In this document: positions 1-64,000 of the stretch, in pieces | Position numbering within the stretch: the stretch's first letter is position 1 | How the letters are laid out: the number at the start of each line of letters is the position of its first letter | Source of the DNA: Candidatus Dojkabacteria bacterium | GTDB lineage: Bacteria; Patescibacteriota; Dojkabacteria; B142; JAFGMG01 | Assembly (NCBI GenBank): GCA_016927655.1 | Contig: JAFGMG010000012.1 | Location: forward strand, 42,618 to 106,617 | Reading direction: 5' to 3' | DNA: 64,000 bases | Notes under the pieces: model-generated | The model's input: only the letters and a program-made list of their open reading frames with translations | Database searches by the model: none | What the model was told of the DNA's origin: nothing | Program-made: the position numbers and the translations under genes

Positions 1-1989
1 TTGTGATTCGTTCATCTGTCCGTGTCCCAAAACAAAGCGTATTTCTGGAAGCAAAGCCTCGAGTTTTTTCCTTACTGATTGAATTGTCTGAACTCTGTTG
101 TGAACAAAATATACCTGTCCGCCTCTCTCAACTTCTTTTTTTATCGCATTTCGTATTTCATCCCAATTCTTTTCATGAACGAAAGTTGCAACAGGTTTTC
201 TTCCCTTTGGAGGAGTTGAAATGATAGAAATGTCCTGGATTTCTGCTAACGCCATACTGAGTGTTCTTGGAATCGGGGTAGCCGTCATACTTAGAATATG
301 GGCTCCATATTTTATTTGTTTAAGCTTCTCTTTTTGTCTTACTCCAAATTTCTGCTCCTCATCAATAATCACAAGTCCTAACTTCGCAATTTTTACATCA
401 GAGCTTAAAAGTCTGTGAGTGCCAATTATTATATCGATTTTGCCATTATTTAATTTTTCCACTGTGTCTCTATTTTCCATGCTGGCTCTAAACCTTGACA
501 GCATATCTACTTTCATTCCAAATTTCTTAAAACGATCTTTAAAAACCTTGTAATGCTGCATGGCAAGAACTGTAGTCGGACAAAGAACAGCAACTTGATA
601 GCCGTCCTGGACAACCTTGAATGCGGCTCGCATTGCGACTTCTGTTTTTCCGAAACCGACATCGCCGACAATCAGCCTGTTCATTGGGTTTTGGCTGGCA
701 ATATCTGACAAAACATCTCTAATAGTTGCCCTTTGATCCTCTGTCTCTTCATAGCCAAAACCACTTACAAATTTCTCATAAGCAGCGTCCTGACTTGTTT
801 GAATTATTGGTGCTTTTGAAAGCTCGATTTTTGCATAATGCTCGGCTAGATCTTTAGCAAATAGAATTATTGATTTCCTAGCTTTTTTTGCAATTTTCTG
901 CCAGGTCTGCCTGTCAAGAGTAGTAATTACAGGCGGCTCACTCGATACATTGATAAATTTGGTTACTTTGTGTAATTGATTAAAGGGGATTAAAAGCTCA
1001 TCCTCATTTGCATAGCCAAGACTTAAATATTCCTCTTTGTTTTCTCTAACCAGCCCTTTATAGAGGCCGATCCCATGATCTTCGTGTACAAGATAATCAC
1101 CAATTTCTACTTCGCCTTCAATTTTTTCAAGCAGCTGTCTGGCTTTTTTGGAGCTTATTTTCTTTTGTTTTTCCTTGGTAATAAACAGCGTCCCAAACAA
1201 TTCCCGATCAGTGAAAAATGCTGTTTTATCTTTCTTATCTAAAAATCCTGCTGCCAGGTCTGTTTTTTTACTGAGGTATTTTTTCAGCGTATCAGGGAGC
1301 TGCATTTCATGCTTGGTTTGGATAAGGATTTTCCAGCCAGCATTTTCCAGCCTTTGCATTTCTCTTTCAAACAAATCAATTCTTCCATAAAACAGCTGCG
1401 GATAATCCATCGCAAGTTCAATTGTACTATCTGCAGCTAGTGGAAAATGTCCAAATACTATTATTTGATAAATACCAGCCAGTTTGTCTGCTTTAGTTTC
1501 AATACTTATATTTCCCCATTCGACCTTATCGTCTAAAATGTGTGTATCGCCAATAATTATTTCACTTATTTTTTCTACTTCAGTTCCATAAATTTCATCG
1601 TAAATATACATTTTCTCAATCTCTTCATCGAAAAACTCTATTCTAATTGGATGTAAATAGCCGATTGGCCAGGCTGATATCACATCTCCAATTCTTGAAA
1701 ACTGCCCAGTCTCCTCAACCTTTGGACAAATCTCAAATCCGTTTTTCTCTAAAATCAGTTCAACTGCTGCATATGTGAAATTTTTATCTAATTGTTCGAT
1801 ATTTTGAAGAAATCTCTCAATTTCGCTTGTCCAGTTTCTAACTATTATTAGATTAGCAGATTTTGCCTTACTGGATCTGTACTTCGAGAGGATTTTATCT
1901 TGTAAATGCGTGAGTCCCCCTTTTATATTTATGAGGGGGTATGCAAAACGGTTGTTTTTTCTAATTGTCGCATTTGCAAACATGAACAT
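1..1989 (-). CDS. mfd: Transcription-repair coupling factor Mfd (C-terminus runs off the left window edge; start uncertain, Met at 1989 or 1983)
   Basis: Manual minus-strand translation in the frame whose codons start at positions 1 mod 3 gives the Walker A motif GDVGFGKTEVAMRAAFKVVQDG near 600-660 and ...LLPEIRFAVGHGQM at positions 1-60, matching the E. coli Mfd motif I and TRG-region pattern. There is no in-frame stop between 1 and 2046. This ORF is absent from the supplied track because its stop lies outside the window. Confidence 0.88.
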   Translation of the reverse strand, partial: MFMFANATIRKNNRFAYPLINIKGGLTHLQDKILSKYRSSKAKSANLIIVRNWTSEIERFLQNIEQLDKNFTYAAVELILEKNGFEICPKVEETGQFSRIGDVISAWPIGYLHPIRIEFFDEEIEKMYIYDEIYGTEVEKISEIIIGDTHILDDKVEWGNISIETKADKLAGIYQIIVFGHFPLAADSTIELAMDYPQLFYGRIDLFEREMQRLENAGWKILIQTKHEMQLPDTLKKYLSKKTDLAAGFLDKKDKTAFFTDRELFGTLFITKEKQKKISSKKARQLLEKIEGEVEIGDYLVHEDHGIGLYKGLVRENKEEYLSLGYANEDELLIPFNQLHKVTKFINVSSEPPVITTLDRQTWQKIAKKARKSIILFAKDLAEHYAKIELSKAPIIQTSQDAAYEKFVSGFGYEETEDQRATIRDVLSDIASQNPMNRLIVGDVGFGKTEVAMRAAFKVVQDGYQVAVLCPTTVLAMQHYKVFKDRFKKFGMKVDMLSRFRASMENRDTVEKLNNGKIDIIIGTHRLLSSDVKIAKLGLVIIDEEQKFGVRQKEKLKQIKYGAHILSMTATPIPRTLSMALAEIQDISIISTPPKGRKPVATFVHEKNWDEIRNAIKKEVERGGQVYFVHNRVQTIQSVRKKLEALLPEIRFVLGHGQMNESQ

Positions 1990-2007
1990 GTGTATTATAC
2001 TGTAGAC

Positions 2008-2721
2008 ATGAAGTATTACAAAACGGATGAAAAAGAAGTGGATGGTTTAACCGGGAAAGAAATTGAAGAACTATATGATGATGGCTATGTACTGACTAGA
2101 ATTGGCAAACTCCAGCAGACAAGGAGCTTGAGGATCGATCTATCTGTATTTGAGCCAAGCAGCGAAAACAGGCGTGTTTTAAGAAAAGCGGAAGAGCTGG
2201 AAATGCTTTCATTTGATCTGCCGTTACCAGATAATTCAACAAACTGGAAAGTGCATTCACTTGGTAAAGTTTTTTATAAAGAAAAATTTGATGATGCCGG
2301 CTTTAGTGCGAATAAAATCCGCGAATTGCTGCTAACAAAACAAAACAAGTTTAATAAATTGTTTGTTTTCTATCAGAATAATCAACTCCCAAATAATGTA
2401 GCTGCAGAAAGCATCGATCATTCAAAGACGCTTGGCTACGTAATCTGCTATATGACGGAGTCAATTTTGCACTATTGTTATCCTTTTTATGATCTGATGA
2501 ATTCCGGCTCTTTCCCTATTGGAATGGCGATGATGCTTGAAGCGATAATTTGGGCAAAAGAGCAGAATTTAAAGTACATTTATCTGGGCTCTTTTACCAG
2601 ACCTGCTGATAGATATAAGCTTCAATTTAAAGGTCTAGAATGGTTTGACTCAGCTATTAGAAAGGAAAAAGATGGGCAGCTATGGTCAAAAGATCTTGAT
2701 AAACTAAAGACACTCGCTTGA
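2008..2721 (+). CDS. Arginyl/leucyl-tRNA--protein transferase-like protein (Ate1/Bpt ATE_C-like); alternative start at 1906 would add a Cys-rich N-terminus
   Basis: ORF 1906..2721. The C-terminal region LKYIYLGSFTRPADRYKLQFKGLEWFD resembles the YxYLGY...YKxxFxP pattern of ATE_C domains. A CxnCxxC motif sits in the 1906-2007 extension. The gene is divergent from mfd. Confidence 0.5.
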   Translation: MKYYKTDEKEVDGLTGKEIEELYDDGYVLTRIGKLQQTRSLRIDLSVFEPSSENRRVLRKAEELEMLSFDLPLPDNSTNWKVHSLGKVFYKEKFDDAGFSANKIRELLLTKQNKFNKLFVFYQNNQLPNNVAAESIDHSKTLGYVICYMTESILHYCYPFYDLMNSGSFPIGMAMMLEAIIWAKEQNLKYIYLGSFTRPADRYKLQFKGLEWFDSAIRKEKDGQLWSKDLDKLKTLA

Positions 2722-2740
2722 TCTTGCCTGCAGCCTTGAT

Positions 2741-3037
2741 TTACTTGACCAATTTCCAGTTTTCAGCAAGCAGCGTGACGACAGCTTTTGCTTCTTTGTC
2801 CTTTTTGGAAGTATACGCCTCATAATCTGGCTGACCGTATATGAAGACCGTGTCGCCTTTTTTAATCAGCTTTGAAGCAGCTTCTGCTCTTTTGCCAAAA
2901 AAGACCACATCGTAAAAATACGTTGTCTCCTCATCTTCTTTTTTCTTTATGTTTACAGCAACTCCAAATTTGGCGTAGCTCTTCTTTGCTTTGCTTTTTT
3001 TGACTTCAACGTCAGTGGTAGCACGACCAAGCACCAT
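2741..3037 (-). CDS. Short SSB-like OB-fold protein (second ssb paralog with no acidic C-terminal tail)
   Basis: ...ETTYFYDVVFFGKRAEAASKLIKKGDTVFIYGQ resembles the E. coli SSB [31 protein letters not shown] region. The start was chosen at MVLGRATT; the track ORF extends to 3106. Confidence 0.5.
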   Translation of the reverse strand: MVLGRATTDVEVKKSKAKKSYAKFGVAVNIKKKEDEETTYFYDVVFFGKRAEAASKLIKKGDTVFIYGQPDYEAYTSKKDKEAKAVVTLLAENWKLVK

Positions 3038-3151
3038 TAAATGATGAAAATACATAAAAATAAAATAATAATTAATGCCGACTTTATAGCAAAGGGAAAT
3101 TGCCAAAATATGGAATATTAATGAAGGAATGATGGAAATTGATGGAAATTA

Positions 3152-4090
3152 CTAAAATCTGTGCAAATCATAGCTGCGCCCCTCTCCCTCAAACCAGGTT
3201 ATCTGCCTTTTGGCGTACTGTTTATGAGCCAGCGCGATCTTCTCAATCAATTCACCCTTAGATTTTATTACGCCATCAATATACTCAATTGTTTGTCTAT
3301 AACCAGTTGCCTGCATTGATTTGAGATCCTTGGCAAAGCCTTTTGCCAAAAGGGCCTCTACTTCCTCTATCAATCCTTCATTAACCATCTCCTCAGCCCG
3401 TTTTTCTATTTTTCTTATCAACTCTTCCTGTTTGTAGTTCGGATAATAAAACTCTACCTCATAGGTATCTATTATTCCCATGCTCGATTTTCCAATTAGC
3501 CTTTTATCATACTGTTTCTCAATTTTTCGAATCAACCTCCTTGGATTTTTCTGATCGGATTCATTAAGTTTATCTAAATCAAAACCAGTGTTTTCAAGCT
3601 CCTGCTGGAGTCTTTTTAGATCCAATACCTCAAGTTTTCTTCTAAGTTCTGGATTAGGTGCTGCTTTCATTTCGTACCCTTTAATCAATCCATCTATATA
3701 CAAACCGCTGCCACCAACGATTATTGGTGTTTTTTTACGTTTTATAATATTTTTAATAACTGCGATTGCGAGGATTTGGAAATGTGCAACGGTGAAATTG
3801 AAATCTGGAGGGACAATGTCAAACATCCAGCCTATGACCCCGGATCCCTCTATTTCAAAAGGGCAGATTTCAAAATTCCTTTCTAGTGCCTCGACTTTTA
3901 TCGGGCTTTCTAATGAAGATCGCTTCATCTTTTCTTTATTCGTGCCAATATCCATTCCCTCATAAACCTGCATCGAATCAGCATTAACGATTTCACCATC
4001 AACCTCACGGGCGAGTTCAATCGCCTTCGAGGTTTTGCCCGATGCTGTCGGGCCGCCGATTATGTAAATCTTATTTGGGAGCTTTATCAT
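3152..4090 (-). CDS. miaA: tRNA dimethylallyltransferase
   Basis: N-terminal P-loop IYIIGGPTASGKTSKAIELAR...VNADSMQVY is typical of MiaA; 312 aa. Confidence 0.88.
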   Translation of the reverse strand: MIKLPNKIYIIGGPTASGKTSKAIELAREVDGEIVNADSMQVYEGMDIGTNKEKMKRSSLESPIKVEALERNFEICPFEIEGSGVIGWMFDIVPPDFNFTVAHFQILAIAVIKNIIKRKKTPIIVGGSGLYIDGLIKGYEMKAAPNPELRRKLEVLDLKRLQQELENTGFDLDKLNESDQKNPRRLIRKIEKQYDKRLIGKSSMGIIDTYEVEFYYPNYKQEELIRKIEKRAEEMVNEGLIEEVEALLAKGFAKDLKSMQATGYRQTIEYIDGVIKSKGELIEKIALAHKQYAKRQITWFEGEGRSYDLHRF

Positions 4091-4979
4091 CCAAGAGATC
4101 CATTATAATTTTCGTCCAGTAAGCATATGAATATACTTGATATGGACTATTAACTGTTCCAGCGAGAATTAAAATACCTATAAGAGCAGCGACTAAGAAT
4201 ACCACACCGATTACTGAATTTACCAGCAGCATTCCGATCCCTAAAATCGTCAATATAATAGCTGGCACTCCCACTGCCATCAATGCAATGATCGCCCAGG
4301 CACAGCCTGGCACAATAGAGACAACTGCAGCAAGAATGATATTTAATACCCTTTCTTTCATCAGCTTAAATCCAGCCTTTATACTCTCCATAGCTCCGGC
4401 ATTATTTAGCACAAGATATCTATGCGCAATTGTATAGGTAATCGCCCAGCCGATAAAATAAATAATATAGAATGGCACCAGACAGCAAAGCAGAATAAAT
4501 ACTGGAGGAAATATTATTCCTCCGATAACTAGAACTATCAATGGCAAAAATACTAAAAAATTTATCGCAAAGCCCGTAAGATCAAGCATCATAATATCAA
4601 GAGCGTGTGACTGGCCATCCCTCCAGCTAGATTTTAGACTCAAATCCTGTGAGTTTCTGTCTTTTTTGACAGCCTCGGTTAGAGCGCCCTTTGACACACT
4701 AAGTAAATACCAGCCAATCAGGGAGACAACAAATACAACACATAATCCAGCAATCAAGATAACCCAAAATAATGGGCTGAGAACAAAATCCTCCACATCA
4801 GACGCAAATTCGTCCATTTTTGCAGTATCTTCCGAACCGCTTGGGAAACTATAATTAGGACTCCCGCCGGAACCCCCGCCTCCGCCAAAGACTGTCAGAA
4901 TAAATCCAAAAACCCAGAGGAATTTGTATTTCCATGCAAATTCTATAGATTCTTTAATTTTATCGACATAATAATTCAT
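4071..4979 (-). CDS. Multi-pass membrane protein with Gly/Ser-rich segment (hypothetical)
   Basis: 302-aa ORF containing GGGGGSGGSPNY and several hydrophobic helices. It overlaps the miaA start by 20 nt. Confidence 0.5.
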   Translation of the reverse strand: MNYYVDKIKESIEFAWKYKFLWVFGFILTVFGGGGGSGGSPNYSFPSGSEDTAKMDEFASDVEDFVLSPLFWVILIAGLCVVFVVSLIGWYLLSVSKGALTEAVKKDRNSQDLSLKSSWRDGQSHALDIMMLDLTGFAINFLVFLPLIVLVIGGIIFPPVFILLCCLVPFYIIYFIGWAITYTIAHRYLVLNNAGAMESIKAGFKLMKERVLNIILAAVVSIVPGCAWAIIALMAVGVPAIILTILGIGMLLVNSVIGVVFLVAALIGILILAGTVNSPYQVYSYAYWTKIIMDLLDDKAPK

Positions 4980-5072
4980 AACTTTAGCGGGATAATAATT
5001 AATTAAGGTTTAATTTATTCGCTATCAAGATAGCATTATTTGCAAATGTCGTAAACTATATTTCAAATGGGC

Positions 5073-5102
5073 TTGACATCTTCGGCTTTCTTTCGGTATC
5101 AT
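5073..5102 (+). promoter_or_regulatory. Putative sigma70-type promoter for the small ORF-dinB operon (TTGACA-18 nt-TATCAT)
   Basis: TTGACA at 5073-5078 and TATCAT at 5097-5102, upstream of the ATG at 5110. Confidence 0.35.
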
Positions 5103-5109
5103 ACTGGTA

Positions 5110-5364
5110 ATGAAACGCTATGAAAAAGTCCACGAACCAGTCAATGTTGTTGTAGTTTACAAAGCCGGCAAAACTCGAATTGAAGGGTTTAAATGGCAGA
5201 ATGAACTCTATAGAATCTCCAGAAATAACTTGCTGACAAAAGCGCAAAAAGGTTCTGTGCCCATTTATTTATTTTCAGTCTCAAATGACAAAGGAGCCTA
5301 CCAGCTTAGATTTGAAACTGACACTTTAGATTGGTTTTTGGAAGAAATTATTTGGGAAGATTAG
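5110..5364 (+). CDS. Small hypothetical protein co-oriented with and immediately upstream of dinB
   Basis: 84-aa ORF ending 4 nt before the dinB start. The overlapping minus-strand ORF 5056..5247 was judged less likely. Confidence 0.4.
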   Translation: MKRYEKVHEPVNVVVVYKAGKTRIEGFKWQNELYRISRNNLLTKAQKGSVPIYLFSVSNDKGAYQLRFETDTLDWFLEEIIWED

Positions 5365-5367
5365 CTA

Positions 5368-6630
5368 ATGCAACTACCAGAGCCCAGAAGAACAATTTTG
5401 CATATTGATTTGAATTCTTTCTTTGCAACAGCAGAGCAGCAGGCAAATCCCTTTTTGCGCGGTAAATCTATGGGAGTCGGGATGAGAGATTACGCCGGAT
5501 CGGCGATTTTGGCAGCGTCGTATCCTGCAAAATGGCAGGGGATTGGGCTTTCGACTAGATACAATGTAGCCAAAAGTATTGACCCGGATTTTGAGCTGGC
5601 TAGTATGGATCCGGTTAAATATTATGATCTGCACAACAGATTTATTGCCATTTTGCAGCAGTTTAGCCCGCAAATTGAAATTTACAGTATAGATGAAGCC
5701 TTTCTGGACATTACCAATCTCACCAAGTCCAGGCGCGATGCGTGGGAAATAAGCTTTGAAGCCAAGCATCAAATCACCAGACAAATGGGAGCAGCGATTA
5801 CTTGCAGTATCGGCATCGCGCCTAACAAACTTCTTGCCAAAATCGCTTCCGACCACGATAAGCCGGATGGTATTACCGAAATCAAGTGGGAAGAGAGGTT
5901 CGAATATCTTGATCCCCTTCCAATTCAGGACGTCTGGGGCATCGGACGAAACATCAGCTACAAAATGAACAAAGCGGGGATCCATACCATTAGACAGATT
6001 CGGGAATTGAGCGACGACGCACTTTACGCCATTATCAAAGGGTACTACAGCAGACTTAGATTGCTCGTTGATGGTTACAACTTCGAACCCGTAACTTCTA
6101 ATCGAGAAAGAAAGCCCGCGCAAAGTATGCAGCATGCGCATACTTTGCATAACGCAACAAGCAGCAAGGCAGAGCTTCATTCACTCGCAAAAAAAATGTC
6201 TGAACGTCTAGCCATCAGACTAAGAAGGCACAGCCAGCGAAGTTCCAAGGGCTTTATTAGTTTTGCATACGCAAATATGGGGAAATACGACTGGAACTTC
6301 GCCCATTGGTTCGGGAGCAATTTTGCTCTGGGAGAACTTACCGATTCTGGCGAGAAAATTTATAGAGCTTGTGCGCCAATAATTGATGAGACAGAGCTTA
6401 AACAGAAAATTAGAAGAATTACGGTCGGACTTTTTGATCTGAGTATTCCGGATCAATTGATTTTGGAAAAACCATCAAAAGAAAGTTCACTGAAATCTGC
6501 GATTGATGAGATCAATGATCGTTTTGGCAGTTTCAAAATCCGCACCGCAGATATCCTCCATCAATACGCTAAAGAGACAGAACTCTCCAGCGCTAAACAC
6601 AACATGCGCTTTCATGCCTGCCTGCCGTGA
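5368..6630 (+). CDS. dinB: DNA polymerase IV (Y-family)
   Basis: LHIDLNSFFATAEQQANPFLRGKSMGV... matches the Y-family polymerase N-terminus (DxD...FFA). 420 aa, TGA stop. Confidence 0.88.
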   Translation: MQLPEPRRTILHIDLNSFFATAEQQANPFLRGKSMGVGMRDYAGSAILAASYPAKWQGIGLSTRYNVAKSIDPDFELASMDPVKYYDLHNRFIAILQQFSPQIEIYSIDEAFLDITNLTKSRRDAWEISFEAKHQITRQMGAAITCSIGIAPNKLLAKIASDHDKPDGITEIKWEERFEYLDPLPIQDVWGIGRNISYKMNKAGIHTIRQIRELSDDALYAIIKGYYSRLRLLVDGYNFEPVTSNRERKPAQSMQHAHTLHNATSSKAELHSLAKKMSERLAIRLRRHSQRSSKGFISFAYANMGKYDWNFAHWFGSNFALGELTDSGEKIYRACAPIIDETELKQKIRRITVGLFDLSIPDQLILEKPSKESSLKSAIDEINDRFGSFKIRTADILHQYAKETELSSAKHNMRFHACLP

Positions 6631-6649
6631 GAAAGGGGATATTTGAACT

Positions 6650-6919
6650 CTACCATGACTCAAGACCCTTCTCTCTCATCGAGAGAAATTCTATTTCATA
6701 CTGTAAGACATCTAGGACTTTTAATAAGCTCTCAAGCTTGACTGGTTCACCCCTTTCGAGTTTCCAAATAGTCTTAGTACTCAATCCCGTCAGTTCAGAT
6801 AGTTTCGTAGCAGAGACTCCAACGTTACGCCTCATAAATTTAACCTGATAGCCAATTTCGGCTTGTCTGGCTTTGACATCATTGTATGGAGGTTTCAATT
6901 TTCGCAGCTCAGGCAACAT
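6650..6919 (-). CDS. Small XRE-family HTH protein
   Basis: HTH segment SATKLSELTGLSTKTIWKLERGEPVKLESLLKVLDVL. Paralogous to the ORF at 35220..35516. Confidence 0.55.
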   Translation of the reverse strand: MLPELRKLKPPYNDVKARQAEIGYQVKFMRRNVGVSATKLSELTGLSTKTIWKLERGEPVKLESLLKVLDVLQYEIEFLSMREKGLESW

Positions 6920-7077
6920 GTCTTGATATTTAACTACTTACTTTGGGTTAATGTTTTTTATTATATCAAATTTTACCCTTGAGAAGCTCCTGCTGGCGAA
7001 TCAAACGGAGAATGATTTTCTTATTGAATATTTTCTTAACCGATAGTAAGTGGCCGATTTCTTGGCATACGTCTATA

Positions 7078-7647
7078 TCATTGATCTTTCATCAACGCAT
7101 AGAAGTCTTCATATCCCATTTGAATTGCAGTGTATGCCATATCTACGAGACTCCAAATGTTATGTGGAATAAGTAAACCATCATTAACTTTTTCTCCAGC
7201 ATATTCTGATAGTACAGTTTTTACTGGCATCCATTCAAATCCGATAATTTCAGAGCTGGGAGTGACAGAGAAACTTAATTCCTCGTCTAACCAGATAATT
7301 CCAGCATAATCCATACAGGGTTTACCGTCCTTTTGCCATGCACTTCCCACAACGAATTTTAAGTTATCATCATATGCTATAGGATTTGTTACACCTTCCT
7401 CCCTTAACTCCCTATCAAAAGCAGCGTACCACAATTCTTCAAGAGTTGGTTTGTCACCAAATGCTGCTTCTAAAGAGTCAAAGTCGCATGTTTCAATGGC
7501 TCCACCTGGAAGTAACAAATAACCTTTATGGTGTTTGAGCATTAAAACCTCTGGATCTTTTGGATTTCTTAATAAGATTACCTTCGCGCCTTTTCGGAAA
7601 GTTTCGACATCTTCTCTTTCAAGATTTCCACCAGAGAGAATAGACAT
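7078..7647 (-). CDS. NUDIX-like hydrolase (Nudix box with an insertion)
   Basis: LPGGAIE...AAFDRELREEGV resembles the GX5EX7REUXEEXGU Nudix motif. Confidence 0.45.
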   Translation of the reverse strand: MSILSGGNLEREDVETFRKGAKVILLRNPKDPEVLMLKHHKGYLLLPGGAIETCDFDSLEAAFGDKPTLEELWYAAFDRELREEGVTNPIAYDDNLKFVVGSAWQKDGKPCMDYAGIIWLDEELSFSVTPSSEIIGFEWMPVKTVLSEYAGEKVNDGLLIPHNIWSLVDMAYTAIQMGYEDFYALMKDQ

Positions 7648-7677
7648 AATAGAAATTTTAAAAAAGACGGCAGTTTA

Positions 7678-9039
7678 TCAAGCCTCTTCTGCTATTTTCA
7701 TAAGCTTTTTCTTCACCGCTTCTTGATCGCTCCATGGATATTCTCTTTCTTCTGCACCAAAGGCCAGACTCTTTTCATGACCTTTTCCAGTTATGAAAAC
7801 TATATCGTTTTTTTCGGCAAGTTTTAGAGCCAGATCAATTGCATCCTCCCTGCTTCTCGGGCTATTTTCGTCAAATGCAAAAAATGGTTTATGCTTACTC
7901 TCAAAAGCTTCCCGCACTTTACTTTGCAATTCCTGCAAATCTGCGCTTTGATAAAGCTTTCTATTTGCAAATCTTTTTATTAGAGCTGCACCCTCTTTAA
8001 CTCCATGTAAAATTATTTCATCATTCACTTCCTCAAGTAACTCATCTCTTGGATCCTCGGATGTCAAAATTGTAATATCCGCCATTTTTGCACTCACAGC
8101 ACCCATCCGTCTTCTGCCTTTGTCCCTTTTGCCCGCACATCCAAAGACAGCTATTATTCTTGAATTCTTGTGTTTGATAGAAACTACAGACTCCAAAGCT
8201 CTTTGTAAAGCACCGGGAGTATGGGCAAAATCAACGATCACCCCAAATGGCTTTGACTGCATTATCTGCATCCTGCCTTCCGGAGTTTTAAAACTAGTCA
8301 GTGCATCTTTGATCTTTTCTAATGGGAGATATCGCTGCATAACCCTTATTGCCTGCAGGGCATTTTCAAAATTATGTTCGCCCAAAATTGGTATCCTAAA
8401 ATGAATATCGTCAAGATCAAATTCAAGCCCCTTTATACTCATAGATTTATTCTTCAAATTCCTTTTAGACACCCATTTCACATAAACAAGCTGTTTTAGA
8501 TCATCCGATCTTTGAGTAAGCCACTTAGCACTTTTTTCATCGTCTTGATTCAATACGGCCAAACCTTCGTGTCTCAATCCTTCAATAAGCTTGAATTTCG
8601 CCCTTGCATAATTCTCCCAGGTTTTATGATAGTCGAGATGGTCTTCTCTGATATTTGTAATAATTGCAGCATCAAATTCTATATAGCTCAATCTGTTTTG
8701 ATCAAGCCCATTTGAAGTCGATTCTAAAACGACATATTCCATGCCAGCTTTTTTCATCATTTTCAGATACTTGGGAACCACCCATGGATCTGGTGTCGTT
8801 ACATGCAGCCCTGAATCAAGACTTTTATCACCAACCAGCACCTCAATCGTGCTTATCATACCGACCTTCATCCCAGAAGCCTTCAAGATATGATAAATCA
8901 TCGAAACGGTGGTCGTTTTGCCATCAGTCCCGGTAACCCCGATTATCTTTAAATTCTTAGCTGGGAAGCCATATCTGATATTTGCAATATATGCTTGGAA
9001 TTTATGAATTCTATTTTTTATCAGTCTTATCATTCCCAA
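7678..9039 (-). CDS. Mur ligase family protein (MurE/MurT-like; P-loop near the N-terminus)
   Basis: IIGVTGTDGKTTTVSMIYHIL P-loop and ...NIREDHLDYH motif. 453 aa, at the end of the dcw-type cluster. Confidence 0.7.
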   Translation of the reverse strand: MGMIRLIKNRIHKFQAYIANIRYGFPAKNLKIIGVTGTDGKTTTVSMIYHILKASGMKVGMISTIEVLVGDKSLDSGLHVTTPDPWVVPKYLKMMKKAGMEYVVLESTSNGLDQNRLSYIEFDAAIITNIREDHLDYHKTWENYARAKFKLIEGLRHEGLAVLNQDDEKSAKWLTQRSDDLKQLVYVKWVSKRNLKNKSMSIKGLEFDLDDIHFRIPILGEHNFENALQAIRVMQRYLPLEKIKDALTSFKTPEGRMQIMQSKPFGVIVDFAHTPGALQRALESVVSIKHKNSRIIAVFGCAGKRDKGRRRMGAVSAKMADITILTSEDPRDELLEEVNDEIILHGVKEGAALIKRFANRKLYQSADLQELQSKVREAFESKHKPFFAFDENSPRSREDAIDLALKLAEKNDIVFITGKGHEKSLAFGAEEREYPWSDQEAVKKKLMKIAEEA

Positions 9040-9589
9040 ATGCTAATTTTAATTTATTTCTAATCCGGTGCAGCCTGGTGCCAATATTTGTTTCTGAAAG
9101 TCCAACTAGTTTCGCAATTGATTTATTGTCCATTCCTTCGAAATATTTATAATAAATCAGGTATTGATCCTGGTCTTTAAATTCTCTTATTGCATTATAC
9201 AAGTGAATGTAGTCTTCGTCATCGATAAGCATTTGCAGAGTACTTTCACTTTGCGCCTCAATAAATTCAGAAATATCTTCTAAGGAAACCGAACCTTTGT
9301 ATTTATTGCTTTTACGATAATGATCTATCACTGTATTTCTTGCTACCCGGAATATCCATGCACTCATCGAAATACCCTGCCATTGGAAGTCATCAATCGA
9401 CTTCATAATTTTCTCAAAAATCTGGCTTGTCAGATCTTCAGCAATATGCTGATCACTCACTCTGCGAAGTACGAAATCGTAAACTCTTTCATGATAACTC
9501 TCATAAACTAATGTGAAATCTTTCTTGTTAAGCTTTTCCTTATCAGCAAGCTTTTTCTGTTCTTGTGGGTTATCAATTAGATTGTTCAA
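9011..9589 (-). CDS. ECF-type sigma-70 family RNA polymerase sigma factor
   Basis: Region-2-like YDFVLRRVSDQHIAEDLTSQIF and region-4 HTH LVGLSETNIGTRLHRIRNKL. 192 aa. Confidence 0.75.
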   Translation of the reverse strand: MNNLIDNPQEQKKLADKEKLNKKDFTLVYESYHERVYDFVLRRVSDQHIAEDLTSQIFEKIMKSIDDFQWQGISMSAWIFRVARNTVIDHYRKSNKYKGSVSLEDISEFIEAQSESTLQMLIDDEDYIHLYNAIREFKDQDQYLIYYKYFEGMDNKSIAKLVGLSETNIGTRLHRIRNKLKLAFGNDKTDKK

Positions 9590-10349
9590 TATTGGTCTTT
9601 ATTCTTTTAGTTAAAAATAGCCCAAGGTCAAATTTGAGAGCTTCAAATCCTGCTTCTTTAAATGTGAGCTGATGATTGATAACTGTCAGAAATATTCCCG
9701 CTATAAAGCTGTATGTAAAAAGCGGAGTGATTGAGGGAATTTTGAGCTTTTCTCCTTTGTAAATAAGCACCCTTTTTGCCAGATCAAACGAAAGGTCTGC
9801 TTTGGTTCCTGCTTTCCCGAAGGCAAGTGCTTTTTTAAATTTGTATTGTTTGATATCTTCCAGACTTACTTGAGCGTTATCATAAATGACTATACTTTTT
9901 TCTGAACTTAAATTTTGGAAAATCTTTTTAACAATCTCTGATTTTTGAGGACTACTTAGCACTACAAAATAATCCGGTGAAAGAAAGCTCGACCAGAACT
10001 TAGCCGTATCAGAGAATTTACAATTAGCGCTAAGAACAAGTATATGCGGATTTATCCTTCCGAAAAGAAGAACCAGATTTACCCGGACAATCAAGCCCAG
10101 CCATTCAAAAAAATTTCTTTTTTTGTCTTTGTACCCTAGGACTGACAAAGGGATTGACATATCCCAGGTGACAGGCTCGGTGTTTCTTCTAACAATAAAT
10201 TTTTCCTTGAGAATATGATAAATCCCTTCTTTTACAACTTCAGAACCAGAAAAACCCGCCACAACAATCACTTCCATTTTATGTTTGTGAATTGCCCATT
10301 TAGAAAGAGAGCTTAAGATAATCTTTAGTATTTTGCGAGGTATGTTCAT
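9573..10349 (-). CDS. Mur ligase N-terminal-like protein with degenerate P-loop (possible pseudo-enzyme)
   Basis: VIVVAGFSGSEVVKEGIYHIL aligns with the Mur ligase VIAITGSNGKTTTKE...IL pattern, but GKT is replaced by GSE. Confidence 0.4.
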   Translation of the reverse strand: MNIPRKILKIILSSLSKWAIHKHKMEVIVVAGFSGSEVVKEGIYHILKEKFIVRRNTEPVTWDMSIPLSVLGYKDKKRNFFEWLGLIVRVNLVLLFGRINPHILVLSANCKFSDTAKFWSSFLSPDYFVVLSSPQKSEIVKKIFQNLSSEKSIVIYDNAQVSLEDIKQYKFKKALAFGKAGTKADLSFDLAKRVLIYKGEKLKIPSITPLFTYSFIAGIFLTVINHQLTFKEAGFEALKFDLGLFLTKRIKTNIEQSN

Positions 10350-11626
10350 ATTCGTTCAATATCTGCTCCAATAGATCTAAACCTTTCCTCAATATTTGAA
10401 TATCCGCGCTCGATTATTTCTCCGCGTTCAATAATGCTTTCTCCTGATGCACCAAGTGCTGCTACTAGAAGTGACATCCCGGCCCGTATATCTGGTGATT
10501 TGAGTACTCTTCCCTTTAGGGCAGTCGGCCCATTTACTATCAATCTGTGTGGATCAGCTAGGAAAATGTCTGCGCCCATCGTGTTGAGTTCTTGAGTATA
10601 AAAAAGCCTTCCTTCATAAAGCTTATCATGAATAAGAATCCTTCCCTTACTTTGGGTTGCAAGTACTATTGCAAATTGAAGCAGATCCGGTGGGAATCCC
10701 GGCCATGGGAGACACTCCAGTTTATTCATAGAACCATCAAGATAATTGCATGTTTTTAGAGTCTGTTTTGCCGGTACGATCAGTGTTTCTCCATCCCACT
10801 TTGTTTTAATATTAAACTTTCCAAATTCTCCCAGGATCATATCAAGATGATTTTTCATTGCATTTTCTATTCTCAGCTCACCTCCTGTAACAATTGCTGC
10901 TGTTATAAATGTGCCGACCTCCATAAAATCATACGAAATTTGGTGTTCCGTGCCAAAGAGCACCTCCACTCCTTCAATATATAGTCTGTCACTCCCGATT
11001 CCTGAGATGCGTGCGCCCATTTTGTTTAAAAAATTACAAAGATCTTGAACGTGTGGTTCTGAAGCAGCGTTAATTATCTCTGTTTTACCTTTTGCCAGAA
11101 CCGCTGCCATTATCAGATTTTCTGTTCCCGTAACAGCTTTTTCTCCCTGCCACACTCTCGAACCTCTAAGATTCGACGCATCAACCTTGAATGAATTATC
11201 TTCATATTCAACCTTGGCTCCAAGCCTTTCTACTGCCTGGAAATAGCTATCCACCGGTCTTTTTCCGAGATTGCAACCGCCTGTAGACCAAAGCGTTGCT
11301 TTCCCAGCCCTTCCTACTAGAGGTCCAAGAAAGAGAATCGAGCCTCTGGTTTTTAAGACATCTTCTTTATCCAGCTTTGTCGTCTTGAGCTTGGTTGCCT
11401 TTACCTCAAGTTCATTTAATTTACGGTTGTATTTAACTGATGCTCCAAGTTTTCTCAGAATATTGATTTGAATCCTAACATCAGAAATATCAGGAACATT
11501 TGTCAGATGTACTTTTTCTGATGTTAAAATTGTCGCTGCTATTATCGGCAATGCTGCGTTTTTGTTTCCCATAGGGGAGATAGTTCCTTTAAGTGGTTTT
11601 CCACCTACTACACGGTATGATGACAT
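10346..11626 (-). CDS. murA: UDP-N-acetylglucosamine 1-carboxyvinyltransferase
   Basis: N-terminus VVGGKPLKGTISPMGNKNAALPIIAATIL; 426 aa EPSP-synthase fold. Confidence 0.88.
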   Translation of the reverse strand: MSSYRVVGGKPLKGTISPMGNKNAALPIIAATILTSEKVHLTNVPDISDVRIQINILRKLGASVKYNRKLNELEVKATKLKTTKLDKEDVLKTRGSILFLGPLVGRAGKATLWSTGGCNLGKRPVDSYFQAVERLGAKVEYEDNSFKVDASNLRGSRVWQGEKAVTGTENLIMAAVLAKGKTEIINAASEPHVQDLCNFLNKMGARISGIGSDRLYIEGVEVLFGTEHQISYDFMEVGTFITAAIVTGGELRIENAMKNHLDMILGEFGKFNIKTKWDGETLIVPAKQTLKTCNYLDGSMNKLECLPWPGFPPDLLQFAIVLATQSKGRILIHDKLYEGRLFYTQELNTMGADIFLADPHRLIVNGPTALKGRVLKSPDIRAGMSLLVAALGASGESIIERGEIIERGYSNIEERFRSIGADIERI

Positions 11627-11713
11627 ATTTTTTGCTCTAATATCTTAAGAAGCACAAAACGCAGTCAAGGCAGTTTCGTTACTATTATAGCAAGACTTGA
11701 GTGAGTAAAGAAG

Positions 11714-12739
11714 CTAGGCTAAATTTATATCTTTTATAATTCGAATAATATTCTGCTGTTCTTCTGACAATCTTTTGAAAATATAGTCTCTGGCAAAATT
11801 TTCTATACCCCAGACTCTAACCAATCCGCCCTCTTCCGGCAAGATAAATCTTTCTATGCGTTTCATCATCCTTTCAAACTCTATTGTTGATTGACCTGGA
11901 CCCTTTATTCTATGCCCCCAGCCTTCAAGCTGGGCTTCTGTTATTTCAACCTTGTATCCGTAGTAATCTGCTAGTTTTTTGTTTTTTGCGCAGGATATGC
12001 CATGAAATCTTGACCGCCAGATATCATCGTACCAGGAAATAAACGGCGACTGCTGATTGAAAGGAGTTTTGTAATAATAGTTTATCCCAAAAGTGAATTT
12101 GTGAATTCTTTCCACATATTTTTGTGCAACTTCGAGGCATTTTTTTATATTTGTACAGCCAGAAGAACTAAGAAGAATTTCCTTCCCAGGAAAAAATTCC
12201 CATATCGTCTCAATCATCTTCTGTATATATTCTTCGCTCATTGTCCATTTTTTCAAACCAAATGCATTGAAAGCTTCATTTTCAGGCTGAATCATCACTA
12301 TATGTCCCAGCTCCTCAGCCGAATACCTGGATTGAAGTTTATTGAGAAGCTCTTCAGAAAAATGAATTGCAACAGCTGCCATATCATCCTCAAGATCAAT
12401 TTCTGTATTATTTGGGGGAATTTTTTCAAGTTTTTTCAATACAACTGCCGGAACATGGCTTTCAGGCCAGCGGAAAGTTTTAATTGGTCCGATATTTAAG
12501 GTTAATTTAATATCAGTATTCAGACAATAGTCCAAGAATGGTTTATAATAATGAAGATCGACTGTTCCATTTTTATCCACCGCCTGATTCCATCTAATTC
12601 CAAGTCGGATATCTTTAATCTCAAATTCTTCACGGACAACCTTCAAAGCTTCTAGGGATTGAAAATAGCTCAAACCTTTAGACTCGAGTTCTTCAGGAGA
12701 GAAACTTGTACCAATTTTTACTCTATTTGTTTTTGTCAT
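11714..12739 (-). CDS. Clan GH-A (GH5-like) TIM-barrel glycoside hydrolase-like protein
   Basis: IRWNQ, IQPENEA (acid/base NE) and EITEAQ (nucleophile TE) motifs. No signal peptide. Embedded in the dcw cluster. Confidence 0.4.
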   Translation of the reverse strand: MTKTNRVKIGTSFSPEELESKGLSYFQSLEALKVVREEFEIKDIRLGIRWNQAVDKNGTVDLHYYKPFLDYCLNTDIKLTLNIGPIKTFRWPESHVPAVVLKKLEKIPPNNTEIDLEDDMAAVAIHFSEELLNKLQSRYSAEELGHIVMIQPENEAFNAFGLKKWTMSEEYIQKMIETIWEFFPGKEILLSSSGCTNIKKCLEVAQKYVERIHKFTFGINYYYKTPFNQQSPFISWYDDIWRSRFHGISCAKNKKLADYYGYKVEITEAQLEGWGHRIKGPGQSTIEFERMMKRIERFILPEEGGLVRVWGIENFARDYIFKRLSEEQQNIIRIIKDINLA

Positions 12740-14508
12740 TAGCCCTTCACTGGAGGGACTCCGAGATAATCTTTTAGATCGATAAATATATCAAGCCACA
12801 AAATTCTAGCACTGTAGTAAGATAAACGCTCTACTGCCTTTGGTTCTTCGAGTTTGACAAGCATAATAAAAGTTTTCTCATCAGAAGCATCAAATCCAAT
12901 ATATGTTGCATTTATGTCACTTGAGTAGCCAGCCCGGTCTTTGTATGGAATTGTCGCCGTACCTGATTTCATTGCGATATTGTATTTGGCAAGTGATTTG
13001 TACCTGCTCTCATCCAAATTCGACTTATAAACCTCGTAAAGCATGTCTTTCAATTTTTGTGCAGTACTAGTCTTTATTGGCTGGCCATTTACGATCGGCT
13101 TGTAAACTCTCTTTTTGCCATTCGCTTCCTCAACTTCAGAAACAACGTATGGAGTCATCAGCTTACCATCGTTTGCCACTGCGCCCACACCCCTAATTGC
13201 TTGAATAGCTGTCATCTGGTATCCGTGTCCAAAAGAATAGGTGGCACTATCTACATTTGTCCACTGATCTAAGTCTTTAAATAGTCCATTTGATTCACCG
13301 GATATATCTATTCCAGTTTTTGTACCAATGCCGAATGCGCTTAAGTATTCATAAAGTTTTTCCGGCCCGATTAGTTTTGATATCTCATAAAGTGCTAGAT
13401 TGTCAGAATTAACAAGGGCTTCAGTTGCAGTCATTCCCCCTCTTGGTTTTTTGTCATATGTACAGATTTCCCAATCCCGTTCTTCTTCTTTCACAGTTGT
13501 ACACCCGCTATGCCCCTTAATAACAACAGTATCCGGCTGAATCACTCCCTGATCAAGAGCTGCTGCTGCTGTAAAGACCTTACCTACAGAACCAAGCTCG
13601 GCAGGATCACTTATTGCAACATTTTTAAAATTATCTGCATTTTCGACTTCATAATATATATTTGGATCGTAGTTTGGATAATTTGCTAACCCCAGGATTT
13701 CGCCGGTTTTAGGATCCATCACAATCACTGTTCCAGATTTAGCGTCGTATTTTTCTACTCCGGCTTTAATATGCTTTTCAATTTTTGCCTGAATATTTTT
13801 ATCAATTGTGGTATGAATAACAGCTCCTCTTCTTGCCTCAATTTGTGCCACGCTGTCTAATGCAATAATATTGCCGAAACTATCAACTTCAGTAAGATTA
13901 AATCCCTCCTGTTCCTTTAGAAGCCCCTCCCAATAGTGTTCCAGCCCTGCACTACCGACAGAATCACCAACATCATTTTTCCCAAGGTATCCAGTCAAAT
14001 GACATGCGAGTGTGTCTTCAGGATAAATCCTCTGCGAAGTATAAGCAACACGAAGACCTAGCAGATTTTGATCAGGATCGTTGTCTCTTTTCAGGTTTAA
14101 AACCTGCTCTTTTGCTTCATAAGGTATCTTGTATTTTATCGTAGTCCAATCATTTCCATCTTCCAATTGAGCTTCAAGATCTGACAGCTCCAAAACAGCA
14201 GATACCTTCGTAATAAATTCCTCTCTTGTTTGTTTCTCATATTTTTCAGCAAATTCAAGTTCTGTCTTGTAAACAATAATATCGAATCTTGGCTCTGAAT
14301 AAGCAAGCGTAGTATTATCTTTTGCTAGTATTTCTCCTCTAAGCTCAGGAATAGACTGGTCCACGATCCTTTCATTGGCCAATGCTACGAACATATCATG
14401 TCTAAAAATCTGCCACCTGATGAGTAATGCAAGATTGAGGATAAAAAACAAGATAAATCCAAAGACAAATAGTTTGTATTTAGTTTCTGAAAATACCTGG
14501 TTTCTCAT
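12739..14508 (-). CDS. ftsI: Penicillin-binding protein, FtsI/PBP2-type transpeptidase
   Basis: N-terminal TM anchor, SxxK motif (GSVGKVFT) and KSGT motif. 589 aa. Confidence 0.82.
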   Translation of the reverse strand: MRNQVFSETKYKLFVFGFILFFILNLALLIRWQIFRHDMFVALANERIVDQSIPELRGEILAKDNTTLAYSEPRFDIIVYKTELEFAEKYEKQTREEFITKVSAVLELSDLEAQLEDGNDWTTIKYKIPYEAKEQVLNLKRDNDPDQNLLGLRVAYTSQRIYPEDTLACHLTGYLGKNDVGDSVGSAGLEHYWEGLLKEQEGFNLTEVDSFGNIIALDSVAQIEARRGAVIHTTIDKNIQAKIEKHIKAGVEKYDAKSGTVIVMDPKTGEILGLANYPNYDPNIYYEVENADNFKNVAISDPAELGSVGKVFTAAAALDQGVIQPDTVVIKGHSGCTTVKEEERDWEICTYDKKPRGGMTATEALVNSDNLALYEISKLIGPEKLYEYLSAFGIGTKTGIDISGESNGLFKDLDQWTNVDSATYSFGHGYQMTAIQAIRGVGAVANDGKLMTPYVVSEVEEANGKKRVYKPIVNGQPIKTSTAQKLKDMLYEVYKSNLDESRYKSLAKYNIAMKSGTATIPYKDRAGYSSDINATYIGFDASDEKTFIMLVKLEEPKAVERLSYYSARILWLDIFIDLKDYLGVPPVKG

Positions 14509-14513
14509 GCAAA

Positions 14514-14924
14514 TTAATTATCTGCAGCAATTGTAGAATCAGCAAGCTCAATTTTTTTGACTTGTGTCTGAACTAGACCAAGCTCGCTTCCGGCCTTGGC
14601 TTCGATATCACCACTTATTCTGAGCTCGTTGATCTTTGAGCGTTTTATATCATTTTGAATTTTCAACTCCTCCTGCTCAGCTCTAAGTCTTGATATCTCG
14701 GGCCCATGCACTCCTGCAAGGTCCAGCACTACAAATTGTGCGATTATAAAAACTACTAATAATGTTCCAATTGAGATAGTAATATACCTTTGGAGCTCGC
14801 CTAGATCAAGTCCAGCGCGTCGTTTTCGTCTTTTCATGGGCAGTAAATTTTTTAAAATAGTTAAAGTGCGCTTTGCAATTATTTTGTTTCTCAAGCGCGG
14901 AATACAAGTTCCGAATACTTTCAA
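14514..14924 (-). CDS. FtsL/DivIC-like septal membrane protein
   Basis: Small bitopic coiled-coil protein between rsmH and ftsI. Confidence 0.5.
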   Translation of the reverse strand: MKVFGTCIPRLRNKIIAKRTLTILKNLLPMKRRKRRAGLDLGELQRYITISIGTLLVVFIIAQFVVLDLAGVHGPEISRLRAEQEELKIQNDIKRSKINELRISGDIEAKAGSELGLVQTQVKKIELADSTIAADN

Positions 14925-14957
14925 AACAAAATAATTGCTTCGCCTAGATTTACGAAT

Positions 14958-15887
14958 TCAAGAAGATGTCTTCTCCAGAACTCGCATCTTGGCGGATGAA
15001 CTCCTGGAATTGGCTGCAATTTCCAATTCCTTTGGTTCGATTAATTTGTCAATTTCCCTAGCTTTTCCTGCTTTTACCTTTTCTCTGAAGAAATTTTTTA
15101 CAATTCGATCCTCCCCAGAGTGAAAGCTTATTACAGCTAATCTTCCCTTGAAGCTGAGTGCGTCAAACGCCTGGGGCAGAAACCGGGTCAAGGCATATAA
15201 TTCCTGATTCACCGCGATTCTAAGCGCTTGAAACACTCGTGCTTCAAGGGACTTCGTACGCGAACTCGTGCTTAAAGGCACAGCTTGATAAATTAGCTTC
15301 TTTAGATCTTTAGTTGTCAAAATTGGCTTTTTGGCTCTTTCTTGAATGATTCTTTTGACGAATCTTCTTGAAATCCCCTGCATATCTGCCAACTCATTAA
15401 ATAGTTTAACCAATTCCTTTTCAGTTAAACCATTTAGTAAATCGGCTGCGCTTACCTGCGAATTCTCGTCCATTCTCATATCGAGATTGCTTTCTCCTTT
15501 AATACTGGAACCCTTTTCCTCGTCTTCCAGCTGATCTTGTGAGGTTCCAAGATCCGCTAAAATTTTATTGACTTTCGAAATCTTCAGATTCATCAGAATA
15601 CTTTCTAATTCAGCAAAATTTGAATTTATCAGATAAATTTCGATATTCTTGCTGGTTTTCAAAGAACTTAATGTTTTTGAATTTTCCTTAAATCTTTCAA
15701 TTGCTTTTTTGTCTCTATCAACTCCGATAAATACTGTTTTTTCTTTTGCCTGACTGATACTATTTATCATTGCTTCGAAATGTCCTCCGCCTCCTAAAGT
15801 TGCATCTACTACAGTTTCACCTGGCTGGACATTCAAACTCTCAAGAACTTCATCTAATAAAACCGGTATGTGTTTTGTTTTCTGCAT
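14958..15887 (-). CDS. rsmH: 16S rRNA (cytosine1402-N4)-methyltransferase
   Basis: HIPVLLDEVLESL...VDATLGGGGH is the RsmH/MraW signature. Confidence 0.88.
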   Translation of the reverse strand: MQKTKHIPVLLDEVLESLNVQPGETVVDATLGGGGHFEAMINSISQAKEKTVFIGVDRDKKAIERFKENSKTLSSLKTSKNIEIYLINSNFAELESILMNLKISKVNKILADLGTSQDQLEDEEKGSSIKGESNLDMRMDENSQVSAADLLNGLTEKELVKLFNELADMQGISRRFVKRIIQERAKKPILTTKDLKKLIYQAVPLSTSSRTKSLEARVFQALRIAVNQELYALTRFLPQAFDALSFKGRLAVISFHSGEDRIVKNFFREKVKAGKAREIDKLIEPKELEIAANSRSSSAKMRVLEKTSS

Positions 15888-15896
15888 TTGAAATAT

Positions 15897-16328
15897 TTAA
15901 TCTTTTAATTCGCTTAACCTGTCTCCGATATCTGCTGCATTTTTTGCAATTTCTGCAATCTTTTGATTCCACTTTGCCTCATCCCAGATTTCTACAAAAT
16001 CCTGAATTCCTACAAATATCAAGTCTGTTATTAGTTTTGCATAGTTTTTTAATTGCTCCGGCATTACGAATCTTCCTTGTGCGTCTAGAATGATTTCTCT
16101 TGCTCCTCCTATCAAAAATCTTTTTGTATTTCTAGCATCTGTATTTGTAAAAGGCCTTATTTCGATAGTCTTTATCAATTCCTGCCATCTGCTTTTATCT
16201 ACAATGATCAGACATCCTTCATAGCCTCTTGTGATCATTAATTCTCCTTTGAACTGCTCTCTAAATTCTTTTGGAAGAGCTGTCCTGTTTTTTTCTCCTA
16301 ATTTTGAGCTGTATTCGCCTATTAGCAT
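15897..16328 (-). CDS. mraZ: Transcriptional regulator MraZ
   Basis: MLIGEYSSKLGEKNRTALPKEFRE...; 143 aa with the duplicated MraZ fold pattern. Confidence 0.88.
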   Translation of the reverse strand: MLIGEYSSKLGEKNRTALPKEFREQFKGELMITRGYEGCLIIVDKSRWQELIKTIEIRPFTNTDARNTKRFLIGGAREIILDAQGRFVMPEQLKNYAKLITDLIFVGIQDFVEIWDEAKWNQKIAEIAKNAADIGDRLSELKD

Positions 16329-16490
16329 ATATTTTTCAAGCTAACAATTTGTCAAAGGGCAGTTTAAAAATTTGTGGTGAAAGACGTGTATTAATGCATT
16401 TCGTCTAAGAAGTGTTGTGTAGATTAACTGGTTGTCCAGGCCAGTTGCAGTTTTGTCCAAAAGTAGTTAAGAGTACAATTTTGCAGTTAA

Positions 16491-16516
16491 TCACCACCTT
16501 TCACCACTAGTCACCA
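16491..16516 (-). promoter_or_regulatory. Three TGGTGA direct repeats at exact 10-bp phasing upstream of mraZ (candidate MraZ operator); one more inverted copy at 16375-16380
   Basis: On the plus strand, TCACCA occurs at 16491, 16501 and 16511. MraZ operators are phased GTGG-type direct repeats. Confidence 0.4.
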
Positions 16517-17059
16517 GTATAAAGAAAAGTACGCGGCGGAGCAATGGTATATATACCGGAATCTTCCCGAAAATGGAGGAGAGTATTTTTAGAAGAAAGA
16601 ACCAGTCGTGCAAGAAGATCTTTTATTAGCTTTTGTTTGAACTTCTGGCAAACTAATGCCCATAGAACCTATCTGATATACACACTGATGTTCTTAGTTA
16701 CCAGCCTCTATGGTTCAGGGGAAATGACAGTTACGGATTCACGACAAACAGAAATTGTTAATTCCAGTGGTCTGCTTTTCCCATTTCCTGTTTCTTCTAA
16801 CCCAGGCTTAGAATATCCAAGTGGACATGATTCACCCAACTGACATTGCAGCAAACCCTCTCTTCCCCTTCCTCCACCTCCAGTTGTATATCTTTGAAAA
16901 CAAAACGGCGCCCCCTCTGGACCATACGGACATGCAGTAGACATTTTGGAAAAGTAACTAGCTGATTATCAAATATCAGAGGAGAAAATCAACATACCGC
17001 AACCCTGATTTGCAAAAGAATTACTTTGCGATTAATATTCTTGAGTTGCCTTCATATTT

Positions 17060-18859
17060 TTATGTCAAATCTACCACCAGACCATCTGCAGCGTCTACCA
17101 GTTCTTTGCTTTTCATGATTATTGACTGGGTTTGGGTTCCGCAGTTGAATGCAGCTCGTTCCTGATCGAGTACATCATCGTCAAAATATGTATCAAGTCC
17201 CAGGATATTCCCAAATGGCGGGACACCTCCGACAACGAGCCCGAATCTGTCTTTTATCACCTGCGGATCTTCAAAGCTGTATCTCTGAGCGAGCAATATG
17301 GCCAGTTTCTTCATCTCAAGCTTTTTATTGCCCGGAAGGCAGACCATAATATTTTTCCCATCTTTTTCCCCTTTTAGAATTAGCGCTTTCACGCCCTCTT
17401 CAGGCATTGTACCTCGCACTCTCGCCGAATCTTCACTTGTCGGGGTTGGCTCGTGTTCCTGGTATTCGTATACAAAACCCCTCTTATCAAGGATGCTTTT
17501 AATCTTTGCAACAATATTTTCTTCACCTACTATAACCTCCTGCTTCAAGCCAATTGATGCAACTCTTTTTGTATCTGAAGGGAACAGAACTGCCTCACGA
17601 ATATTTTCAAGACCAAGCAACTGCATTGTAAATCTTTCCAATCCCAAACCAAATCCGCCATGTTTCGGCATTCCATATTTAAAAATTGATAGATAATCAG
17701 TGAAATCCGCAGGATCAAGCTCCTTCATCTTCAGGTTTTCAATCAGCTTCTCATAATTATCAATTCTCTGCCCGCCGCTGCTAACTTCAGCGCCATTGCA
17801 CAAAAGATCGCCATAATTGCAGACTTCTGGATTCTCATCATTTGGCATTGCATAGAATGCGCATTTCGATCTTGGAAACTGAGTCACAAAAACAAAGTCA
17901 ATTCCGTCTTTCTCTTTAACGTAATTACAAATAAATCTCTCGGCCTCCGGAGAAAGATCATTTTCATTACGTTCGTCCGTACCAGTTTCCTTGAAATAGA
18001 GCTCAAGTGCTTCTTTCAGAGTATATCTGGGAATTTTTACTTCGTCTTTAAGTACAGCAGAATTTTCGAACATTTTCAGTTCTTCTGCACATTCTTTCTG
18101 AACTTTTTTATAAATTTGCCTAATCACTTTTTCCTCCCATTCAAGAACATCTTCGAATTTTTCAATAAAGCCGATTTCAAACTCCAGCTGCGTTGCCTCT
18201 GTGATGTGCCTTCTCGTATTTGATTTCTCTGCCCGGAAGCATTTCAAAGTCCCAAAAACACGCTCATAAACTCCCACCATCATCTGTTTATAAAGCTGAT
18301 TTGACTGAGACAATTTCACATCGTGTCCAAAATAATTAACCGTAAAAAGCTCGGCACCACCTTCAGAAGAAGCATTTATAATTGCCGGCCCCATAAACTC
18401 AGTGAATCCATTTTCAATCAAAAACTCCCGATACGCTTCCAAAATTACCCCCTGGACTTTAAAAACCGCAGCAATTTTCTCATTTCGCAAAGTCAATGGT
18501 CTGTGATCTAGAATTGTATCCAGGCTTGCTCTGATTTCCGGCTTATTTACCTCGACAGGCCAAGGACTTGTAACGGGCACTTCAATATTTATCACCGGAT
18601 TGATAATCTCGGCAGCGGATTTGAATTGTGACGAAGCTTGTACATTTCCTTCAATCATTAACACACTTCCCGGCTGTAAATCCTTTACTTTTTCCAATTC
18701 CGCCTTGTCTTGTATTATCACCTGAGTAATCCCGCCTCGATCCCTGATGTGCATGAAATTCACTGCCCCTAGCATCCTTAATGAATGCATCCAGCCTCTA
18801 ATCAATACCTGTTCACCAATATGGGATTTCAATTCATTCGATAATACTCTTTCCATCAA
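17060..18859 (-). CDS. aspS: Aspartyl-tRNA synthetase (archaeal/class IIb type) with a fused C-terminal YbaK/ProX-like deacylase domain
   Basis: N-terminal OB fold. Flipping loop LSQSNQLYKQ, motif 2 FRAEKSNTRRHITEATQLEFE and motif 3 GGFGLGLERF. The last ~150 aa carry GLVVGGVPPFGN, matching the YbaK GYLVGGISPLG signature. Confidence 0.82.
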   Translation of the reverse strand: MMERVLSNELKSHIGEQVLIRGWMHSLRMLGAVNFMHIRDRGGITQVIIQDKAELEKVKDLQPGSVLMIEGNVQASSQFKSAAEIINPVINIEVPVTSPWPVEVNKPEIRASLDTILDHRPLTLRNEKIAAVFKVQGVILEAYREFLIENGFTEFMGPAIINASSEGGAELFTVNYFGHDVKLSQSNQLYKQMMVGVYERVFGTLKCFRAEKSNTRRHITEATQLEFEIGFIEKFEDVLEWEEKVIRQIYKKVQKECAEELKMFENSAVLKDEVKIPRYTLKEALELYFKETGTDERNENDLSPEAERFICNYVKEKDGIDFVFVTQFPRSKCAFYAMPNDENPEVCNYGDLLCNGAEVSSGGQRIDNYEKLIENLKMKELDPADFTDYLSIFKYGMPKHGGFGLGLERFTMQLLGLENIREAVLFPSDTKRVASIGLKQEVIVGEENIVAKIKSILDKRGFVYEYQEHEPTPTSEDSARVRGTMPEEGVKALILKGEKDGKNIMVCLPGNKKLEMKKLAILLAQRYSFEDPQVIKDRFGLVVGGVPPFGNILGLDTYFDDDVLDQERAAFNCGTQTQSIIMKSKELVDAADGLVVDLT

Positions 18860-18893
18860 AGATTTTTAAAAACTAGATTTACCTTCTGAAGTT

Positions 18894-18930
18894 TACCAAA
18901 AAAAGGCGAAGTCTGGAAAACTTCGCCTTT
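18894..18930 (-). terminator. Rho-independent terminator after the 18955..20175 gene
   Basis: Minus-strand hairpin AAGGCGAAGTTTTCCAGACTTCGCCTT followed by TTTTTTTGG. Confidence 0.55.
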
Positions 18931-18954
18931 AAATTACTAATTTTGCTCAACTTA

Positions 18955-20175
18955 TCAGAGTTCGGAGCCATATTCCTCAAGAAGTTGATTGTATTGATCA
19001 ATTTCTTCCTGGGTCATACCCGATGACTGAAGATATAACTGAGTGAAGTATTCCTCTAGACTCACAGCATCACTTGGAACTTCTACTGCGTCCTCAACTT
19101 TATCATAATCCCAAAGCTGGAGATTTAGTGAAAGTGAGGTTCCATCATCAAAATCAAAAGTTGCATTAACTTTATATATGTGGCTGTCTCTTCTTCCGCT
19201 ACATACATCAAGGGTCAGTGTTCCGCCCTCGCCTATTGATGCTAATTCACTATCACTTACTTCCTGCTCCCAGATCTCTGCTCCTTTTGTAGCAAGACCC
19301 TCCATTCCAGATTTATCAAGAGTCATTCTAAAACAGTTTGTTCGAACTCCCTCAATGACCTCATCATCAGTTCTTACCAAAACATCCGCCATTTCATCAC
19401 TATAGATAAATTCCTGAAGCTTTGTCAGATCAGCAGCAGTCATATCAGTTCCACCCACTAAACTGGTTACACTCTGATCTAACCCCAGACTCGAAACTGT
19501 ATCAGCAGATGAGCTTCCATCCATTGAAAGCCATTGCCCAGTTAGTGTAGTTGCATCCATTCCAAGTCCTTGAGCCAATGATGCAGGTAATTCGGATAGG
19601 TATAAGTAAGCTACATCATCTGTGTATCTCATCTCGCCGGCAAAATCCATATCTGCTCCTTGAACAGTATAAGTACCAGTTACGTCTGCATCTATCTGGC
19701 TTTTTTCATTAGCCATCCTTGTGAATCCGGCTACATTCAAATCTACACTGCCATTATCTCCCATATCAGCTGTAAGCGTTGCATCATATCTGAAGTTATC
19801 CGCCTCAAATTTGTCTTTGATCAAAGCCTCGGCCTCAGCTTTTGTATAACCGCTGTCCTCTGTTGCCATATCGGCAAGCATAGAAAAGACGAAGTCATTT
19901 ACATCATCTTGGATAGCTTCATCAGTCATACCTTCTGTAGCAACTGTATTCTCAACAGTTTCTACAACTCCAGAAAATACTGGCACATTTTTATTGCTAA
20001 AAAAAGCATATGCGGTACCACCAAGTAATAGTGCTACCAGACAGCCTCCAACAAGCACACAGCCAAGAATCAGCATTTTCATGCCGGAGCCGGCGCCTTT
20101 TTTCATGGAGGATTTAGGCATTTCTGCAGGGACTGCAGAACCTTCTTCCTTTTCCATAACAGATAAAAGTAACAA
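18955..20175 (-). CDS. Membrane-anchored acidic secreted protein (hypothetical)
   Basis: N-terminal TM helix. D/E/T-rich, 406 aa. Confidence 0.5.
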   Translation of the reverse strand: MLLLSVMEKEEGSAVPAEMPKSSMKKGAGSGMKMLILGCVLVGGCLVALLLGGTAYAFFSNKNVPVFSGVVETVENTVATEGMTDEAIQDDVNDFVFSMLADMATEDSGYTKAEAEALIKDKFEADNFRYDATLTADMGDNGSVDLNVAGFTRMANEKSQIDADVTGTYTVQGADMDFAGEMRYTDDVAYLYLSELPASLAQGLGMDATTLTGQWLSMDGSSSADTVSSLGLDQSVTSLVGGTDMTAADLTKLQEFIYSDEMADVLVRTDDEVIEGVRTNCFRMTLDKSGMEGLATKGAEIWEQEVSDSELASIGEGGTLTLDVCSGRRDSHIYKVNATFDFDDGTSLSLNLQLWDYDKVEDAVEVPSDAVSLEEYFTQLYLQSSGMTQEEIDQYNQLLEEYGSEL

Positions 20176-20231
20176 ATTATATTTTCATAATAGCAAGGAG
20201 AATTTTGGAATGCAAGAATCGGGCCAAATTG

Positions 20232-21467
20232 TTAGCTTCTAATTAATTTGTCGAACAACTCTTGCTGTTGCATTATCTTTGATTCTGTTTCGTTTCTTTG
20301 CTTTACCTCATAGCCGCCGGACTCAAGAGACCTCTTGCTTATGACCAATCTAATTGGATTACCAATGAGATCAGCGTCTGTAAATTTTTCTCCCGCGCTT
20401 GTATCTCTATCATCCCAAAGCACCTCAACCCCTTTTTCCATAAGGTCTTTGTAAAGACTCTCGGACTCGTTTTTCACCTCTTCGTCCTCACCAAGAGAAA
20501 TTAGATGGACCTGGAAAGGAGCCACATTCTCGGGCCAGATAATACCGTTTTCATCATGGAATTTCTCGACAATAACCCCCATAGCTCTGGTGGTCCCGAT
20601 CCCATAACAGCCCATAAATGGGTACTTTTCTTCACCACTTGCGTCAGTAAAACTGAATTCAAAATCTTTCGGATATTTTTGGGCAAGATCGAAAACATTT
20701 CCCACTTCTGCCGCTTTTGCTTTTTGTAATTTTGCTCCGCACTTTTTGCATTCGGCCAGATCTCCTGCAATTTCCTGATTTATGCAAAAGTCACATTTAT
20801 CGCAATATAAAATATCATCTTCACCAGCATCTGTCAGAACCATAAATTCATAAGAAATCTTCTTTGAAAAGCTTCCACCCGAAGCTTCTGTGACTTTTGC
20901 AGTCAATCCAAGTCTCTCAAAGATTTTCTTATAAGCTCCCTTCACTTCCTCATAAAACTTCAAAAAATCTTCAGGGGTTTCATGAAAACTGTACATATCT
21001 TTCATTCCAAATTCTCTGCCCCTCAATATTCCAGATTTGGCTCGAAGTTCGTCGCGGTATTTATTCTGAATCTGATAAACTGCTACTGGCATATCTTTGT
21101 ATGAATTTACGTATTCTTTTAAAAGCGGTGTGACGACTTCTTCTTCGCTCTGACCCAAAGCGTAATCTTTTTCTGTTCGGCTTTTGATTTTGAACAGAAC
21201 ATCAACGCCGTCCCACGCTCCAGTCTGTTTCCAGTTTTCGGAAGGATGAAGTGCAGGCATTTTTATTTCCTGTCCACCGATTGCATCCATTTCTTCGCGA
21301 ATTACATCTTCAATCTTCCTTAGAACTCTCAAGCCTAATGGCAATATGGTATAAACACCAGCCATCAATTGATTTACAAATCCAGCTTTTGTCAAAAGTG
21401 TTGCGTTTATTGTGTCATATTCTTTTGCAGTTTTATCTGTTCTTGTGAACAGCGTAGACATTTTCAT
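20232..21467 (-). CDS. proS: Prolyl-tRNA synthetase (bacterial type, INS editing domain replaced by a Cys4 mini-insertion)
   Basis: Class II motifs (…RGREFGMKDMYSFHE; GCYGIGTTRAMG). CDKCDFC...CKKCG zinc-ribbon-like insert. Only 411 aa. Confidence 0.82.
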   Translation of the reverse strand: MKMSTLFTRTDKTAKEYDTINATLLTKAGFVNQLMAGVYTILPLGLRVLRKIEDVIREEMDAIGGQEIKMPALHPSENWKQTGAWDGVDVLFKIKSRTEKDYALGQSEEEVVTPLLKEYVNSYKDMPVAVYQIQNKYRDELRAKSGILRGREFGMKDMYSFHETPEDFLKFYEEVKGAYKKIFERLGLTAKVTEASGGSFSKKISYEFMVLTDAGEDDILYCDKCDFCINQEIAGDLAECKKCGAKLQKAKAAEVGNVFDLAQKYPKDFEFSFTDASGEEKYPFMGCYGIGTTRAMGVIVEKFHDENGIIWPENVAPFQVHLISLGEDEEVKNESESLYKDLMEKGVEVLWDDRDTSAGEKFTDADLIGNPIRLVISKRSLESGGYEVKQRNETESKIMQQQELFDKLIRS

Positions 21468-21507
21468 ATGAATTTTACTAACAAGTTATTCAAATTTAGC
21501 TATTAGA

Positions 21508-21996
21508 TTAAAAAGGTAAATCATCCGGGTCGATCTCGTCGGTACTGACCGGCTTTTGGTTCTGACTTCCTGATTTTGGATCTTCTTTTACAGATTTATC
21601 TTCCGCCATTTCTCTTGGTTCACCGCCTTTGCCCGGCTGCTCACTGCCACGCTCATAACGATCTAGCAAAATCACCCTATCTGCTACAATCTCCGTTCTA
21701 TAATTTTTCTTTCCATCCTGATCGTCCCAGCTTCTTGTCTGCAATCTTCCTTTTACATAGATTCTAGTCCCTTTACTTGCCCTCTGGCTCAAATACTCGG
21801 CGTCATTCCCCCATACGACAACATTGTGAAATGCCACTTCTTCAGTCCATTCCTCCGCACCCTGCTTCCTGTAGCTCCTATTGGTTGCAACGGAAAAATT
21901 TACAACAGCGCTTCCGCCTGTTGTGTATCTGACTTCAAGGTCTTGAGTGATATTGCCGATTATTTGTGCTTCGTTGAGATCTCCAAAAACTGCCAT
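21508..21996 (-). CDS. ssb: Single-stranded DNA-binding protein
   Basis: OB-fold ...FHNVVVWGNDAEYLSQRASKGTRIYVKGRLQTRSW and the C-terminal DDLPF tail. Confidence 0.88.
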   Translation of the reverse strand: MAVFGDLNEAQIIGNITQDLEVRYTTGGSAVVNFSVATNRSYRKQGAEEWTEEVAFHNVVVWGNDAEYLSQRASKGTRIYVKGRLQTRSWDDQDGKKNYRTEIVADRVILLDRYERGSEQPGKGGEPREMAEDKSVKEDPKSGSQNQKPVSTDEIDPDDLPF

Positions 21997-22033
21997 GCTT
22001 TTACTTTAAGAAGTTAAATCTATTTGAGTTATT

Positions 22034-22933
22034 CTAACATAAAACAGCATCGAAATATCTTCTTGCAAGTTCAAACTGCCCCGAAACATCCCCACTTCTG
22101 CGCAATATCTCCAACCTAGTCAATAATTCTACCGGCCCCATTGCTTCAGATCCATCATCAAGAGGCATACGAAATCTTTGATCACTAGCTGCTAGACACA
22201 GATTATTTGGATCTCTCAGCATTTCCAGTTCTAAATTCTTATTAACAGTGCCCTGAGCCAGCACTTGATCAGCACCTGGGACAAAGTAGCAGCTTTTAGC
22301 TAATCTCTGCCTTGCTTCAAGCTCGGGATTTGAAGTATTTCCTGCATTCATTCCAAATCCTGCCCTTATCCAGGGAGGTATCCTTTGGCCGCCAATTTTA
22401 ATATCTGGGATAGTTCTTGTTGCATGTATTTCACTAGGATAATCTTTCAATGCATCTGTCCCAAATTTTTCTGTAACAGCAAATAATTCCACCGTTGTTT
22501 TTTGGGATCCATTGTCCCCGTTTCCTCCTGAGAGTATTTTGTTTCGAATATTCTTGTAAGCTAATAATTTATCCGCAATATCATCTAAAACCAGAAATTT
22601 TCCATTTGGATCTACAGAAGAATCAAGAAAATAATCTCCTTCTCTGCTCTGTGCATCATCAGGAAGCTTTGCAGCAAAAATGATATTAGGCAAATTATCT
22701 GCTGTTATGTCTTTCAGAACATACAAAGCAGGAACAACCCCTCCATTTAGAGGAACAACTAAAGTTGGCATCCTACCGGTTTCGGTCGATATCTCATTAA
22801 TTCTATCTCGGACAGTATTGGAGTATTTATCAAGCACAATATCGACATCCTGCATCCCGGGAACTATCAATAATTCACCATTTAACAGCGACCTATCTTC
22901 TAATTTAGGGATTGGATCCATTATGTATAACAA
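22034..22933 (-). CDS. Hypothetical protein (weak PRTase-like FLVLDDIAD segment)
   Basis: 299-aa ORF. Its composition is somewhat GC- and Arg-richer than its neighbours. Confidence 0.45.
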   Translation of the reverse strand: MLYIMDPIPKLEDRSLLNGELLIVPGMQDVDIVLDKYSNTVRDRINEISTETGRMPTLVVPLNGGVVPALYVLKDITADNLPNIIFAAKLPDDAQSREGDYFLDSSVDPNGKFLVLDDIADKLLAYKNIRNKILSGGNGDNGSQKTTVELFAVTEKFGTDALKDYPSEIHATRTIPDIKIGGQRIPPWIRAGFGMNAGNTSNPELEARQRLAKSCYFVPGADQVLAQGTVNKNLELEMLRDPNNLCLAASDQRFRMPLDDGSEAMGPVELLTRLEILRRSGDVSGQFELARRYFDAVLC

Positions 22934-22981
22934 AATTAAATATGCAACTGTTATTACAATAAATTCAGCTATACTAAAATC

Positions 22982-23527
22982 TCAAGAAGAAAACTCGAGT
23001 AATATTTCCGCACTAAAATTGATATTTGTTTTCGGCTCAACTGATATTTCAAATTCCATACTTTCTCCACTTCTAAGTGCAAACATTTTTTTGGCTGAAG
23101 AGTTCAGCGCAATCTCCGCTTTTGATGATTCATTTTTCAAAATGACTACAGCACTATCCTCAATTGCCAGCGAAGAATCTGCTCTTATAAATAGTTTCCT
23201 CGTTTCGCCTGATTTATTAGTAATTCTAACAAGCTTCGATTCTAATGCCCTCTCAAGCGAATCAAAATTTAGAGCTAAACGATAATTCGTATTATCCGAT
23301 CTATCCTGCGAAATAGAAAAGGACGAACTATTTCTCCAGATTGGTTCATATTCAAGTCCTTTCAAAGATGCCTCGCCTAATATTGAATTTTGATTTGCAA
23401 CGGCAAAATCTGATTCTTCATAGTTTATTGGAGAGAGCGCCACTGTAACCAAAAAGGCTACCACCACAAGCCCGATACAAAGGGATACAATAGCTCCATC
23501 AGTTAAAAATTGCATTAAGGATTTCAT
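22982..23527 (-). CDS. Membrane-anchored hypothetical protein
   Basis: N-terminal hydrophobic helix; 181 aa. Confidence 0.45.
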   Translation of the reverse strand: MKSLMQFLTDGAIVSLCIGLVVVAFLVTVALSPINYEESDFAVANQNSILGEASLKGLEYEPIWRNSSSFSISQDRSDNTNYRLALNFDSLERALESKLVRITNKSGETRKLFIRADSSLAIEDSAVVILKNESSKAEIALNSSAKKMFALRSGESMEFEISVEPKTNINFSAEILLEFSS

Positions 23528-23565
23528 ATTGATTCTTTCACTATCTACAGCGTATAGCAGAACAC

Positions 23566-25125
23566 CTAAAGCGTCAAGAGGTTCTGGCCCTCCATTTCCA
23601 AAGGCTTTTCGATATTGAAGTGCGCCAACACAGTTGGCGCAATATCCACGAGGCTTCCATATTCCAATTCCTTTTTCTTAAGACCTTTTCCAACTGCGAT
23701 AAAAGGTACGTCATTACTTGAGTGTTTCGTGTCGATTTCACCCGTTCTTGTATTGATCAATTCCTCGCAATTACCATGATCCGCGGTAACTAATAATAAA
23801 GCGTCTTTTTTCATTCCATACTCAACAACCCGCCCAAGCTGGGCATCCACCACCTCCATAGCCTTTATCGAAGCCTCAAGAACTCCTGTGTGGCTTACCA
23901 TATCAGGAGCTGCAAAATTGATCAAAGCAAAGCCATATTTTTTATCCTCGTCATATTTAATAAATGTATCAGCTATTTCCTTTGATCTCATCTCAGGAGC
24001 CTGGTCATAAGTAGCCACAGCCCTGTTCGATGGGACCTCAATCTGATCCGCACCCTCATAAAGCACCTCATTTTCCCCATCGAAAAAATACGTCACATGC
24101 GGAAATTTTTCAGATTCAGCGAGTCTTAACTGGCTTATTCGATTTGTACTTAGAACTTCTCCGAGGCATTTTGTTACCTTTTCTCTTGGAAAAGCGATAT
24201 GAGGTGGAAAGCCATGATTATAATCAGTCATACCGACGTAATATAAATTTTCTATCTTTTCTCTTTGAAAGCCCTGGAAATCATCTTGCATAAAAGCCTG
24301 AGTGATTTGAAGAGCACGATCGGGACGAAAGTCAAAGTTTATAACACTATCACCAGCCTGGATCTTTGCAACCCCGCCATCGAAGTTATTAATAATGTAC
24401 GGCTCTACATATTCATCACTTTTTCCTTTTTTATAATATTTCTCAAGAACAACTTCGTACCCATCAACTTTCGTACCAAGTGATTTTGTCATCATTTCAT
24501 AGGCAATTTTTGTACGCTCCCATCTTCCGTCTCTGTCTTTCGCGTAGTATCTGCCGATAAAACTTGCAATTCTGCCCAGCCGCTTCCCATCCATATACCC
24601 GTCAATTTTTTTCAATACCCTGGCTCCCGCATCAGTAGAAGAGTCTCTCCCATCAAGAATCGCATGTAAAAATACTTTGTCTGGATTAAATTTCTGCTTA
24701 TCTAGAAGATCGATCAACGCAAATAAATGATCAAGGTTCGAATGAACGAGACCATTTCCAACCAAACCAATTAAATGGATTGCGCCATTATTTTTCTTAG
24801 CGTGTTCTATCGCAGCCAGGAATTCTTTATTGTTTCTAAAACTACCTGTTTCAATCGCATTATCAATCCTAGGCAGATCCTGCAGGATTACCTTGCCAGC
24901 CCCCATCGTAAGATGTCCGACTTCGCTGTTCCCGTCTGCATCTTGTGGTAATCCAACGTATTTACCATATGCTTTTAAAACCGTATGAGGATATTTTTGC
25001 CAGAGCTTATCAAGATTTGGAGTATTTGCCAGCGTTACGGCATTGCCAGGTCCCGGAGGAGCCACACCAACCCCATCCATTATCACCAAAATTACTTTCG
25101 CAAAATCTTTTTTGAATAATGCCAT
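23566..25125 (-). CDS. gpmI: 2,3-bisphosphoglycerate-independent phosphoglycerate mutase
   Basis: VILVIMDGVGVAPPGPGNAV... N-terminus and metal-binding ...ADHGNCE motif. 519 aa. Confidence 0.88.
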   Translation of the reverse strand: MALFKKDFAKVILVIMDGVGVAPPGPGNAVTLANTPNLDKLWQKYPHTVLKAYGKYVGLPQDADGNSEVGHLTMGAGKVILQDLPRIDNAIETGSFRNNKEFLAAIEHAKKNNGAIHLIGLVGNGLVHSNLDHLFALIDLLDKQKFNPDKVFLHAILDGRDSSTDAGARVLKKIDGYMDGKRLGRIASFIGRYYAKDRDGRWERTKIAYEMMTKSLGTKVDGYEVVLEKYYKKGKSDEYVEPYIINNFDGGVAKIQAGDSVINFDFRPDRALQITQAFMQDDFQGFQREKIENLYYVGMTDYNHGFPPHIAFPREKVTKCLGEVLSTNRISQLRLAESEKFPHVTYFFDGENEVLYEGADQIEVPSNRAVATYDQAPEMRSKEIADTFIKYDEDKKYGFALINFAAPDMVSHTGVLEASIKAMEVVDAQLGRVVEYGMKKDALLLVTADHGNCEELINTRTGEIDTKHSSNDVPFIAVGKGLKKKELEYGSLVDIAPTVLAHFNIEKPLEMEGQNLLTL

Positions 25126-25140
25126 GGGCAGAGTAACTTT

Positions 25141-25767
25141 CTAGTCTAAAATAAATCCGTCTTCTGTAATATACAAATTGTACGATTTTGCTTCATTCTG
25201 CACAAATTTTGTGGCAAAATTTCCATAAATACTATCTACTAGAAATTCATAGTCGCCTTCATTTCTCTGCAGCCTTTTCCAGTATTCATCAGTTCCGCCA
25301 TTAAGCTCGTAAAGACTGCGGTGTCCTTGTTCTGCTGCAATATTTGCCTTTTTAACATCAGTATAATCTCCTTCCAGCCTTGTGACTTTGTATATATTCT
25401 CCAAATTGAGTAACAGCCAGAAATCATCAAATTTCACAATTTCACCTCCTACTTCGAAATGATCGCCATATAGAGTATAGCTCGCACTTTCGTCGTATTC
25501 ATCAATTCCCGGCCTATTTGAAGTAAGAATTGTCAGAAGCCCCGATTGCTGTTTCTTTGGCCTGTATGTCAAATCAAAATATTCATACCCGTTTTCATCA
25601 GTCTTCAGCTCACTGACTTGGATTTCAGCAACCAGCGTTTTTGCAGTAAAAACCCGATATGTGTGCAGCCAGGAGGCAAAAGAAATTATTACAATAAAAA
25701 CCCCGCAAAATACAAGAAGGATGATAATTAAAATCAAACTAAAGATTATCTTCAGGGTATTTTTCAT
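25141..25767 (-). CDS. Membrane-anchored hypothetical protein
   Basis: N-terminal TM; 208 aa. Confidence 0.5.
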   Translation of the reverse strand: MKNTLKIIFSLILIIILLVFCGVFIVIISFASWLHTYRVFTAKTLVAEIQVSELKTDENGYEYFDLTYRPKKQQSGLLTILTSNRPGIDEYDESASYTLYGDHFEVGGEIVKFDDFWLLLNLENIYKVTRLEGDYTDVKKANIAAEQGHRSLYELNGGTDEYWKRLQRNEGDYEFLVDSIYGNFATKFVQNEAKSYNLYITEDGFILD

Positions 25768-25846
25768 TCATCAATTTCATTAAGAATTAGTACATTATAT
25801 TACAATTTCGGCATAAATATCTAACCTTCCTTGAAGCAGCGACCTT

Positions 25847-27259
25847 TTGTTGCTACAATTACTCATGCAAAAACAAAAAACAAAAATTCTTTGTACTATC
25901 GGACCATCTACATGGGATGAGAATGTCTTACGTTCTATGGTCAATGAAGGCATGACAATCGCAAGGATTAACGGAGCTTATGCAGACATTGCTGAATTAA
26001 AAAGAGTAGCAGCAACTATCAGATCAATTTCAAAAAATGTCGCCTTGATGCTAGATATAAAAGGGACAGAGGTTAGACTAAACAAATTCGAAACGCCGAT
26101 ACCGATCAAAATTGGAGATGAAATAGTACTTGGGAGTTCAAAGCAAAATGCTATTTACCCGGTGACTTATCCGGAGCTGTACAAAGACTTGAAGCCGGGC
26201 GATATGCTCAAACTTGATGACGGAAAGGTTTCACTTAGGGTGCAGAAAATCGAGAATCAAAAGATTATTGCCAAAGTGGGCCAAGGCAGAGAAATACTTC
26301 CCGGTAAAACGATAAATACACCGGGGATTCCTCTATCAAATCCGCCTCTAACCCCTACGGATATAGAGCAGATCAAATTTGCCGTAAATGATAATTGGGA
26401 CTTTGTTGCTGCCTCTTTCGTCAGGAACGCGCAGGATATTGAAGAGGTAAAAAAGCATCTTGGTAAATCAATTATCAAAGTTATGGCAAAAATTGAAGAT
26501 GAACAGGGGACAAAAAATATTGATGAAATAATTGATGCATGCGACGGGATTATTATTGCAAGAGGTGATATGGGAGTAGAAATGCCTTACGAACAGGTCC
26601 CGGCAATTCAGAAAATGATGGTGCAAAAATGCATATTGAAGGCCAAGCCTGCCATTGTCGCTACTCATATGCTCGAATCGATGATTGAAAATCCAAATGC
26701 AACAAGGGCGGAAATTAACGATGTAGCGAATGCAATATTTGATGGGACTGATTGCGTCTGGCTAAGTGCGGAGACCTCAAAAGGTAAATATCCTATTGAG
26801 GCGGTCCACACACTCAAAAGAATTTCACTCGAAATTGAAAAACATCTCATGCCGGAGATTTTGCACGGAGACCCTGATATCAACCCAATCACCGTTGCTC
26901 TTGCAAGAGGAGTAATCGACATTGTCGAGAGTGTGAGCATAGACAAAATTATTGTAGCAACAGGTACGGGAAAGACTGCAAGAATTATTTCGAGCTTCAG
27001 ACCGAGACAGCCAATTATTGCATTGACCAGCAATGAAACATACAAGCGTCAGCTCCAGGCTACTTGGGGAATAACCCCTATAGTTCTAGATACCGAAGTA
27101 AAAGACAGAGACAGAGGTGTGAAGAGAATTGTGAAAAGAGTCATGGCAGAAAAGCTCGTAGAGCCTGAGGATCTGGTTCTTGTGATAAGAGGCACTACCC
27201 CAATTACAAAGAAGACAAATTCCCTTGAGGTTGGCCTTGCTAAAGATATGGCTAAATAA
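25847..27259 (+). CDS. pyk: Pyruvate kinase
   Basis: KTKILCTIGPST...; ...IIARGDMGVE...; 470 aa. Confidence 0.88.
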   Translation: MLLQLLMQKQKTKILCTIGPSTWDENVLRSMVNEGMTIARINGAYADIAELKRVAATIRSISKNVALMLDIKGTEVRLNKFETPIPIKIGDEIVLGSSKQNAIYPVTYPELYKDLKPGDMLKLDDGKVSLRVQKIENQKIIAKVGQGREILPGKTINTPGIPLSNPPLTPTDIEQIKFAVNDNWDFVAASFVRNAQDIEEVKKHLGKSIIKVMAKIEDEQGTKNIDEIIDACDGIIIARGDMGVEMPYEQVPAIQKMMVQKCILKAKPAIVATHMLESMIENPNATRAEINDVANAIFDGTDCVWLSAETSKGKYPIEAVHTLKRISLEIEKHLMPEILHGDPDINPITVALARGVIDIVESVSIDKIIVATGTGKTARIISSFRPRQPIIALTSNETYKRQLQATWGITPIVLDTEVKDRDRGVKRIVKRVMAEKLVEPEDLVLVIRGTTPITKKTNSLEVGLAKDMAK

Positions 27260-27269
27260 CCACAGAATC

Positions 27270-28043
27270 CTACATAAACAGCATATAGGCAAGAATTGCT
27301 GACGCTGCCAGGATCGCAAGTATTAAAAATATTAATACAATTTGCATCATTCCTCCTGATCCACCTTTTTTGCCAGGTTTTTTTTGTGCTTTATCCATTT
27401 CGACTTTTTCATCCAAACTTGGAAGTCCTGTGTCTTCTGGTTGTGTGGGCGCTGCCATTATCTCTTCCAATTTATCTTGATTTGGTACTTCATGCACAGG
27501 TTCTGCAGGTTCTACTTTTACCGGTTGTTCCGCTGGTTGTTCTTCTGGTTGTTCTGCTGCAAGTTCAGGGAGTTTATCCAGTGTTACTTTTTCTTCAACT
27601 GGTTCTGCTATTTTGTTATCTGTAGATTCCATCATAGGAGCTGGTTCCATTACTGGTTCTGGGGTCATTGCCGGAGCTGGCTCTAATGTCGGTTCTATTG
27701 AAGGTTCGGGGGTAGTATCTTTAACCGGTTCCGGCATAGTAACCGGTGCCGGCTCAGTGCTTCCTTCTACTACATGTTCACTTCCATTGCCGTTTTTCAA
27801 TTCAGCATTTGGATCAATCGGCACTTCAGCCGGTTGCGTCACACCCGCTACAGTATCATCTGCAGGGATTTTCATTTCAGCATCCAGATCCACCGTTGTT
27901 GTTGCTGCGTCTTGATCTTGGTCTAAAGCTGCTTCTTGAGCTGGAGCCTGAGGTGTAGCCATTTCGTCCACAGGCGGCACTACTGGTGCTGCCGGATTTG
28001 TACTATCTAAAGCTGGTTCTGTACCTGTTTGTGGAATTGCCAT
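27270..28043 (-). CDS. Low-complexity Pro/Glu/Ala/Thr-rich protein with C-terminal TM tail-anchor
   Basis: Reiterated PEPV/TPEP/EPAP units at protein and DNA level. C-terminal MMQIVLIFLILAILAASAILAYMLFM. Confidence 0.5.
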   Translation of the reverse strand: MAIPQTGTEPALDSTNPAAPVVPPVDEMATPQAPAQEAALDQDQDAATTTVDLDAEMKIPADDTVAGVTQPAEVPIDPNAELKNGNGSEHVVEGSTEPAPVTMPEPVKDTTPEPSIEPTLEPAPAMTPEPVMEPAPMMESTDNKIAEPVEEKVTLDKLPELAAEQPEEQPAEQPVKVEPAEPVHEVPNQDKLEEIMAAPTQPEDTGLPSLDEKVEMDKAQKKPGKKGGSGGMMQIVLIFLILAILAASAILAYMLFM

Positions 28044-28151
28044 AATTTTTATTAATTAATAAACAAATACAATATATAGAAAGCTGGAAGATATGACAAG
28101 AATTTTTTAAGTCTCAATCAGGTTCTTTTTGTGATAAAATTGAATGGAGTT

Positions 28152-28226
28152 GGTGTAGTAGCCAAGTAGTAAGGCAACGGTCTGCAAAACCGTTATACGC
28201 GGGTGCAATTCCCGCCTACACCTCCA
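28152..28226 (+). tRNA. tRNA-Cys (GCA)
   Basis: Acceptor GGTGTAG/CTACACC, anticodon loop CTGCAAA, T-arm GCGGG-TGCAATT-CCCGC, discriminator U73 (a Cys identity element), CCA encoded. Confidence 0.85.
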
Positions 28227-28228
28227 AA

Positions 28229-28301
28229 GCCGGCCTGTCTACCGACAGGTAGACATGGTGGAATTGGTAGACCTGCCTGCCGGCAGGCAGGCACGCTGGA
28301 C
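28229..28301 (+). pseudogene. Decayed duplicate of tRNA-Leu positions 1-32, interrupted by two perfect palindromic mini-insertions
   Basis: GCCGG[cctgtctaccgacaggtagac]ATGGTGGAATTGGTAGAC[ctgcctgccggcaggcagg]CACGCTGGAC matches the intact tRNA-Leu at 28559 onward, outside the bracketed inserts, up to the anticodon loop. Confidence 0.6.
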
Positions 28302-28315
28302 ATTAGAAACATTAA

Positions 28316-28612
28316 ATGTACTATGTTTATGCCATTAAAAGTCAAATTAGAAATTACATCTACGTAGGACTAACAAATAATATCAAAAGAAGGCTTGACC
28401 AACATAACAAGGGGAAATCTAAAACAACTAAACCTTACAGACCGTTTGGATTGATATATTTAAAAGAAGTTCGTACACGGAAAGAAGCCAGAGAAATTGA
28501 GAAGAATCTTAAATCAGGCTATAGAAAAGAGTACCTAAAAGGTTTAAAATCTAATAATGCCGGGATGGTGGAATTGGTAGACACGCTGGACTTAAAATCC
28601 AGTGGGAGTTAA
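28316..28612 (+). CDS. GIY-YIG nuclease domain protein; last ~18 codons read into tRNA-Leu
   Basis: YYVYAIKS...IYVGLTNNIKRRLDQHN is a GIY-YIG signature. The ORF overlaps the tRNA-Leu gene at 28559-28612. Confidence 0.7.
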   Translation: MYYVYAIKSQIRNYIYVGLTNNIKRRLDQHNKGKSKTTKPYRPFGLIYLKEVRTRKEAREIEKNLKSGYRKEYLKGLKSNNAGMVELVDTLDLKSSGS

Positions 28613-28644
28613 ATCCCGTGCGGGTTCAAGTCCCGCTCCCGGCA
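28559..28644 (+). tRNA. tRNA-Leu (TAA), class II with long variable arm
   Basis: Acceptor GCCGGGA/TCCCGGC, anticodon loop CTTAAAA, variable arm TGGGAGTTAAATCCCGT, T-arm GCGGG-TTCAAGT-CCCGC, discriminator A. Confidence 0.88.
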
Positions 28645-28680
28645 CTTTACCTAATCAAACTAGCCTTCAAGACAATACTT

Positions 28681-29226
28681 ATGAAACGCTATTATGGGTT
28701 TTGGCTGCTTTTTGATTCCTCAACAAAAAAAAACTTGCGGCCAATTATTCAAACTTTAAGCAATAAATTCCTAGGTGGAGAAGTATTCGAGCCGCATATA
28801 TCAGTAAATTATCCTTCTTATTGCGAATTAAAAGATATTGTATTAAAAATTGAAGAAAACTTTATTAATCAGAAACAATTTACAGTCAATACTGAAGGGA
28901 TTGGAATGGAAGATACATGGTCAAAAACTTTGTATGTAAATATTAAAATGCAAAAAGAATTGATTAATATTAATAATAAACTAAAACAAATCTTTCCAAG
29001 AAAAGAAACTCCGAATGAGCAATTCCATCCACACATGAGTTTATTGTACAAACAAGGGTTGAGAGAAAAAGATAAAGTACTCTCTATCGAAAATATTTCT
29101 ATCCCTAAAAGATTACAAATAACTTCTCTTGCAATAATTGATCCTGGTATTGATAATGATAACTGGAAAGATTTCACACAATGGAAAATCCCATATAAGA
29201 TTGACTTTAATCATCCCACCACATAA
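28681..29226 (+). CDS. 2H phosphoesterase family protein (LigT / 2'-5' RNA ligase / cyclic phosphodiesterase-like)
   Basis: Two H-x-S/T-x motifs (FEPHISV, FHPHMSLLY) at the spacing typical of the 2H superfamily. Start set at MKRYYGF (28681), after the tRNA. Confidence 0.55.
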   Translation: MKRYYGFWLLFDSSTKKNLRPIIQTLSNKFLGGEVFEPHISVNYPSYCELKDIVLKIEENFINQKQFTVNTEGIGMEDTWSKTLYVNIKMQKELININNKLKQIFPRKETPNEQFHPHMSLLYKQGLREKDKVLSIENISIPKRLQITSLAIIDPGIDNDNWKDFTQWKIPYKIDFNHPTT

Positions 29227-30371
29227 AGCTCCTCCTGCGCTCTGGTAACTCCTGTGTAGAGCCAGCGCCTGAACATCTCATCATCCATCTGTGGAAAGCG
29301 TTCTTCGAAGAGTATAACTCTTTTTGCCTGGGAGCCCTGGGCTTTGTGAACTGTTAGAGCGTAACCGAAATCAAAAAGGTCTGAATCAATAGTTTTTCTT
29401 CTGTCAGTTCCCATATTCATTGGAGTCTGCGAATGAAATTGTTCTTTCAAAATTTCTCCTTTATAGAACTGATCGTAGTCTTCAAAATCAACTTCAGCAA
29501 GAAAATGTCTCTCCCCAAGACTCTCAATAGATTTCAAAGTCCCCGCCATCCCATTAAAAATCTGCATTTTGTGGTTATTTCGAAGACATATCACCCGATC
29601 TCCGGATTGCGGTTCTAAAGAATGAATATCCAGCAGGCTGCGAATGTACTTATTAAGTTCAACCCGGGTTCTATTGAAACCGCAAAGAACCATAGTATCG
29701 CTATCAAAACTGCAAAACAGATCTTCAATCAACTCGCCGGATTCACTATCAGCCCTGCTCAGTTTTCTTACTTTGTTTGAGAAATCACCAATTGGGATTT
29801 CTCCATTTTTCCTGACTTGTACAGATAGCTGAATGATTGGATTGTCTTTCGCCTGCCGGTGGATTTCCTCAAGTTTTAATAAAGGCTTTTCCATTAGATT
29901 GAAATTTGTCCCAACCGGAGGCAGCTGGCCATGATCTCCTACTGCAATAATTGGCACTTTGAAACTTAAGAGGTCCTGCCAGATTTCGCGCGTGACCATC
30001 GAAGCTTCATCAACCACAATAATATCCGCCTTCAGGTCATCTTTTTTCTCCCAGCCAATGATTTCCTGCGTTCGTGAATCTTCAATTGGAGAGTAAATCA
30101 AAGAGTGAATGGTTCCGGTAAAATCGCCTTTGAATTTTGCTTTCTGTTCCCTAATAGAATTATCCAAGACTCTTGCGGCTTTGCCCGTAAAACTGACAAA
30201 TGCCCACTTGGATTTCTCATCTTTTTTACGAGCCATTCTTCTAAGCAGCCCAATCAGAGTTGTCTTTCCTGTCCCGGCAAAGCCGCCAAGTGTAATAAAT
30301 CCCCCTTGTGGTTTTGCTGCCCATGAAAGTAATGCATCCAATGCGAATTTTTGATCATTTGATAGTTGCAT
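29211..30371 (-). CDS. RecD/Dda-like SF1B DNA helicase
   Basis: Walker A GGFAGTGKTTLIGLL, Walker B IIVVDEASMV, and C-terminal ALTVHKAQGSQ...TRAQEEL motifs. Start set at MQLSNDQKF. Confidence 0.78.
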   Translation of the reverse strand: MQLSNDQKFALDALLSWAAKPQGGFITLGGFAGTGKTTLIGLLRRMARKKDEKSKWAFVSFTGKAARVLDNSIREQKAKFKGDFTGTIHSLIYSPIEDSRTQEIIGWEKKDDLKADIIVVDEASMVTREIWQDLLSFKVPIIAVGDHGQLPPVGTNFNLMEKPLLKLEEIHRQAKDNPIIQLSVQVRKNGEIPIGDFSNKVRKLSRADSESGELIEDLFCSFDSDTMVLCGFNRTRVELNKYIRSLLDIHSLEPQSGDRVICLRNNHKMQIFNGMAGTLKSIESLGERHFLAEVDFEDYDQFYKGEILKEQFHSQTPMNMGTDRRKTIDSDLFDFGYALTVHKAQGSQAKRVILFEERFPQMDDEMFRRWLYTGVTRAQEELYVVG

Positions 30372-30379
30372 AGTAGTTT

Positions 30380-31654
30380 CTAATTTATACTCCCAGCCAC
30401 AAAGCCGCTGCTCCACGCCCACTGAAGGTTGTAGCCGCCGCATTCACCATCTATATCAAGGACTTCACCACAGAAGAATAATCCAGGCTGAAGTTTTGAT
30501 TCGAGTGTCGCAGGGTTAACTTCTTTTGTATCAACTCCACCCGCTGTGAAATGCGCTTCTTCAAAGCCGCGAACCGAATCGACTTGAAAAGTAAGACCGG
30601 TCAAAAGCTCTGCGATTTTGGATCTCAATTCCTTGTTAATCTCTGCGACTTTTTTGCTTGGATCCATTCCTGCTGTTTCCAAAATCGCAGGAAACACTTT
30701 CTTCGGTAATACTCCAATCAATGAAAAACCAAGGGTGCGATTTGGACTGTTGGTCCAGATGCGCTGAATCATTTCTTCGACCTCCCTGGCATTTTTTCCA
30801 GGAAAAAAATTCAAGCTGATCTCTGCTTTTTTTTCATTCAGGAAAAATTCTCTTGCAATTTCCCGGCTGATTTCCAGAATTCCAGGCGCAGACAAACCGT
30901 AATGAGCAAACATTACAGTCCCGGTGTTTTCTGCTATCACTTCACTACCAATCCTTGCTGTGATAGCAGCTTCCAATTTTGTTCCCTGCAGAATATGCAG
31001 CAGGGGGAAATTTTTAGAATCAGATTCCTTCGTAATATTTAAGCCTGAATAAACAGGGAATGTTTCTATAATCTTGTGCCCGAATTGCCTTGCAAATTCA
31101 TAACCATCCCCAGTAGATCCTGTTTGTTCATGAGTTTTGCCGCCAGTAGCAATTATTAATTTCGAAGTCCCGAAAACCCGTCCATCTGATATTTTAACTG
31201 CAAATTTATTATTTCCAATTTTTTTTATCTCTTTAACTCCCGCTCCATTTATCAATTTTATATTTAATTCCCGGAGTTCGTATTCAAGCACATCAACTAC
31301 TGACTGAGCCTGATTGCCAGCAGGAAACATACGCCCATTATCCTCCTCGACAAATTTGACACCGAGATTTTCGAAAAATTCCTTTGTCTCTTCATAGCCG
31401 AATTTATTGAAAACAGACATAACAAATTTCGGATTATTGCCAAAATAGTGTTTTACCTGCCTTTTATCTTCTTTGGCAAACTTATTCGAGATATTGCACC
31501 TCCCATTTCCGGTAAGTAGAATTTTCTTCCCAAGCTTCTCTTTTTTCTCCAGCAGGACGACTTTCCTGCCAGTTCTAGCAGCTGTAATCGCAGCCATGAT
31601 TCCGGATGCCCCGCCGCCAATAATTACAGTTTCATATTGTAGTAATTTTTCCAT
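30380..31654 (-). CDS. HI0933/BaiN-like FAD-dependent oxidoreductase
   Basis: VIIGGGASGIMAAITAARTGRKVVLLEKKEKLGKKILLTGNGRCNISN. Confidence 0.78.
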   Translation of the reverse strand: MEKLLQYETVIIGGGASGIMAAITAARTGRKVVLLEKKEKLGKKILLTGNGRCNISNKFAKEDKRQVKHYFGNNPKFVMSVFNKFGYEETKEFFENLGVKFVEEDNGRMFPAGNQAQSVVDVLEYELRELNIKLINGAGVKEIKKIGNNKFAVKISDGRVFGTSKLIIATGGKTHEQTGSTGDGYEFARQFGHKIIETFPVYSGLNITKESDSKNFPLLHILQGTKLEAAITARIGSEVIAENTGTVMFAHYGLSAPGILEISREIAREFFLNEKKAEISLNFFPGKNAREVEEMIQRIWTNSPNRTLGFSLIGVLPKKVFPAILETAGMDPSKKVAEINKELRSKIAELLTGLTFQVDSVRGFEEAHFTAGGVDTKEVNPATLESKLQPGLFFCGEVLDIDGECGGYNLQWAWSSGFVAGSIN

Positions 31655-31722
31655 AGAAGTATTATATCATTCTTGATTTTGCTTAACTATTATGGCAAAT
31701 TGATACTGGTTAAATATTAATT

Positions 31723-32514
31723 ATGACAAAGTCAAATCGGAAGCAAAAAAAACTTGCTCTCTCACTTCGAGGCGGCGGGGCAAGGTGTGCGGCGTATCTT
31801 GGAGCCCTTAGAGCTTTTGAAGAAAATGATATCAAAATTGACATGATCACAGGTGCAAGCGGCGGAGCAATCACTGGCGGATCGTACGCTGCTGGAAAGA
31901 GTATTGATGAGATTATAGAGCATTTTAAAAATATTAAATACTCAAAGTATATTGGCCTAGATTCATTAAAAAATATCTCAATAGCAAGCGAAGACAAATC
32001 AATAGAATATGCAAAAGAACTAGTCGGCGACATGCGAATTGAGTCAACAAAGATTAAATTCTGGCCCCAGGTGACAAGGATATTAACCGGTGATGTGGAA
32101 TACCTAGCAACCGGCTCGCTTGCTGAATCAGCTGTTGCTTCATCTGCAGCCCCTGGATTTATGAAACCAGTTACAATTAAAAACAAAAAATATATTGACG
32201 GGGATATTTCCGGAGGTTTTGGAGCAGAGTTCCTCAGAAATAACGGCGCAGATATTGTAATTGGGCTCGCAGTGGGAGAATTCAAGTTCTTTGAAAATTA
32301 CGATACAACATTGGATAAGCTTCTCCTTCCTTTTAATATCATGCTTTACAGAATCAAGAATCTGGACCTGAAACTAAATCCTGTTGATTTTCTGATAGAT
32401 GGTATGGGCTTGGAGTATGGCTTTTTTGATTTCAAAAAAGCCCAGGAAATAGCGGAACATGGGTACGAAATGACTATGGAAAAAATTCCTGAAATAAAAG
32501 CCCTGCTATTCTAA
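31723..32514 (+). CDS. Patatin-like phospholipase
   Basis: Oxyanion GGGARCAAYLG and nucleophile elbow GASGG. Confidence 0.68.
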   Translation: MTKSNRKQKKLALSLRGGGARCAAYLGALRAFEENDIKIDMITGASGGAITGGSYAAGKSIDEIIEHFKNIKYSKYIGLDSLKNISIASEDKSIEYAKELVGDMRIESTKIKFWPQVTRILTGDVEYLATGSLAESAVASSAAPGFMKPVTIKNKKYIDGDISGGFGAEFLRNNGADIVIGLAVGEFKFFENYDTTLDKLLLPFNIMLYRIKNLDLKLNPVDFLIDGMGLEYGFFDFKKAQEIAEHGYEMTMEKIPEIKALLF

Positions 32515-34244
32515 TCCTTCAGCTCACCTGTCTGCAGGTTCCACAGACCATTATAAAGCCCGCCCTTTTTGGCTGAAAGTTCTGTGTGAGTACCTTCCTC
32601 GAATATCTCCCCATCTTTAAGCACAATTATCCTGTCTGCTTTTCTGATAGTTGAAAGCCTATGTGCAATCACAATAGTAGTTTTATCTTCCGCAATTTCC
32701 CAAAATGCTTGCTGAATAGCTTTTTCAGACTCGGAATCCAGCTGGCTCGTAGCTTCATCAAAAACTACGATCGGCGGGTTTTCAAGAATCGTTCTTGCAA
32801 TCGCCAGTCTCTGTCTTTGTCCGCCCGATAATTTGATCCCGCGCTCTCCTACTAATGTGTCATATTTCTCAGGCAGCCGCTCTATAAATTCATCCAGATT
32901 CGCTAATTTTGCAGCATTTTTGATCTCCTTCAAACTCGCATTCTCTTTCGCGTAGCCGATATTAAATCTTATAGTATCATTAAACATCATTGTGTCTTGA
33001 GGAACAATTCCGATTGCTTTTCTCAAACTTTCCTTCGTTAGATTTTTGATATTCTTCCCGTCAATTAATATTTCCCCGCTTGTTACGTCATAAAATCTCA
33101 ATAATAATTTCACGAGAGTCGATTTGCCGGCTCCGGAAACTCCAACCAGAGCGACAGATTCATTTGGTTTGATATCCAGATTAAAATTGCTGATTACCTT
33201 TTCTCTTTCTCTGTACTGAAAATTTACATTTTTGTATTCAATATGCCCCTTTACATTCTTCAGGATTTCGGCATCCGGCTCTTCGACAATCTCGGTCTTC
33301 TCGTCTAGAACTTCAAGATACTTTTCAAAATCAGTCTGATTTTTTGTCAATTCCCTAAATCTAAAAATCACCTCTCCAAGACGCGGGAAAAATGAAATCG
33401 AAAGAGTAACAACCAAAGCAAATTCTCCCACGCTCATTGTGCCGGCAAGAAGCTGTTCTCTGCTGACTAACATCAGAAGTGTCACACTCACAGTGATCAG
33501 AATTCCGATCCAGAGTTCAATTACTCTAAACGAATTAGCATAGCTCCAGATTGCTTTTGTCCAGTTATCATACTGATTGGTTAACCGTTTTTGCTCTAGA
33601 TTTTCATTCCCGAAATATTTCACTGTATCATAATTAATCATATTATCAGCAATTATTCCAGTGATATTGTCTTCCTGTCTGTTCAGCTCTCTTCTGGTCC
33701 GCATATTTATTTTTATCAAGACATATGTAAAGCCAAGATTTAATACAAACCCGACTAAAATTATTATCATTAAAATCGGGCTGACCAGAAAGAATGCCAC
33801 AGCAGTAAATATCAGATCGATCAACACACGCAGCAGATTTCTCTCAATTTCGATATTGTAGCTCCAAAAGGCATTCTCACCTCTTCGCATCATAGAAATC
33901 AATGAACCGCTTCTTTTATTTGTGTGATAAAAAACATCAAGTTCGTGAAGTTTTCTAAAAATATCAAGTTTCATGTCTCTATTTGCATTGATCATATATT
34001 TATCATGGATCAAATTTCCCAAAGGGCCGATCAGCGTAGAGAAAATCTGCGGAAGAGCAAATAGCAAAACATAGAAAAGCATCTTCGAATAATCTCCCTC
34101 CCCCACTGCATTAAAAATATATTTGGTCATATAATACGCTGTATTGTCTGCAATCCTAGCCAGAGCCAGAAGCAGCATACCGATAAAAAAACTGTATTTG
34201 TAACGTTTGATATATTTTAGAGAGAAACGGATGATACGTCTCAT
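32511..34244 (-). CDS. ABC exporter, fused permease/ATPase (MsbA-like)
   Basis: Six-TM N-terminal half; Walker A GVSGAGKST, signature LSGGQRQR, Walker B IVVFDEATS. Confidence 0.85.
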   Translation of the reverse strand: MRRIIRFSLKYIKRYKYSFFIGMLLLALARIADNTAYYMTKYIFNAVGEGDYSKMLFYVLLFALPQIFSTLIGPLGNLIHDKYMINANRDMKLDIFRKLHELDVFYHTNKRSGSLISMMRRGENAFWSYNIEIERNLLRVLIDLIFTAVAFFLVSPILMIIILVGFVLNLGFTYVLIKINMRTRRELNRQEDNITGIIADNMINYDTVKYFGNENLEQKRLTNQYDNWTKAIWSYANSFRVIELWIGILITVSVTLLMLVSREQLLAGTMSVGEFALVVTLSISFFPRLGEVIFRFRELTKNQTDFEKYLEVLDEKTEIVEEPDAEILKNVKGHIEYKNVNFQYREREKVISNFNLDIKPNESVALVGVSGAGKSTLVKLLLRFYDVTSGEILIDGKNIKNLTKESLRKAIGIVPQDTMMFNDTIRFNIGYAKENASLKEIKNAAKLANLDEFIERLPEKYDTLVGERGIKLSGGQRQRLAIARTILENPPIVVFDEATSQLDSESEKAIQQAFWEIAEDKTTIVIAHRLSTIRKADRIIVLKDGEIFEEGTHTELSAKKGGLYNGLWNLQTGELKD

Positions 34245-34608
34245 GATATTTTCGGAAAAAATTCGCCATCATTGTAGCATAGCTTTTATGCCTAGGCTAT
34301 ATACTTTAAGCTAATTTTTCCACCTCTGCTTTAAGATCAAAGACAATAGCATTGATTCTGCTAAGCGTCTCGTATAGTTTGTCCCGTTCATTTGCATTTA
34401 GAGAAGTCCTGGCTATTTGCAAAAGCCGATCTGTATGCCCGATAATTTCAATTGCCTTGTCTGTTATAGAATCGTTTATTGACATAATTGGATGGGTAAA
34501 AAATAAAATAATTAAGAAGTGTTAATATATCAGAGTATAGAATTTAGTTCATGGAAAATAGATAACAATTCTATTCATATAGAAGAAGTTTCAGTATATA
34601 GTTAAATC

Positions 34609-35211
34609 ATGAACAAAGACAATACAATCGGGATACAAATTAAAAAAGCCAGAACTGAAAACGGACTCTCACAAGAAGAGCTGGGAGAGAAAATCGGCGT
34701 AACCTGGGAAATGATCAGCAGATATGAAAATGGCAGAAGCAGTCCTTCAAGACATTTAGATAAACTGGCTAAAGTATTGGGTAAATCTGTCGCATATCTT
34801 TATGGACAGGATACTGACCCGATTAAGTATAACGTTGAAAAAATCGCCAGTGCACTTCGCGAACAAGGAATTGGCTACGAGAGAAAAGCTAATGAGGTCG
34901 TTCTCGTAGATGATATCGCTATTCTTGGATTTGAAAGAAGCCTGAAATTAACCAGACAGTATTACAATGCTCCTGAATGGCTTTTGGAAAAATATGGGGA
35001 TGTTTTTGCATTAAGACTAAATAGTATACTGCCTGATGAATTGGACACAAATGAAGGCGATATTGGATTTTTCTCCACAAGTTTGAAACCAACTACAGGA
35101 GACATAGTTCTTGCTTATTCCGGGAAAAAATATTCACTTAAGAAATTCTCATTAAAGTTAAAAGGCGAGGTCCTCGCCGTACTTCTTGTGCAGGAGAAGA
35201 GATTTAGATAG
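34609..35211 (+). CDS. XRE-family HTH repressor with C-terminal LexA/CI-like (S24-like) domain
   Basis: HTH LSQEELGEKIGVTWEMISRYENGRSSPS. C-terminal GDIGFFS...TTGDIVLA resembles the S24 fold. Confidence 0.5.
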   Translation: MNKDNTIGIQIKKARTENGLSQEELGEKIGVTWEMISRYENGRSSPSRHLDKLAKVLGKSVAYLYGQDTDPIKYNVEKIASALREQGIGYERKANEVVLVDDIAILGFERSLKLTRQYYNAPEWLLEKYGDVFALRLNSILPDELDTNEGDIGFFSTSLKPTTGDIVLAYSGKKYSLKKFSLKLKGEVLAVLLVQEKRFR

Positions 35212-35219
35212 AACTTTAT

Positions 35220-35516
35220 TCAAAGGTCTACTTCAATTTCTAACTTACAATCCAGCGCTTCAACTACTTGCAATAAGCTATCCAGTTTTACGGGTTTGCC
35301 ATTTTCGATTTTTGATAGGGTTTTCAGGTTTACCTTGGCTTTCTTTGCTAGTAACTTGGCAGACATTTCTCTCTCTATTCGCCGAAGACTTTTGATTTTT
35401 ACTGCGATTTCCATTCGTCTAGCCTTGGCATTGGTTTTTACCCGATCATTTTTTGATAGCAGATTATATTTAAATCTTTGTGTTGAGAGATCTCTTTCCA
35501 TAAGTTTTCCAAACAT
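35220..35516 (-). CDS. Small XRE-family HTH protein (Cro-like), paralog of 6650..6919
   Basis: ...KIENGKPVKLDSLLQVVEALDCKLEIEV aligns with ...KLERGEPVKLESLLKVLDVLQYEIEF. Confidence 0.55.
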   Translation of the reverse strand: MFGKLMERDLSTQRFKYNLLSKNDRVKTNAKARRMEIAVKIKSLRRIEREMSAKLLAKKAKVNLKTLSKIENGKPVKLDSLLQVVEALDCKLEIEVDL

Positions 35517-35678
35517 TACTCTTCGGTAATGCTGACCAATTATTGGCCGATTCTATCACCAGGATCCTTTGTCTGGCAAACCTTCACAAGCACGCAAGGA
35601 TGCATTCACCGATCGACATTACCTAAAGGTAATTTTCTAAATTCATGTAAAAGCGATCACCTTGCAGGCTCGCATGCC

Positions 35679-36812
35679 CTATTTGTCGCTTAGGACGAGG
35701 AAATATATCCGCCTTTTGATCCTAGCTTTGTCAGGAGTGTCATACTCGATTGGACTATGGGTTGTTTCAAATCCGTACTTCTTAATAAATCCTGTCTCTA
35801 CTTCTACAGTTCTGCCATCATATGTCTCGAAAAACGGAATAATGCAGACAACCGGAGCCCCTTTTGTTAAATTTTCCGCTAGATTTGCAAATACAGCACT
35901 GTACAGAAGTGACAATTCAGAACTTATTTTTTTAGCCTTTTCATAGTTTGGCAGTTTTTCCATAAAAGGGCCCATATATGGCTCGAAAACACATGCATCA
36001 GCCTGAAATGTTGCCGTTTGGGCATCTTCGCAGATTAGTTTACAATTCTTCTGAAGGTTAAAGCTTTTTTTTGCCCAATTTGTATTAGCAAGCGAAGCGT
36101 CAATCATTCTCTGCTCATTATCTATTCCAATCACATCAAATCCTGCAAACATTCCCTCTATTAGAAACGTTCCAATCCCGCAAAACGGATCTACAAGTGT
36201 TTTCGAGCCATCAAGTCCCAAGCAATTGACCATCATGCGTGCCAGCCGAAAAGACGTCCCTCTTGTAAATTCCTGCTTGGGGCGTTTATTATCCAGCTCC
36301 TCAAATATTTCAGAGTCGCCGCATGCGATTGTCTTTGCAAAATAGTAATTACCATCTTCTTTTAATAAAAACAATTCAAACCCTTCGGAAAGATTCCATG
36401 ATTTGAAATTTGCCGGACTCGCTATCCAATCGTCTGGTCTTTTTTCAACACCTCGAATTTTAAACTTCTTCTGCAATTTTTTAAGAATCCCACGAACTTG
36501 ATTGAGTTCATCCTCCCCACAGTTGACCCCACTAATTGCATAATTGAAATTTTTCTCAAAATAGAAGCCAAGCTTTTCAATTTGCTCCTCAGTTATTTCT
36601 GATGAAGCGGCGAAAAACTCCGCAATTCTCACAGTCCCGCCAAGCCTTTTTATAAGTTTCTTCACATCAACATCCTCTCCAAACTCAACAACCTGATAAT
36701 CCCCTTTCTCAAAAGCCACACTGAAGGCAAAGCTCTGCGATCCACAATATTTTTCAAATTCAATTTTTCCGAGTTCGGCATCTCTGCCATAGATTACCAA
36801 ATGCATTGTCAC
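35679..36812 (-). CDS. THUMP-domain RNA methyltransferase (Trm11/RlmL-like N2-guanine/N6-adenine class)
   Basis: Motif I DPFCGIGTF and DPPY-like FEPYMGP; N-terminal THUMP-like region. Confidence 0.6.
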   Translation of the reverse strand: MTMHLVIYGRDAELGKIEFEKYCGSQSFAFSVAFEKGDYQVVEFGEDVDVKKLIKRLGGTVRIAEFFAASSEITEEQIEKLGFYFEKNFNYAISGVNCGEDELNQVRGILKKLQKKFKIRGVEKRPDDWIASPANFKSWNLSEGFELFLLKEDGNYYFAKTIACGDSEIFEELDNKRPKQEFTRGTSFRLARMMVNCLGLDGSKTLVDPFCGIGTFLIEGMFAGFDVIGIDNEQRMIDASLANTNWAKKSFNLQKNCKLICEDAQTATFQADACVFEPYMGPFMEKLPNYEKAKKISSELSLLYSAVFANLAENLTKGAPVVCIIPFFETYDGRTVEVETGFIKKYGFETTHSPIEYDTPDKARIKRRIYFLVLSDK

Positions 36813-36865
36813 TGGTATAAATTTATGATTTAATCTGATTGTAACAGTTTATAAATCTTTTTAAA

Positions 36866-37450
36866 ATGCTGGATTTCTCTGATTCATTCATTAGAAAATA
36901 TATCAATTTCCTGTCTTTATATATTTTCCTTGCTGGTAACATAATCCTTATACTGCTACTGCTGCCAGGAGATATTGACATCACAAAAGTGGAAATAAGC
37001 AAACTCGGAGTTTCAGAAAAGTACGGCACTATTTTCAATATGCTTTTTATGTTTTGCGGCCTGCTCGAAGTTGGGTTTGCATATTTGATTATCAAAAGAT
37101 TTAAATTCAACTTTTACGAGTCCCTATTTTTTCTCACACCCTGGGTACTGACTTTTGGTATTGGTTTTTTCAATCTTGATTCAAATGAAACGCTGCACAA
37201 ATTTTCCGCTTACTCATTTGCTATTACCTGGATATTCATGCAACTAGTCATGATTATCAAATTCTACTCAAAGCGATTCAAAAATATTACCTTAGCTACA
37301 ATATTCTTCCAGCTGCTAACAGGAGTGGTTTTTCTACTCTATTATGGAAAAATTAACGGCGTTTTTGAGATGACCTACATGACTTTTGTATATTTTTGGG
37401 CTTTCTATATGCTGATGACACTCAAGCGCAAATTATCCAACAAGGCTTGA
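36866..37450 (+). CDS. Multi-pass membrane protein (hypothetical)
   Basis: 194 aa with five or six hydrophobic helices. Confidence 0.45.
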   Translation: MLDFSDSFIRKYINFLSLYIFLAGNIILILLLLPGDIDITKVEISKLGVSEKYGTIFNMLFMFCGLLEVGFAYLIIKRFKFNFYESLFFLTPWVLTFGIGFFNLDSNETLHKFSAYSFAITWIFMQLVMIIKFYSKRFKNITLATIFFQLLTGVVFLLYYGKINGVFEMTYMTFVYFWAFYMLMTLKRKLSNKA

Positions 37451-38067
37451 ACCGATTCGTCATTTATTTCTTCAGGTTTGATCTCACATTTTTCGAATAT
37501 TTGATTTTCGATTTTCTGCCAATATCCTACCAACTCGTCAAACTTATCTACTTCAGTTAAGTGTTTAAAGTGATTTCTTTTCTTATATCGGTCTCTCGAT
37601 TTATGGTGCCTCTCTTCCATTGATTTGATCCCGTCAATGTCCACCCTTTGATCCGAATACCTTGAAATCTTTGCATTAAAATTCTCCGATTCTGCCGTTT
37701 TGTTACCATTCGCAAATCCCCAATCCCTTAGAATCTCCATCACATCCTCTCCAACTCCGATCTCCTTTGCTATCTGAAATGTTGCTTTGTGTTCATCTTC
37801 TCCATATTTCAAGATAAATTCATCTTGAACTCCTTTCCAATACTCATATCCTTCCGGCTTTAAATGTTCAGGATAGAGTTGCAAATTAAATTTAATAATA
37901 TTTCCCATGTCATGCAGCAAACAAGACGTGATTATGATCGTCTCATCAAGACCAGAAGGAGCTTTGAAATTATCAACTATCTGCTTAGCAACCGCGGCAA
38001 CTCTTAGCTGGTGCTCTTGCAGCTGCGGAGGAATTTTGTATTTTTTATAAATTTCTGCAATTTTCAT
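37405..38067 (-). CDS. HD-domain phosphohydrolase
   Basis: H...LLHDMGN motif. Confidence 0.55.
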   Translation of the reverse strand: MKIAEIYKKYKIPPQLQEHQLRVAAVAKQIVDNFKAPSGLDETIIITSCLLHDMGNIIKFNLQLYPEHLKPEGYEYWKGVQDEFILKYGEDEHKATFQIAKEIGVGEDVMEILRDWGFANGNKTAESENFNAKISRYSDQRVDIDGIKSMEERHHKSRDRYKKRNHFKHLTEVDKFDELVGYWQKIENQIFEKCEIKPEEINDESVQALLDNLRLSVISI

Positions 38068-38116
38068 GCGATAATTATACTTGTTTTTGAAATCAAACTA
38101 AATTAAGATATTTTGT

Positions 38117-39346
38117 ATGAAGATTGTCTACATTTCACATATGCATTTGAGGAAGGACTTCCCTCTTGAAAATATCGGGGGGATCCAGAGAATGAGTACG
38201 CAGCTTCTTGAAAACCTCGAAGCCCAGAAAAATCTCGAAATAATACCCATGCTTTGCTACGCTGACCGGGAGCATATGCTGGTGCCGGCAGCCATGTTCT
38301 GGATTAGGATGATGTTGATCTTGCCAGGCGTGATCATCAGAAGACAGCCCGACGCGATAGTATTCACATCAATGGTCACTGCAAATCTGGCGATTCCTCT
38401 TCGACTTTTTGGGATTCGTACGCCCCTTATTACAATCAATCACGGCCATGACATTACTATGCCTGCTCCATGGTATCAATTTTTGCTTCGTCGAATTACT
38501 TTCCCGCTGCTTGACGGGACAATCTCAGTCTCAAGAGCAACCAGACAGGCAACTCTTAAACGCGGGGTAAAGAATAAAAAAGCCGTTGTAATACCAAATG
38601 GGATGGAACTTGGAGACTGGCAGAACGGAAGGACTAAAAAAGAAGCAAGAAAAATTCTACAGGAAACTTTTGCTCTGCCATTAAAGAAAGATACAAAAAT
38701 CATGCTTACTATCGGAAGACAGGTCAGACGCAAAGGACATAAATGGTTTATTGAAGAAGTACTCCCGCAAGTGAAATGCAACTGTATGTATCTGGTAATA
38801 GGAGACGGTCCCGAACATGAGAGAATTGTAAGGACAATGGAAAAATCTACTGAAAAGAATCGAATATTGATACTCGGTAGACAGCCAGATAGTGTTGTAA
38901 AACTCGCATACCGGGCAGCTGATGTATTTATCATGCCAAATATCAAAGTTCATAATGACATGGAGGGTTTCGGCCTTGTAATGATTGAAGCCAATTCTTC
39001 TGAAACCCCCGTCATAGCGAGCGATTTAGAAGGTATCAAAGATGTCATTGCGAATGGAGAAAATGGATACAGAGTCAAATACAAAAGTGCAAAAGCATTC
39101 GCAAAAAGAATAGACGATGTACTTTCAGCAGAACACAAGAAGCTTGGAGAAAATTCCCGCAAATACGTAGAGGCTAATTTCACATGGGCTCCAATTGCTA
39201 AAAAATACATTAAAGAAATTGACAAATTTAGTGAAATTAAGAAAAAAGAGCTTTTTGAGCAAAGGAAGTCAATGGTCAAAAGATTCAGTTTCGGTAAAAT
39301 TGACTATGAAAAAGTTGCTAACTGGATGGCGAGACTGGCAAACTGA
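38117..39346 (+). CDS. Glycosyltransferase family 4 (GT-B)
   Basis: EGFGLVMIEANSSETPVIASDLEGIKDVIANGENGY (E-x7-E motif). Confidence 0.78.
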   Translation: MKIVYISHMHLRKDFPLENIGGIQRMSTQLLENLEAQKNLEIIPMLCYADREHMLVPAAMFWIRMMLILPGVIIRRQPDAIVFTSMVTANLAIPLRLFGIRTPLITINHGHDITMPAPWYQFLLRRITFPLLDGTISVSRATRQATLKRGVKNKKAVVIPNGMELGDWQNGRTKKEARKILQETFALPLKKDTKIMLTIGRQVRRKGHKWFIEEVLPQVKCNCMYLVIGDGPEHERIVRTMEKSTEKNRILILGRQPDSVVKLAYRAADVFIMPNIKVHNDMEGFGLVMIEANSSETPVIASDLEGIKDVIANGENGYRVKYKSAKAFAKRIDDVLSAEHKKLGENSRKYVEANFTWAPIAKKYIKEIDKFSEIKKKELFEQRKSMVKRFSFGKIDYEKVANWMARLAN

Positions 39347-39354
39347 CTTCAAGC

Positions 39355-41595
39355 CTAATATGTACAGCTTTCCTGACAGCCTTCAGTACAAGTCATCCCT
39401 GGAGGGCAGTAGAAATCACAATCATTAAAATCGCCGTTGTATTCATCACATTCACTTTCTTCAATTGAGAAACATTTGTTTTCAACAGCAACAAAAGAAC
39501 CCCCATAGTATCCACATATAACACCTGGGGCTGTGCTCCCTTCACCAGAAACACGAATGCTTAATTGACTTGTGCCCCCAGCACCATAGGATACAACCAG
39601 GAAAGTATTGTATGTCCGCACTGATGTGGGAATGAAACCAACTTCAACACTGCAACTTTCACCAGCAGCTATCGTCGGAGTACTACTTCCGCAAGGATTC
39701 GAAGCTCCTTCTGGATTTGTATCCAATGAGAAATTTGAGCTGTCAAGCAGGCTGATACCAGCTATTTCCATCTCCTGAGCAGTTTGATTGGTTATGGATA
39801 TTTCACGAGTGGCAGTTTGTCTTCCAGAAAGCAATGCAGAGAAATTCACAAGAGAGGAACTTGCCCTAACCTCTTCAGGTGAGGCTATACATTCGTACTT
39901 TTCATTGTAGGTTGATACGCCTGCATTGAAATCATTGCAGTCTTTATTATCTGGTATACCAGAAGGGCAAGTGACCGGCTTATTCAAGCTAAGACCCCAG
40001 TTATAATATCCGTCGCCGTCTCTATCCAGACAATCAATACTTCTCGAATTTGCATCAACAATTGGCAATATTAATCCATGCGTCCAGCCAAAGTTTGTGA
40101 TCGGAGTTTTCAAATTTACATATCCGTGATTTCCCCAGGTATTCCCCCAGCTGTTTTTGAATATCCAGACAGGTTCGTCATAAGAGTCAGTATACCAGCC
40201 GACAAGGACCATTGCGTGACTCCAGGAATAAATCCCTCCGCTAACCGGGCCCTGCTCAATTATCAGCTTTTTCAAGTTATCTTCTGTTTTATTTGTGAAA
40301 TCCACCCTTCCGCTGATTTTGATTCGCTCACTTGGGCTTGCACATTTTAAAGAACAAGAGAGATCTCTTGCTGAATATGAAAAGCAGGATTCATTTACTA
40401 CTCCATTGTTTTTAATATAATCCAACGTCAAGCTAGGCCATCCGCCGCTGCATGATCCGGCACCGCTGCAGGAAAGCATATCCTGTTCAGAAAGATCCAG
40501 ATTGACATGCTTATTGTAATAAAGATTAGCCAGAGATTCGGTTGCTCCAACCGCGGCAAACGCCCAGCAGGATCCGCAGCTCGCCTGGTTTTTGACCGCT
40601 GTTATCCATCCATTTCCGGTTTCATTTGAATCTGGATTGCCATCAAAATAAGGCGATGCAGGATTATTGGCCCCATGGACAGTTCTCCAGTCCCAGCTAG
40701 ATGCATAAATTGATGCTCCTTTTACATCACCGTTCATACTTCTTGTTGCCGATGCAAATAGGCCTAATACAGTTTCTGGCAGGTTCGTAATTATGCTTAC
40801 AAGCATAGGTCTTGTAGTAGGCGTTCGCCCACTTGATTCATCTACAACCACTTCCAGGACTCCTCCAACATAAAATTCTGCTCCTTGGAAATTCGGCAGC
40901 TCCTCGGAGTACAATTGAGATTTCTCTTCATAGCTGAGTTCGCCGAAAGCCGTTCTACCGGCCTGCCAGTCATATCCTTTTTCTTCAATCGAATCATTAA
41001 GCTCGGCAATTTTCTCATCAAGAACATCTTCTTTTTTCTGTTCGATTTGTGCCGCTTCAGCCGCAGTTGCCTCGCTCTGATTCATATTGACCTTTGTGAC
41101 TTCTAGACCAGCTCCGTTTTCTGTGTAGACTTCCAGGCTGGCTATTTTTGTTTCCCCAAGTAAACACGTTTCTTCACATTTTTCTTGGACACTGAACTCA
41201 CCCTGTCCATTTAGTAAATAATATGCTTCATAGACAAGATATTTCGTCCCATCATCTGAATAAAGAATTACTCTAGCTAAGCTGTCTTTATTTGGTAAAT
41301 TTACATCCGCATTGATTGTGAGGCCATATATTGTTGCGTCTTTTTCAATTTCGACATCCTGAGTATCACTTTCACTTGTAGGATCTTCTGTAGCAGCCGG
41401 GGTTCCTTCAGATAACTCAGCCTCAATTGATTCTTCTCCAACAGGGATGTCTTCTGGAGTTTGATCTGAATCTTTACCCGCATTGAATAGAAAATAAGCA
41501 AACAGTATTGCCAGTATCAGTAAAAGGTACAACTCCACTTCTAATCGGGGATTATTTTTGATTTCTTTTCTAAACTTTTGAAAGAAATTTGCCAT
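39355..41595 (-). CDS. Large membrane-anchored secreted protein with a papain-like C1 cysteine peptidase domain and Cys-rich C-terminal modules
   Basis: N-terminal TM. QASCGSCWAFAAVGATESL is the papain catalytic-Cys signature. Downstream His/Asn region; 746 aa; Cys-rich tail. Confidence 0.75.
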   Translation of the reverse strand: MANFFQKFRKEIKNNPRLEVELYLLLILAILFAYFLFNAGKDSDQTPEDIPVGEESIEAELSEGTPAATEDPTSESDTQDVEIEKDATIYGLTINADVNLPNKDSLARVILYSDDGTKYLVYEAYYLLNGQGEFSVQEKCEETCLLGETKIASLEVYTENGAGLEVTKVNMNQSEATAAEAAQIEQKKEDVLDEKIAELNDSIEEKGYDWQAGRTAFGELSYEEKSQLYSEELPNFQGAEFYVGGVLEVVVDESSGRTPTTRPMLVSIITNLPETVLGLFASATRSMNGDVKGASIYASSWDWRTVHGANNPASPYFDGNPDSNETGNGWITAVKNQASCGSCWAFAAVGATESLANLYYNKHVNLDLSEQDMLSCSGAGSCSGGWPSLTLDYIKNNGVVNESCFSYSARDLSCSLKCASPSERIKISGRVDFTNKTEDNLKKLIIEQGPVSGGIYSWSHAMVLVGWYTDSYDEPVWIFKNSWGNTWGNHGYVNLKTPITNFGWTHGLILPIVDANSRSIDCLDRDGDGYYNWGLSLNKPVTCPSGIPDNKDCNDFNAGVSTYNEKYECIASPEEVRASSSLVNFSALLSGRQTATREISITNQTAQEMEIAGISLLDSSNFSLDTNPEGASNPCGSSTPTIAAGESCSVEVGFIPTSVRTYNTFLVVSYGAGGTSQLSIRVSGEGSTAPGVICGYYGGSFVAVENKCFSIEESECDEYNGDFNDCDFYCPPGMTCTEGCQESCTY

Positions 41596-41660
41596 TGAGC
41601 GGAAAACTTGTTAGTTCTACTATACATATTTTTGAGGAAGGGGTAAAGGATTCGAAAAAG

Positions 41661-41732
41661 TGAGTCCGGGGGGACTCGAACCCCCAACCAATGGCTTAAA
41701 AGGCCACTGCTCTACCATTGAGCTACAGACCC
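41661..41732 (-). tRNA. tRNA-Lys (TTT)
   Basis: Reverse complement GGGTCTGTAGCTCAATGGTAGAGCAGTGGCCTTTTAAGCCATTGGTTGGGGGTTCGAGTCCCCCCGGACTCA. Anticodon loop CTTTTAA. CCA not encoded. Confidence 0.88.
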
Positions 41733-42004
41733 GACGTCGGAATTTTGCTTCAGACTGCGTTCATTTGTATACAAATGAACTTTACCTTTCGCAAATTCCT
41801 CCTTTTTCGAATTAATTCCCGAAGGTCATTAATTCGAGCAAAGTGAAGATAAATTTCTAAAGAACTTCGCAATTATACTCCAAAGCAAGTCTTCTTGTCA
41901 CGAAGCTATTTGATTATAAGAAATTATTTATCTTATTGTTATATTTTTTATCTTCTGACGTTTGATATGTATAATTAGAAAATTATCCCTCTCAAAAATA
42001 ATAG

Positions 42005-42712
42005 ATGCAGAGGAGCCTAGAAAAAACCAAGGACCTGGATCAAGACCTCATTACCTCCGAGCTTAGCTATCGCCGCCTGTTTGAAACCGCTCAAGATGGC
42101 ATACTTCTGGTCGATTTCAAAACTGGAATGATTCTTGATGCCAATCAATTCCTCATTGATATGCTCGGTTATTCCAAGGCCGATTTTCTAAAGAAGCACC
42201 TCTGGGAAATTGGAGCTTTTAAAGACATTGCCGCGTCAAAAGAAAATTTCTCCACATTAAGGGAAAAGAGATATGTACGCTTCGAAGATCTCCCCCTTGA
42301 AACAAAATCGGGCAAACACATTGATGTTGAGTTTGTAGCAAACGCCTACCAGGTCAATGACGCTACAATCATCCAATGCAATATCCGCGACATTACGGCT
42401 AGGAAAAAAATCGAAAAAACTCTTGAGGATAAAGAGGTTCTATACAGGCAGTTATTTGAAAACATGATTAGCGGAGTGGTTATCTATGAAACAAAGGATA
42501 AAGGCAAGACTTTTATAATAAAAGACTGCAATCATGCAACTGAAAAAATCGAGAAGGTAAAAAAGAATGAAATCATCGGCCGGAGTGTTGCCAAAGTATT
42601 TCCTGGGGTTAAAAATTTCGGGCTTTTCCGGGTTTTTCAAAGAGTATGGAAAACAGGAAAGGCTGAAAATTTCCCGATCTCTTTGTACAAAGACAATAGA
42701 ATTTCAGGATAG
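42005..42712 (+). CDS. PAS-domain protein; N-terminal part of a multi-PAS sensor histidine kinase, ending at an in-frame TAG
   Basis: Two PAS units. The stop at 42710-42712 is in the same frame as the downstream kinase ORF. Confidence 0.6.
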   Translation: MQRSLEKTKDLDQDLITSELSYRRLFETAQDGILLVDFKTGMILDANQFLIDMLGYSKADFLKKHLWEIGAFKDIAASKENFSTLREKRYVRFEDLPLETKSGKHIDVEFVANAYQVNDATIIQCNIRDITARKKIEKTLEDKEVLYRQLFENMISGVVIYETKDKGKTFIIKDCNHATEKIEKVKKNEIIGRSVAKVFPGVKNFGLFRVFQRVWKTGKAENFPISLYKDNRISG

Positions 42713-45415
42713 AGGAAGAATTTCGTTTATAAACTTCCCAATGGCAATCTTGTTGTAATTTACAGCGATATAACCGCCCAGAAAAAAGCAGAGAAAAAAA
42801 TAGAGCAGCTCTTAAAAACAACTACTGCAATTTATGAGACTTCCAGAATAATTTTTGAGAATTCGGATTCGGATAAATCTTTTAATAATTTGATTAAAAT
42901 CTTACCTAATTCATTTCAATTTCCAGAATTAATTTGTGTCAGAATTATTTACAACGGCAAAGAATACAAATCAGATAATTTCAAAGAAACGAAGCACAAA
43001 CTTATTCAGTATCTCAAAATCGATAGCCAAGAGCTGGGAGCTATAGAGGTATATTACCTAAAAAACAGAGGTTTCATTGATGAAGAAAAGGATATGATCA
43101 GCGAAGTTGGTTCTCAGATCGTGACTATCATCGAGCAAAAAAGAACACAGCAAAAACTAAAAGACAGCGAAGAAAAATATAGATTGTTATTTAACAACTC
43201 AAAAGATGCTTTGATGACGCTAGAGCCTCCTGATTGGAAATTTACTACCAGCAATCCCGCAATAAAAAAAATGTTTGGAATCAAAAGCGAAAAGGAATTT
43301 ACCTTCTTAAACCCATGGGAAATATCTCCAAAATACCAGCCTGATGGACAGCTCTCAAGTACAAAAGCCAAAAAGATGATTCAAAAAGCGCTTAAAGATG
43401 GCAGTAATTTTTTTGAATGGACTCATAAAAAGCTAGACGGAGAAAATTTCTATGCCACAGTATTACTAGTCAGAATATCATCCGGTAAAAAGAAGTTTCT
43501 TCAAGCCACGGTTCGAGATATTACTGAAGAAAAACACGCAAAATATTTAGCCAAAATTTCCGAACTTCGTTATCGTCGCCTATTCGAAACTGCCCAGGAC
43601 GGTATCCTAATACTGGATTATAAAACCGGAATGATTCTGGCCGCAAACAAGTTTCTCATGAATTTATTAGGTTATTCCAAAAAAGAGCTGCTGAAAAAAC
43701 ACTTCTGGGAGATAAGCTCATTTAAAGATATAGTGCCCTCGAAGAAAAAATTTGCGTCTATACGTAAGAAAAAGTCACTTCATTTTGAAGACCTCCCTCT
43801 TGAAACAAAAAGTGGGAAAAAGGTTGAAGTAGAGTTTGTCTCCACTATGTATCTTGTTGGAGAATCGAAAAGAATACATTGCAACATTCGAGATATTACT
43901 GCTAGAAGGAAGAGTGAGCGCGAAGCTCAAAAATTACTGCGCTTGAGTGAAGAAAAATTTTCCAAAGCCTTTCATACCTCACCATACGTCATGACAATTA
44001 CCGAGATGAAAACCGGCAAATTTATCGAGATTAATGAGGAGTTTACGAAATTAACAGGTTACAGCAGGGAAGAAACTCTTGCCAATTCGTCAATAGGACT
44101 TGGCGTGTGGAGCGACAAGGAAGATCGGGAGCTGATTGCAGCGAAACTTCTTGCAGGTCTGCCTGTTAATAACCAAGAATGCCAATTCAAAACTAAAAGC
44201 GGGGAGGAGAGAACCGGCTTGTACTCTGCTCAATTGATTGAACTTAACCAGGGATTATGCATTTTATCAAGTGTTACTGATATTACAGAACGCGAAAAGA
44301 CGCAGCGGTTAATTCACGATATTAAAAACAGAGACGAAGCACTGCTAGAATCAATAGGTGATGCCGTCTTTGCTACCGATGTTTCGGGGAAAATCCTGCT
44401 TTTTAACAAAATGGCTGAAAAAATGACCGGGAAATCTGCCACAGAGGTAATTGGTAAGCATTATAAAGAGGCAGTAACTTTTATCAGTGAAGATACCGGG
44501 AAACCTCACGAAGATTTTATCGTCAGTGCGGTGGATGAGGATAAAATAACGAAAATGGGCAGCCATGTAGAATTGATCCGCAAAGATGGTGTCAAAATAC
44601 CGGTAGCTGACTCGGCTGCTCCGATCAAAGACATGGAAGGTAAAATTATTGGCTGCGTCGTGGTTTTTCATGACGTGACTCAAGAACGCCTTGTGGATAG
44701 AGCCAAAACAGAATTTGTCTCACTTGCTTCACACCAGCTGCGAACCCCCTTATCTACAATCAACTGGTATGTGGAAATGCTTTTATCGCTGGATGTCGGG
44801 AATCTAACTCCGAAACAAAAACAATATAGTGAGCAGATCAGCAAAGCCAGCAGAAGAATGGTAGATCTGGTAAATGCTCTTTTAAATGTTTCCAGGCTGG
44901 AACTTGGAACATTTATGATCGAACCGAAACGAGTCAATATCAAAAAGACCGCGCAAGGATGCCTCAATGAGCTCAAGTCGAAGATTGTAAAGAAAAAGTT
45001 GAACGTTAGGCAGAGCTACAAAGGAGTTTCTTACATAAAAGCCGATCCTCAGCTCCTGACGATTATTTTCCAGAACCTTCTTTCAAATGCAATTAAATAT
45101 TCGAATAATAACGGGCGCGTCGGCCTAACAGTCAAAAAAGAAAAAAGTGGTATTTTGATAAAGATATCCGACGCTGGTATCGGAATACCCAAGCATCAGC
45201 AAAAGGGAATTTTCCAGAAACTCTTCCGAGCAGACAATGCAAAAACTCTTGACCCGGATGGCACTGGACTGGGATTGTATATTGTCAAACAAATTACTGA
45301 CTATACAGGAGGAGAGGTCTGGTTTAGATCTATTGAAAATAAGGGGACAACTTTTTATATAAGACTGCCTCTATCTGGGATGACAAAGAAGGTTGGCAGT
45401 AAATCACTAACTTAA
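42713..45415 (+). CDS. Multi-PAS sensor histidine kinase (HisKA + HATPase_c), continuous in frame with 42005..42712; the true start is unclear (track start 42890 is a TTG)
   Basis: Several PAS units, H-box SHQLRTPLSTI, and N/G boxes (NLLSNAIKYS, DAGIGIP, GTGLGLYIV). There is no stop between 42713 and 42890 in this frame. Confidence 0.7.
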   Translation, partial: RKNFVYKLPNGNLVVIYSDITAQKKAEKKIEQLLKTTTAIYETSRIIFENSDSDKSFNNLIKILPNSFQFPELICVRIIYNGKEYKSDNFKETKHKLIQYLKIDSQELGAIEVYYLKNRGFIDEEKDMISEVGSQIVTIIEQKRTQQKLKDSEEKYRLLFNNSKDALMTLEPPDWKFTTSNPAIKKMFGIKSEKEFTFLNPWEISPKYQPDGQLSSTKAKKMIQKALKDGSNFFEWTHKKLDGENFYATVLLVRISSGKKKFLQATVRDITEEKHAKYLAKISELRYRRLFETAQDGILILDYKTGMILAANKFLMNLLGYSKKELLKKHFWEISSFKDIVPSKKKFASIRKKKSLHFEDLPLETKSGKKVEVEFVSTMYLVGESKRIHCNIRDITARRKSEREAQKLLRLSEEKFSKAFHTSPYVMTITEMKTGKFIEINEEFTKLTGYSREETLANSSIGLGVWSDKEDRELIAAKLLAGLPVNNQECQFKTKSGEERTGLYSAQLIELNQGLCILSSVTDITEREKTQRLIHDIKNRDEALLESIGDAVFATDVSGKILLFNKMAEKMTGKSATEVIGKHYKEAVTFISEDTGKPHEDFIVSAVDEDKITKMGSHVELIRKDGVKIPVADSAAPIKDMEGKIIGCVVVFHDVTQERLVDRAKTEFVSLASHQLRTPLSTINWYVEMLLSLDVGNLTPKQKQYSEQISKASRRMVDLVNALLNVSRLELGTFMIEPKRVNIKKTAQGCLNELKSKIVKKKLNVRQSYKGVSYIKADPQLLTIIFQNLLSNAIKYSNNNGRVGLTVKKEKSGILIKISDAGIGIPKHQQKGIFQKLFRADNAKTLDPDGTGLGLYIVKQITDYTGGEVWFRSIENKGTTFYIRLPLSGMTKKVGSKSLT

Positions 45416-45432
45416 CTTATTAATAATTTATT

Positions 45433-45804
45433 ATGAAAAAAACAATCCTTCTTATTGATGATGAGCCGGCTTTACTGGCTGCCCTTGTTGACAAATTTTC
45501 ACGAGCTGGATTTGACATTATCAGTGCAGAAAACGGGGAATTGGGCCTGGAATCTGCTCTCGAGAATAAACCTGACCTTATCCTTTTAGATATCATTATG
45601 CCGGTTATGGATGGGATAACTATGCTTAGCAAGCTGCGGACAGACCCCTGGGGAAAGAAAGCCAAGGTAATACTGCTGACGAATTTATCCTACCCTTTGA
45701 AGCCTCCTGAGGGCCTAACTAAAGGAATAAGAGGCTATTTAGTCAAATCTGACTGGCAGATTGAAGATGTGGTGAGTAAAGTCAGCAAGGAACTAGGGGT
45801 ATAA
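45433..45804 (+). CDS. Stand-alone response regulator receiver (CheY-like)
   Basis: ILLIDDEP...DLILLDIIMPVMDG with the phospho-acceptor Asp context. 123 aa. Confidence 0.8.
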   Translation: MKKTILLIDDEPALLAALVDKFSRAGFDIISAENGELGLESALENKPDLILLDIIMPVMDGITMLSKLRTDPWGKKAKVILLTNLSYPLKPPEGLTKGIRGYLVKSDWQIEDVVSKVSKELGV

Positions 45805-45935
45805 TTAATCTTTCGGAAGAATCAATTTACTCCGAAAATAAAAATTTCGCAAATTAAAGTTTCACTGATTGAGTTTCACCATCTTCTTGATAGATTGATC
45901 ATAAGTTTCAAAAATAGCTTTTAATTTTTCATTAA

Positions 45936-46307
45936 ATGTTTGAGCCAATTCCACTAAGCCGGGAGCAAGTCTGGGGGTTACAGCTTAAACAATACCTTCA
46001 GACAAAAGATCCCGCCTCCTTTGATTTTGTTGTTGATAATGAGAGGGGAGATTATTACAGGGTAATTGGAGGACAGGCTGTACGAGAAGATTTAGTTGCG
46101 AATTTTGTTGATGAGATGCTTCTTGACCAATCTCCAGAGTCCGGGCTGGAAGGAAAGCCGGCAAACCCTCTCGAACCTGAATTTTTCACAGCAGGTAGAG
46201 AATTTCCTGATGCGAATTTAGGAGGAGCACAAAGTGCTTCGGCAGGGAGGCAATATCCTTCAGGAGCAAGTACATTTGCCGCAAATACCGCTTCAAAATA
46301 CGACTAA
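45936..46307 (+). CDS. Hypothetical protein (GC-richer than context; coding status uncertain)
   Basis: 123-aa ORF with no recognisable domain. Confidence 0.3.
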   Translation: MFEPIPLSREQVWGLQLKQYLQTKDPASFDFVVDNERGDYYRVIGGQAVREDLVANFVDEMLLDQSPESGLEGKPANPLEPEFFTAGREFPDANLGGAQSASAGRQYPSGASTFAANTASKYD

Positions 46308-46311
46308 AATA

Positions 46312-47331
46312 TCAATCCACCCCAACCGCTTTTCTTACTTTCTGTATCACTTTTGCAGCTACCTCACGCACCTCAGCATTATTTTTTATGATCAACTTGT
46401 CTATTCCCGCCTTATCTGCTGCAAATTTTTCTCTCCTCTGCCTTGCCTCTTTGAAATATTCCATAAAAAATTCAAAGAATGCTTTTTTAATTTCCACATC
46501 GCCTATAGTTCCTTTTTTGTAGCGCGACTCAAAATCTTTTAGTTTCGCATCGTCGTATTCCATCAATTTCATATAGCTGAATATTGGATTTTTTGCCGGA
46601 TCACCAGGATCATCAGGATGAATTCTTGCCGGATCAGTTACAGTTGCAAAAATCTGTTTGCGGATTTCTTCTTCAGCTGCAAATATCGGCAGATCATTAC
46701 CAAGAGACTTACTCATTTTTTTCTTCCCATCAATTCCTACAACTCTGGCAACCTCTTTCTTGACATAAAGTTTCGGAACTTTCAAAATCTCCCCATATCT
46801 TTTATTGAAACTTTGCGCGATATTGCGGGCAATCTCAACATGCTGAGTCTGATCCTCCCCAACTGGTACAAAATCCGGTTCAAATATCAAAATATCTGCT
46901 GCCATTAAAACCGGATAGTTAAAAAGTCCGTGATTTATCGAGTCTTCATTTACTCCTTTTTGGAACTTGTCTTTGTATGCATGCATTCTTTTAAGTTCAG
47001 CCATTGTCACAACGTTGTTTAGAATTATGTTCAACTCAGCAATCTCAGGCACACCACTCTCGATATAGAAATTGACATTTTTTCTTTCAGGTTCAAGCCC
47101 AAGAGAAAGATAATCAAGATAAGTATTTCTGACATTTGACCTCATCTGCTCCGGATCATGTACAGTATTGAGGGCATGATAGTCAGCAATGAAATAATTT
47201 GCATGCTTGACTTGAGCTTGGAACATAACGTGCGGTTTGACCGCACCAAGATAGTTTCCCAGATGCAGCCCCTTAGCCGAACTCGGCGTGATCCCAGTAA
47301 CTAAAGTTTGTTTTGATAAGTCTTTTTTCAT
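46312..47331 (-). CDS. trpS: Tryptophanyl-tRNA synthetase
   Basis: Class I HIGH-like LHLGNYLGAV and KMSKS motifs. 339 aa. Confidence 0.88.
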   Translation of the reverse strand: MKKDLSKQTLVTGITPSSAKGLHLGNYLGAVKPHVMFQAQVKHANYFIADYHALNTVHDPEQMRSNVRNTYLDYLSLGLEPERKNVNFYIESGVPEIAELNIILNNVVTMAELKRMHAYKDKFQKGVNEDSINHGLFNYPVLMAADILIFEPDFVPVGEDQTQHVEIARNIAQSFNKRYGEILKVPKLYVKKEVARVVGIDGKKKMSKSLGNDLPIFAAEEEIRKQIFATVTDPARIHPDDPGDPAKNPIFSYMKLMEYDDAKLKDFESRYKKGTIGDVEIKKAFFEFFMEYFKEARQRREKFAADKAGIDKLIIKNNAEVREVAAKVIQKVRKAVGVD

Positions 47332-47350
47332 AAATTATATATACTAATAA

Positions 47351-48037
47351 TTAATTATAATAATAGTCAACCAATTCCTCGGCAAGGGCGTTCATTGAGT
47401 TTATAATTCTGCCGCTCAATGCTTCATAGTTTATTGCAAGAGGGAGCTCAGTACAACCAAGGATAACATTTTCGGCGCCAGCTTCATATAGACTATTCAA
47501 GATTCTCACATAGTCTTTTTTCTCTTTGCCATTATCAGTGCCGGCTAGTACATAACGGATAATTTTGTCTACAGTTTTTCTATCTGCAATGCGAGGCTTG
47601 ATTATCTCAATGCCGAAATTGCCAAGTGTCTTGTCATAGAGATCCGCCCCAAGTGTGACGCTGGAAGCAAGCAGTCCAACTTTCTTCAATCCATTGCATT
47701 TTTCCGCAACTGCATCAATTATCGAGCTAAATTCGACTTCCGTTTCTCCCTGCAGGTCACTCAGCAATAAATGCACAGTGTTACTTGCAATAGCAAGCCT
47801 GGTCGCACCAGCTTGAGTCAAAATTCCGACTGATTTCTTGAGCATTTTTTTCGCATCACCCATCCCATCTTTGTTTGAAATGAAATCAGGGATAGGAACT
47901 GAATCGATAATCACTCTTGGATAATCGTCATTGTTTTTTGCAGCAAAGTTTTTCTGTGAGAACTCTATGATTTTTTTATACAGAATTGCCGTAGCCTGAG
48001 GTCCAACCCCACCTAGAATTCCTATTATTTTGTTCAT
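47351..48037 (-). CDS. Asp/Glu racemase family protein (aspartate racemase-like)
   Basis: IIGILGGVGPQATAILYKKII and a second Cys-containing half (GCTELPL). 19 nt upstream of trpS. Confidence 0.65.
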   Translation of the reverse strand: MNKIIGILGGVGPQATAILYKKIIEFSQKNFAAKNNDDYPRVIIDSVPIPDFISNKDGMGDAKKMLKKSVGILTQAGATRLAIASNTVHLLLSDLQGETEVEFSSIIDAVAEKCNGLKKVGLLASSVTLGADLYDKTLGNFGIEIIKPRIADRKTVDKIIRYVLAGTDNGKEKKDYVRILNSLYEAGAENVILGCTELPLAINYEALSGRIINSMNALAEELVDYYYN

Positions 48038-48052
48038 AATAATTTGTCTAAC

Positions 48053-48080
48053 AAATATAAAAAATCCCGATTTTGCGGGA
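48053..48080 (-). terminator. Intrinsic terminator/attenuator hairpin about 15 nt before the racemase start codon
   Basis: Minus strand ATCCCGCAAAATCGGGAT followed by TTTTTTATATTT. Confidence 0.5.
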
Positions 48081-48205
48081 TAGATTGAAAGAAGAAAAAT
48101 ATTTAAATCAAAGGATTATTCCCGCCAAGTTTGCGGGTTCCACCAGTTATTTAAAGTAAGTTGTACGTTAGTGTTGTTTTTCATAATCTGAAGGAATTAT
48201 AACAT
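48081..48205 (-). promoter_or_regulatory. Candidate cis-regulatory leader (extended -10 TGTTATAAT promoter, upstream hairpin with GGTGGAACCCGC T-box-like core, alternative pairing with the terminator stem)
   Basis: Minus strand ...TGTTATAAT...AACTGGTGGAACCCGCAAACTTGGCGGGAATAAT.... GCGGGAATA can pair with TATCCCGC, the 5' arm of the terminator. Confidence 0.35.
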
Positions 48206-48360
48206 AAAATTGTTGACTGGAGAATTTTGCGCTCCAGAAGGAGGTAGCTTTTTATTACTTTTCTATGTATTACCGATAGGTAATGTTGCTTTATTATTCC
48301 ATTTCTATCAACCCCACACCCCTTTACTACCAGCCAATCTGAAGCCTACAAACTCTTACC

Positions 48361-48390
48361 TATTATCAAACATTGCCGATCGGCAATGTC
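48361..48390 (-). terminator. Possible lepA terminator (18-nt perfect palindrome + weak U tract)
   Basis: Minus strand GACATTGCCGATCGGCAATGTTTGATAATA. Confidence 0.35.
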
Positions 48391-48481
48391 TAAAAAATGC
48401 TCTACAAGACAGAGGCTATGACAATGAAAAATCCAATCCGAGAAGACTAAAACCAATAAATATCCCTTCACTGCAAATCAA

Positions 48482-50368
48482 CTACGAAGTCTTCAGTGCC
48501 TCCAAAAAAGCCTCCTTTGGAATTTCGACCTTCCCAAACATTTTCATTCTCTTCTTTCCCTTTTTCTGCTTTTCAAGAAGCTTTTTCTTTCTAGTCACGT
48601 CACCACCATATAGCTTAGCAGTTACATCTTTTTTGTAGGCATCAATAGTCTCTCTTGCAATTACTTTCCCTCCAATAGCAGACTGGATTGGCACTTTGAA
48701 CTGCTGTCTTGGAATTATATCTTTTAACTTTGCTACAACTGCTTTGCCTTTCGCAAAAGAATTGTCCCTGTGAGTTAGAAATGAAAGTGCTTCCACCTCC
48801 AGGTAATTAACCAAGATGCTCACTTTGACAATATCAGAAGTCCTGTATTCATAAAACTCATAATCCATCGAAGCATAACCCTGACTGATTGATTTCAATT
48901 TATCAAAATAGTTCACAATTATTTCTCCAGTTGGAATTTCATACTTGAGTATTACGTGCTTTTTACCTTTAATCGTTTCATCCCCAGTCACATATTCCAT
49001 TAATTTATACACACCTCTTGCTGCTTGTGAGATTTCCATAATAGATCCGATGTATTCTTCCGGAGTGATTATTTCTAATTTAACCCAAGGTTCTTTAACT
49101 TCTTCAATGAGTGACATGTCCGGGAATTCCGCAGCATTTCTAATATTTAAATACTCGCCTTCAATATTTGCCACGTTAAGATTTGGAATTTTTGAATAAT
49201 CCTTCGTAGTAAGTTTGATTTTGTATTCAACAGTAGGAGTGGTAGAAATAAGCGAAACGTCAAATTCCCTTTCAAGCCTTTCCTGAGTAATTTCAAGATG
49301 TAAAAGCCCAAGGAATCCGCAGACAAAACCAGATCCAAGAACGGGAGAATTCTCCCTTTGGACGGTCAAGGCTGAATCATTCAAGGCAAGCTTCTCAATC
49401 GCATCTGCTAATTCTTCAAATTCATCACTCTCAATAGGATATAAAGAGGCATATACCATTGGTTTTGGAGGATGATAGCCGGGAAGCGGATCAATGTCTT
49501 TATTGCTTTGATAATCAGAATTCAAAACTATAGTATCTCCGATATGAATTGCTTTGATATCTTTGAGCCCCGTTGCTATGTAGCCGACCTCGCCAAGATC
49601 TATCTGCCTATCCTTTTGCATTCTTGGGAGCAGGTAGCCGATTTCAATTGGTTCAATTTCAGTCTTTGTTTCAATTGTGTGCAGATTTTCATCAGCGTTG
49701 ATCTCCCCCTCCATGACTTTGACCATTGCCACTACACCTTTGTGCTCATCATAGAATGAATCAAATATCAGCGCCTTTGTGACGCCATTATTTGCAGGTT
49801 CTGGAGGCGGGACTTTTTTTACAATCATGTCTAAAAGGTTTTCCACTCCGAGACCAGTCTTACCGGAAGTTTCGACGATTTCATCCGGATCAAACCCAAA
49901 AGTGGCTATCAATTCTTCTTTTGTGCTATCGACATCAGCGCTTGGCAAATCGACTTTGTTGATAACAGGAATGATCGTAAGATTGTGTTCGAGTGCTTTG
50001 TAGACAGTAGTAAGAGTTTGAGCTTGAATGCCCTGAGTCGCATCGACAAGTAATATCGCGCCTTCCGAGGCTGCAAGCGATCTGGAAACTTCATATGAGA
50101 AATCCACATGCCCAGGCGTGTCGATGAGATTTAGAACATAGTCTTTGTAGTGCATCCTCACTGTCTGGAGTTTGATTGTAATGCCCCTCTCCTGTTCCAA
50201 TTCAAGTGTATCAAGCATTCTATCTTTGCTTTCGCGCTTCTCCACTGCCCCGGTAAATTCCATAATTCGATCAGCCAAAGTCGATTTGCCATGATCGATA
50301 TGTGCAATGATCGAGAAATTCCGAATTTTATTGAGTGCTTTTGTTTTTTCCAGGTCCAAATTTGCCAT
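48482..50368 (-). CDS. lepA: Elongation factor 4
   Basis: NFSIIAHIDHGKSTLADRI G-domain, DTPGHVDF, NKVD. 628 aa. Confidence 0.92.
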   Translation of the reverse strand: MANLDLEKTKALNKIRNFSIIAHIDHGKSTLADRIMEFTGAVEKRESKDRMLDTLELEQERGITIKLQTVRMHYKDYVLNLIDTPGHVDFSYEVSRSLAASEGAILLVDATQGIQAQTLTTVYKALEHNLTIIPVINKVDLPSADVDSTKEELIATFGFDPDEIVETSGKTGLGVENLLDMIVKKVPPPEPANNGVTKALIFDSFYDEHKGVVAMVKVMEGEINADENLHTIETKTEIEPIEIGYLLPRMQKDRQIDLGEVGYIATGLKDIKAIHIGDTIVLNSDYQSNKDIDPLPGYHPPKPMVYASLYPIESDEFEELADAIEKLALNDSALTVQRENSPVLGSGFVCGFLGLLHLEITQERLEREFDVSLISTTPTVEYKIKLTTKDYSKIPNLNVANIEGEYLNIRNAAEFPDMSLIEEVKEPWVKLEIITPEEYIGSIMEISQAARGVYKLMEYVTGDETIKGKKHVILKYEIPTGEIIVNYFDKLKSISQGYASMDYEFYEYRTSDIVKVSILVNYLEVEALSFLTHRDNSFAKGKAVVAKLKDIIPRQQFKVPIQSAIGGKVIARETIDAYKKDVTAKLYGGDVTRKKKLLEKQKKGKKRMKMFGKVEIPKEAFLEALKTS

Positions 50369-50545
50369 AGGATGATTATATCAGGTTTCGACTGAGCTGG
50401 CGGGTATGTCTAGTCACTGATGGCCTGACTTACTTTCTGTCACAATTATTAACAAGGAAATGCAATGTGAAACCAAAATGTGCCACATAGTAAATCATCC
50501 TGTTTGAGCATATACCTCCCAGGTACCGGTCAAAGTAAAGAAAAA

Positions 50546-50574
50546 TTGACTCCGATCTACACCTCTTCTATACT
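50546..50574 (+). promoter_or_regulatory. Putative sigma70-type promoter (TTGACT-17 nt-TATACT) for the TPR gene
   Basis: TTGACT at 50546-50551 and TATACT at 50569-50574. Confidence 0.35.
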
Positions 50575-50618
50575 GATTGCAATCCAGTTAAGAGAATAAT
50601 TCTTACCGTCCAAATTAA

Positions 50619-52025
50619 ATGAAAAAATACCTGACCAAAATAAATATAGCCATCGGAGTCGTGGTTCTTTTAAGTATTGCAGCTCTTGTTTATTATTTCT
50701 TCTTCTTCAACAGCCGCCCGGGAACAAATCCATATTATGACGACGCTGAAGTTCTTTATTCAAACAGGGAATATTCAAGTGCACTTGCCAAATACAAGGA
50801 GGCTGTGAATTACGATCCGCAAAGAACTGATGGTTATCTTAAGGCTGCAGAAATTTTGGAGTTGAAAGGCGACACTCCTGAAGCACTAAATATCCTTCTT
50901 GCTGGAGTTGATTTTGCAGATAATCAGGCAAAATTAAAGAATGAAATTGCAAAGACATATATAAGTCTTGGCGAATATGCCAACGCTGTTTCATTTGCTA
51001 ATAATGCTGCCAGCAATTCGACTGAAATTGAGTATAAGAAAAATTACATCAGTTACCTATTCATCAATGACGAAATCGAAAAAGGATTGAATGAAGCTAA
51101 AAATATCAGCTCGGGGAACAGCATACAAAATGAATACATAAAAGCAGTTGCAAATTTTGAGGATCCGCAGGATGCCTACAATCATGCAGAAAGCGCAAAT
51201 TCAAATGACCCGGAACAAAAATATTCCGGATTGATGGAAGCGATAGACCTTGAACTAGACGATGAGGAGAAGCAGATTGAGAGTAGGATGAAAATTGCTG
51301 ATTTCGCTTTTGCTCAAGGCGACTATGCCCTTGCAATGCCAATACTTCGATCTGTTAGAGAAAGTAATCAATATTATGAAGGAAGCTATATCTATGAGGC
51401 ATATATTCTGCAGAATTACAAAAAATTTGATGAATCTATTGAACTGCTGGATGCTGCTACGCTTTATGCTCCGCAAAACCATGACATTTTCAGGCTTTTA
51501 GCAAACGCTTATTTAAACCTTGACAATTATGAAAGCGCTTTAGAAAACATTGTGAAAGCGGGGCAGATACTGCCTGATAATTTTGAAATCAAATATCTCG
51601 AGTATCAGATTTATCTGGAACAGGATAATTTCACGAAGGCTCTGGAGCTTGCAGACTGGTTTTTAGATCAAAATGCGCAGGATTATGAATTTATCAAGTT
51701 CAAAGCGATGCTGCTTTATGATCTGGAGAAATTCAAAGAACTGGCGAGCTTTGCCTCATCTTACGAAGATAAAGAAAACCTCAGCGATGAACAACAGGCA
51801 GAGATGAAAGCATTCAAATCCTGGGCTCTTCTAAAAACTGGAGAAACTGCCAAAGCCGCCGAAGAAATAACACTTGCCCAGAAATTATTTGAGAACAGCG
51901 CTTATGTGCAGTATTTTTCCAGCTTGATCGACTCAGAAAACGGCAACGAAAAAGAAGCCGCGGCTGAACTTGAAAGGGCCCGTGACCTTGATACTGGGGG
52001 CATTATCACAAGCTGGACTGATTAA
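50619..52025 (+). CDS. Membrane-anchored TPR-repeat protein
   Basis: N-terminal TM, then multiple TPR-like A..Y..A repeats. 468 aa. Confidence 0.65.
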   Translation: MKKYLTKINIAIGVVVLLSIAALVYYFFFFNSRPGTNPYYDDAEVLYSNREYSSALAKYKEAVNYDPQRTDGYLKAAEILELKGDTPEALNILLAGVDFADNQAKLKNEIAKTYISLGEYANAVSFANNAASNSTEIEYKKNYISYLFINDEIEKGLNEAKNISSGNSIQNEYIKAVANFEDPQDAYNHAESANSNDPEQKYSGLMEAIDLELDDEEKQIESRMKIADFAFAQGDYALAMPILRSVRESNQYYEGSYIYEAYILQNYKKFDESIELLDAATLYAPQNHDIFRLLANAYLNLDNYESALENIVKAGQILPDNFEIKYLEYQIYLEQDNFTKALELADWFLDQNAQDYEFIKFKAMLLYDLEKFKELASFASSYEDKENLSDEQQAEMKAFKSWALLKTGETAKAAEEITLAQKLFENSAYVQYFSSLIDSENGNEKEAAAELERARDLDTGGIITSWTD

Positions 52026-52036
52026 TTGTAACATTC

Positions 52037-52690
52037 ATGAAGAGGCTGGTCCTTCTGAGAAAATTTCAAAAGAATTTTGTACGCCTTGCTTTGAGTTTAC
52101 TTGTCGCGGGCATATTTTTTTCAGCATTTATGCTACTACGCAGCCCATTGCAGGATGTATTAGAACCAGACAGACAGGAAATGAATTTTGATTATGAAAT
52201 TATCCAGAATAATGCCGGCAGTGTTCAGGGAGTCAGCACCAAAATTTCCTCATTGAAAGTTGAGACGCTGGATTCAAGAGGCTGGGTATTCGACCAGTAT
52301 TTGAAAAATAACGATTCTCCTCTAGCAGGCCATGGCGAGGATTTTGTAAATGCCTGTGATAAATTCAACACCCCGCACGACTGCACACTTTTAATCGCAA
52401 TTGCAAAGGTCGAGACGAATCTCTGCAAGACGGGGATTTCATCTAAACAGTATAACTGCTGGGGCTATGGCGGATCGGGAGAAAACAGAATCATATACAC
52501 GAGCTTTGAACAGGCGATTGACGATATCACGGGCAGACTGATGAATGGCTACAGAGCCAGGTTTTTCGAAGATCCGGAAGCAGGAGAACTTTTTTACTGC
52601 GGCGCACACTGTAATAGCTGGGGCGATAAAGTCAAAGATGTGCAAAATGAGCTAAAGGCATATGCGAAAGAACTGGGATATGAGCTTTAA
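52037..52690 (+). CDS. Membrane-anchored secreted protein, possibly glucosaminidase-like (weak)
   Basis: LLIAIAKVETNL...NCWGYGG faintly resembles the glucosaminidase AQAILESGWG...NLFGI region. Confidence 0.4.
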   Translation: MKRLVLLRKFQKNFVRLALSLLVAGIFFSAFMLLRSPLQDVLEPDRQEMNFDYEIIQNNAGSVQGVSTKISSLKVETLDSRGWVFDQYLKNNDSPLAGHGEDFVNACDKFNTPHDCTLLIAIAKVETNLCKTGISSKQYNCWGYGGSGENRIIYTSFEQAIDDITGRLMNGYRARFFEDPEAGELFYCGAHCNSWGDKVKDVQNELKAYAKELGYEL

Positions 52691-54996
52691 TCTTCAAACG
52701 TCTGATCAAACTGCCTGTCTTCCTGACCGATGAATTTCGGAATTGTAGCTGTAAATGTCGAGCCTTTACCAATTTCACTCTTCACATCAATTTTTCCATT
52801 CATAAGTTTCATCAGGTTAAAAGCAACATAAAGTCCAAGACCTGTTCCTCCAGGCCTTACCACACCATTTCCATCCGCACCCTTTGAAGTTGGAATATGC
52901 TGTTTTGCTCTAAAAAACTTCTTGCCAAGGTATTTCATATCTTCTTTAGCTATTCCAATTCCTTCATCTGTAACAGTAAATAGCACGTTCTTGTCGTTCT
53001 CCGTAATTTCAACTGTGACCTCGCCTTCTAAAGTATATTTGATTGCATTACTGACAAGATTATCTATTACTTCCTGGAATCTTGTTTTGTCTGCATAAAT
53101 CAAAGTTTCCTTCTTTGGTTTGGTGTAGACAATTTTGACATCTTTTTCTTTTGCAAAGTGCTCGTGTGCTTCTATTGCATTCTCAACTACCTGATTGGCA
53201 TCAAGCTGAGTAAGAAGCAGCTGGATTCTATTTGATTCGACTTTAGTTGCAGAAAGCAGAGTCTCTACAAGGTCAAGCTCTCTTTTTGCTCCCTCTGAGG
53301 CTTTTTCAATATAATTTGCAAGCTCACTTTCTGTAATTTTTTCTTTCTTTTTAATCTTTGATTGCAGAATCATCAGGGAATTTCTGACTATTGTAATTGG
53401 TGTTCGAAGCTCGTGACCCATGACATCGATCATATCTCTTTCCTGCCTGCGGACTTCTTCGAGCTTATCTAAAGTATCTTCAAGATCTTTATTTTTCTGT
53501 GAAATTTCTTCTGTTGCCTCATCGATACGCTTTTGAAGATTTTTATTGAGATCTTCGACTTCGAGGTAATAAAGTGAACGTGTAATTGCAAGGCCTAGTG
53601 TTGTGGCTATCCCATCGAGATATCCAACATCCTGATTTGTATATGGGCTGTCGGCTTCTTTTTCACCGATTAGCAGCATTGCGAAATTTTCTTCACTTTG
53701 CTTAAGAGGCATAATAATTTTGAGTTTGCTGCTAGCCATGCTTTTCATCACAGCTTCAATTTCGCTTTCAAGTCCCCGGAAATGCCTCGGTATTTCGAGT
53801 TCAAGTTCGTCGTAAACAATTGGGAATTTGCCTGCTTTATCCCATATGGCTTTGAGTTTTTCGAGACTTTCCATTTTAACTTCTTTTTTGTCCCCAAGTT
53901 CTTGTAGGTATTTTTTCTCTGCTGACTTCTCGAAGTCCTCGCCAGGAATAACAAGCACTGCCTGGTATTTAGCGCGTATTGTTCTACTGAGAGTTTCTAG
54001 AGTTGACTGTGAAATATCTCTAATACTCAAGTGTGTAGCGATTTTTCTTGAAAGCTGGTCTGTTTCTTCAAGCGGATCGTAGCCTGGATTGATGATTCTG
54101 GTACGAACCTGCTTTCGCAGGAAATTATTCAACCAAACAAACACCATTGCAAAGATAATCGCATTTGGAATACCAGATAAAACACCCCCCGTTGTCTCAC
54201 TCCCGCCAAAAGAAATAATATCAAAGAAGTAGATGGTGAAATAAGTCAGATAAAACAAAGAGCCAATAAGGGCATAGTAAACAATGCGGCCGACGAGGAT
54301 ACGAACGTCGAGGAATTGATAGCGTAAAATTGCATAAGTCACAGATAAGGTGAAGAATGTTGTACCAAGGGGTCCATAATGTTGAAGTAAAAAATTGCCG
54401 AAAAGATAAGGTAGAAATAGATTTGTGGAGATAGCAAAAATACTTGAGAGAACTATTCCTATTGTTATTATCGTAATTTGTCGTTTAGAAATTTTTTCAC
54501 TTCTTCTTCTCTTGATTAATAAAATTATTACACTAACTAGCATGGAACCTGCAAAATGGAGAATAAATAGAGGATATAAAATGCCATATATTGTATTATA
54601 CTCACCGTTTAAATATTCTTCTTTCTCATCAATGTATGGAGAAAATATAGTTATGTACACTAAGAATAACGTTAGTGCCGTGTATACAATCTTTATGAAA
54701 TGCTTCTTAATCAGACTATTCCCTTCTGGAAATTCGTTCGTAAAAAAGAGAACAAAATACCCTAAACTGGTTGTAGCTACAAAGTTTATCCTACCCCAAA
54801 ATAGAAATGCTGCTTCGCTTCTATATAAACTTAAATATAGTTCCAATGAAAATATCCAGCCAACAAGTGAACAGACCAGAAAGAAGAATAATTGATTAAG
54901 TCTTTTCCCGGGTTTATAACCTAAAATCAATAATCCTAAAATACTATTCAGTGAAATACTGATTATTGTTATCAACTCGGTTAACTGCATATTCAA
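52687..54996 (-). CDS. Polytopic membrane sensor histidine kinase
   Basis: About 9 TM helices. H-box GHELRTPITIV and HATPase N/G boxes (NLVSNAIKYT, DEGIGI, GTGLGLYVA). Confidence 0.8.
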   Translation of the reverse strand: MNMQLTELITIISISLNSILGLLILGYKPGKRLNQLFFFLVCSLVGWIFSLELYLSLYRSEAAFLFWGRINFVATTSLGYFVLFFTNEFPEGNSLIKKHFIKIVYTALTLFLVYITIFSPYIDEKEEYLNGEYNTIYGILYPLFILHFAGSMLVSVIILLIKRRRSEKISKRQITIITIGIVLSSIFAISTNLFLPYLFGNFLLQHYGPLGTTFFTLSVTYAILRYQFLDVRILVGRIVYYALIGSLFYLTYFTIYFFDIISFGGSETTGGVLSGIPNAIIFAMVFVWLNNFLRKQVRTRIINPGYDPLEETDQLSRKIATHLSIRDISQSTLETLSRTIRAKYQAVLVIPGEDFEKSAEKKYLQELGDKKEVKMESLEKLKAIWDKAGKFPIVYDELELEIPRHFRGLESEIEAVMKSMASSKLKIIMPLKQSEENFAMLLIGEKEADSPYTNQDVGYLDGIATTLGLAITRSLYYLEVEDLNKNLQKRIDEATEEISQKNKDLEDTLDKLEEVRRQERDMIDVMGHELRTPITIVRNSLMILQSKIKKKEKITESELANYIEKASEGAKRELDLVETLLSATKVESNRIQLLLTQLDANQVVENAIEAHEHFAKEKDVKIVYTKPKKETLIYADKTRFQEVIDNLVSNAIKYTLEGEVTVEITENDKNVLFTVTDEGIGIAKEDMKYLGKKFFRAKQHIPTSKGADGNGVVRPGGTGLGLYVAFNLMKLMNGKIDVKSEIGKGSTFTATIPKFIGQEDRQFDQTFED

Positions 54997-55034
54997 CTTG
55001 CTATTAACTATTACTTATAAACAATATAGCAGAT

Positions 55035-55829
55035 CTAGCTTAAATTTAAAATCAAGCATTTTACGCCCCCACCCGTTTTTATGTATTCACTTACGTCTAG
55101 TTTGTGTACTATGAACCCTGCCTTGATTATATCCTCCTCCAACTTTTCTGAAATTCGCGAACTTATAAATACATTTTTTCCATCCGAAAATATATTACAT
55201 CCAAAATTTAACGCATCATCATAGGATACTTCAATGACATGTTTTACATTTCCAAGTATCCAATCATAATCACTATTTTTGAATCCGAGAGGACAAACCA
55301 GAGATACTTCTGGACTTATCATAGAAAAACAGACATCAAGATGATAAAAATATGGATCAATGAGTTCAACAAGTTTTACCTTTTTAATTTTAAGATGTTT
55401 TATAATGTCTTCATATGCCTCTTTATCTGCACGTATTCCATAACTTGCGAGAAGCCAATCTCCCACAATTACAGAACAGGCCTCTCCCTCCCAAACCATA
55501 TTTTTAGGTAAATTTACTACTTCAAACCCATTAGAAGTAAACCATTTCATGAAGTATTTCTTTTCGCTCTGCCTTTCCTCGTCTCTGAAACTACTTAATA
55601 TAACTTTTTCCCCAACAACCATTCCAGCATTTGCAGCAAAAACCATATCTGGAAGATGCTCTTCCGAATTACATACCGACACCTTAACATTGGCGGTCTC
55701 TAATTCATTTCTGACTTTATTCCATTGCCTTTTTGCTAAATCCTTATTGATACTCTGATTAAGATTCATCCAAGGATTAATCGAATATTTCAGATCGTAA
55801 TTTTTTGGATCAACAAGTAATATTTTCAT
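55035..55829 (-). CDS. Amidinotransferase-superfamily protein (DDAH/arginine-deiminase-like fold)
   Basis: HLD motif (YHLDVCF) and C-terminal catalytic-Cys motif GGGVKC. Confidence 0.5.
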   Translation of the reverse strand: MKILLVDPKNYDLKYSINPWMNLNQSINKDLAKRQWNKVRNELETANVKVSVCNSEEHLPDMVFAANAGMVVGEKVILSSFRDEERQSEKKYFMKWFTSNGFEVVNLPKNMVWEGEACSVIVGDWLLASYGIRADKEAYEDIIKHLKIKKVKLVELIDPYFYHLDVCFSMISPEVSLVCPLGFKNSDYDWILGNVKHVIEVSYDDALNFGCNIFSDGKNVFISSRISEKLEEDIIKAGFIVHKLDVSEYIKTGGGVKCLILNLS

Positions 55830-57157
55830 CCTACAGTGAGTAATTCCGCCTCAAGGCTGTTTGCGTATTCTTTGGCTTTTTCAATTCTATCGGAAGCAAT
55901 ATAATTATCTACCCTCAAATCAAGTACTCTTAAAGTTTCCGCAACTTTTGATGCATTCATAAGATCCTGAGAAAAAACGACATAATCAAAGTCATTGTTA
56001 TACAATGTATTTAGGATATTACGGTTTCCAAGCAAAGAGTTTGTCTTCAATATTTTCATAATTCTTTCAAGACTAAAAGCAAATCCTGTGGCAAAAAGTA
56101 TTGGTTTCACAAGCGACTTTCCCATTATCTTGTTTACAAAATAATCATACCTTCCACCCCCAGCAATCTCGGATACAATTCCTTTTCCAATATGGACATC
56201 TGCTTGGAATGTTAATTTATTATAATACTCCTGACTTCTTGTAACAGATGTATCAATAACGACCTTCATTCCTAAATTTTCAAAGTATTTTGTTAACAAG
56301 TAAAGGTCGGCAAGTGCTTCTTGAGGGAAGCCTTTTAGTTTATTTTTAATATCTTCACTACTCAGATATCCATTGTATAATATTTTCCACTTCTTAATTA
56401 ATCGAGAACTAATATTAATCTCATGGAGATACTTATCTATCCTGGCTAATTCAGTACTTAGTAACTTTTTTTTATTCTGGGCCCTAAAGGAAGCAATATT
56501 ATCTAAATGGTTTTTTACAGCATTCTGCTTGTTAACATTAAGCTTCGATTTTTCCGCTAGGAAACGGAATAATCTTACGTCATTTACCCGCACAATAATG
56601 CTTTCTGATTCGAGTCCTATTTTGACAAGACTGTTTATCAGTAGCTGAATAATCTCAATATCCGCCTTTATACTTCCGATTCCCAAATATTCCGCTCCAA
56701 TCTGTACGAATTCTCTTAATTTAGTATCTGACAATGTAGAAACCAGTTCATTTCTGAAACAATTTGACGTATAAAATAATTTCACTGGTTTTCCATTTTT
56801 AAATCTACTGTCACATGCTTCTATTTTTGAACTTACCCACCTGCAAAGAGATGTTGTTCCTTCTGGAATTAAAAAATATTTCCCCTCCATACTATCCACA
56901 TCTTCGTAAGCCTTATTATAATCTCGAGCAGTAACAGCAAATAAGCTTTTAGGATGGAAGTTGGGCCAAGGATGTGTCCCGACATATTCACTAGAAAAAA
57001 ATTTCTGATGTTCCAAGGTAGGAATTTTTAATTTATCAAACCCGCACTTGTAAAAGTAATTACTTATACTTGATAAAACAAAGTCTTGTGCATATGAATC
57101 TTCGTAGCAGTATTCATTAAATCCTGCTGGAGAAGAAAACCTTGAATTTTGTCTCAT
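55826..57157 (-). CDS. hisS: Histidyl-tRNA synthetase
   Basis: Class II motif 2 (NCFRNE...REFVQIGAEYLG) and motif 3 (AGGGRYD...GFAFSLERI). Confidence 0.78.
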   Translation of the reverse strand: MRQNSRFSSPAGFNEYCYEDSYAQDFVLSSISNYFYKCGFDKLKIPTLEHQKFFSSEYVGTHPWPNFHPKSLFAVTARDYNKAYEDVDSMEGKYFLIPEGTTSLCRWVSSKIEACDSRFKNGKPVKLFYTSNCFRNELVSTLSDTKLREFVQIGAEYLGIGSIKADIEIIQLLINSLVKIGLESESIIVRVNDVRLFRFLAEKSKLNVNKQNAVKNHLDNIASFRAQNKKKLLSTELARIDKYLHEINISSRLIKKWKILYNGYLSSEDIKNKLKGFPQEALADLYLLTKYFENLGMKVVIDTSVTRSQEYYNKLTFQADVHIGKGIVSEIAGGGRYDYFVNKIMGKSLVKPILFATGFAFSLERIMKILKTNSLLGNRNILNTLYNNDFDYVVFSQDLMNASKVAETLRVLDLRVDNYIASDRIEKAKEYANSLEAELLTVG

Positions 57158-57173
57158 ATGTTAGTAGTAAAAA

Positions 57174-58220
57174 TTATTGTTTCACTAAATATTTCAATCT
57201 CAATGCTTTTAATGCTAATAGTAATCTATTCGGAGATTCTGCAAAACCTAACAGATCCCCGACTCTAATAGAGAATATATATCTGTCCTGTCTCTCGACA
57301 GTGGGTACTGGGTATCTTTTCATCTTGAGATTTTCGGCAAACTTCATCACCGGCAATTTTCTTTTTGGTAGATATGGCACATAAATACCTGGATGTATTC
57401 CTTTCCGATCAAGCTGATATGTATCATGTTTATTAAACATCTCAGCCAACTCTTCTTTCTCAAGATCCGTACCTGTGATACCCTCTCTAGTCAATAACCG
57501 TCTCTCCTCTTCGCTTAAAGGCTTATGCCCTTTTGTTGTGAGTAAAATATGAGTATCTGCATTAACTCTTCTGACCTGTGTCACCGCTCTTAACAAATCT
57601 CTTGTGAGAGTACGGAAAGGCTCAAGACCACTACGATAATCAGAAGCAATGAATAATTCGCTCCAATACACCGATAGCTCAGGTAATTGAAAAAACAAAT
57701 CCTTCCTAAATTCCTCTGGAGTTATTTCTATAGTTTGTTCTAGGAATTTCTTAAGGTCATCATATAACTTCTCATTATCGAGAGTTTTAAGTATCCCTAA
57801 ACCAATTGGTTGCCCCTCTGAATTCCAAATAATCGAAATCACATCCTCAGCTTTTAGGAGTGCTATTTCATCTAGTAACATACTGGCATTTGTATCTTCT
57901 TCTAACCATTCCTCTTGAAATACTCTTGAATAAGTATGTCCCAAATCATTCAAGGCCGCATTTGTTCTACTATATTCATCACCAACATAAGGAGCTATCT
58001 GGTCACCCCTATGCGTCGATATAAATAACTTATGGCCTGCCTCATTCTCTGCTGTTGATATAGAGACCATTCCCACTTCAGAAAGAGCTGGGATTAGAGC
58101 AATAGCATCGCGAGGATCCTTTTCCCCGTACAAATCTTGAAATACCCATGAACTTGTGTCCATGGGACCTAAATTAGGGATTGTAACTATCTCACCCATC
58201 CTAATCATCTTATATATCAC
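57174..58220 (-). CDS. Hypothetical protein
   Basis: 348 aa with no recognised motif. Likely in an operon with hisS. Confidence 0.5.
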   Translation of the reverse strand: MIYKMIRMGEIVTIPNLGPMDTSSWVFQDLYGEKDPRDAIALIPALSEVGMVSISTAENEAGHKLFISTHRGDQIAPYVGDEYSRTNAALNDLGHTYSRVFQEEWLEEDTNASMLLDEIALLKAEDVISIIWNSEGQPIGLGILKTLDNEKLYDDLKKFLEQTIEITPEEFRKDLFFQLPELSVYWSELFIASDYRSGLEPFRTLTRDLLRAVTQVRRVNADTHILLTTKGHKPLSEEERRLLTREGITGTDLEKEELAEMFNKHDTYQLDRKGIHPGIYVPYLPKRKLPVMKFAENLKMKRYPVPTVERQDRYIFSIRVGDLLGFAESPNRLLLALKALRLKYLVKQ

Positions 58221-58267
58221 AAATCATTATATATTATACCAAAAACATATCCTATAGTATAGCCCAA

Positions 58268-59056
58268 TCAGCTGATCAACCTCCTGACAACCTGTAAGAA
58301 TTTACTATTTGGTATATATTCTATTGACTCAAAACGCGGATAATTCCATAAAGGTTCTCTATAAAGACTCATCTTTATATTAAAACACTCAACCCTCAAT
58401 CCTATTTCTCTTGATTCAAGAGAATTAAAATTATATTGGTTGTTATCTACCTCATCCCATATATTCTTAATATCTGGATATTTCTCAACTACTTTCTCAT
58501 TCCTCCTATACCAAGTATCATCTCGCATAAATTCCATTTGTTTTTTAACTCTGCCAAGTTGATAGTAAAGCATTTCCATATATTTATCTGTTTGAAGATA
58601 TTTCTTGATCATATAGCTATCATCTACTAGCAAAGCCACAACTGAATCCCCTAGAATTTTCGAAACTGTCTCACGATACTTGTCTCCTAATAGCCTTTTA
58701 AAAATTTTCTCAAAACCTTTCGAAAAATACAGCATCCTGAACCTATCATCAAGCATATATGCATATACATTATTATTTGTATAATGATTTCTTAAAACTT
58801 CGATTGCTTTTTGTACTTCATCGTCTGACGCAGGTTCTGCTATCGTTCCAATAAGATAGTCAACTTCCCTGTCATTTAATAATAATATCTTACCAATATA
58901 TAAGACAGTCTCCTTACTCGGATTGACCTTGCCGCTCTCTATTCTCGAAATCATGCCTACAGAAGCGTTCATGGCCAGCTCGAGGTCCATCTGGCTCATT
59001 CCAGCTCTTTTTCTGAAGTATTTAATTCTTCGGCCCAATGTCTTTGCGTCAATCAT
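58268..59056 (-). CDS. XRE-family HTH regulator with ~200-aa C-terminal domain (Rgg/RNPP-like architecture), copy 2
   Basis: N-terminus MIDAKTLGRRIKYFRKRAGMSQMDLELAMNASVGMISRIESGKVNPS. Confidence 0.6.
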   Translation of the reverse strand: MIDAKTLGRRIKYFRKRAGMSQMDLELAMNASVGMISRIESGKVNPSKETVLYIGKILLLNDREVDYLIGTIAEPASDDEVQKAIEVLRNHYTNNNVYAYMLDDRFRMLYFSKGFEKIFKRLLGDKYRETVSKILGDSVVALLVDDSYMIKKYLQTDKYMEMLYYQLGRVKKQMEFMRDDTWYRRNEKVVEKYPDIKNIWDEVDNNQYNFNSLESREIGLRVECFNIKMSLYREPLWNYPRFESIEYIPNSKFLQVVRRLIS

Positions 59057-59838
59057 TTCCTGCCCTTTAAAAGGTTTTGAACCGTTCTGAAATATTTATT
59101 CACGGGAATATATTCAACAATTTCGAATCTTGGATTATCAAGCAGTCTCTCCCTGGCATACATCATTTTAAATTTCACTGGCCCGACTTTAAATGGAACA
59201 ATTCTCTCATCTTTCTCGTAAAACACTCCCAATTTTTCAGTATCCAGACTATTCCAGTACTCAAATATCTTCGGATGTTTCTCTATTTCTTCTATACTGA
59301 CCTGATATATCTTATCATCCTTCATAAAACTAATCTCTCTTTTACAATAGGCAAGCTGAATGCGAACCATTTCGTCATAAGCACTTTCATCGAACAATCC
59401 CTTTACACCAAGACGTTCATCTAGAAGAATCTGAATAATAGTTTTGCCAAATACTCCATCAATGGTTTTTTGATCAGCATTCAATATTTTTTGGAATCCT
59501 TTTGATACATGAAGGATTCTCCATCTTTCGTCAGTTAGATAACCAAATACAGAGCTTTTATCGAGATAGTATTTGAGCTGCTGATAAACTTCTTCGATCT
59601 CTTCTTTAGTTGAAGGGACAGCTGTTACACCGATTAAATAGTCTAATTCGTTGGGATTCATATTCAGTATCTCTGCAACTTTTCTCACGCTCTCCTTGCT
59701 CGGATTGACCTTGCCGCTCTCTATTCTCGAAATCATGCCTGCGGAGGCATTCATTGCCAGCTCGAGTTCCATCTGGCTCATTCCAGCTCTTTTTCTGAAG
59801 TATTTAATTCTTCTGCCCAATGTCTTTGCGTCAATCAT
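59053..59838 (-). CDS. XRE-family HTH regulator, tandem paralog (copy 1), translationally coupled (ATGA) to copy 2
   Basis: The N-terminal 50 aa are near-identical to copy 2. The stop overlaps the downstream start. Confidence 0.6.
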   Translation of the reverse strand: MIDAKTLGRRIKYFRKRAGMSQMELELAMNASAGMISRIESGKVNPSKESVRKVAEILNMNPNELDYLIGVTAVPSTKEEIEEVYQQLKYYLDKSSVFGYLTDERWRILHVSKGFQKILNADQKTIDGVFGKTIIQILLDERLGVKGLFDESAYDEMVRIQLAYCKREISFMKDDKIYQVSIEEIEKHPKIFEYWNSLDTEKLGVFYEKDERIVPFKVGPVKFKMMYARERLLDNPRFEIVEYIPVNKYFRTVQNLLKGRK

Positions 59839-59960
59839 GCCCCTGGGATTAACTATTCGATTATATCATTAACATTATATATACACAATTAGTATATAAC
59901 TGTTTGTAATTTTTCCATTCTTGTTCTAGTATGGGCGCTTCTGTTTATTAAAATAATATT

Positions 59961-60347
59961 ATGGACGATCAGAACTTACAAGAAGCAATGGACGAGCAGG
60001 GCCTGGATGAAGAAAACACCAACCGTATCGAAGAGTATTTTAAGACCAAAGATGCAATCAGAACATTTAGAAATGATCTGAAAGAGCTCAAAGAAACCCA
60101 TGAAGACGCAGAGAACCTGAAGAACCTGTCAGAAGAAGTGAAAAATCTCAGGAAAAAAATCAACGACACAGAAGACATTCGAATAATCAGCGACAAAATC
60201 TCAGGGTTAAAAGAAAGGATGGATCTTCTCAAAGATATTATCTACGCTGAACTCAAAGAGACAGACGAGAAAGAAGTTAAAATGAACGGTCGGAAACTGA
60301 AAATTATAGAGGTGCTGAAAGAAATGAAGGACGAGGAGAGCGAGTAG
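59961..60347 (+). CDS. Acidic coiled-coil protein (hypothetical)
   Basis: E/K-rich heptad-like sequence. 128 aa. Confidence 0.45.
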   Translation: MDDQNLQEAMDEQGLDEENTNRIEEYFKTKDAIRTFRNDLKELKETHEDAENLKNLSEEVKNLRKKINDTEDIRIISDKISGLKERMDLLKDIIYAELKETDEKEVKMNGRKLKIIEVLKEMKDEESE

Positions 60348-60542
60348 CAAATTTTTTGCCAAATTCAAACAATTTCCATCTATTTTCATGGGATTTCCAT
60401 GATTCTTCCATAGTTCTGCAATCTTTTCCTGCTAACTTATTTCTGCAATAAATTTTCCATAATTTGTATTGCAATACAATGCGGAGGTTTAAAAAGAGTG
60501 CTATAAACACTCAGATTATTTTTTATTTATTAGTTTCTTGCG

Positions 60543-61154
60543 ATGTCAAAGTTCAAACTCAGTCTAATTTTGGCAAGTGGGATATTGTCTGCGGTCTTCA
60601 TTTTTCAAGGATTAAATTCTCCGGCTGAAGCTCAAACCTCAAATTGGGGTGCTTGTACAAATGGGGTTTGTTACACTGGCGGGAGAGTTGGGATTGGAAC
60701 ACTTTCTCCAGGAAGCGGTCTTGATGTGAGCGGGAACTTTCAGACAAGGACTGCCTACGGCGGGGCAAGTTTTGTAGTCGCCCCGAATTCCGGGAGTTCT
60801 CAGAAATATGGAATGACGAATCTTGATACTGGTACTTTATTCTTTGGCAGGACTACCGGAGCTGGCGGCGGGGTTTCTCCTGATCTGAGTCTTTTCTCTG
60901 GCAATGTGGGTGTAAACAAGGCTTATCCGGGGACGAATTTGGATGTAAACGGATTTGTTCGTTCGAATCCGTTAAATAACGGAGGCGCAACTTATGTAGT
61001 AACTCCAAGTAATGGTACTGCTCAAAGTTATGGTATGACTGCTGCTGACGATGGGACGTACTTTTTCGGTAGGACAAATGGGCCAAGCCAGGGGATATTG
61101 GCGAGCATAAAAGTGTACAGCAACGGCGGCATGTGCCTTGGCAAGTGCTGGTAA
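60543..61154 (+). CDS. Secreted protein with two ~38-aa Gly-rich internal repeats
   Basis: Signal/TM, then GGASFVVAPNSGSSQKYGMTNLDTGTLFFGRTTGAGGG and GGATYVVTPSNGTAQSYGMTAADDGTYFFGRTNGPSQG. Confidence 0.5.
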   Translation: MSKFKLSLILASGILSAVFIFQGLNSPAEAQTSNWGACTNGVCYTGGRVGIGTLSPGSGLDVSGNFQTRTAYGGASFVVAPNSGSSQKYGMTNLDTGTLFFGRTTGAGGGVSPDLSLFSGNVGVNKAYPGTNLDVNGFVRSNPLNNGGATYVVTPSNGTAQSYGMTAADDGTYFFGRTNGPSQGILASIKVYSNGGMCLGKCW

Positions 61155-61197
61155 AAGAAACGGGAAGTTTATTCTTTATTTATGTTAGGTTAGAAAG

Positions 61198-62682
61198 ATG
61201 AAAAAGAAACTAATATTATTAATACTAGGCATACCCGTCATTGTTATCGGTGGATTTGTCTTTAAAAGCATAGTTTTGGCAAAAGGGGATGATACAATCA
61301 TAATAAAAGAGAACTTAGTAGCAGACGGTGAATTTGTCCGTGGTCCAAATGTGGAAAATTTTGGAGTTGAGAAATACATCAATAAAAAACTAAAAAAATA
61401 CTCTTCTTTCCAAAAGGAAATTGATGATCAGTCTGAAATGTATAGTATCAACCCTGAGTTATTGATAACACTAATAGACATTCAATATCAAAATGTGGAC
61501 TTAACAGATATGAAGCCTGAAGAGTTTAACGATTTGATCGAAAAATTGGTGATTGATCTTACGGATAACTACTATGGCTGCATTGCCCAAGCAGTAGAAA
61601 GAGCAGATAATAAACTAGAGAAAGAATATGAATCCCCTTTTGGATACAGAGTCAAACTAGACGATGAAGTAAATGCAGCCACTAATGCAACAATATTTGC
61701 AATGATTCAAAGAATGGATAAACAGGATATGAAAAATTTTGCAAGGAACGGAGATAACGGAGATTTTCATAAACACTTTTCAAAACTATTTCCAGAATCG
61801 GATCCACTAGATGGAAGTAATGTGATTGACTATGAAATAGTAAGTGGGAAAAAGAAACCTGAGAAATTTTCTTTATCAAACAGCATTGTTCAGAAGGCTC
61901 AAGCCCAATCAACTCCATTTAAAGAAACCCTGCAATTTCCTTATCCAATAGGGCAGTCTTGGGTATTTAATGGCGTACATTCTACTAATATGTCCGGAAT
62001 AGACTTTTCTCCAACAAATCCTTTTCCAAGCTGGCTTCAACCAGAAAATGATATCACAGCAACTGATTATCGGGTTGTTGCAGCCGCAGATGGTATAGCA
62101 CAAAAATATTCTAATTGCCTTGTTTATATTGATCACGGTGGAGGGTGGAAGACTAAATATTACCATCTCGAAAATGTACAATTCAGTCAAAACACCTCTG
62201 TTGAAGCAAATGATACGATTGCATACTTGGCTAACACCTACTCTGAAGCTATTTGCAATACCGGAGATGCTACTGGTAGACATGTTCATTTTGGATTGAT
62301 GTATAATGGAGCTTATACTGCTCTTGATGGATCGGAATTTTCCGGATGGAAGGTAAACGTAAATACGACAACACCTTATTCTATCGATTGCACAAAAATG
62401 TATCTTTATAGAGACGGAGTAACCAAGTGTCCACGCAGTAGTATTTTAAATGACGCATCGACAGATTCATGTATTCCTTCTCCAGGACTCGATTGGGTTA
62501 TTGACGGACAGGTATGTGAGATTACTTCCAATATGGTGGCTGATAGAAATGTGTTGGTGAAGAATAACTCTGAATTAAGACTTTTAGCTAATTCTAGTCT
62601 TAACATTGATTTCCTGAACTATTCTATACAAACAGAACCCTATGGTAAAATAACCATAGATTCGACTGCTAAGCTATTTTAA
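61198..62682 (+). CDS. Membrane-anchored secreted M23-family (LytM-like) metallopeptidase
   Basis: YIDHGGGWKTKYYHL (HxxxD region) and GDATGRHVHFGL (HxH) motifs. Confidence 0.68.
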   Translation: MKKKLILLILGIPVIVIGGFVFKSIVLAKGDDTIIIKENLVADGEFVRGPNVENFGVEKYINKKLKKYSSFQKEIDDQSEMYSINPELLITLIDIQYQNVDLTDMKPEEFNDLIEKLVIDLTDNYYGCIAQAVERADNKLEKEYESPFGYRVKLDDEVNAATNATIFAMIQRMDKQDMKNFARNGDNGDFHKHFSKLFPESDPLDGSNVIDYEIVSGKKKPEKFSLSNSIVQKAQAQSTPFKETLQFPYPIGQSWVFNGVHSTNMSGIDFSPTNPFPSWLQPENDITATDYRVVAAADGIAQKYSNCLVYIDHGGGWKTKYYHLENVQFSQNTSVEANDTIAYLANTYSEAICNTGDATGRHVHFGLMYNGAYTALDGSEFSGWKVNVNTTTPYSIDCTKMYLYRDGVTKCPRSSILNDASTDSCIPSPGLDWVIDGQVCEITSNMVADRNVLVKNNSELRLLANSSLNIDFLNYSIQTEPYGKITIDSTAKLF

Positions 62683-62720
62683 CTTACAAAAACTATGAAA
62701 AAAACACTAATAATTCTTTT
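62569..62720 (+). repeat. About 150-bp direct repeat, copy 1 (gene 3' end + intergenic + signal-peptide codons)
   Basis: Matches 63340..63490. Confidence 0.6.
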
Positions 62721-63324
62721 AATAATCGGCCTAGTTGTTTTTACAGCTATTATTGGAATAGTAGGTTATTTGTTAATCACTAAAAAATCAGAACCTGCCA
62801 TTTCAACTCAACGAGAGGCAAACAATAACACCACTTCCGATAATATTGCTAATAATACTGAGCCAACTGATAATCAGACGACTCAAACATTCCTTACATA
62901 TACAATCCCGAAATATTCCAGTTATCCAGAGGTAGGGCTTACTTACCCAGAATCATGGATAATGGAAAAGACTGTGACTGCAGGTCAACCAGAGTATTCA
63001 TTCACAAAAAATGGATATGAATTGATGATAAGGCGTGTAGAAGGCGGTGGAGTTGAATGTCATTTCGATAGCAATTTCCCTGCAGAAATGGCTGATTTCA
63101 ACCTAGATATCAGTCAATATGACTACAAGAAGATCTCTTCTAATTTAGGAGATTTTTACTACTTCGATACAGGAAGCAAATATGAGTTTTGTGGTCCATC
63201 TTCACAGGTTACTGGGAAACTAGTTGAGATGAATATGCTTGGTTTGATCACTTTTGAGACTCCTGCAAACCCTAGTTCTGAGATCATGGACGAAATGGTC
63301 GCTATTATAGAAAGTGCCCAATAG
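62695..63324 (+). CDS. Membrane-anchored secreted protein, paralog family A
   Basis: Shares GYEL.IRR..G.G.ECH..SNF..EM.DFN.DI..YDY with the next gene. Confidence 0.5.
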   Translation: MKKTLIILLIIGLVVFTAIIGIVGYLLITKKSEPAISTQREANNNTTSDNIANNTEPTDNQTTQTFLTYTIPKYSSYPEVGLTYPESWIMEKTVTAGQPEYSFTKNGYELMIRRVEGGGVECHFDSNFPAEMADFNLDISQYDYKKISSNLGDFYYFDTGSKYEFCGPSSQVTGKLVEMNMLGLITFETPANPSSEIMDEMVAIIESAQ

Positions 63325-63338
63325 AACCAGCAAATAAC

Positions 63339-63452
63339 GCAGAACTGAGATTACTTGCAAATTCGAGTCTGGACATTGATTTCTTGAACTATTCAGTTCA
63401 AGTAGAACCCTATGGTAAGATAACCATAGATTCAACTTCTAAATTATTTTAA
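63339..63452 (+). pseudogene. Duplicated C-terminal fragment of the M23 peptidase gene (AELRLLANSSLDIDFLNYSVQVEPYGKITIDSTSKLF*)
   Basis: About 88% DNA identity to 62569..62682, the 3' end of the 61198..62682 gene. Confidence 0.5.
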
Positions 63453-63490
63453 TTTGCAATAATTATGAAAAAAACATTAATAACTCTAAT
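63340..63490 (+). repeat. About 150-bp direct repeat, copy 2
   Basis: Matches 62569..62720. Confidence 0.6.
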
Positions 63491-64000
63491 AGTATTCGAG
63501 CTGGTTGTCCTAATGGTAATAACTGGGATTATAGTTTGTTTAACCCTAAGAAATTATACTAACGGAAAGTCTGAGACTATAATTACAACCCCAGATGGAA
63601 ATGCCGGCGAGTCAGAAGAAGGTTTTCCTGACAATATCGTTGATGCACAAACATCAGAAGAACCCTCTACATACATAGTGAAAGCATTTGGGAATTTCTC
63701 TGGTTTTTCATTTGATTATCCTTCAAATTGGACAGTTGAAAAAGACGAAAAAGGAAATATATATCAAAATCTAACACTAACAAAAATAGGAGGTTATGAA
63801 TTAAGTATACGGCGCGCAAGTGGAGACGGACAAGAGTGTCATCTCAACAGTAATTTTTCCCAAGAAATGACAGACTTTAATATTGACATTACCAAATATG
63901 ATTATAACTTCGTCGAGTCAAAACTAGGAAGAGTGTATTACTTTGCAAAGGACAAAAATAACGCGTACGAATATTGCATTCCAGGCAAAGATAACCCTAA
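63465..64000 (+). CDS. Membrane-anchored secreted protein, paralog family A (runs off the right edge)
   Basis: Manual translation MKKTLITLIVFELVVLMVITGIIV...GYELSIRRASGDGQECHLNSNFSQEMTDFNIDITKYDY.... Confidence 0.5.
   Translation, partial: MKKTLITLIVFELVVLMVITGIIVCLTLRNYTNGKSETIITTPDGNAGESEEGFPDNIVDAQTSEEPSTYIVKAFGNFSGFSFDYPSNWTVEKDEKGNIYQNLTLTKIGGYELSIRRASGDGQECHLNSNFSQEMTDFNIDITKYDYNFVESKLGRVYYFAKDKNNAYEYCIPGKDNP

Follow-up and report, generated by a model that had tools for sequence, protein, structure and literature searches.

The gene at 39355..41595 (minus strand) of the window, by which we mean the whole 64,000-nucleotide stretch of DNA analysed here, encodes a member of Peptidase family C1, subfamily C1A (the papain family), with a full catalytic set and predicted activity. 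We consider it probable (about 0.7) that this protein is an exported C1A cysteine endopeptidase, synthesised as a zymogen that is tethered to the membrane. The 746-aa open reading frame given in the original prediction is exact: it is a complete coding sequence (746 aa plus stop) with an ATG start, and no earlier start is possible, as the stop-to-stop frame opens just 15 nt upstream. The encoded protein is identical to the NCBI entry 'hypothetical protein JW978_04065 [Candidatus Dojkabacteria bacterium]', which derives from a MAG, and orthologues of JW978_04065 already carry the annotation "C1 family peptidase". Its 23 cysteines include 8 in the last 58 aa, 4 in aa 516-572 and 2 in an Ig-like domain, in agreement with the Cys-rich C-terminal modules that had been predicted. 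The features are as follows.

41619..41647, minus strand: promoter-like TTTACC-17-TATAGT, in the gap separating tRNA-Lys from the start codon, matching the consensus only weakly (9/12)
41479..41595, minus strand: predicted basic cytoplasmic tail, aa 1-20 (5 K/R), and hydrophobic signal-anchor helix, aa 21-39 (hydropathy, AF2)
41371..41478, minus strand: acidic, predicted disordered stalk, aa 40-75 (acidic residues, low pLDDT)
41080..41370, minus strand: N-terminal jelly-roll beta-sandwich, aa 76-172, with a near-invariant CEETC loop
40846..41079, minus strand: propeptide-like segment, aa 173-250, with a long helix (181-206) and conserved motifs
40708..40845, minus strand: variable, low-confidence pro/mature junction, aa 251-296, ending just before SWDWR
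40051..40707, minus strand: papain-fold catalytic domain, aa 297-515, with Gln337, Cys343, His460, Asn481 and Trp483
39880..40050, minus strand: family-wide post-catalytic DxDxDG/Cys module, aa 516-572 (conservation, pLDDT ~90-95)
39532..39879, minus strand: putative Ig-like beta-sandwich of choice-of-anchor D (NCBIfam NF012200)/ASH/PapD-like type, aa 573-688
39358..39531, minus strand: 8-Cys C-terminal module, aa 689-746, C-x13-C-x7-C-x9-C-x3-C-x5-C-x3-C-x3-C-x-Y-COOH

The papain-like C1 assignment made at the outset is well supported by profile and structure-database searches. Pfam PF00112 (Peptidase_C1) matches aa 328-498 (E=9.7e-38; 130.9 bits against a cut-off of 20.7), spanning profile positions 11-205 of 220 (195/220), and phmmer against the PDB returned 168 matches, the top one being ginger protease II (7e-23). 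The assignment was to be abandoned if the catalytic His and Asn could not be aligned; given the PF00112 coverage and the phmmer alignments to solved enzymes, in which the catalytic His is matched by SHAMVLVGW and the catalytic Asn by IFKNSWG, both residues do align, and the match extends far beyond the Cys motif, QASCGSCWAFAAVGATESL (aa 337-355). Among 69 homologues the catalytic residues are almost uniformly kept (Q337 68/69, C343 68/69, H460 69/69 and N481 67/69). Cys340/Cys382 and Cys376/Cys414 occupy papain disulfide positions, the third papain disulfide is absent, and the AF2 model of the domain has the two-lobed papain fold, predicted with confidence. Peptidase C1B (bleomycin hydrolase/PepC, PF03051) was also considered and rejected, as there is no full-length profile match.

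The sole strong hydrophobic segment of the protein lies at aa 21-39 (Kyte-Doolittle 19-mer maximum 2.27), where the AF2 model places a helix at 16-38. It is followed by an acidic region with 17 D/E within aa 40-86 (47 aa) and with pLDDT below 50 at 41-54 and 60-73. From the hydropathy and the absent AxA motifs we infer an uncleaved signal-anchor, in which the basic N-terminal tail and the 19-residue helix would adopt an N-in/C-out topology and the acidic disordered stalk would hold the ectodomain off the membrane. Alternatively, the N-terminal segment might be a cleavable Sec signal peptide, so that precursor and mature form would both be membrane-free. The family is clearly secretory and its non-CPR homologues all start with classical signal peptides; however, in 11 of the 12 close full-length relatives (the query included) the N-terminal segment is strongly hydrophobic (KD19 2.3-3.6) and is not followed by an AxA-like site, the exception being P0011, which lacks the N-terminus. 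Furthermore, most of these relatives have a basic n-region of 20-30 aa (shorter in P0003 and P0012), and the query itself has F-N-A-G ahead of the charged stretch, which makes a fully secreted enzyme unlikely.

Between this segment and the catalytic domain lies what appears to be a pro-region. Its jelly-roll carries the CEETC loop (C140 67/69, E142 69/69, C144 62/69 among the homologues), and its helical segment the motifs W210-x-AG-x-T215-x-F..LSYxEK and then PNxQGxEYYxGGxFE, with Y242 and G245 invariant. By predicted fold, the helical segment superimposes on cathepsin-type propeptides and packs on the catalytic domain in the manner of procathepsins. Pfam on the whole protein revealed no I29 signature, a profile of aa 176-252 gave chance-level matches only against PDB and Pfam, and PF08127 was touched by just 1 of 24 members (E=0.012); since there is no significant sequence match to known propeptides, an inhibitory role of the segment rests on the predicted fold. 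The junction that follows has pLDDT below 50 at 260-289, is gapped by ~30 aa in Bacteroidota, Desulfonema and other homologues, and in the Dojkabacteria-type clade is lengthened by an additional insert. It ends at SWDWR, which resembles a mature N-terminus motif, and we presume aa 251-296 to be the activation-cleavage region.

Judging from the model, the enzyme thus looks like a zymogen with a putative pro-region, a layout that the original prediction had overlooked. The jelly-roll and helical segment (aa 76-250) would together form the N-terminal pro-region, the helical part taking the place of the I29 propeptide of procathepsins and keeping the enzyme latent, until a cut within aa 251-296, just before SWDWR, activated it. 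As the pro-region follows the anchor in the chain, the same cut would also detach the mature part (catalytic, DxDxDG, Ig-like and 8-Cys) from the anchor. The protein had been described as a membrane-anchored protease; an anchor-like N-terminal segment is indeed present, but the description probably fits the precursor only, as the pro-region sits between anchor and catalytic domain.

It is also conceivable, though rather doubtful, that maturation follows a cathepsin-C-like route, in which the beta-domain would stay bound after excision of the helical pro-piece and narrow the cleft, yielding an exopeptidase or an enzyme of restricted specificity, with E142 of the CEETC loop touching substrate or the catalytic domain. 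The query shows no specific sequence affinity to dipeptidyl peptidase 1/cathepsin C (PDB 3pdf). A cathepsin C (DPP1) exclusion domain was separately rejected as an identity for the beta-domain, the two being not detectably homologous. When set against cathepsin L/K/S and plant papain proenzymes (MEROPS C1A, I29), the query differs in a pro-segment without the I29 sequence signature, an extra jelly-roll ahead of it, a 20-aa insert after WDWR and the missing third disulfide, as well as in the added DxDxDG module, Ig domain, 8-Cys tail and membrane anchor.

In the membrane-tethered zymogen that we favour, the released part would carry three accessory modules behind the catalytic domain. The first has the layout C522-x-D524-x-D526-x-D528-G..W533-G534..C543-P..D552-C553-x-D555..C569, and D524, D526, D528, D552 and D555 are each present in 69/69 homologues. 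This pattern suggests a module that is probably Ca2+-binding and disulfide-stabilised, and that may act as a buttress for the catalytic domain. One orthologue gives a weak EF-hand_5 match to it (E=0.0097), and in P0042 it has a weak pairwise likeness to the region adjoining a MopE motif (E=0.049). Identity with MopE/PF11617 was rejected, as the PF11617 match in P0042 falls downstream of the homologous module. The remaining two modules, Ig-like and 8-Cys, would serve for binding and so retain the enzyme at a surface or at a substrate.

All 8 cysteines of the tail are invariant across the 12 close relatives, and a profile built from the 12 tails retrieved 142 protein cluster representatives (E<=1e-3; 5 of them at <=1e-10) with the same framework, C-x13-C-x7-C-x9-C-x3-C-x5/8-C-x3-C-x3-C. 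The module usually forms the very end of a small lipoprotein or a secreted protein, lying <=5 aa from the C-terminus in 101/142 representatives; some copies are fused to DUF333 or, repeatedly, to protease inhibitors (Kazal, serpin), and one is inserted into a ZnuA. Pfam, NCBIfam and PDB contain no match for it. By its cysteine framework the protease tail is a divergent copy of this un-named 8-Cys module, and it is the most novel part of the protein. Plant RD21/triticain-type C1A enzymes with a C-terminal granulin are likewise papain-type zymogens with a small Cys-rich C-terminal domain, and Foldseek matched the triticain-alpha proenzyme 8zlq, among others. A granulin identity was rejected for the tail on its Cys pattern, as it has no CC pairs and its framework differs from what we take to be the granulin pattern.

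The few named carriers of the module are archaeal (DPANN, Nitrosopumilaceae), and mostly DPANN. We tentatively suggest, as a reading with a good deal less than even odds, that the tail represents an undescribed extracellular 8-Cys family and a new device, possibly metal-binding, for surface retention or for binding a target; archaea and CPR bacteria may have exchanged it, and it would hold the released protease on the producing cell or on a partner cell. The retention or binding part of this suggestion comes from the position of the tail behind a 'choice-of-anchor' domain, where other bacteria place a C-terminal sorting/anchoring signal. A metal site is hinted at by the copy inserted into ZnuA. 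The module connects a CPR protease with archaeal Kazal and serpin proteins, a small addition to the domain catalogue that may indicate a common surface-binding function.

These same modules bear on the proposal that the protein is an episymbiont weapon or adhesin, directed at surface proteins of host cells and binding the host through its Ig-like and 8-Cys modules. Such a role, which would be compatible with a membrane-tethered zymogen, is suggested by the source organism (Dojkabacteria, CPR), by the restriction of the lineage-specific parts, namely the anchor, Ig domain and Cys tail only, to the Dojkabacteria-type clade (P0018 being the sole sister to the clade of 12 close relatives in what is a quick NJ tree only), and by the prevalence of DPANN, another ultra-small lineage, among the named carriers. 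On the other hand, no direct host link emerged, the free-living, ammonia-oxidising Nitrosopumilaceae have the module too, and the protein shares its catalytic core with secreted bacterial proteases of an ordinary kind. The host-surface role put forward originally finds no support, in the form of either a conserved neighbourhood or a host-related domain, and we regard it as improbable.

It seems more reasonable to suggest, given the family and general CPR biology, that the most likely role of the enzyme would be to degrade protein outside the cell and so feed an organism whose own biosynthesis is limited. A nutritional role agrees with what the non-CPR homologues probably do; these are secreted, and those of Bacteroidota have T9SS-type domains. 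The latent protease tethered via its pro-region, which one cut would both release and activate, offers a concrete model for peptide supply in an auxotrophic ultra-small bacterium. A different use of similar machinery is known from Cwp84 of C. difficile, a C1A zymogen located at the surface, which has a cleavable propeptide, cleaves the S-layer precursor and also has a Ca2+-binding beta-sandwich domain and C-terminal wall-binding repeats (PMC4089489). The query resembles Cwp84 (Clostridioides difficile, PDB 4ci7) in being a C1A zymogen with a beta-sandwich accessory domain and C-terminal attachment modules, putative in the query, and it is single-copy in the window; it might thus be dedicated to maturing envelope proteins of its own cell instead of to nutrition, which we think quite unlikely. 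To our knowledge, Cwp84 is the only related structure in existence. Finally, a catalytically dead adhesin is almost certainly the wrong reading, as the presence of binding-type domains is all that speaks for it and the four catalytic residues are all present and conserved across the 69 homologues.

The distribution of relatives places the protein, with its probable tethered zymogen layout, in a broad bacterial context. The homologue search gave 711 matches at E<=1e-3, and the beta-domain/pro/C1/DxDxDG core shares ~36-45% identity with Bacteroidota (PKD/T9SS), Desulfobacterota and many other non-CPR bacteria; a scan of genome contigs added two weak non-CPR loci only and told little about distribution. 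Bacteroidota PKD/T9SS C1 peptidases (e.g. P0055) and Desulfonema ishimotonii DENIS_4289 (P0026) are true homologues over aa ~87-565 and share the CEETC beta-domain, pro-like segment, catalytic domain and DxDxDG module. Unlike the query, they have cleavable signal peptides and a shorter pro/mature junction, and their downstream part has PKD, PF18962, LRR, dockerin or FG-GAP domains in place of the choice-of-anchor-D domain and 8-Cys tail; PKD and PF18962 occur in many homologues (precomputed Pfam). The papain family has been reported from every major bacterial phylum, in a table that also lists candidate phyla, and its multidomain forms have been described as numerous, the multidomain bacterial family being explicitly left unanalysed (PMC10380794). 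To call such a protease unusual was therefore an overstatement, the more so as the core is common to many non-CPR bacteria. The protein is a new and fairly ordinary member of a widespread, unstudied bacterial protease family. These findings overturn nothing in current understanding; they define a conserved core (CEETC jelly-roll, pro-like segment, C1A domain, DxDxDG module) for that large family.

At the level of the locus, no paralogues of any of the protease modules were found elsewhere within the window. Given the ordinary GC content of the region and the single clade formed by the 12 close relatives, there is no sign of recent horizontal transfer. The count of promoter-like sites in the region around the gene is not above that in shuffles. 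Comparison with two orthologous loci revealed no conserved neighbours, and an operon or neighbourhood logic was rejected, as the neighbours at those loci are unrelated. The gene stands alone among housekeeping genes, flanked by a convergent GT4 glycosyltransferase, an HD-domain protein, tRNA-Lys and PAS histidine kinases.

The gene at 39355..41595 (-) is an unbroken open reading frame with an ATG start coding for 746 aa, and no start upstream of this ATG is possible because the stop-to-stop frame opens just 15 nt upstream. From the motif at aa 337-355, the original prediction had recognised a papain-like (C1) protease. In line with this, the protein matched Pfam Peptidase_C1 (E=9.7e-38; 130.9 bits, gathering score 20.7; profile positions 11-205 of 220). 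A phmmer search hit 168 solved C1A chains, with ginger protease II at the top (7e-23); in these alignments SHAMVLVGW falls on the catalytic His and IFKNSWG on the catalytic Asn. The catalytic residues are conserved across 69 aligned homologues (Gln337 and Cys343 in 68, His460 in 69, Asn481 in 67). The His and Asn can therefore be aligned, the match extends well beyond the Cys motif, and the identification of a C1 protease with its active site is confirmed. The identical database entry is named 'hypothetical protein JW978_04065 [Candidatus Dojkabacteria bacterium]', and two orthologues from Patescibacteria/Dojkabacteria MAGs already carry the name 'C1 family peptidase'; the NCBI taxonomy places Dojkabacteria (ex-WS6) under bacterial candidate phyla.

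We then searched for related proteins, and 711 of 8000 candidates scored matched at E<=1e-3. Of these, eleven match over the full length (45-50% identity, 88-100% coverage) and show the whole architecture, 8-Cys tail included. The other homologues, from Bacteroidota, Desulfobacteraceae/Desulfonema, Gammaproteobacteria, Beggiatoa and metagenomic sources, have aa ~87-565 in common with it at 36-45% identity, a stretch made up of the beta-domain, pro-like segment, catalytic domain and DxDxDG module. Further downstream, their domains are of other kinds (PKD, PF18962, LRR, dockerin, FG-GAP or others). In a quick NJ tree of this core, the 12 close relatives (query included) form a single clade, whose sister, P0018, has the same Ig-like domain and tail. 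The protease, probably made as a zymogen, is a new C1A member of a kind already known and annotated, in a lineage-specific arrangement. The suggestion that such a protease is unusual is weak, since a 2023 survey reports the papain family from every major bacterial phylum, lists candidate phyla in the same table, and describes multidomain prokaryotic C1A proteins as numerous without analysing them (PMC10380794).

An AlphaFold2 model built on the 69-sequence alignment (pLDDT 86.6, pTM 0.74) was combined with composition and conservation to delimit the parts of the protease.

Parts of the protease (all on the minus strand; aa numbering, with window positions in brackets)
aa 1-20, basic tail
aa 21-39, hydrophobic segment, the sole strongly hydrophobic stretch (KD 2.27)
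aa 40-75, acidic disordered stalk
aa 76-172 (41080-41370), jelly-roll beta-domain with the CEETC loop
aa 173-250, helix-bearing segment: a long helix, then W210-x-AG-x-T-x-F..LSYxEK and PNxQGxEYYxGGxFE
aa 251-296 (40708-40845), pro/mature junction of variable length, pLDDT<50, ending at SWDWR
aa 297-515, catalytic domain, in which WDWR is followed by a 20-aa insert and Cys residues occupy the papain C22-C63 and C56-C95 positions
aa 516-572, DxDxDG module: C522, D524-x-D526-x-D528-G, W533-G534, C543, D552-C553-x-D555, C569
aa 573-688, Ig-like domain, possibly of choice-of-anchor D / ASH / PapD-like type
aa 689-746 (39358-39531), 8-Cys tail of 58 aa

When the model was compared with solved structures using Foldseek, the top matches were proenzymes rather than mature enzymes (procathepsins L2/L3, K, S and H, pro-Amb a 11, probromelain and pro-triticain), with alignments of 355-382 columns that take in entire zymogens of ~310 residues. 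A profile of aa 176-252 found no propeptide in PDB or Pfam, except for one member touching PF08127 (E=0.012). On the basis of its fold, then, the region at aa 173-250 appears to work like a propeptide, and we do not claim I29 membership because this likeness is undetectable at the sequence level. The SWDWR at which the junction ends resembles the mature N-terminal motif of papain-like enzymes (cf. VDWR in papain and cathepsin L). The junction has an insert of ~30 aa, where the non-CPR homologues compared show a gap. Within this insert, aa 264-283 are moderately hydrophobic (KD 1.43), possibly amphipathic, modelled at pLDDT<50 and variable in sequence within the Dojkabacteria-type clade.

The hydrophobic N-terminal segment (KD 2.3-3.6), lacking an AxA-type cleavage motif and usually preceded by a basic n-region of 20-30 residues, is found in 11 of the 12 close relatives, the twelfth (P0011) being without its N-terminus. 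We infer that aa 21-39 form an uncleaved signal-anchor (N-in/C-out). The rival reading is a cleaved signal peptide, and ordinary signal peptides do open the non-CPR homologues. With a signal-anchor lying N-terminal to the pro-region, a cut in the junction would release the mature enzyme from its membrane anchor, so the description 'membrane-anchored' probably holds for the precursor only; if the mature enzyme is retained at all, this would be through its C-terminal modules or through staying non-covalently associated with the pro-part.

We propose that Sec would insert the protease as a type-II anchored precursor, in which the beta-domain and helical pro-region would impose latency until junction cleavage yields an active papain-type endopeptidase. 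The DxDxDG module would buttress the catalytic domain, and binding would fall to the Ig-like and 8-Cys modules. Alternatively, the beta-domain, part of the core common to the wider family, could be retained as in cathepsin C. The CEETC loop of this domain (aa 140-144) is near-invariant across phyla, with E142 in 69 of 69 homologues, which points to a possible functional site contacting the catalytic domain, a metal or substrate.

The likely role of the anchored zymogen is extracellular proteolysis for peptide supply, which fits both its secreted homologues, including Bacteroidota T9SS-type cargo, and the limited biosynthesis commonly reported for CPR bacteria. Another reading is a dedicated maturase resembling Cwp84, the sole structure among multidomain prokaryotic C1A proteins (PMC10380794). 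A host-directed effector would be compatible with our model and has no direct support.

The DxDxDG module is conserved in every homologue, and its pattern suggests Ca2+ binding; the searches added only a weak EF-hand_5 match in one orthologue and a weak similarity to sequence beside the MopE motif of the homologue P0042.

The Cys-rich C-terminus noted originally includes the 8-Cys tail, which belongs to an un-named module family and is the most novel element of the protease. When 1.84 billion cluster representatives were searched with a profile of the 12 tails, no word index being used, 142 proteins (P0123-P0262; loci L006 and L010) reached E<=1e-3 and five of them <=1e-10. The module matched nothing in Pfam, NCBIfam or PDB. 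All 142 share the framework C-x13-C-x7-C-x9-C-x3-C-x(5-8)-C-x3-C-x3-C, typically as C..GG.W..E..ECEGIS...C...GG.F.EC.SACR(N/H)DP.AE.CT.QCV.VC.F; the protease tails stand apart as a divergent subgroup, in which the C5-C6 spacing is shorter and the CR(N/H)D motif missing. The 142 proteins have a median length of 180 aa; in 101 of them the module lies <=5 residues from the C-terminus, and up to three tandem copies occur. Its partners include lipobox-type signal peptides, Kazal inhibitors (P0126, P0133, P0134), a serpin (P0203) and DUF333 (P0124, P0131), and a ZnuA (P0147) carries two inserted copies. The module could be a disulfide-rich binding domain; the other possibility, hinted at by the ZnuA insertion, is a metal site. 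The organism-named clusters are all archaeal, from DPANN and Nitrosopumilaceae (names given: Nanobdellota, Woesearchaeota, Nanoarchaeota, Nitrosopumilaceae), and two long contigs bear archaeal markers (S6e, PCNA and a RadA-type recombinase; aEF-1beta, thermosome and S-layer proteins); a mainly archaeal family is provisional, as only 5 of the 30 clusters looked up were named. In archaeal proteins (P0123-P0138), a second Cys motif, F(E/D)xC(V/A)xAGNP(V/I)(M/L)ESYP(R/E/G)xCxxxGxxFVE, often precedes the module to give a bipartite repeat (for example at aa 45-75, 145-180 and 258-290 of P0123); it is absent from the protease.

The protease gene stands alone. A tRNA-Lys lies 65 nt upstream on the same strand, with only a weak promoter-like match between them, a GT4 glycosyltransferase gene is convergent, and no neighbours are shared with two orthologous loci, whose flanks are wholly different. 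A 194-aa multi-pass membrane protein without a Pfam match (36866-37450 (+)), ~2 kb away, is possibly in weak synteny with a 201-aa DUF998 membrane protein ~3 kb upstream of the P0012 orthologue (locus L004, 2581-3186). The remaining window genes are housekeeping: a dcw-type cluster, aminoacyl-tRNA synthetases, glycolysis, LepA, three tRNAs and sensor kinases.

Several of these kinases fall within 13 kb. A 235-aa PAS protein (42005-42712 (+)) is followed after 177 nt by an 841-aa multi-PAS histidine kinase with a TTG start (42890-45415 (+)), an internal PAS module of which closely resembles, by eye, that of the smaller protein; the pair may derive from a single kinase gene broken by a stop or frameshift, or from recent duplication. 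There is also a 7TM-type histidine kinase, at 52687-54996 (-). Overlapping neighbours at 58268-59056 (-) and 59053-59838 (-) encode ~260-aa paralogues, each with an N-terminal HTH_3/HTH_31 and no family match for the other ~190 aa. A 599-aa class-II Asp/Asn/Lys-type tRNA synthetase (17060-18859 (-); tRNA-synt_2 and OB anticodon domain) ends in a YbaK-type aminoacyl-tRNA editing domain (PF04073, E=1.2e-24), a fusion that looks uncommon. Finally, a 494-aa protein with Peptidase_M23 (61198-62682 (+), E=4.2e-12) is potentially another extracellular, wall-active hydrolase.

Follow-up and report, generated by a model that had tools for sequence, protein, structure and literature searches.

PAS S-box kinases are common in methanogens, Chloroflexota and the CPR. 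Together with the FixL-like and LOV-PAS-HK proteins they exemplify the closest described relatives of the gene reported here, the multi-PAS HisKA kinases with an adjacent receiver, which it resembles in its tandem PAS domains, its HisKA H-box, its HATPase_c domain and a response regulator 17 nt downstream. It differs from them in two respects: the Dojkabacteria gene is broken at codon 236, and its second PAS domain (PAS2), a member of a divergent subfamily, falls below the Pfam cut-offs when scored alone.

Two kinds of stop-interrupted gene offer a comparison. One is the young unitary pseudogene or null allele that is annotated as two ORFs; the kinase gene shares with it a stop one transition away from a conserved sense codon, uninterrupted homologues, an intact downstream sequence and the absence of any restart codon, and at the level of sequence no material difference from this class was seen. 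The other comprises the stop-codon recoding systems, which include the reading of UAG as pyrrolysine, the reading of UGA as glycine in Gracilibacteria/Absconditabacteria and the use of suppressor tRNAs. In fungi, A-to-I editing turns UAG to UGG in stop-interrupted genes, and the UIG formed by A-to-I editing of UAG is read as tryptophan. The likeness to recoding systems lies in an in-frame stop where a sense codon is expected. Unlike those systems, the present case is confined to a single gene, TAG serves normally as a terminator, the stop is neither conserved nor followed by a stimulatory structure, and the 64-kb window holds no suppressor tRNA.

Results

Translation of the window (the whole stretch of 64,000 nucleotides that was analysed) gave a frame of 1137 codons at 42005..45415 on the plus strand, consisting of 1136 sense or internal codons and a terminal TAA. 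The sole internal stop is codon 236, a TAG at 42710-42712, with FPISLYKDNRISG immediately before it and RKNFVYKLPNGNLVVIYSDITAQKKAEKKIEQL immediately after. ORF 42005..42712 (235 aa) and ORF 42890..45415 (841 aa, TTG start) lie in this common frame. Because the two alternative frames hold 71 and 86 stops across 42005-45415, the 901-codon open frame 3' of the TAG is far above chance. The original prediction had described a kinase frame of about 1130 codons with one TAG and two ORFs in the same frame, and the translation agrees with it down to the flanking peptide, which is exactly as quoted there. The features are as follows.

42005..45415, plus strand: interrupted frame of a multi-PAS sensor histidine kinase (translation; Pfam PAS families, HisKA, HATPase_c)
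42005..42709, plus strand: 5' fragment of 235 aa, MBN1332032.1 (ORF and NCBI annotation; predicted truncation point from the model of homologue P0039)
42710..42712, plus strand: in-frame TAG replacing a conserved Trp codon (W in 10/10 proteins; TGG at 23/26 loci)
42713..42889, plus strand: 59 codons without ATG, GTG or TTG, covering the end of PAS2 (RKNFVYKLPNGNLVVIYSDIT...) and a linker (start-codon scan; homologue identity)
42890..45415, plus strand: downstream ORF of 841 aa, MBN1332033.1, also P0001 (NCBI annotation, Pfam)
45433..45804, plus strand: receiver-only response regulator of 123 aa (Pfam Response_reg, E = 2.1e-19)

On the joined protein, Pfam recognized the PAS_9, PAS, PAS_8 and PAS_4 families, with five PAS_9 stretches. 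HisKA (PF00512) covers residues 900-967 (E = 1.4e-15; window positions 44702-44905) and includes the H-box SLASHQLRTPL with its conserved histidine. HATPase_c (PF02518) covers residues 1014-1124 (profile 2-110 of 111, E = 3.4e-26; window positions 45044-45376). The response regulator, identified by PF00072, begins 17 nt past the kinase stop and is likely the operon partner of the kinase. The H-box histidine, GHKL ATPase and nearby response regulator expected of a HisKA-class sensor kinase are therefore all present and an uninterrupted frame is not; the gene belongs, in disrupted form, to the HisKA-class two-component sensor histidine kinases. The 235-aa fragment carries PAS1 (residues about 22-132) and the first 90 or so residues of PAS2, while TTG 42890 falls within a weakly GAF-like module and the 841-aa ORF holds more PAS domains.

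PAS1 and one later PAS domain have a 56-nt stretch in common, at 79% identity. Recombination or an assembly artefact at the stop by way of this internal duplication was considered and rejected, since the repeat is too diverged.

In the homologous proteins, the residue at the stop is a tryptophan. It was found in 10 of 10 PAS2 protein homologues (E = 1e-40 to 1e-56), in the context G-W-R/K-E/Q-N, and is invariant in alignment A2. Another 26 loci, drawn from genome and metagenome collections, carry TGG at the aligned position in 23 cases, and TTG, AGC and TGA in one each; at 25 of the 26 the domain lies in one uninterrupted frame of 156-1088 codons. Four homologues (P0033, P0035, P0037 and P0038) combine the PAS1-PAS2 N-terminus and the HisKA/HATPase_c core within one protein. 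The comparison with relatives proposed in the original prediction, made here with homologues, placed a sense codon, Trp/TGG, at the exact position, and the arrangement it had named as contrary evidence, homologues consistently encoded as two genes, is not what these loci have.

Because the homologues hold TGG at this site, a single G>A transition leads from the ancestral codon to the TAG. The ancestral TGG is reconstructed from conservation across the family and not from any sister strain, as the best full-length relative shares 43% identity. This TGG is one of only about five PAS2 codons that a GC>AT transition makes into a stop. A search of genome contigs for the TGG allele at strain level, using the exact pattern ATTTCAGGATNGAGGAAGAATTTCG, gave no match, and protein-guided scans of genome and metagenome contigs returned only relatives of 40-64% identity. 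No close, syntenic orthologue was found; the gene contexts of P0033 and P0037 differ, so that no argument from synteny can be made.

The stop had been placed in the middle of a PAS fold, and three lines of evidence bear this out. The PAS_4 profile spans the stop (profile 17-109 of 110), at a sub-threshold score on PAS2 alone (E = 1.6e-3), as is that of PAS_9 (E = 4e-4). Homologues align without a break across the stop at 44-62% identity. The third line is structural and comes from an AlphaFold2 model of P0039, a 60%-identical homologue, not of the window's own sequence. The modelled PAS domain has the order beta-beta-helices-beta-beta-beta (pLDDT about 90), and in Foldseek the model matches the solved PAS tandems of FixL, PpsR (both E about 1e-13) and LOV-PAS-HK. 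By this model the stop-bearing domain is a PAS domain with a five-stranded antiparallel sheet and flanking helices. W122, which corresponds to the stop, lies at the start of the fourth beta-strand of the five, E120-129 (pLDDT about 82-94). The conserved tryptophan is thus predicted to start strand H-beta, so that the stop would delete the last two strands of PAS2 (H-beta and I-beta).

Identity to homologues was 55.8% before the stop versus 53.6% after it. Because the sequence after the stop is conserved like the sequence before it, the change must be recent. The first in-frame start-like codon past the TAG is TTG 42890, 59 codons on, and because the next start is this far away the NCBI annotation of two genes (235 aa and 841 aa) orphans conserved coding sequence.

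TAG is used freely as a terminator in this DNA, ending 18 of the 55 ORFs in the window. Five of these are conserved genes (lepA, gpmI, an MsbA-like ABC exporter, an aminoacetone-oxidase-family flavoenzyme and a dimethylargininase-like gene), and their profile alignments stop one to four residues short of the C-terminus. In lepA (48482..50368, minus strand), the TIGR01393 profile aligns over 2-594 of 595, up to residue 627 of 628, confirming the earlier view that its TAG is a normal stop. Genome-wide reassignment had been called unlikely; within the window this is borne out, and as far as 64 kb allows, reassignment of UAG is excluded.

Discussion

An ordinary recent TGG>TAG nonsense mutation is probably what broke the sensor kinase gene. 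Of the options raised in the original prediction, this is the one supported by the conserved Trp/TGG, by uninterrupted homologues and by the absence of a start for 59 codons. The ancestral single gene would have encoded a cytoplasmic multi-PAS sensor histidine kinase with PAS1, PAS2, a GAF-like module, more PAS domains, HisKA and HATPase_c, in an operon with the receiver-only response regulator of a Candidatus Dojkabacteria (CPR/Patescibacteria) genome. One G>A change at 42711 would have turned the conserved Trp codon into TAG. Translation from ATG 42005 would then end after 235 residues, giving a product made of PAS1 and of PAS2 minus its final two beta-strands, without the kinase core. Trace near-cognate readthrough is possible at any stop codon; apart from this, the full-length kinase would be lost. 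We infer that the base is real in the DNA of the organism and that the gene is functionally inactivated. It counts against this reading that an intact 901-codon downstream frame is also to be expected if the full-length protein is still made.

The main rival to a nonsense mutation is a consensus error or minor variant: the TAG would stem from assembly, from base calling or from a sub-population allele captured in the contig, and the prevailing genotype would retain TGG and encode an unbroken kinase of 1136 aa. We regard this as unlikely, though it is the alternative to be taken most seriously. The downstream frame is wholly intact and its orphaned codons are conserved like the rest, as in an intact gene; no other gene in the 64 kb is interrupted, and the MAG is metagenome-derived. 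Metagenomes commonly contain strain mixtures. Against an error, the site is neither a homopolymer nor a repeat, substitution errors are rare in short-read consensus, and a Logan contig, built from SRR13394437 by an independent assembler, was 100% identical across 6010 bp, TAG included. The two assemblies probably share reads, so that this match speaks against an assembler artefact, not against a minor variant. There is less to be said for a functional split, in which the mutation is real and the locus now makes a 235-aa PAS protein plus a shortened kinase from TTG 42890 or a later start. Two proteins are indeed annotated by NCBI, and the 841-aa ORF retains several complete PAS domains, HisKA and HATPase_c. 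The absence of a Shine-Dalgarno motif at 42890 is uninformative, as such motifs are nearly absent in the genome. But the stop falls inside a domain rather than between domains, with strands H-beta and I-beta predicted to be removed, the 59 conserved codons are left orphaned, and the TTG lies inside the next (GAF-like) module. Moreover, the promoter/terminator scan gave nothing relevant, with no promoter-like site in 42713-42890, and none of the uninterrupted homologues is split at this point. Together these make a functional split improbable.

Programmed recoding or readthrough of the UAG (by a suppressor tRNA, pyrrolysine, a leaky context or A-to-I editing), which would yield the full-length kinase conditionally, seems to us more improbable again. 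In its favour, the frame is intact on either side of the UAG, and one homologue from another organism (L024) has TGA at the equivalent codon, which suggested a conserved regulatory stop. This suggestion was rejected: multiple disruptions have left only a gene remnant at L024, in which HD-GYP and GGDEF fragments are frameshifted, whereas the adjoining GlnRS gene is intact under code 11. The L024 TGA is decay, not conservation, and the stop is not conserved among homologues. The standard use of TAG as a terminator, in conserved genes as elsewhere, also argues against recoding. Within the 64-kb window we found no suppressor tRNA with a CUA anticodon and no pyl genes, the only tRNAs being tRNA-Cys, tRNA-Leu(UAA) and tRNA-Lys(UUU), and no other gene with an in-frame stop. 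RNA downstream of the TAG folds no better than shuffled sequences (z = -0.84), an Rfam scan gave nothing relevant to the stop, and the UACG TadA-type motif is absent at the TAG. The base 3' of the stop is A, the commonest base after TAG stops in the window. For this phylum a recent review (PMC13293708) describes no recoding other than that of UGA to Gly, which belongs to the Gracilibacteria/SR1 lineage. The readthrough or recoding option of the original prediction thus gained no positive support from tRNAs, split genes, downstream structure or stop context. That the UAG is in fact bypassed or corrected, for example by A-to-I editing to UIG (Trp) or by condition-dependent readthrough, has in our estimate the slimmest chance of all. 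If it were, the short PAS protein would be the default product of the locus, with the full-length kinase made conditionally, and the TAG would act as a regulatory stop in this CPR bacterium.

Literature searches found nothing on the run or protein accessions and nothing relevant on MAG histidine kinases that carry premature stop codons. If the nonsense mutation is taken as the explanation, the biological weight of the case is small, that of one more gene loss or strain-level null allele in the reduced genomes of the CPR; it would gain interest, as an example of stop-codon bypass in Patescibacteria, only if production of the full-length protein were demonstrated. For annotation, MBN1332032.1 and MBN1332033.1 are best treated as pieces of one disrupted kinase gene, which merits a flag as a pseudogene or as a single interrupted CDS.

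The interrupted kinase gene

The reading frame at 42005-45415 (+) comprises 1137 codons, with a terminal TAA and a single internal stop, TAG, at 42710-42712 (codon 236). Translation reproduced exactly the coordinates and the peptide around the TAG that were reported in the original prediction. With 71 and 86 stops in the two alternative frames, the length of open reading on either side of the TAG marks it as coding sequence and not a chance opening. The features of the locus are listed below.

42005..42712 (+), 5' ORF, 235 aa, ATG start (ORF list)
42890..45415 (+), 3' ORF, 841 aa, TTG start, in the same frame as 42005..42712 (ORF list)
Residues 900-967 of the joined protein (read through the TAG), HisKA (Pfam)
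Residues 1014-1124 of the joined protein, HATPase_c (Pfam)
Start 17 nt past the kinase stop, receiver-only response regulator, 123 aa
41660-41732, opposite strand to the kinase and upstream of it, tRNA-Lys(UUU) gene

The joined protein is matched by PAS_9 in five stretches (Pfam, E = 1.7e-55) and also by PAS, PAS_8 and PAS_4. In the public annotation the locus is two genes, the identical NCBI proteins MBN1332032.1 (235 aa) and MBN1332033.1 (841 aa) being encoded on a 120,433-bp contig and each called 'PAS domain S-box protein [Candidatus Dojkabacteria bacterium]', which makes the source a CPR/Patescibacteria MAG. The first PAS domain (PAS1) and a later PAS of the same kinase share an internal duplication, a 56-nt stretch (42281-42336 and 43784-43839) with 79% identity and near-identical peptides (LRYRRLFETAQDGILILD... 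and FEDLPLETKSGK...).

Relatives encode tryptophan at the stop position

The first 515 residues of the joined protein, used as query, matched thousands of multi-PAS proteins, of which 120 were retrieved. When the second PAS domain (PAS2), in which the TAG falls, was compared with these by local BLAST, 10 proved to be true homologues (E = 1e-40 to 1e-56, 44-62% identity). Each of the 10 has Trp where the window has the stop (for example 'KDKRIFGWRENFVYKLPNGNIV' in P0035 compared to 'KDNRISG*RKNFVYKLPNGNLV' in the window), and the alignment shows no other residue than W in this column. Scans of genome and metagenome collections added 27 loci. The aligned codon in the 26 that span the site is TGG in 23, TTG in one, AGC in one and TGA in one. 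Given this conservation, the TAG is one G>A transition from TGG, which supports the first option of the original prediction, a recent nonsense mutation. In 25 of the 26 loci PAS2 lies within one unbroken open frame, 156-1088 codons long, and four proteins (P0033, P0035, P0037 and P0038) each join the same PAS1-PAS2 N-terminus to the same kinase core on a single chain.

One homologous locus, L024 (Ga0190345_1000482), has TGA at the matching codon, a conserved Trp position. A conserved regulatory stop shared with the window was considered and rejected, as L024 is multiply disrupted: across 135-1700 its PAS gene breaks up, with HD-GYP and GGDEF pieces frameshifted relative to it, while the adjoining GlnRS gene reads through intact in the standard code. 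L024 is a decaying pseudogene. Recurrence at the Trp codon is not surprising because TGG is among only ~5 PAS2 codons that a GC>AT transition turns into a stop, and has two routes to one.

The stop within the PAS fold

Alone, PAS2 is a divergent PAS domain (PAS_9, E = 4e-4; PAS_4, E = 1.6e-3; both under the curated cut-offs). The PAS_4 alignment (profile 17-109 of 110) crosses the stop, as expected if the stop lies inside the fold. As a stand-in for the window PAS2 we modeled P0039, a homologue with 60% identity, using an alignment of relatives. Mean pLDDT was 81, and ~82-94 across the PAS2-equivalent domain. Its strands run in canonical PAS order (43-50 and 55-61, followed after a helical segment by 107-115, 120-129 and 135-141), and the model matched solved tandem-PAS structures, among them FixL, PpsR and LOV-PAS-HK (E ~1e-13). 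The conserved Trp, W122, opens the fourth strand (H-beta), again placing the stop within the fold. PAS2 of the 235-aa product would thus lack two of the five sheet strands, and on this model it is unlikely to fold.

Origin of the internal TAG

The most likely explanation, which we hold with fair confidence, is a genuine and recent TGG>TAG nonsense mutation that would truncate the multi-PAS sensor kinase after 235 residues; the two 'PAS domain S-box' proteins would then be the annotation pipeline's rendering of one gene inactivated in an ordinary way, within a reduced CPR genome. The 10 homologues share 55.8% of residues with the joined protein ahead of the stop and 53.6% over the ~30 residues that follow, and the 901 codons downstream contain no further defects, so the change is either recent or not real. 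The main rival, though an unlikely one, is a consensus error or minor variant at the TAG. An independent Logan assembly of run SRR13394437 yielded a contig with 100% identity to the window along 6,010 bp, the TAG included. This argues against an assembler artefact, but the two assemblies probably share their underlying reads, so the match would be compatible with a minority allele or with a fault common to those reads. No closer strain was found in the genome or metagenome collections, and no mention of the run or the protein accessions was found in the literature.

That the split locus still functions is improbable. There is no in-frame ATG, GTG or TTG after the TAG until TTG 42890, 59 codons on; those codons encode the conserved PAS2 end and linker, and the TTG falls inside the next module, between PAS2 and the following PAS. 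No promoter-like sites occur between 42713 and 42890, and we saw no sign of an independent downstream gene. The absence of a Shine-Dalgarno motif at 42890 is uninformative because such motifs are nearly absent upstream of the start codons of ~55 ORFs in the window, where the upstream regions are AT-rich. The module itself (42830-43210, residues ~275-400) has only weak GAF_2/GAF_3 C-terminal matches (E ~0.08-0.1). A PAS2-plus-module query (residues 1-262) had full tblastn matches in four loci (L002, L009, L010 and L022), one of them an Atribacterota MAG.

Programmed readthrough or editing at the UAG is the least probable reading, and we would be surprised by it. A census of 55 ORFs that do not overlap and are 99 aa or longer (300 nt with the stop) gave 21 TAA, 18 TAG and 16 TGA stops. 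As the original prediction held in judging reassignment unlikely, TAG is a normal stop here: it ends lepA, gpmI, an MsbA-like exporter, an aminoacetone-oxidase-family flavoenzyme and a dimethylargininase-like gene, with profile alignments that reach the C-termini. The window contains no other split gene; the remaining same-frame neighbour pairs, mraZ and rsmH for instance, are normal gene neighbours. Neither the suggested suppressor tRNA nor a readthrough-promoting context was seen within the window. ARAGORN and Rfam identified only tRNA-Cys, tRNA-Leu(UAA) and tRNA-Lys(UUU) in the 64 kb; the internal TAG is followed by A, the base most often found behind genuine TAG stops in the window; and RNA folding of the 141 nt that span and follow the stop gave a structure no more stable than those of shuffled sequence (z = -0.84), with the UAG outside any predicted loop. 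The TGA in L024 reflects decay and lends readthrough no support. A recent review (PMC13293708) describes a single recoding for the phylum, UGA read as Gly in the Gracilibacteria/SR1 lineage, and we saw no sign of recoding at the internal TAG.

Other features of the window

Two further proteins were noted.

17060-18859 (-), 599 aa, aspartyl-tRNA synthetase fused to a C-terminal deacylase domain
39355-41595 (-), 746 aa, Cys-rich C-terminus and long acidic N-terminal region, just upstream of the tRNA-Lys gene

In the first, residues 1-433 match the full profile of non-discriminating aspartyl-tRNA synthetases (NF003483) and residues 455-598 that of YbaK/EbsC-type Cys-tRNA(Pro) deacylases (TIGR00011, profile 5-151 of 152), so an aaRS is joined to a trans-editing domain of the free-standing type. 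Motifs in the second resemble, by eye only, the core of a papain-family (C1) cysteine protease (…NQASCGSCWAFA…).

Follow-up and report, generated by a model that had tools for sequence, protein, structure and literature searches.

A probable classical tryptophan attenuator upstream of a racemase-trpS operon in Candidatus Dojkabacteria

In the 64,000-nucleotide stretch of Candidatus Dojkabacteria DNA analysed here (the window), a two-gene operon on the minus strand follows a structured leader, which raises the question of what signal this leader reads. The first gene (47351..48037, minus strand) encodes a 228-aa Asp/Glu-type (PLP-independent) amino acid racemase (Pfam PF01177, 1.6e-26; NCBIfam TIGR00035 amino acid racemase, 134.5 bits against a cutoff of 93.1), and the closest solved structures to it are aspartate racemases. 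The second, trpS (46312..47331, minus strand), starts 19 nt downstream of the racemase gene and encodes a 339-aa tryptophan--tRNA ligase (Pfam PF00579; NCBIfam TIGR00233 trpS, 276.8 bits against a cutoff of 176.75). A reading of the leader made from its letters alone, here called the sequence-only reading, had tentatively proposed a T-box, in which the RNA itself would bind tRNA. Our analysis points elsewhere: the leader is very probably a transcription attenuator of the classical ribosome-mediated (trpL-type) kind, coupling racemase-trpS expression to the supply of charged tRNA-Trp.

The motif behind the T-box proposal, AACTGGTGGAACC (48148..48136, minus strand), reads as the codons Asn-Trp-Trp-Asn of a short ORF of 22 codons plus TAA found in the ORF listing (MKNNTNVQLTLNNWWNPQTWRE, 48116..48184, minus strand). 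This trpL-like leader ORF is enriched in codons cognate to the operon that it precedes, with Trp at three of its 22 codons, a tandem pair included, compared with 0.96% of all codons in the long ORFs of the window. The tandem TGG TGG (48140..48145, minus strand), located from the sequence, the ORF listing, an alignment to the Trp_leader model and conservation, is the proposed stall site; the stop codon TAA occupies 48118-48116. Taken alone, a tandem-Trp ORF is no great rarity as a chance product of an intergenic region like this one: ATG-initiated ORFs of at most 40 aa with in-frame TGGTGG appeared in 1.4% of 20000 dinucleotide shuffles. The minimum free energy (MFE) of the whole 158-nt leader is likewise unremarkable (z = -1.7), and the significance of the leader comes from the ORF and its conservation rather than from whole-leader MFE. 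The racemase-trpS leader is the only place in the window with a terminator in the 5' UTR behind a short ORF carrying operon-cognate (Trp) codons, and we found no other leader-peptide attenuator, in the sense of a 5'-UTR terminator behind a short ORF, elsewhere in the window.

Upstream of this ORF, the extended -10 element of the sequence-only reading (TGTTATAAT, 48196..48204, minus strand) can be read from the sequence about 160 nt 5' of the racemase ATG (48037). A simple promoter scan reported no promoter at the leader because there is no usable -35. Transcription would start near 48189, leaving a 5' UTR of about 3-7 nt before the leader ATG, so that the message would be near-leaderless. Two related loci (L055 and L035) have a comparable TATAAT followed by a 9-11 nt spacer and then the leader ATG (the -10-to-ATG region is TATAATTCTTTCAGAACATG in L055 and TATAATTCCTTCAGATTATG in the window), and several genes of the genome carry a TATAAT 6-7 nt 5' of their ATG. 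A Shine-Dalgarno sequence is absent at the leader ATG, likewise at nearly every gene in the window, and similar motifs are rare in the genome (5/51 ORFs). Ribosomes in the candidate phyla radiation (CPR), the group of ultra-small bacteria to which Candidatus Dojkabacteria belongs, are unusual, and the mRNAs here are without Shine-Dalgarno sequences or leaderless.

The RNA beyond the tandem codons holds four segments (all on the minus strand) predicted to form three alternative helices. Segment 1 (CCCGC, 48133..48137), identified by folding and alignment, is the 5' arm of hairpin 1, the putative anti-antiterminator, in which CCCGC (48137-48133) pairs with GCGGG (48125-48121) across a 7-nt loop. 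Segment 2 (GCGGGA, 48120..48125; RNAduplex and covariation) is the 3' arm of hairpin 1 and the antiterminator partner of segment 3; the third Trp codon of the leader ORF (48127-48125) overlaps it. Segment 3 (AUCCCGC, 48075..48081) was located by terminator scan, RNAduplex, masked folding and covariation, and it contributes AUCCCG as the 5' arm of the terminator and UCCCGC as the partner of segment 2. Segment 4 (CGGGAU, 48069-48064), the terminator 3' arm, and the U-tract that follows (48063-48059, then AUAUUU) were placed at 48059..48069 by the terminator scan. The resulting intrinsic terminator, ATCCCG-CAAAAT-CGGGAT (48081..48064), follows the leader ORF and precedes the first structural gene; it has a 6-bp GC-rich stem and is the sole terminator-like site in 47800-48700. 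Single A residues break up its U-tract (U5-6, A, U, A, UUU).

The antiterminator of the window, GCGGGA with UCCCGC, is short, comprising 6 bp plus two more past a 1-nt bulge (-12.7 kcal/mol by RNAduplex). Across the window leader and the 10 related ones examined, no other stretch of the leader pairs as strongly with the terminator 5' arm as does the 3' arm of hairpin 1, and the antiterminator duplexes range from -11.6 to -20.5 kcal/mol versus -6.2 to -11.5 for the terminator hairpins. Pairing, folding and covariation thus bear out the attenuator, with its intrinsic terminator and hairpins that exclude one another, that the sequence-only reading had described ahead of an aminoacyl-tRNA synthetase operon, here racemase-trpS. 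Hairpin 1 is present as claimed, with a 5-bp stem and a 7-nt loop (48137-48121), and its 3' arm can indeed pair alternatively with the terminator 5' arm. The terminator stood as well, although its details required correction: the claimed U7 is a T6 when the last T of the stem is counted (5 free T, then ATATTT), and the run ends 21 nt rather than 15 nt before the racemase ATG.

The spacing of these elements fits the reach of a ribosome. Segment 1 begins 2 nt past the tandem Trp codons, within the footprint of a ribosome stalled there, and a gap of 1-2 nt recurs in five of the six core tandem-Trp leaders. The distance from the second Trp codon (first base) to the start of segment 2 is 17 nt, and the stop codon lies 2 nt past segment 2. 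The predicted result is that stalling at the Trp codons masks segment 1 but leaves segment 2 exposed, whereas a ribosome on the stop codon covers segment 2.

We modelled these states by folding a transcript snapshot just before segment 4 is made and measuring the probability that segment 3 is sequestered in three states: no ribosome, or a ribosome whose A site holds either the second Trp codon or the stop codon. For the window, this probability was 0.42 free, 0.90 Trp-stalled and 0.10 at the stop. Corresponding values in relatives were 0.25, 0.97 and 0.16 (L102), 0.37, 0.81 and 0.32 (L103), 0.44, 0.80 and 0.27 (L105), and 0.20, 0.74 and 0.20 (L030). The L030 leader is without an antiterminator in the register of the others, yet it switches under ribosome-mask folding. 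In L034, segment 3 was sequestered in all three ribosome states (1.00/1.00/1.00), which counts against a switch there. The full-length leaders of L102, L103 and L027 switch even at equilibrium. The full-length window leader still prefers the terminator at equilibrium with segment 1 masked, with a terminator probability of 0.67-0.70, and flips to the antiterminator with a stalled ribosome only in the co-transcriptional snapshot; its switch must therefore be kinetic. The switch of the E. coli trp attenuator is also kinetic.

The full module, consisting of a tandem-Trp leader ORF, three-way complementary segments and a terminator, is present on six further related CPR contigs (L101, L102, L103, L105, L027 and L030), which together with the window make up the seven loci of the tandem-Trp set. 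It always lies upstream of trpS, racemase-trpS or trpB-racemase-trpS, often after a trpR-like gene. Ordered by TrpS identity to the window, the leaders are MMDKIVTKKELNWWSPFHKRDRLT before racemase-EamA-trpS (L101, 77%), MNTIQNTTKNWWNLASWRGISV before trpB2-racemase-trpS (L102, 76%), MISNCKKQNLNWWKLLI before trpB-trpS (L103, 72%) and MKNLSQGQNLNWWFSQN before trpS (L105, 71%). In L027 the leader precedes trpB, and its start and the stop of the trpR-like gene overlap (ATGA). Sequencing run SRR13394437 contains L102 as well as a contig identical to the trpS region of the window. The contig of a closer relative (L100, TrpS 82% identical) begins inside the terminator 3' arm. Versions with a single Trp codon occur upstream of racemase-trpS in L034, L035, L043 and L055, and the terminator is present in all related leaders.

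The close relatives were found by exact-protein look-ups of the best TrpS hits. A racemase-profile scan of metagenome contigs gave relatives at 55% identity or less, and an automatic screen upstream of racemase genes in those contigs returned almost no leaders, in part because the leader often precedes trpB instead of the racemase gene, as it does at many loci. From a trpS scan of genome contigs came a single relative of moderate closeness, L001 (Saccharibacteria-labelled, 61% identical), which has a YbaK::trpS fusion; no leader was found at that locus.

To this comparison we added a covariation analysis of eight sequences. A plain MAFFT alignment left the helices out of register and was replaced by fixed windows anchored by hand on the helix cores, a procedure that biases pair counts toward structure. 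In this hand-anchored alignment of eight loci, hairpin 1 and the terminator had 92.7% of cells paired, with both sides changed in 12/12 pairs; none of 500 shuffles was as good, and slid registers were 32-53% paired. The antiterminator (segments 2 and 3), scored in the same hand-anchored eight sequences, was 89.3% paired with both sides changed in 7/7 pairs, and on four measures out of five 0/500 shuffles did as well. Across segments 1-4 the core changes in concert, from CCCGC/GCGGG in the window to CUCCU/AGGAG (L103), UCCCC/AGGGA (L034) and CCUCC/GGAGG (L043). Covariation thus supports all three predicted, mutually exclusive helices (1:2, 2:3 and 3:4).

Based on these results, we propose that transcription would begin a few nucleotides 5' of the 22-codon leader ORF, driven by the extended -10 TGTTATAAT, and that RNA polymerase would be closely followed by a ribosome translating the leader. 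Scarcity of Trp-tRNA would stall this ribosome at TGG TGG (48145-48140) with its footprint over segment 1 (CCCGC), and the freed segment 2 (GCGGGA) would pair with segment 3 (UCCCGC) once this is made. The antiterminator would then pre-empt the terminator, allowing polymerase to continue into the racemase gene and trpS. With ample Trp-tRNA, the ribosome would reach the TAA (48118-48116) and sit on segment 2, and with no ribosome on the leader hairpin 1:2 would form; in either case the 3:4 terminator and its U-tract would halt polymerase 21 nt short of the racemase ATG. Stalling at the third Trp codon, the one that overlaps segment 2, would favour termination.

Could the leader peptide or a bound protein, rather than stalling at the codons, be the regulator? 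An Asn precedes the tandem Trp in six of the seven leaders, as (L/K)NWW, which hints at a constraint on the peptide and would suit a TnaC-like arrest peptide. Beyond N-W-W, however, the leader peptides are conserved neither in sequence nor in length (17-31 aa), and TnaC logic is induction by excess Trp, which would be senseless for trpS and trpB. The trpR-like gene directly 5' of the leader in L101, L103, L027, L030 and L034 could likewise speak for control by an RNA-binding protein, either TRAP-like or TrpR-like. TRAP sites of the Bacillus type are arrays of about 9-11 (G/U)AG triplets, and the 158-nt leader contains a single one, therefore no TRAP site. As for TrpR, PF01371 proteins are DNA-binding repressors, and the simplest role for a TrpR-like protein would be an added layer of control at the promoter, as in E. 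coli; in the window, moreover, tblastn found no trpR-like, trpB or EamA gene or remnant, including in the 275 nt 5' of the promoter. We consider control by an arrest peptide or by such a protein unlikely.

It is more improbable still that the terminator belongs to lepA or is constitutive, with racemase-trpS transcribed independently and the tandem-Trp ORF a product of chance. The terminator does lie in the lepA-racemase intergenic region, and the shuffle frequency of 1.4% and a z of only -1.7 for the whole leader would allow such an accident. It lies, though, 400 nt past the lepA stop, and the mere 21 nt between it and the racemase ATG are too few to hold a promoter; a hairpin closer to lepA (ATTGCCGATCGGCAAT, 48387-48372) could serve that gene. 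Leader ORF and terminator also travel as a unit, standing before trpB (L102, L103 and L027), before trpS (L105) and after trpR-like genes, and all three helices covary. The sequence-only reading had itself allowed that the terminator might merely be that of lepA, an idea at odds with the recurrence of the module in relatives that have no lepA upstream (L102, L103 and L105).

The T-box riboswitch, in which the NCCA end of uncharged tRNA-Trp pairs with UGGN in an antiterminator bulge and stabilises the antiterminator, is effectively refuted, even though the leader precedes an aminoacyl-tRNA synthetase operon, offers terminator and antiterminator alternatives, and contains GGUGGAACCCGC, which looks like the conserved T-box sequence, GGUGGNACCGCG. 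RF00230 had no match at E<=10 in cmscan searches of 701 nt (47900-48600) or 171 nt (48040-48210), no T-box hit reached the gathering score when the window was scanned in full or in any of 20 related loci, and the other Rfam families gave no credible match either. Nor is there a Stem I or a specifier loop: the roughly 45 nt between the -10 and the motif are all coding, leaving no room for Stem I, and the fold contains no Stem I-like element that could present a UGG specifier. The motif sits 5' of hairpin 1, outside the antiterminator helix and not in an antiterminator bulge. Of the supposed T-box core, relatives keep only the in-frame TGG TGG (GGTGGAACC, GGTGGAGCC, GGTGGAAAC, GGTGGTTCT and GGTGGCAGA), and the bases that follow it vary across the seven loci (AACC, AGCC, AAAC, TTCT, CAGA and AAAA). 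Since only these codons are conserved and the T-box tests fail, the sensor is very probably the translating ribosome, which reads charged tRNA-Trp supply, and not an RNA that binds uncharged tRNA. A GGUGGNACC upstream of an aminoacyl-tRNA synthetase gene is not necessarily a T-box, tempting though this misannotation is.

The ribosome-mediated attenuator proposed here resembles E. coli trpL (RF00513), with a short tandem-Trp leader ORF, 1:2, 2:3 and 3:4 alternatives formed from four segments, an intrinsic terminator just 5' of the first structural gene and a stop-codon ribosome that covers segment 2; relatives combine the module with a TrpR-family gene, as in the dual control of E. coli. The Rfam Trp_leader model RF00513 scored only 18.1 bits on the window versus a gathering score of 41 (E = 0.16-0.66), and this sub-threshold alignment puts the model's UGGUGG and terminator onto those of the window; the resemblance is one of analogy or very remote similarity, not of membership. 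The genes controlled also differ, being racemase-trpS or trpB2/trpB-racemase-trpS instead of trpEDCBA, and the window leader is without a Shine-Dalgarno sequence, near-leaderless, and built of much shorter helices in AT-rich sequence, with a CPR bacterium as host. The mechanism itself is that of the textbook trp attenuator, summarised in PMC7755916, and opens no new principle.

Leader-peptide attenuators that act on aminoacyl-tRNA synthetase genes through cognate codons have precedents in Streptomyces, where prediction placed classical attenuators upstream of trpS (trpS2) and leuS (Seliverstov et al. 2005, PMC1262725), and in the E. coli pheST (pheM) attenuator cited there. Streptomyces belongs to an unrelated phylum with no detectable sequence relationship to the leaders described here, and its case concerns a second trpS copy, whereas here trpS is co-transcribed with a racemase gene, trpB2 and an EamA transporter gene being further partners in relatives. 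The T-box of Firmicutes trpS (RF00230) shares the regulatory aim, more TrpS when charged tRNA-Trp is low, as well as a terminator/antiterminator switch and a superficial GGUGGNACC; it differs in that tRNA binds directly there whereas the ribosome senses here, with no Stem I, specifier loop or covariance-model match. Chlamydia trachomatis offers a parallel in gene content, as a reduced genome that keeps only the Trp salvage step (TrpB), and in gene order, with a trpR-like gene, an intergenic leader and trpB in L027, L103 and L030. Its trpR-IGR-trpBA region has an annotated putative TrpL, which is atypical in its 59 aa and non-consecutive Trp codons and is predicted to be a poor attenuator (PMC7755916); in the CPR leaders, by contrast, the Trp codons form a canonical tandem, the alternative helices are clear and the terminators are strong.

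A search of the available literature on CPR/Patescibacteria leader peptides or attenuation found nothing relevant, and a classical Trp attenuator appears to be undescribed in CPR bacteria such as Candidatus Dojkabacteria. Leader-peptide attenuation needs a ribosome close behind RNA polymerase, and the conservation of this attenuator therefore provides indirect evidence for transcription-translation coupling in CPR. The predicted coupling would act on an mRNA without a Shine-Dalgarno sequence and almost without a 5' UTR, in uncultured hosts with atypical ribosomes.

The attenuator also places an uncharacterised Asp/Glu-type racemase in a tryptophan regulon. By guilt by association, the racemase and the EamA transporter are tied to tryptophan supply across many CPR genomes, which is a testable lead. 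A further, tentative possibility is that the attenuator defines a Trp-starvation regulon peculiar to CPR (Dojkabacteria, Microgenomates) and comprising the PLP-independent racemase, TrpB2, an EamA/YddG-like transporter and TrpS. If so, the racemase would be a tryptophan-related salvage enzyme that might convert D-Trp to L-Trp or, alternatively, supply L-Ser from D-Ser for TrpB2, and the attenuator would be the first evidence that CPR bacteria regulate genes via tight transcription-translation coupling. Among the loci of this candidate regulon, TrpS is often fused to a YbaK-type editing domain or encoded beside tRNA-Trp, and the module often lies behind a TrpR-like gene.

The racemase-trpS pair lies on the minus strand, where an Asp/Glu-type racemase gene (48037..47351, PF01177) is followed after a 19-nt gap by trpS (47331..46312; PF00579; TIGR00233, 276.8 bits), with lepA (50368..48482, minus strand) as its upstream neighbor. 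The 444-nt lepA-racemase intergenic region holds a minus-strand leader in which we found every element named by the sequence-only reading: an extended -10 TGTTATAAT (48204..48196), the motif AACTGGTGGAACC taken for a T-box core (48148..48136), hairpin 1 (CCCGC/GCGGG, 48137-48133 with 48125-48121), and a terminator (ATCCCG-CAAAAT-CGGGAT, 48081..48064), the sole terminator-like site that a terminator scan found in 47800-48700. This terminator has 5 free T rather than the 7 claimed, and ends 21 rather than 15 nt before the racemase ATG. The proposed alternative pairing between the hairpin 1 3' arm (segment 2) and the terminator 5' arm (segment 3) is real, as the GCGGGA:UCCCGC duplex, at -12.7 kcal/mol, is the terminator 5' arm's strongest partner within the leader. 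An ORF listing revealed a 22-aa leader ORF MKNNTNVQLTLNNWWNPQTWRE (48184..48116, minus strand) in which AAC TGG TGG AAC, overlapping the putative T-box motif, encodes Asn-Trp-Trp-Asn, a third Trp codon occupies 48127-48125, and the TAA stop (48118-48116) falls 2 nt past segment 2. Trp makes up 3 of the 22 codons, compared to 0.96% of codons across the long ORFs of the window. Dinucleotide shuffling of the intergenic region produced an ATG-initiated ORF of at most 40 aa with in-frame TGGTGG in 1.4% of cases, a rate that alone is suggestive, not decisive.

From this computational analysis we conclude that the leader is very probably a classical ribosome-mediated Trp attenuator and not a T-box. 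Under this mechanism, summarized in PMC7755916, scarcity of charged tRNA-Trp would hold the ribosome on the tandem Trp codons, allowing the antiterminator (segments 2 and 3) to form and polymerase to continue past the leader into racemase and trpS, while ample Trp would let the terminator (segments 3 and 4) form. We infer where transcription starts, that the leader is translated, that translation is coupled to transcription, and that the operon responds to Trp. Classical attenuators have been predicted upstream of trpS in Streptomyces (PMC1262725), and the same paper cites the pheST attenuator as a proteobacterial precedent. A literature search combining candidate phyla radiation (CPR) or Patescibacteria with leader peptide or attenuation found nothing relevant, and within the literature searched a Trp attenuator looks undescribed so far in CPR.

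Capped collection scans returned the racemase-trpS pair from many further CPR contigs, and the decisive loci came from exact-protein look-ups of the closest TrpS homologs. L101 (TrpS 77% identical to that of the window) carries lepA, a trpR-like gene (PF01371), leader MMDKIVTKKELNWWSPFHKRDRLT with a CCCG/CGGG hairpin and terminator UCCCGC/GCGGGA-U7, racemase, EamA, and trpS. Leader MNTIQNTTKNWWNLASWRGISV and terminator AUCCC/GGGAU precede trpB2, racemase, and trpS in L102 (76%); a trpR-like gene is followed by leader MISNCKKQNLNWWKLLI, with hairpin ACUCCU/AGGAGU then terminator AUCUCCU/AGGAGAU, trpB, and trpS in L103 (72%); and leader MKNLSQGQNLNWWFSQN and a terminator precede trpS in L105 (71%). 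The L100 contig (82%) opens partway through the terminator 3' arm, and its racemase gene follows 25 nt later. In two more distant metagenome loci, L027 and L030, a tandem-Trp leader and terminator precede trpB2 or trpB, then racemase and trpS. The trpR-like gene of L027 ends within the leader start, its stop codon and the leader ATG sharing bases (ATGA), and that of L030 has a group I intron just upstream (RF00028, 64.3 bits; 918-1119, minus strand). Single-Trp leaders with the same kind of switch stand upstream of racemase-trpS in L034, L035, L043, and L055, and the -10-to-ATG stretches of the window and L055 are much alike (TATAATTCCTTCAGATTATG against TATAATTCTTTCAGAACATG). No gene or remnant of trpR-like, trpB, or EamA type was found in the window, whose leader instead has its own extended -10.

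The terminator 5' arm paired best, in each of the 11 leaders, with one region 8-25 nt 3' of the Trp codon(s), which was the hairpin 1 3' arm in 8/8 leaders of an alignment in fixed windows anchored by hand on the helix cores. With the caveat that this anchoring biases pair counts toward structure, 92.7% of cells in hairpin 1 and the terminator were paired and 12/12 pairs changed on both sides (0/500 shuffles as good; slid registers 32-53% paired), and the antiterminator reached 89.3% with 7/7 pairs changed on both sides (0/500 shuffles reaching the observed value on four of five measures). The core CCCGC/GCGGG, common to the window, L101, L102, and L105, is switched as a set over the four segments to CUCCU/AGGAG in L103, UCCGC/GCGGG with an extended GGC/GCC in L027, UCCCC/AGGGA in L034, and CCUCC/GGAGG in L043. 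Such coordinated four-segment switches are hard to explain otherwise, despite the anchoring bias.

We folded transcripts as they stand just before segment 4 is made, masking the bases that a ribosome would cover from -15 to +11 relative to the A-site codon. In the window, segment 3 was already sequestered with a probability of 0.42 on ribosome-free RNA; a ribosome holding the second Trp codon in its A site raised this value to 0.90, and one holding the stop codon lowered it to 0.10. Four relatives showed the same pattern (free/Trp/stop): L102 (0.25/0.97/0.16), L103 (0.37/0.81/0.32), L105 (0.44/0.80/0.27), and L030 (0.20/0.74/0.20). Full-length equilibrium folding flipped between terminator and antiterminator in L102, L103, and L027 and gave no flip in the window, where P(terminator) fell from 0.93 to only 0.67-0.70, and therefore the window switch must be kinetic. 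The E. coli trp leader switch is kinetic, and its terminator too is the more stable structure. The layout stays constant: segment 1 starts 1-2 nt past the tandem Trp codons in 5/6 core leaders, and in all six, segment 2 lies under a ribosome positioned at the stop codon.

An arrest-peptide or protein-mediated variant, hinted at by the conserved Asn before the tandem Trp and by the trpR-like genes adjoining the leader in relatives, is improbable: the data can be explained in its absence, and regulation of the TnaC type would run in the wrong direction. It is unlikely that the terminator simply serves lepA, as it lies 400 nt past that gene and close to the racemase ATG, downstream of the -10 and leader ORF, in a module that travels with Trp genes and not with lepA; a nearer palindromic hairpin (48387-48372) could end lepA. 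Control of racemase-trpS by a T-box riboswitch is excluded: of the T-box-like attenuator first proposed, the attenuator held but the T-box did not. The suggested Infernal/Rfam scan, run as cmscan with permissive filters on 701 nt and 171 nt, returned no T-box at E<=10, none reached the gathering score in the window or 20 related loci, the leader lacks space for a Stem I, and the supposed core consists of in-frame codons of the leader ORF. The sole thematically relevant weak match was Rfam Trp_leader (18.1 bits; gathering score 41), which aligned UGGUGG with UGGUGG and terminator with terminator and fits an analogous architecture rather than an established membership. The leader holds just a single (G/U)AG triplet, which excludes TRAP-like control.

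Around the leader, the 16-nt perfect palindrome ATTGCCGATCGGCAAT, then GTTTGATAAT (48372-48387, minus strand), lies 95 nt past the lepA stop and may serve lepA as a weak terminator or, ahead of the leader promoter, act as a protein operator. NCBI proteins with 100% identity to the racemase and to TrpS bear the name Candidatus Dojkabacteria, which places the window in a CPR/Patescibacteria genome. The window has 38.7% G+C and SD-like motifs upstream of only 5/51 long ORFs. A TATAAT box ends 6-7 nt 5' of the ATG at several genes (example starts for this survey are 50368 (lepA), 31654, 38067, 4090, and 58208), which suggests that leaderless mRNAs are widespread in this Dojkabacteria genome. Convergent to trpS are genes for a histidine kinase with multiple PAS domains (841 aa) and a stand-alone response-regulator receiver (123 aa) (42890-45804, plus strand), and the gap from the receiver gene to trpS holds an ORF of 123 aa (45936-46307) that matched nothing in Pfam.

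Trp genes cluster around the racemase in relatives, with trpR-like (PF01371; TIGR01321 58 bits, below cutoff), TrpB2 or TrpB, racemase, an EamA/YddG-like transporter, and trpS recurring together in L101, L102, L103, L027, L030, L034, L023, L025, and L111; in L111 (Roizmanbacteria CP065004.1), the racemase stands alone 10 nt after the trpR-like gene. These recurring neighbors suggest that the racemase belongs to a tryptophan regulon, and its substrate may be Trp, or Ser for TrpB. Three more distant CPR loci have a tRNA-Trp (CCA) gene directly upstream of racemase-trpS in the leader's place (L037:2380-2452, L038:1356-1433, and L018:1-58, the last cut at the contig end with its anticodon read by eye), a different way of grouping Trp-decoding components. 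In many relatives TrpS has an N-terminal YbaK/ProX-type editing domain (PF04073; e.g. L018:1029-2555, L019:1328-2815, L001:2509-3990), in some it is fused to a tRNA-binding domain (PF01588), and the window TrpS (339 aa) has neither. Outside CPR, two Deefgea spp. loci (Betaproteobacteria) carry short ORFs, MNLIKHTLSVAYYWWRL (L007:2760-2813) and MNLSKHTLSVSYYWWRL (L008:2760-2813), each followed by a GC-rich hairpin and long T-run, an SD sequence, and trpS, an order that suggests an independent leader-peptide attenuator for trpS in a proteobacterium.

Follow-up and report, generated by a model that had tools for sequence, protein, structure and literature searches.

The window, a 64,000-nt stretch of a Candidatus Dojkabacteria genome (contig JAFGMG010000012.1), carries near its right-hand end an M23-family metallopeptidase gene followed by two related small genes. 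The end of the peptidase gene recurs between the two small genes. The features of the locus, all on the + strand, are as follows.

60543..61154, + strand: ORF for a 203-aa protein with a signal-like N-terminal segment, the conserved neighbour upstream of the M23 gene
61198..62682, + strand: M23-family metallopeptidase gene, 494 aa (Pfam PF01551)
62563..62771, + strand: repeat copy 1, full extent (M23 tail, stop, 12-nt spacer and first 77 nt of ORF1)
62563..62682, + strand: repeat copy 1, coding part, the final 39 M23 codons plus TAA (NNSELRLLANSSLNIDFLNYSIQTEPYGKITIDSTAKLF, then stop)
62695..63324, + strand: ORF1, 209 aa, membrane-anchored, PsbP/Mog1-like family, 12 nt after the M23 stop
63325..63332, + strand: junction of 8 nt (AACCAGCA) from the ORF1 stop to the tail remnant, the probable deletion/duplication joint
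63333..63541, + strand: repeat copy 2, full extent (remnant, stop, 12-nt spacer and first 77 nt of ORF2)
63333..63452, + strand: repeat copy 2, coding part, 39 codons in frame and a TAA (NNAELRLLANSSLDIDFLNYSVQVEPYGKITIDSTSKLF, then stop), probably what is left of a second M23 gene
63465..64000, + strand: ORF2, paralog of ORF1, cut by the window end (locus tag JW978_04170)

The peptidase matched PF01551 at residues 286-373 (46.6 bits against a cut-off of 28.7, E = 4.2e-12), and an identical protein is labelled 'M23 family metallopeptidase [Candidatus Dojkabacteria bacterium]' at NCBI. NCBIfam gave weak matches to the Pgp3, MepM and ShyA models, each under its cut-off. An HVH motif lies at residues 362-364, and the PF01551 match begins at profile position 16, leaving the first zinc-ligand motif (HxxxD) unaligned. 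The M23 domain is preceded by an N-terminal membrane segment and followed by a conserved C-terminal tail. The PF01551 domain, the membrane anchor and the division-gene neighbourhood seen in a distant relative (L009) recall M23 (LytM/lysostaphin-type) peptidoglycan endopeptidases with regulatory partners, whereas neither the long N-terminal region nor the C-terminal tail, which is conserved and beta-rich, matches a family. The ortholog from the sister genome L002 (P0003) is about 64-65% identical over the whole protein, compared with 33 of 39 residues (85%) in the tail. The 203-aa protein upstream had no match in Pfam or NCBIfam, and its homologs occupy the position just before the M23 gene in L009 (38% over 173 aa, E = 1e-32), L007 and L002.

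When completed beyond the window, ORF2 encodes 217 aa, its stop lying 118 nt past the edge (extended coordinate 64118; 3682-4335 in contig L001). Over 215 aa it shares 40% identity with ORF1 (E = 1e-45), while the ORF1 ortholog in L002 (Ob, P0005) is 52% identical to ORF1, equal in length and ends at the same position. ORF2 looks functional, because it keeps the invariant W and two C residues of the family and its AlphaFold model is confident (mean pLDDT 89). The Pfam PsbP_2 profile (PF18933) matched ORF2 at 28.7 bits against a cut-off of 27 and did not match ORF1; 3 of 80 members of the small-protein family match it at E <= 0.01. Structure comparison showed that the confident model resembles solved members of the Mog1/PsbP fold. 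The first-pass annotation had called the small proteins secreted; membrane anchoring fits better, as residues 3-31 are modelled as an N-terminal helix that leads into a linker.

The Mog1/PsbP fold is common to several periplasmic immunity proteins and also to proteins with unrelated functions. Sequence identity between the small proteins and the periplasmic immunity proteins of this fold (TplEi/Tli4, PA3488/Tli5, Tsi3 and Smlt3025) is just 8-13%, and, unlike those proteins, the small proteins carry an N-terminal membrane helix as an anchor. The other PsbP-like proteins compared (PF18933 PsbP_2, DcrB and LpqN) likewise span unrelated roles. Gene order, together with a fold that also serves PsbP, Mog1, LpqN and DcrB, suggests that the small proteins may be extracytoplasmic partners or inhibitors of the M23 peptidase. 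Such a role would explain why small genes are kept while surplus peptidase genes decay.

We then aligned the repeated segment near the end of the M23 gene, which proved to be real. On the + strand, 62563-62771 and 63333-63541 form a direct repeat of 209 nt with 76% identity, an offset of 770 and no indels, and the homology of copy 2 to copy 1 starts at 63333. The local alignment score was 68, against 10.5 +/- 1.0 (maximum 15) in 200 shuffles, and the identity profile fell to background (20-35%) on either side of the block. Of the intervals annotated earlier, the first copy (62569-62720) stands; its partner starts at 63339, so that it spans 63339-63490 and not 63340-63490. Identity across these 152 nt was 79.6% at the common offset of 770 and only 30% at offset 771, so that the two segments neither fall below 70% nor differ in register. 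The earlier figure of about 88% for the 150-bp segments was too high at the nucleotide level; a value of 87% applies to the 39-residue tail peptide (34/39 identical). By part, the coding tail is 80.3% identical over 117 nt, the stop codon 3/3 nt and the 12-nt spacer between the stop and the small gene 8/12 nt, and the starts of ORF1 and ORF2 share 85% over the first 26 nt and 70% over the first 77 nt. Copy 2 still has an unbroken frame and its stop, a spacer of the same 12 nt and, after it, the ATG of ORF2. The proposed arrangement of two tandem modules, in which a 5'-truncated M23 tail fragment precedes a paralogous small gene, was therefore borne out. Elsewhere in the window, tblastn found no further paralogs or tail copies.

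Additional cassettes had been thought possible beyond the window edge. Contig L001, identical to the window over 4217 nt (4217/4217), runs 289 nt further and contains the ORF2 stop, then a tRNA gene on the minus strand; no third tail copy was found in these 289 nt, and the array ends with ORF2. Because the genome is metagenome-assembled and repeats of 80% identity may confuse assemblers, the tandem arrangement might in principle come from an assembler joining two strain variants of a single M23-small ORF locus. However, the 120-kb contig at NCBI and a Logan assembly made independently from run SRR13394437 agree across the junction at 4217/4217 nt, and a chimeric join would be expected in shared k-mers, giving a hybrid tail and not ORF1, 8 nt and a tail. 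The two copies have no exact match longer than 15 nt. An artefact of this kind is hardly credible.

We also examined the substitutions between the two tails. They differ at 15 of 26 synonymous sites and 8 of 91 non-synonymous sites (dS ~1.1, dN 0.094, dN/dS ~0.085), and codon position 2 holds only 1 of the 23 differences (P = 0.001). With the tail of the L002 ortholog as outgroup (117 nt, three sequences), 13 changes were unique to copy 1, 5 to copy 2 and 15 to the ortholog. A copy 2 that had been neutral since the split would be predicted to hold ~78% of the unique changes; the probability of 5 or fewer in 18 is 6e-6 (3e-4 in a conservative version), and tests against a neutral copy 2 ranged from P = 6e-6 to 3e-3. 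The pattern in these aligned tails shows that purifying selection acted on the peptide encoded by the remnant through most of the period after it separated from copy 1. Under a strict clock, the lower count for copy 2 (5) than for copy 1 (13) has no explanation (Tajima-type test, P ~0.06).

These results bear on the simplest account of the locus, implied in the first-pass annotation, in which tandem duplication copied a single 770-bp unit comprising the M23 tail, the spacer and a small ORF, the left breakpoint falling within the M23 gene, so that the fragment was non-functional from birth. Such a one-step event would fit the exact 770-nt spacing, the common register and a unit boundary just 8 nt past the ORF1 stop. 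A neutral fragment, however, should hold the most changes, and this one has the fewest unique ones (5 against 13 and 15); its changes should be spread over codon positions, contrary to the dN/dS of ~0.085 and the single difference at position 2. Moreover, in L009 it is whole M23 genes that duplicate and then decay. Gene conversion from copy 1 offers no rescue, as a dS of ~1.1 would have accumulated since any such event. We consider this origin quite unlikely: the tandem modules and the fragment stand, whereas a unit stranded at birth conflicts with the signature of selection and the short copy-2 branch.

Amino acid identity between the paralogs is 87% for the tail and 40% for the small ORFs, and between the orthologs it is 85% and 52%, respectively. 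Paralogs and orthologs show one and the same contrast between tail and small ORF, so the well-conserved 5' block of the repeat can be explained without gene conversion, which is also incompatible with the dS. The first-pass annotation had further described the locus as actively diversifying. The paralog split is instead old, because ORF1 and ORF2 have diverged to 40% identity, the tail dS is near saturation and ORF2 is about as distant from homologs in other lineages as it is from ORF1.

We next considered whether the remnant is translated or otherwise used. It translates without a stop or indel, in the -1 frame relative to ORF1, and has no usable ATG, GTG or TTG upstream in frame. No slippery X_XXY_YYZ site was present in 63283-63324 when the sequence was read by eye, and the stops of ORF1 and Ob are collinear; on these grounds an ORF1-tail fusion through sequencing error or programmed frameshifting was rejected. 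The remnant lies outside ORF1 translation and is not the C-terminus of ORF1. A promoter inside the tail was also rejected: neither repeat copy has a sigma-70-like promoter on the + strand, where site counts were at the shuffle level. Rfam gave nothing for the repeat; its only match was to the tRNA.

Nevertheless, the fragment could have been retained for a function, either as a cis element (serving ORF2 as a promoter, 5' UTR or RNA structure, or ORF1 as a 3' stabiliser) or through translation by frameshifting or reinitiation. M23 tails directly upstream of small ORFs persist in the window and twice in L009, L008 has a tail-like frame after an ORF1-like gene, and the stop and spacer length are preserved in copy 2. 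The copy-2 region also folds better than shuffles (z = -3.57, 0/200 as good), with a perfect 8-bp hairpin that is absent from copy 1 and a 7-bp hairpin found in both copies. Against this stand the missing start codon, slippery heptamer and + strand promoter, as well as the ancestral state of the ORF1 stop. Constraint on nucleotides cannot account for functional copies changing more at synonymous sites than the fragment does, and the changes unique to copy 2 (3 non-synonymous and 2 synonymous, 4/5 at codon position 1) fit lost constraint. Repeated deletions would, in any case, leave remnants beside essential boundaries. Retention for a function is thus very unlikely in our assessment.

Counting the window, six lineages conserve the pairing of an M23 gene with a small ORF, the other five being L002, L006, L007, L009 and L011/L012, and members of the small-protein family occur without an adjacent M23 gene in L010 and L013. 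No tail fragments were found in L002, L006 or L007. The sister genome L002 has a single module, M23-Ob-terminator, with neither fragment nor ORF2; it was the sole close relative among ~15 billion proteins searched. No close relative was found among GTDB representative genomes, a scan of JGI metagenomes returned only one remote M23, and k-mer protein searches returned only the source organism and one relative.

In L009, an M23 gene is followed by small ORFs, each with a decayed M23 copy ahead of it (two decayed copies). A frameshift disrupts the first copy, whose collinear remnants lie at 3309-3785. The second has an internal deletion that joins its N-terminus (4606-4800) to its C-terminus (4797-4979), and in front of it stands a copy, at 93%, of the tail of the 191-aa gene upstream. 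Both decayed copies retain the tail and stop immediately ahead of a small ORF, and the tail pair shows a synonymous excess (pS 0.76, pN 0.16). L009 therefore carries intermediate stages of the same M23 decay. Its locus adjoins ftsZ, ftsA and a gene with a POTRA_1 domain (FtsQ-like).

It is a general course in bacterial genome evolution that, after a tandem duplication, the redundant copy turns into a pseudogene and is trimmed by deletions. The locus resembles this course in its direct modules of one orientation, in having one gene cut to a 3' fragment and in the intermediate stages seen in L009. It differs from the usual case in that the remnant is unusually well preserved, with no indels and its stop kept, and in that the partner gene of each module was kept and is highly diverged, one of the two genes being dispensable. 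The remnant is an ordinary product of duplication and gene decay, and it marks the joint between two old modules.

We conclude that the locus probably arose from two tandem modules, each an M23 gene with a small Mog1/PsbP-fold gene, the second of which was once whole and lost its M23 body late, leaving the tail in front of ORF2. Module 1 is intact (M23, 61198-62682, and ORF1, 62695-63324). What is left of the second peptidase gene is 39 codons, a stop and a 12-nt spacer (63333-63464), beginning 8 nt after the ORF1 stop and followed by an intact ORF2. The signature of purifying selection and the short copy-2 branch place the remnant within a working M23 gene until a late stranding. A whole module, including a complete M23 gene, would have been added by in-situ duplication or by acquisition from a related lineage. 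Both M23 genes would then have worked for a long time, while their small partner genes diverged to 40% identity. A later deletion would have taken the redundant M23 body (~1.37 kb), and its right end may have been unable to enter the region needed for ORF2 expression. No 5' remnant of a second M23 gene was found in the window and 8 nt alone lie between ORF1 and the tail; a former full-length second gene is therefore inferred and not seen.

A variant of this explanation differs solely in the source of the second M23 gene: a module would have been acquired from a related lineage by recombination, pushing the resident tail and partner gene downstream, a displacement of the kind that orphan toxin-immunity modules undergo in polymorphic toxin loci. 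ORF2 stands at a similar distance (34-43%) from ORF1, Ob and the copies in L006 and L008, while ORF1, Ob and the L008 copy form a closer group, and the copy-2 tail is as near to the L002 ortholog tail (78%) as to copy 1 (81%). The absence of ORF2 from the sister genome, the end of the locus at a tRNA gene and its position in a lower-GC stretch with tandem XRE regulators would also suit such a displacement. However, no donor lineage is known, and no integrase or other mobility gene lies beside the module among the ORFs examined (55826-64000). The same observations also fit an ancient duplication in situ, if ORF2 was lost from the L002 lineage and evolved faster. In a three-way comparison, ORF1 and ORF2 agreed against Ob at 26 residues, whereas ORF2 and Ob agreed against ORF1 at 14, a slight indication that the split came after speciation. 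Displacement is unlikely on this evidence.

We also compared the late loss of an M23 body with other modular systems. An integron-type gene cassette (attC) was rejected: in place of a non-coding, imperfect inverted repeat for an integrase, the boundary here repeats coding sequence from the 3' end of the M23 gene, with codon-periodic substitutions and a protein conserved in the ortholog, and no integrase for such a cassette was found among the same ORFs. Orphan toxin-immunity modules reportedly lie downstream of cdiA, rhs and other polymorphic toxin genes, as Poole and colleagues are said to have described in 2011. As in those CDI/Rhs modules, an intact gene with a small partner is followed here by a 5'-truncated fragment with a different small partner. 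The shared segment could in principle allow module-swapping recombination; the longest exact match between the two repeat copies is 15 nt, making them a poor substrate for homologous recombination. In CDI/Rhs systems the fragment carries a different toxin domain after a conserved motif, whereas here it is a 39-aa, 87% identical tail with no catalytic domain, and the variable part is the small gene only. Furthermore, no secretion-system gene was found among the genes examined (55826-64000), and the pair is known here by gene order and fold.

A broader reading is that the M23-Mog1/PsbP modules of Dojkabacteria/CPR form an effector-immunity-like system in which orphan protector genes accumulate and surplus peptidases decay, with the tails serving as expression signals or recombination handles. 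We regard this as speculative and unlikely. If it were true, tail remnants would let a different partner sit behind a single working peptidase gene. No paper tying Patescibacteria, M23 and immunity proteins together in this sense was found in the literature. As far as the literature was searched, the pairing in CPR/Patescibacteria of an M23 peptidase that has a conserved C-terminal tail with a fast-evolving Mog1/PsbP-fold membrane protein appears to be undescribed. The small genes sit in arrays and persist while extra peptidase genes decay. If their products regulate or neutralise the peptidase, the pairing would bear on the control of cell-wall hydrolysis in tiny episymbionts. The locus also provides a worked case in which a 120-nt fragment is dated relative to its neighbours: it was probably stranded late, between paralogs that are old, and this dating corrects the intuitive reading of a recent cassette duplication.

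The direct repeat at the end of the window is the trace of a second M23 peptidase gene, whose remnant lies between two old paralogous genes of this Dojkabacteria genome. A repeat search placed the two copies at 62563-62771 and 63333-63541 (209 nt, 76% identity, spacing 770, ungapped), and their local alignment scored 68, compared with 10.5 ± 1.0 for 200 shuffles. In a sliding comparison at offset 770, identity was 70-90% over 62570-62720 and ~60% up to 62780; outside the repeat it was 17-37% on both flanks, which is background. The repeat that the first-pass annotation had reported at 62569-62720 is therefore real and in one register, but it pairs with 63339-63490, starting one base before the 63340-63490 given there, and the two 152-nt segments are 79.6% rather than ~88% identical.

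Copy 1 consists of the final 39 codons and TAA of a 494-aa gene (61198-62682), a 12-nt spacer, and the start of a small membrane-anchored ORF, ORF1. Copy 2 starts 8 nt past the ORF1 stop; its 39 codons are open (0 stops, 0 indels), its TAA stands at the matching relative position, and the 12-nt spacer and the ATG of the next gene, ORF2, are retained. The tail peptides are identical at 34/39 residues, and ORF1 and ORF2 share 40% identity (E = 1e-45), so the earlier description of a gene-tail fragment lacking its 5' part and followed by a paralogous small gene was correct. No further paralog or tail copy was found in the window.

Genes around and beyond the remnant
62695-63324: ORF1, 209 aa
63465-64118 (end in extended coordinates, 118 nt past the window, L001 4335): ORF2, 217 aa
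64237-64289 (extended; 237-289 nt past the window end; L001 4454-4506), minus strand: 3' portion of a tRNA gene (Rfam), truncated where the contig stops

The sequence past the window came from L001, a Logan assembly of SRR13394437 that is identical to window positions 59784-64000 and extends 289 nt more. The first-pass annotation had raised the possibility of more cassette copies downstream; a third tail copy was absent from these 289 nt. With this tRNA gene (Rfam 32 bits; gathering score 29), the next feature after ORF2, the array ends; by-eye inspection of the anticodon loop points tentatively to Gln(CUG). ARAGORN gave no tRNA call because the gene is cut by the contig end. NCBI entries for the same proteins are JW978_04165 and JW978_04170, on a 120-kb contig of Candidatus Dojkabacteria bacterium.

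The sole close relative found in databases was L002 (Logan SRR28093593). Its M23 protein is 64% identical to that of the window, and an ORF1 ortholog of 209 aa (52%) begins 11 nt after the M23 gene. Next come a hairpin plus T-run, which by eye resembles a terminator, and an unrelated Fic gene. This locus has a single module (M23 gene plus small ORF) and no tail fragment. The remnant could also have been a frameshifted C-terminus of ORF1. However, ORF1 and its ortholog end at the same point ('...MDEMVAIIESAQ' and '...MDEMVSIVESFQ'), the remnant's frame is -1 relative to ORF1, no in-frame ATG, GTG or TTG lies upstream of the remnant, and no X_XXY_YYZ slippery site was visible in 63283-63324; this reading was ruled out, and the remnant is a gene fragment.

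Using the tail of the L002 M23 gene as outgroup, we compared the three tail sequences. Nucleotide identity was 81% between the copies, 78% between copy 2 and the ortholog, and 72% between copy 1 and the ortholog. Sequence-unique changes numbered 13 in copy 1 (9 synonymous), 5 in copy 2 (2 synonymous, 3 not) and 15 in the ortholog. By the Nei-Gojobori method, the copies differ by Sd = 15 over 26 synonymous sites and Nd = 8 over 91 non-synonymous sites (dS 1.1, dN 0.094), and codon position 2 holds 1/23 differences (P = 0.001). Copy 2 carries 5/18 of the unique changes, compared with ~78% expected had it been neutral since its split from copy 1 (P = 6e-6, or 3e-4 with every unresolved site assigned against the claim). 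With too few copy-2 changes, a synonymous excess and position 2 nearly unchanged, these patterns indicate that, during most of the time since it separated from copy 1, the fragment was part of an M23 gene that was translated and under constraint.

The first-pass annotation had proposed tandem duplication of a 770-bp cassette and active diversification of the locus. Two old tandem paralogous copies do exist, but a 770-bp unit broken inside the M23 gene would have stranded the tail at the start, which conflicts with the substitution pattern. Gene conversion does not rescue it, as dS ~1.1 has accumulated since any conversion event. With paralogs this old (40% identity; tail dS ~1.1), the locus is not an actively expanding cassette array. 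The contrast between conserved tail and diverged small ORFs (87% and 40% protein identity between paralogs) needs no special explanation because orthologs show it too (85% over the final 39 tail residues and 100% over the final 14; 52% for the small ORF).

In the history we propose, whole modules were duplicated or acquired, after which the small genes persisted and diverged and superfluous M23 genes decayed; the window would represent the end state of such decay. ORF2 is roughly equidistant (34-43%) from ORF1, its L002 ortholog and the copies in contigs L006 and L008, and ORF1, the ortholog and the L008 copy form a closer group. These relationships fit either an old paralog lost in L002 or a module imported from another lineage. 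A three-way residue comparison gave 26 positions at which ORF1 and ORF2 agree against the ortholog, 14 at which ORF2 and the ortholog agree against ORF1, and 53 residues unique to ORF2. The 26 to 14 excess, drawn from two genomes only, gives mild support to a post-speciation split and several-fold faster evolution of ORF2.

A profile search with ORF1, ORF2 and the L002 ortholog retrieved 186 family members, and their contexts show the pairing of M23 gene and small ORF to be conserved. L006 and L011/L012 have an M23 gene without the tail, then a single small ORF. L007 carries a gene homologous to the window's 203-aa gene, then an M23 gene with a divergent tail, and four small membrane-anchored ORFs, only the second recognisably homologous to ORF1/ORF2, with no tail fragments among them. 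L009, a distant relative, shows such decay under way: its 191-aa gene is followed by a small ORF, then by an M23 gene and a second small ORF, and beyond these lie two more small ORFs, each behind a dead M23 gene.

Decayed elements in L009
3309-3785: first dead M23, frameshifted; the catalytic region, a 'DWIID...EITS' segment and the tail survive as collinear remnants
4474-4527: 3' end of the upstream 191-aa gene, copied at 93% identity ahead of the second dead M23
4552-4869 (N-terminal 105 codons) joined to 4797-4979 (C-terminal ~60 codons): second dead M23, internally deleted

Both dead copies end in tail and stop immediately ahead of a small ORF, and per-site change in this tail pair was higher at synonymous (pS 0.76) than at non-synonymous sites (pN 0.16). 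As a whole, L009 400-7800 is a long array adjoining ftsZ, ftsA and a POTRA_1-domain (FtsQ-like) gene, with several small Mog1/PsbP-like ORFs and another M23 catalytic fragment at 7213-7590. On the 1-kb JGI contig L008 (383-1028), an ORF1-like gene (52% identical, N-terminally truncated, without the membrane-anchor region) is followed directly after its stop by an M23-tail-like open frame ('NSSLNINFVNY...'). This ambiguous frame continues past the contig edge and may represent a further stranded tail whose 5' breakpoint differs.

Survival of the remnant requires no function, because repeated deletions, barred from damaging the ORF2 start, would leave a remnant beside ORF2 anyway. A cis role is a possible alternative: the remnant region (63333-63470) has much stronger predicted folding than shuffled sequences (z = -3.57, 0/200; copy 1, z = -1.58) and contains a perfect 8-bp hairpin, CTTGAACT-ATTC-AGTTCAAG (63383-63402), absent from copy 1. 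A 7-bp hairpin, CTATGGT-N6-ACCATAG, is common to both copies (63410-63429 and 62640-62659), and G-U pairs preserve its L002 version. A search for a promoter-like site found none. The remnant is an ordinary evolutionary product; the by-product, of modest interest, is a conserved peptidase-partner module with a decay series in CPR bacteria.

The 494-aa protein matches Peptidase_M23 (E = 4e-12) and comprises an N-terminal membrane segment, a ~250-aa region without family match, the M23 domain and the C-terminal tail. The HVH motif is present; the Pfam match begins at profile position 16, leaving the first zinc motif (usually HxxxD) outside the alignment. Residues 261-269 read HSTNMSGID, followed by a ~17-residue insertion. 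An AlphaFold model of ORF2 (pLDDT 89) has an N-terminal helix (residues 3-31), which a disordered linker connects to a beta-rich domain with a terminal helix; ORF1 is taken to fold alike from the 40% identity. The family is marked by two conserved cysteines and one tryptophan, and ORF2 matches PsbP_2 just above threshold (28.7 vs 27 bits). A candidate role as partner or inhibitor of the predicted peptidase would account for several traits of the small genes: they lie a tight 11-12 nt behind the peptidase gene, evolve fast, form arrays, and persist where surplus peptidase genes are lost. This reading draws on gene context and a promiscuous fold, and some members of the family lack M23 linkage.

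A second tandem pair, of XRE-type HTH regulator paralogs (58268-59056, minus strand, 262 aa; 59053-59838, minus strand, 261 aa; 4-nt overlap), sits immediately upstream of the M23 locus. The two genes share 78% identity over their 5' 250 nt; the encoded proteins have almost the same N-terminal DNA-binding domains but divergent C-terminal parts. A perfect 16-bp palindrome, TTGTATTGCAATACAA, at 60464-60479 precedes the 203-aa gene; a 25/25-nt identical copy of its region lies upstream of the homologous gene in L002 (9286-9310), and a looser copy upstream of a Fic gene (L002 12355-12398). The nearby HTH regulators may use the palindrome as an operator. GC content over 54001-60000 is 0.34-0.36, compared with a window average of ~0.39; this stretch, which may be a variable region, holds a hisS-like gene, an unassigned 348-aa ORF and the two HTH regulators adjoining the M23 locus.
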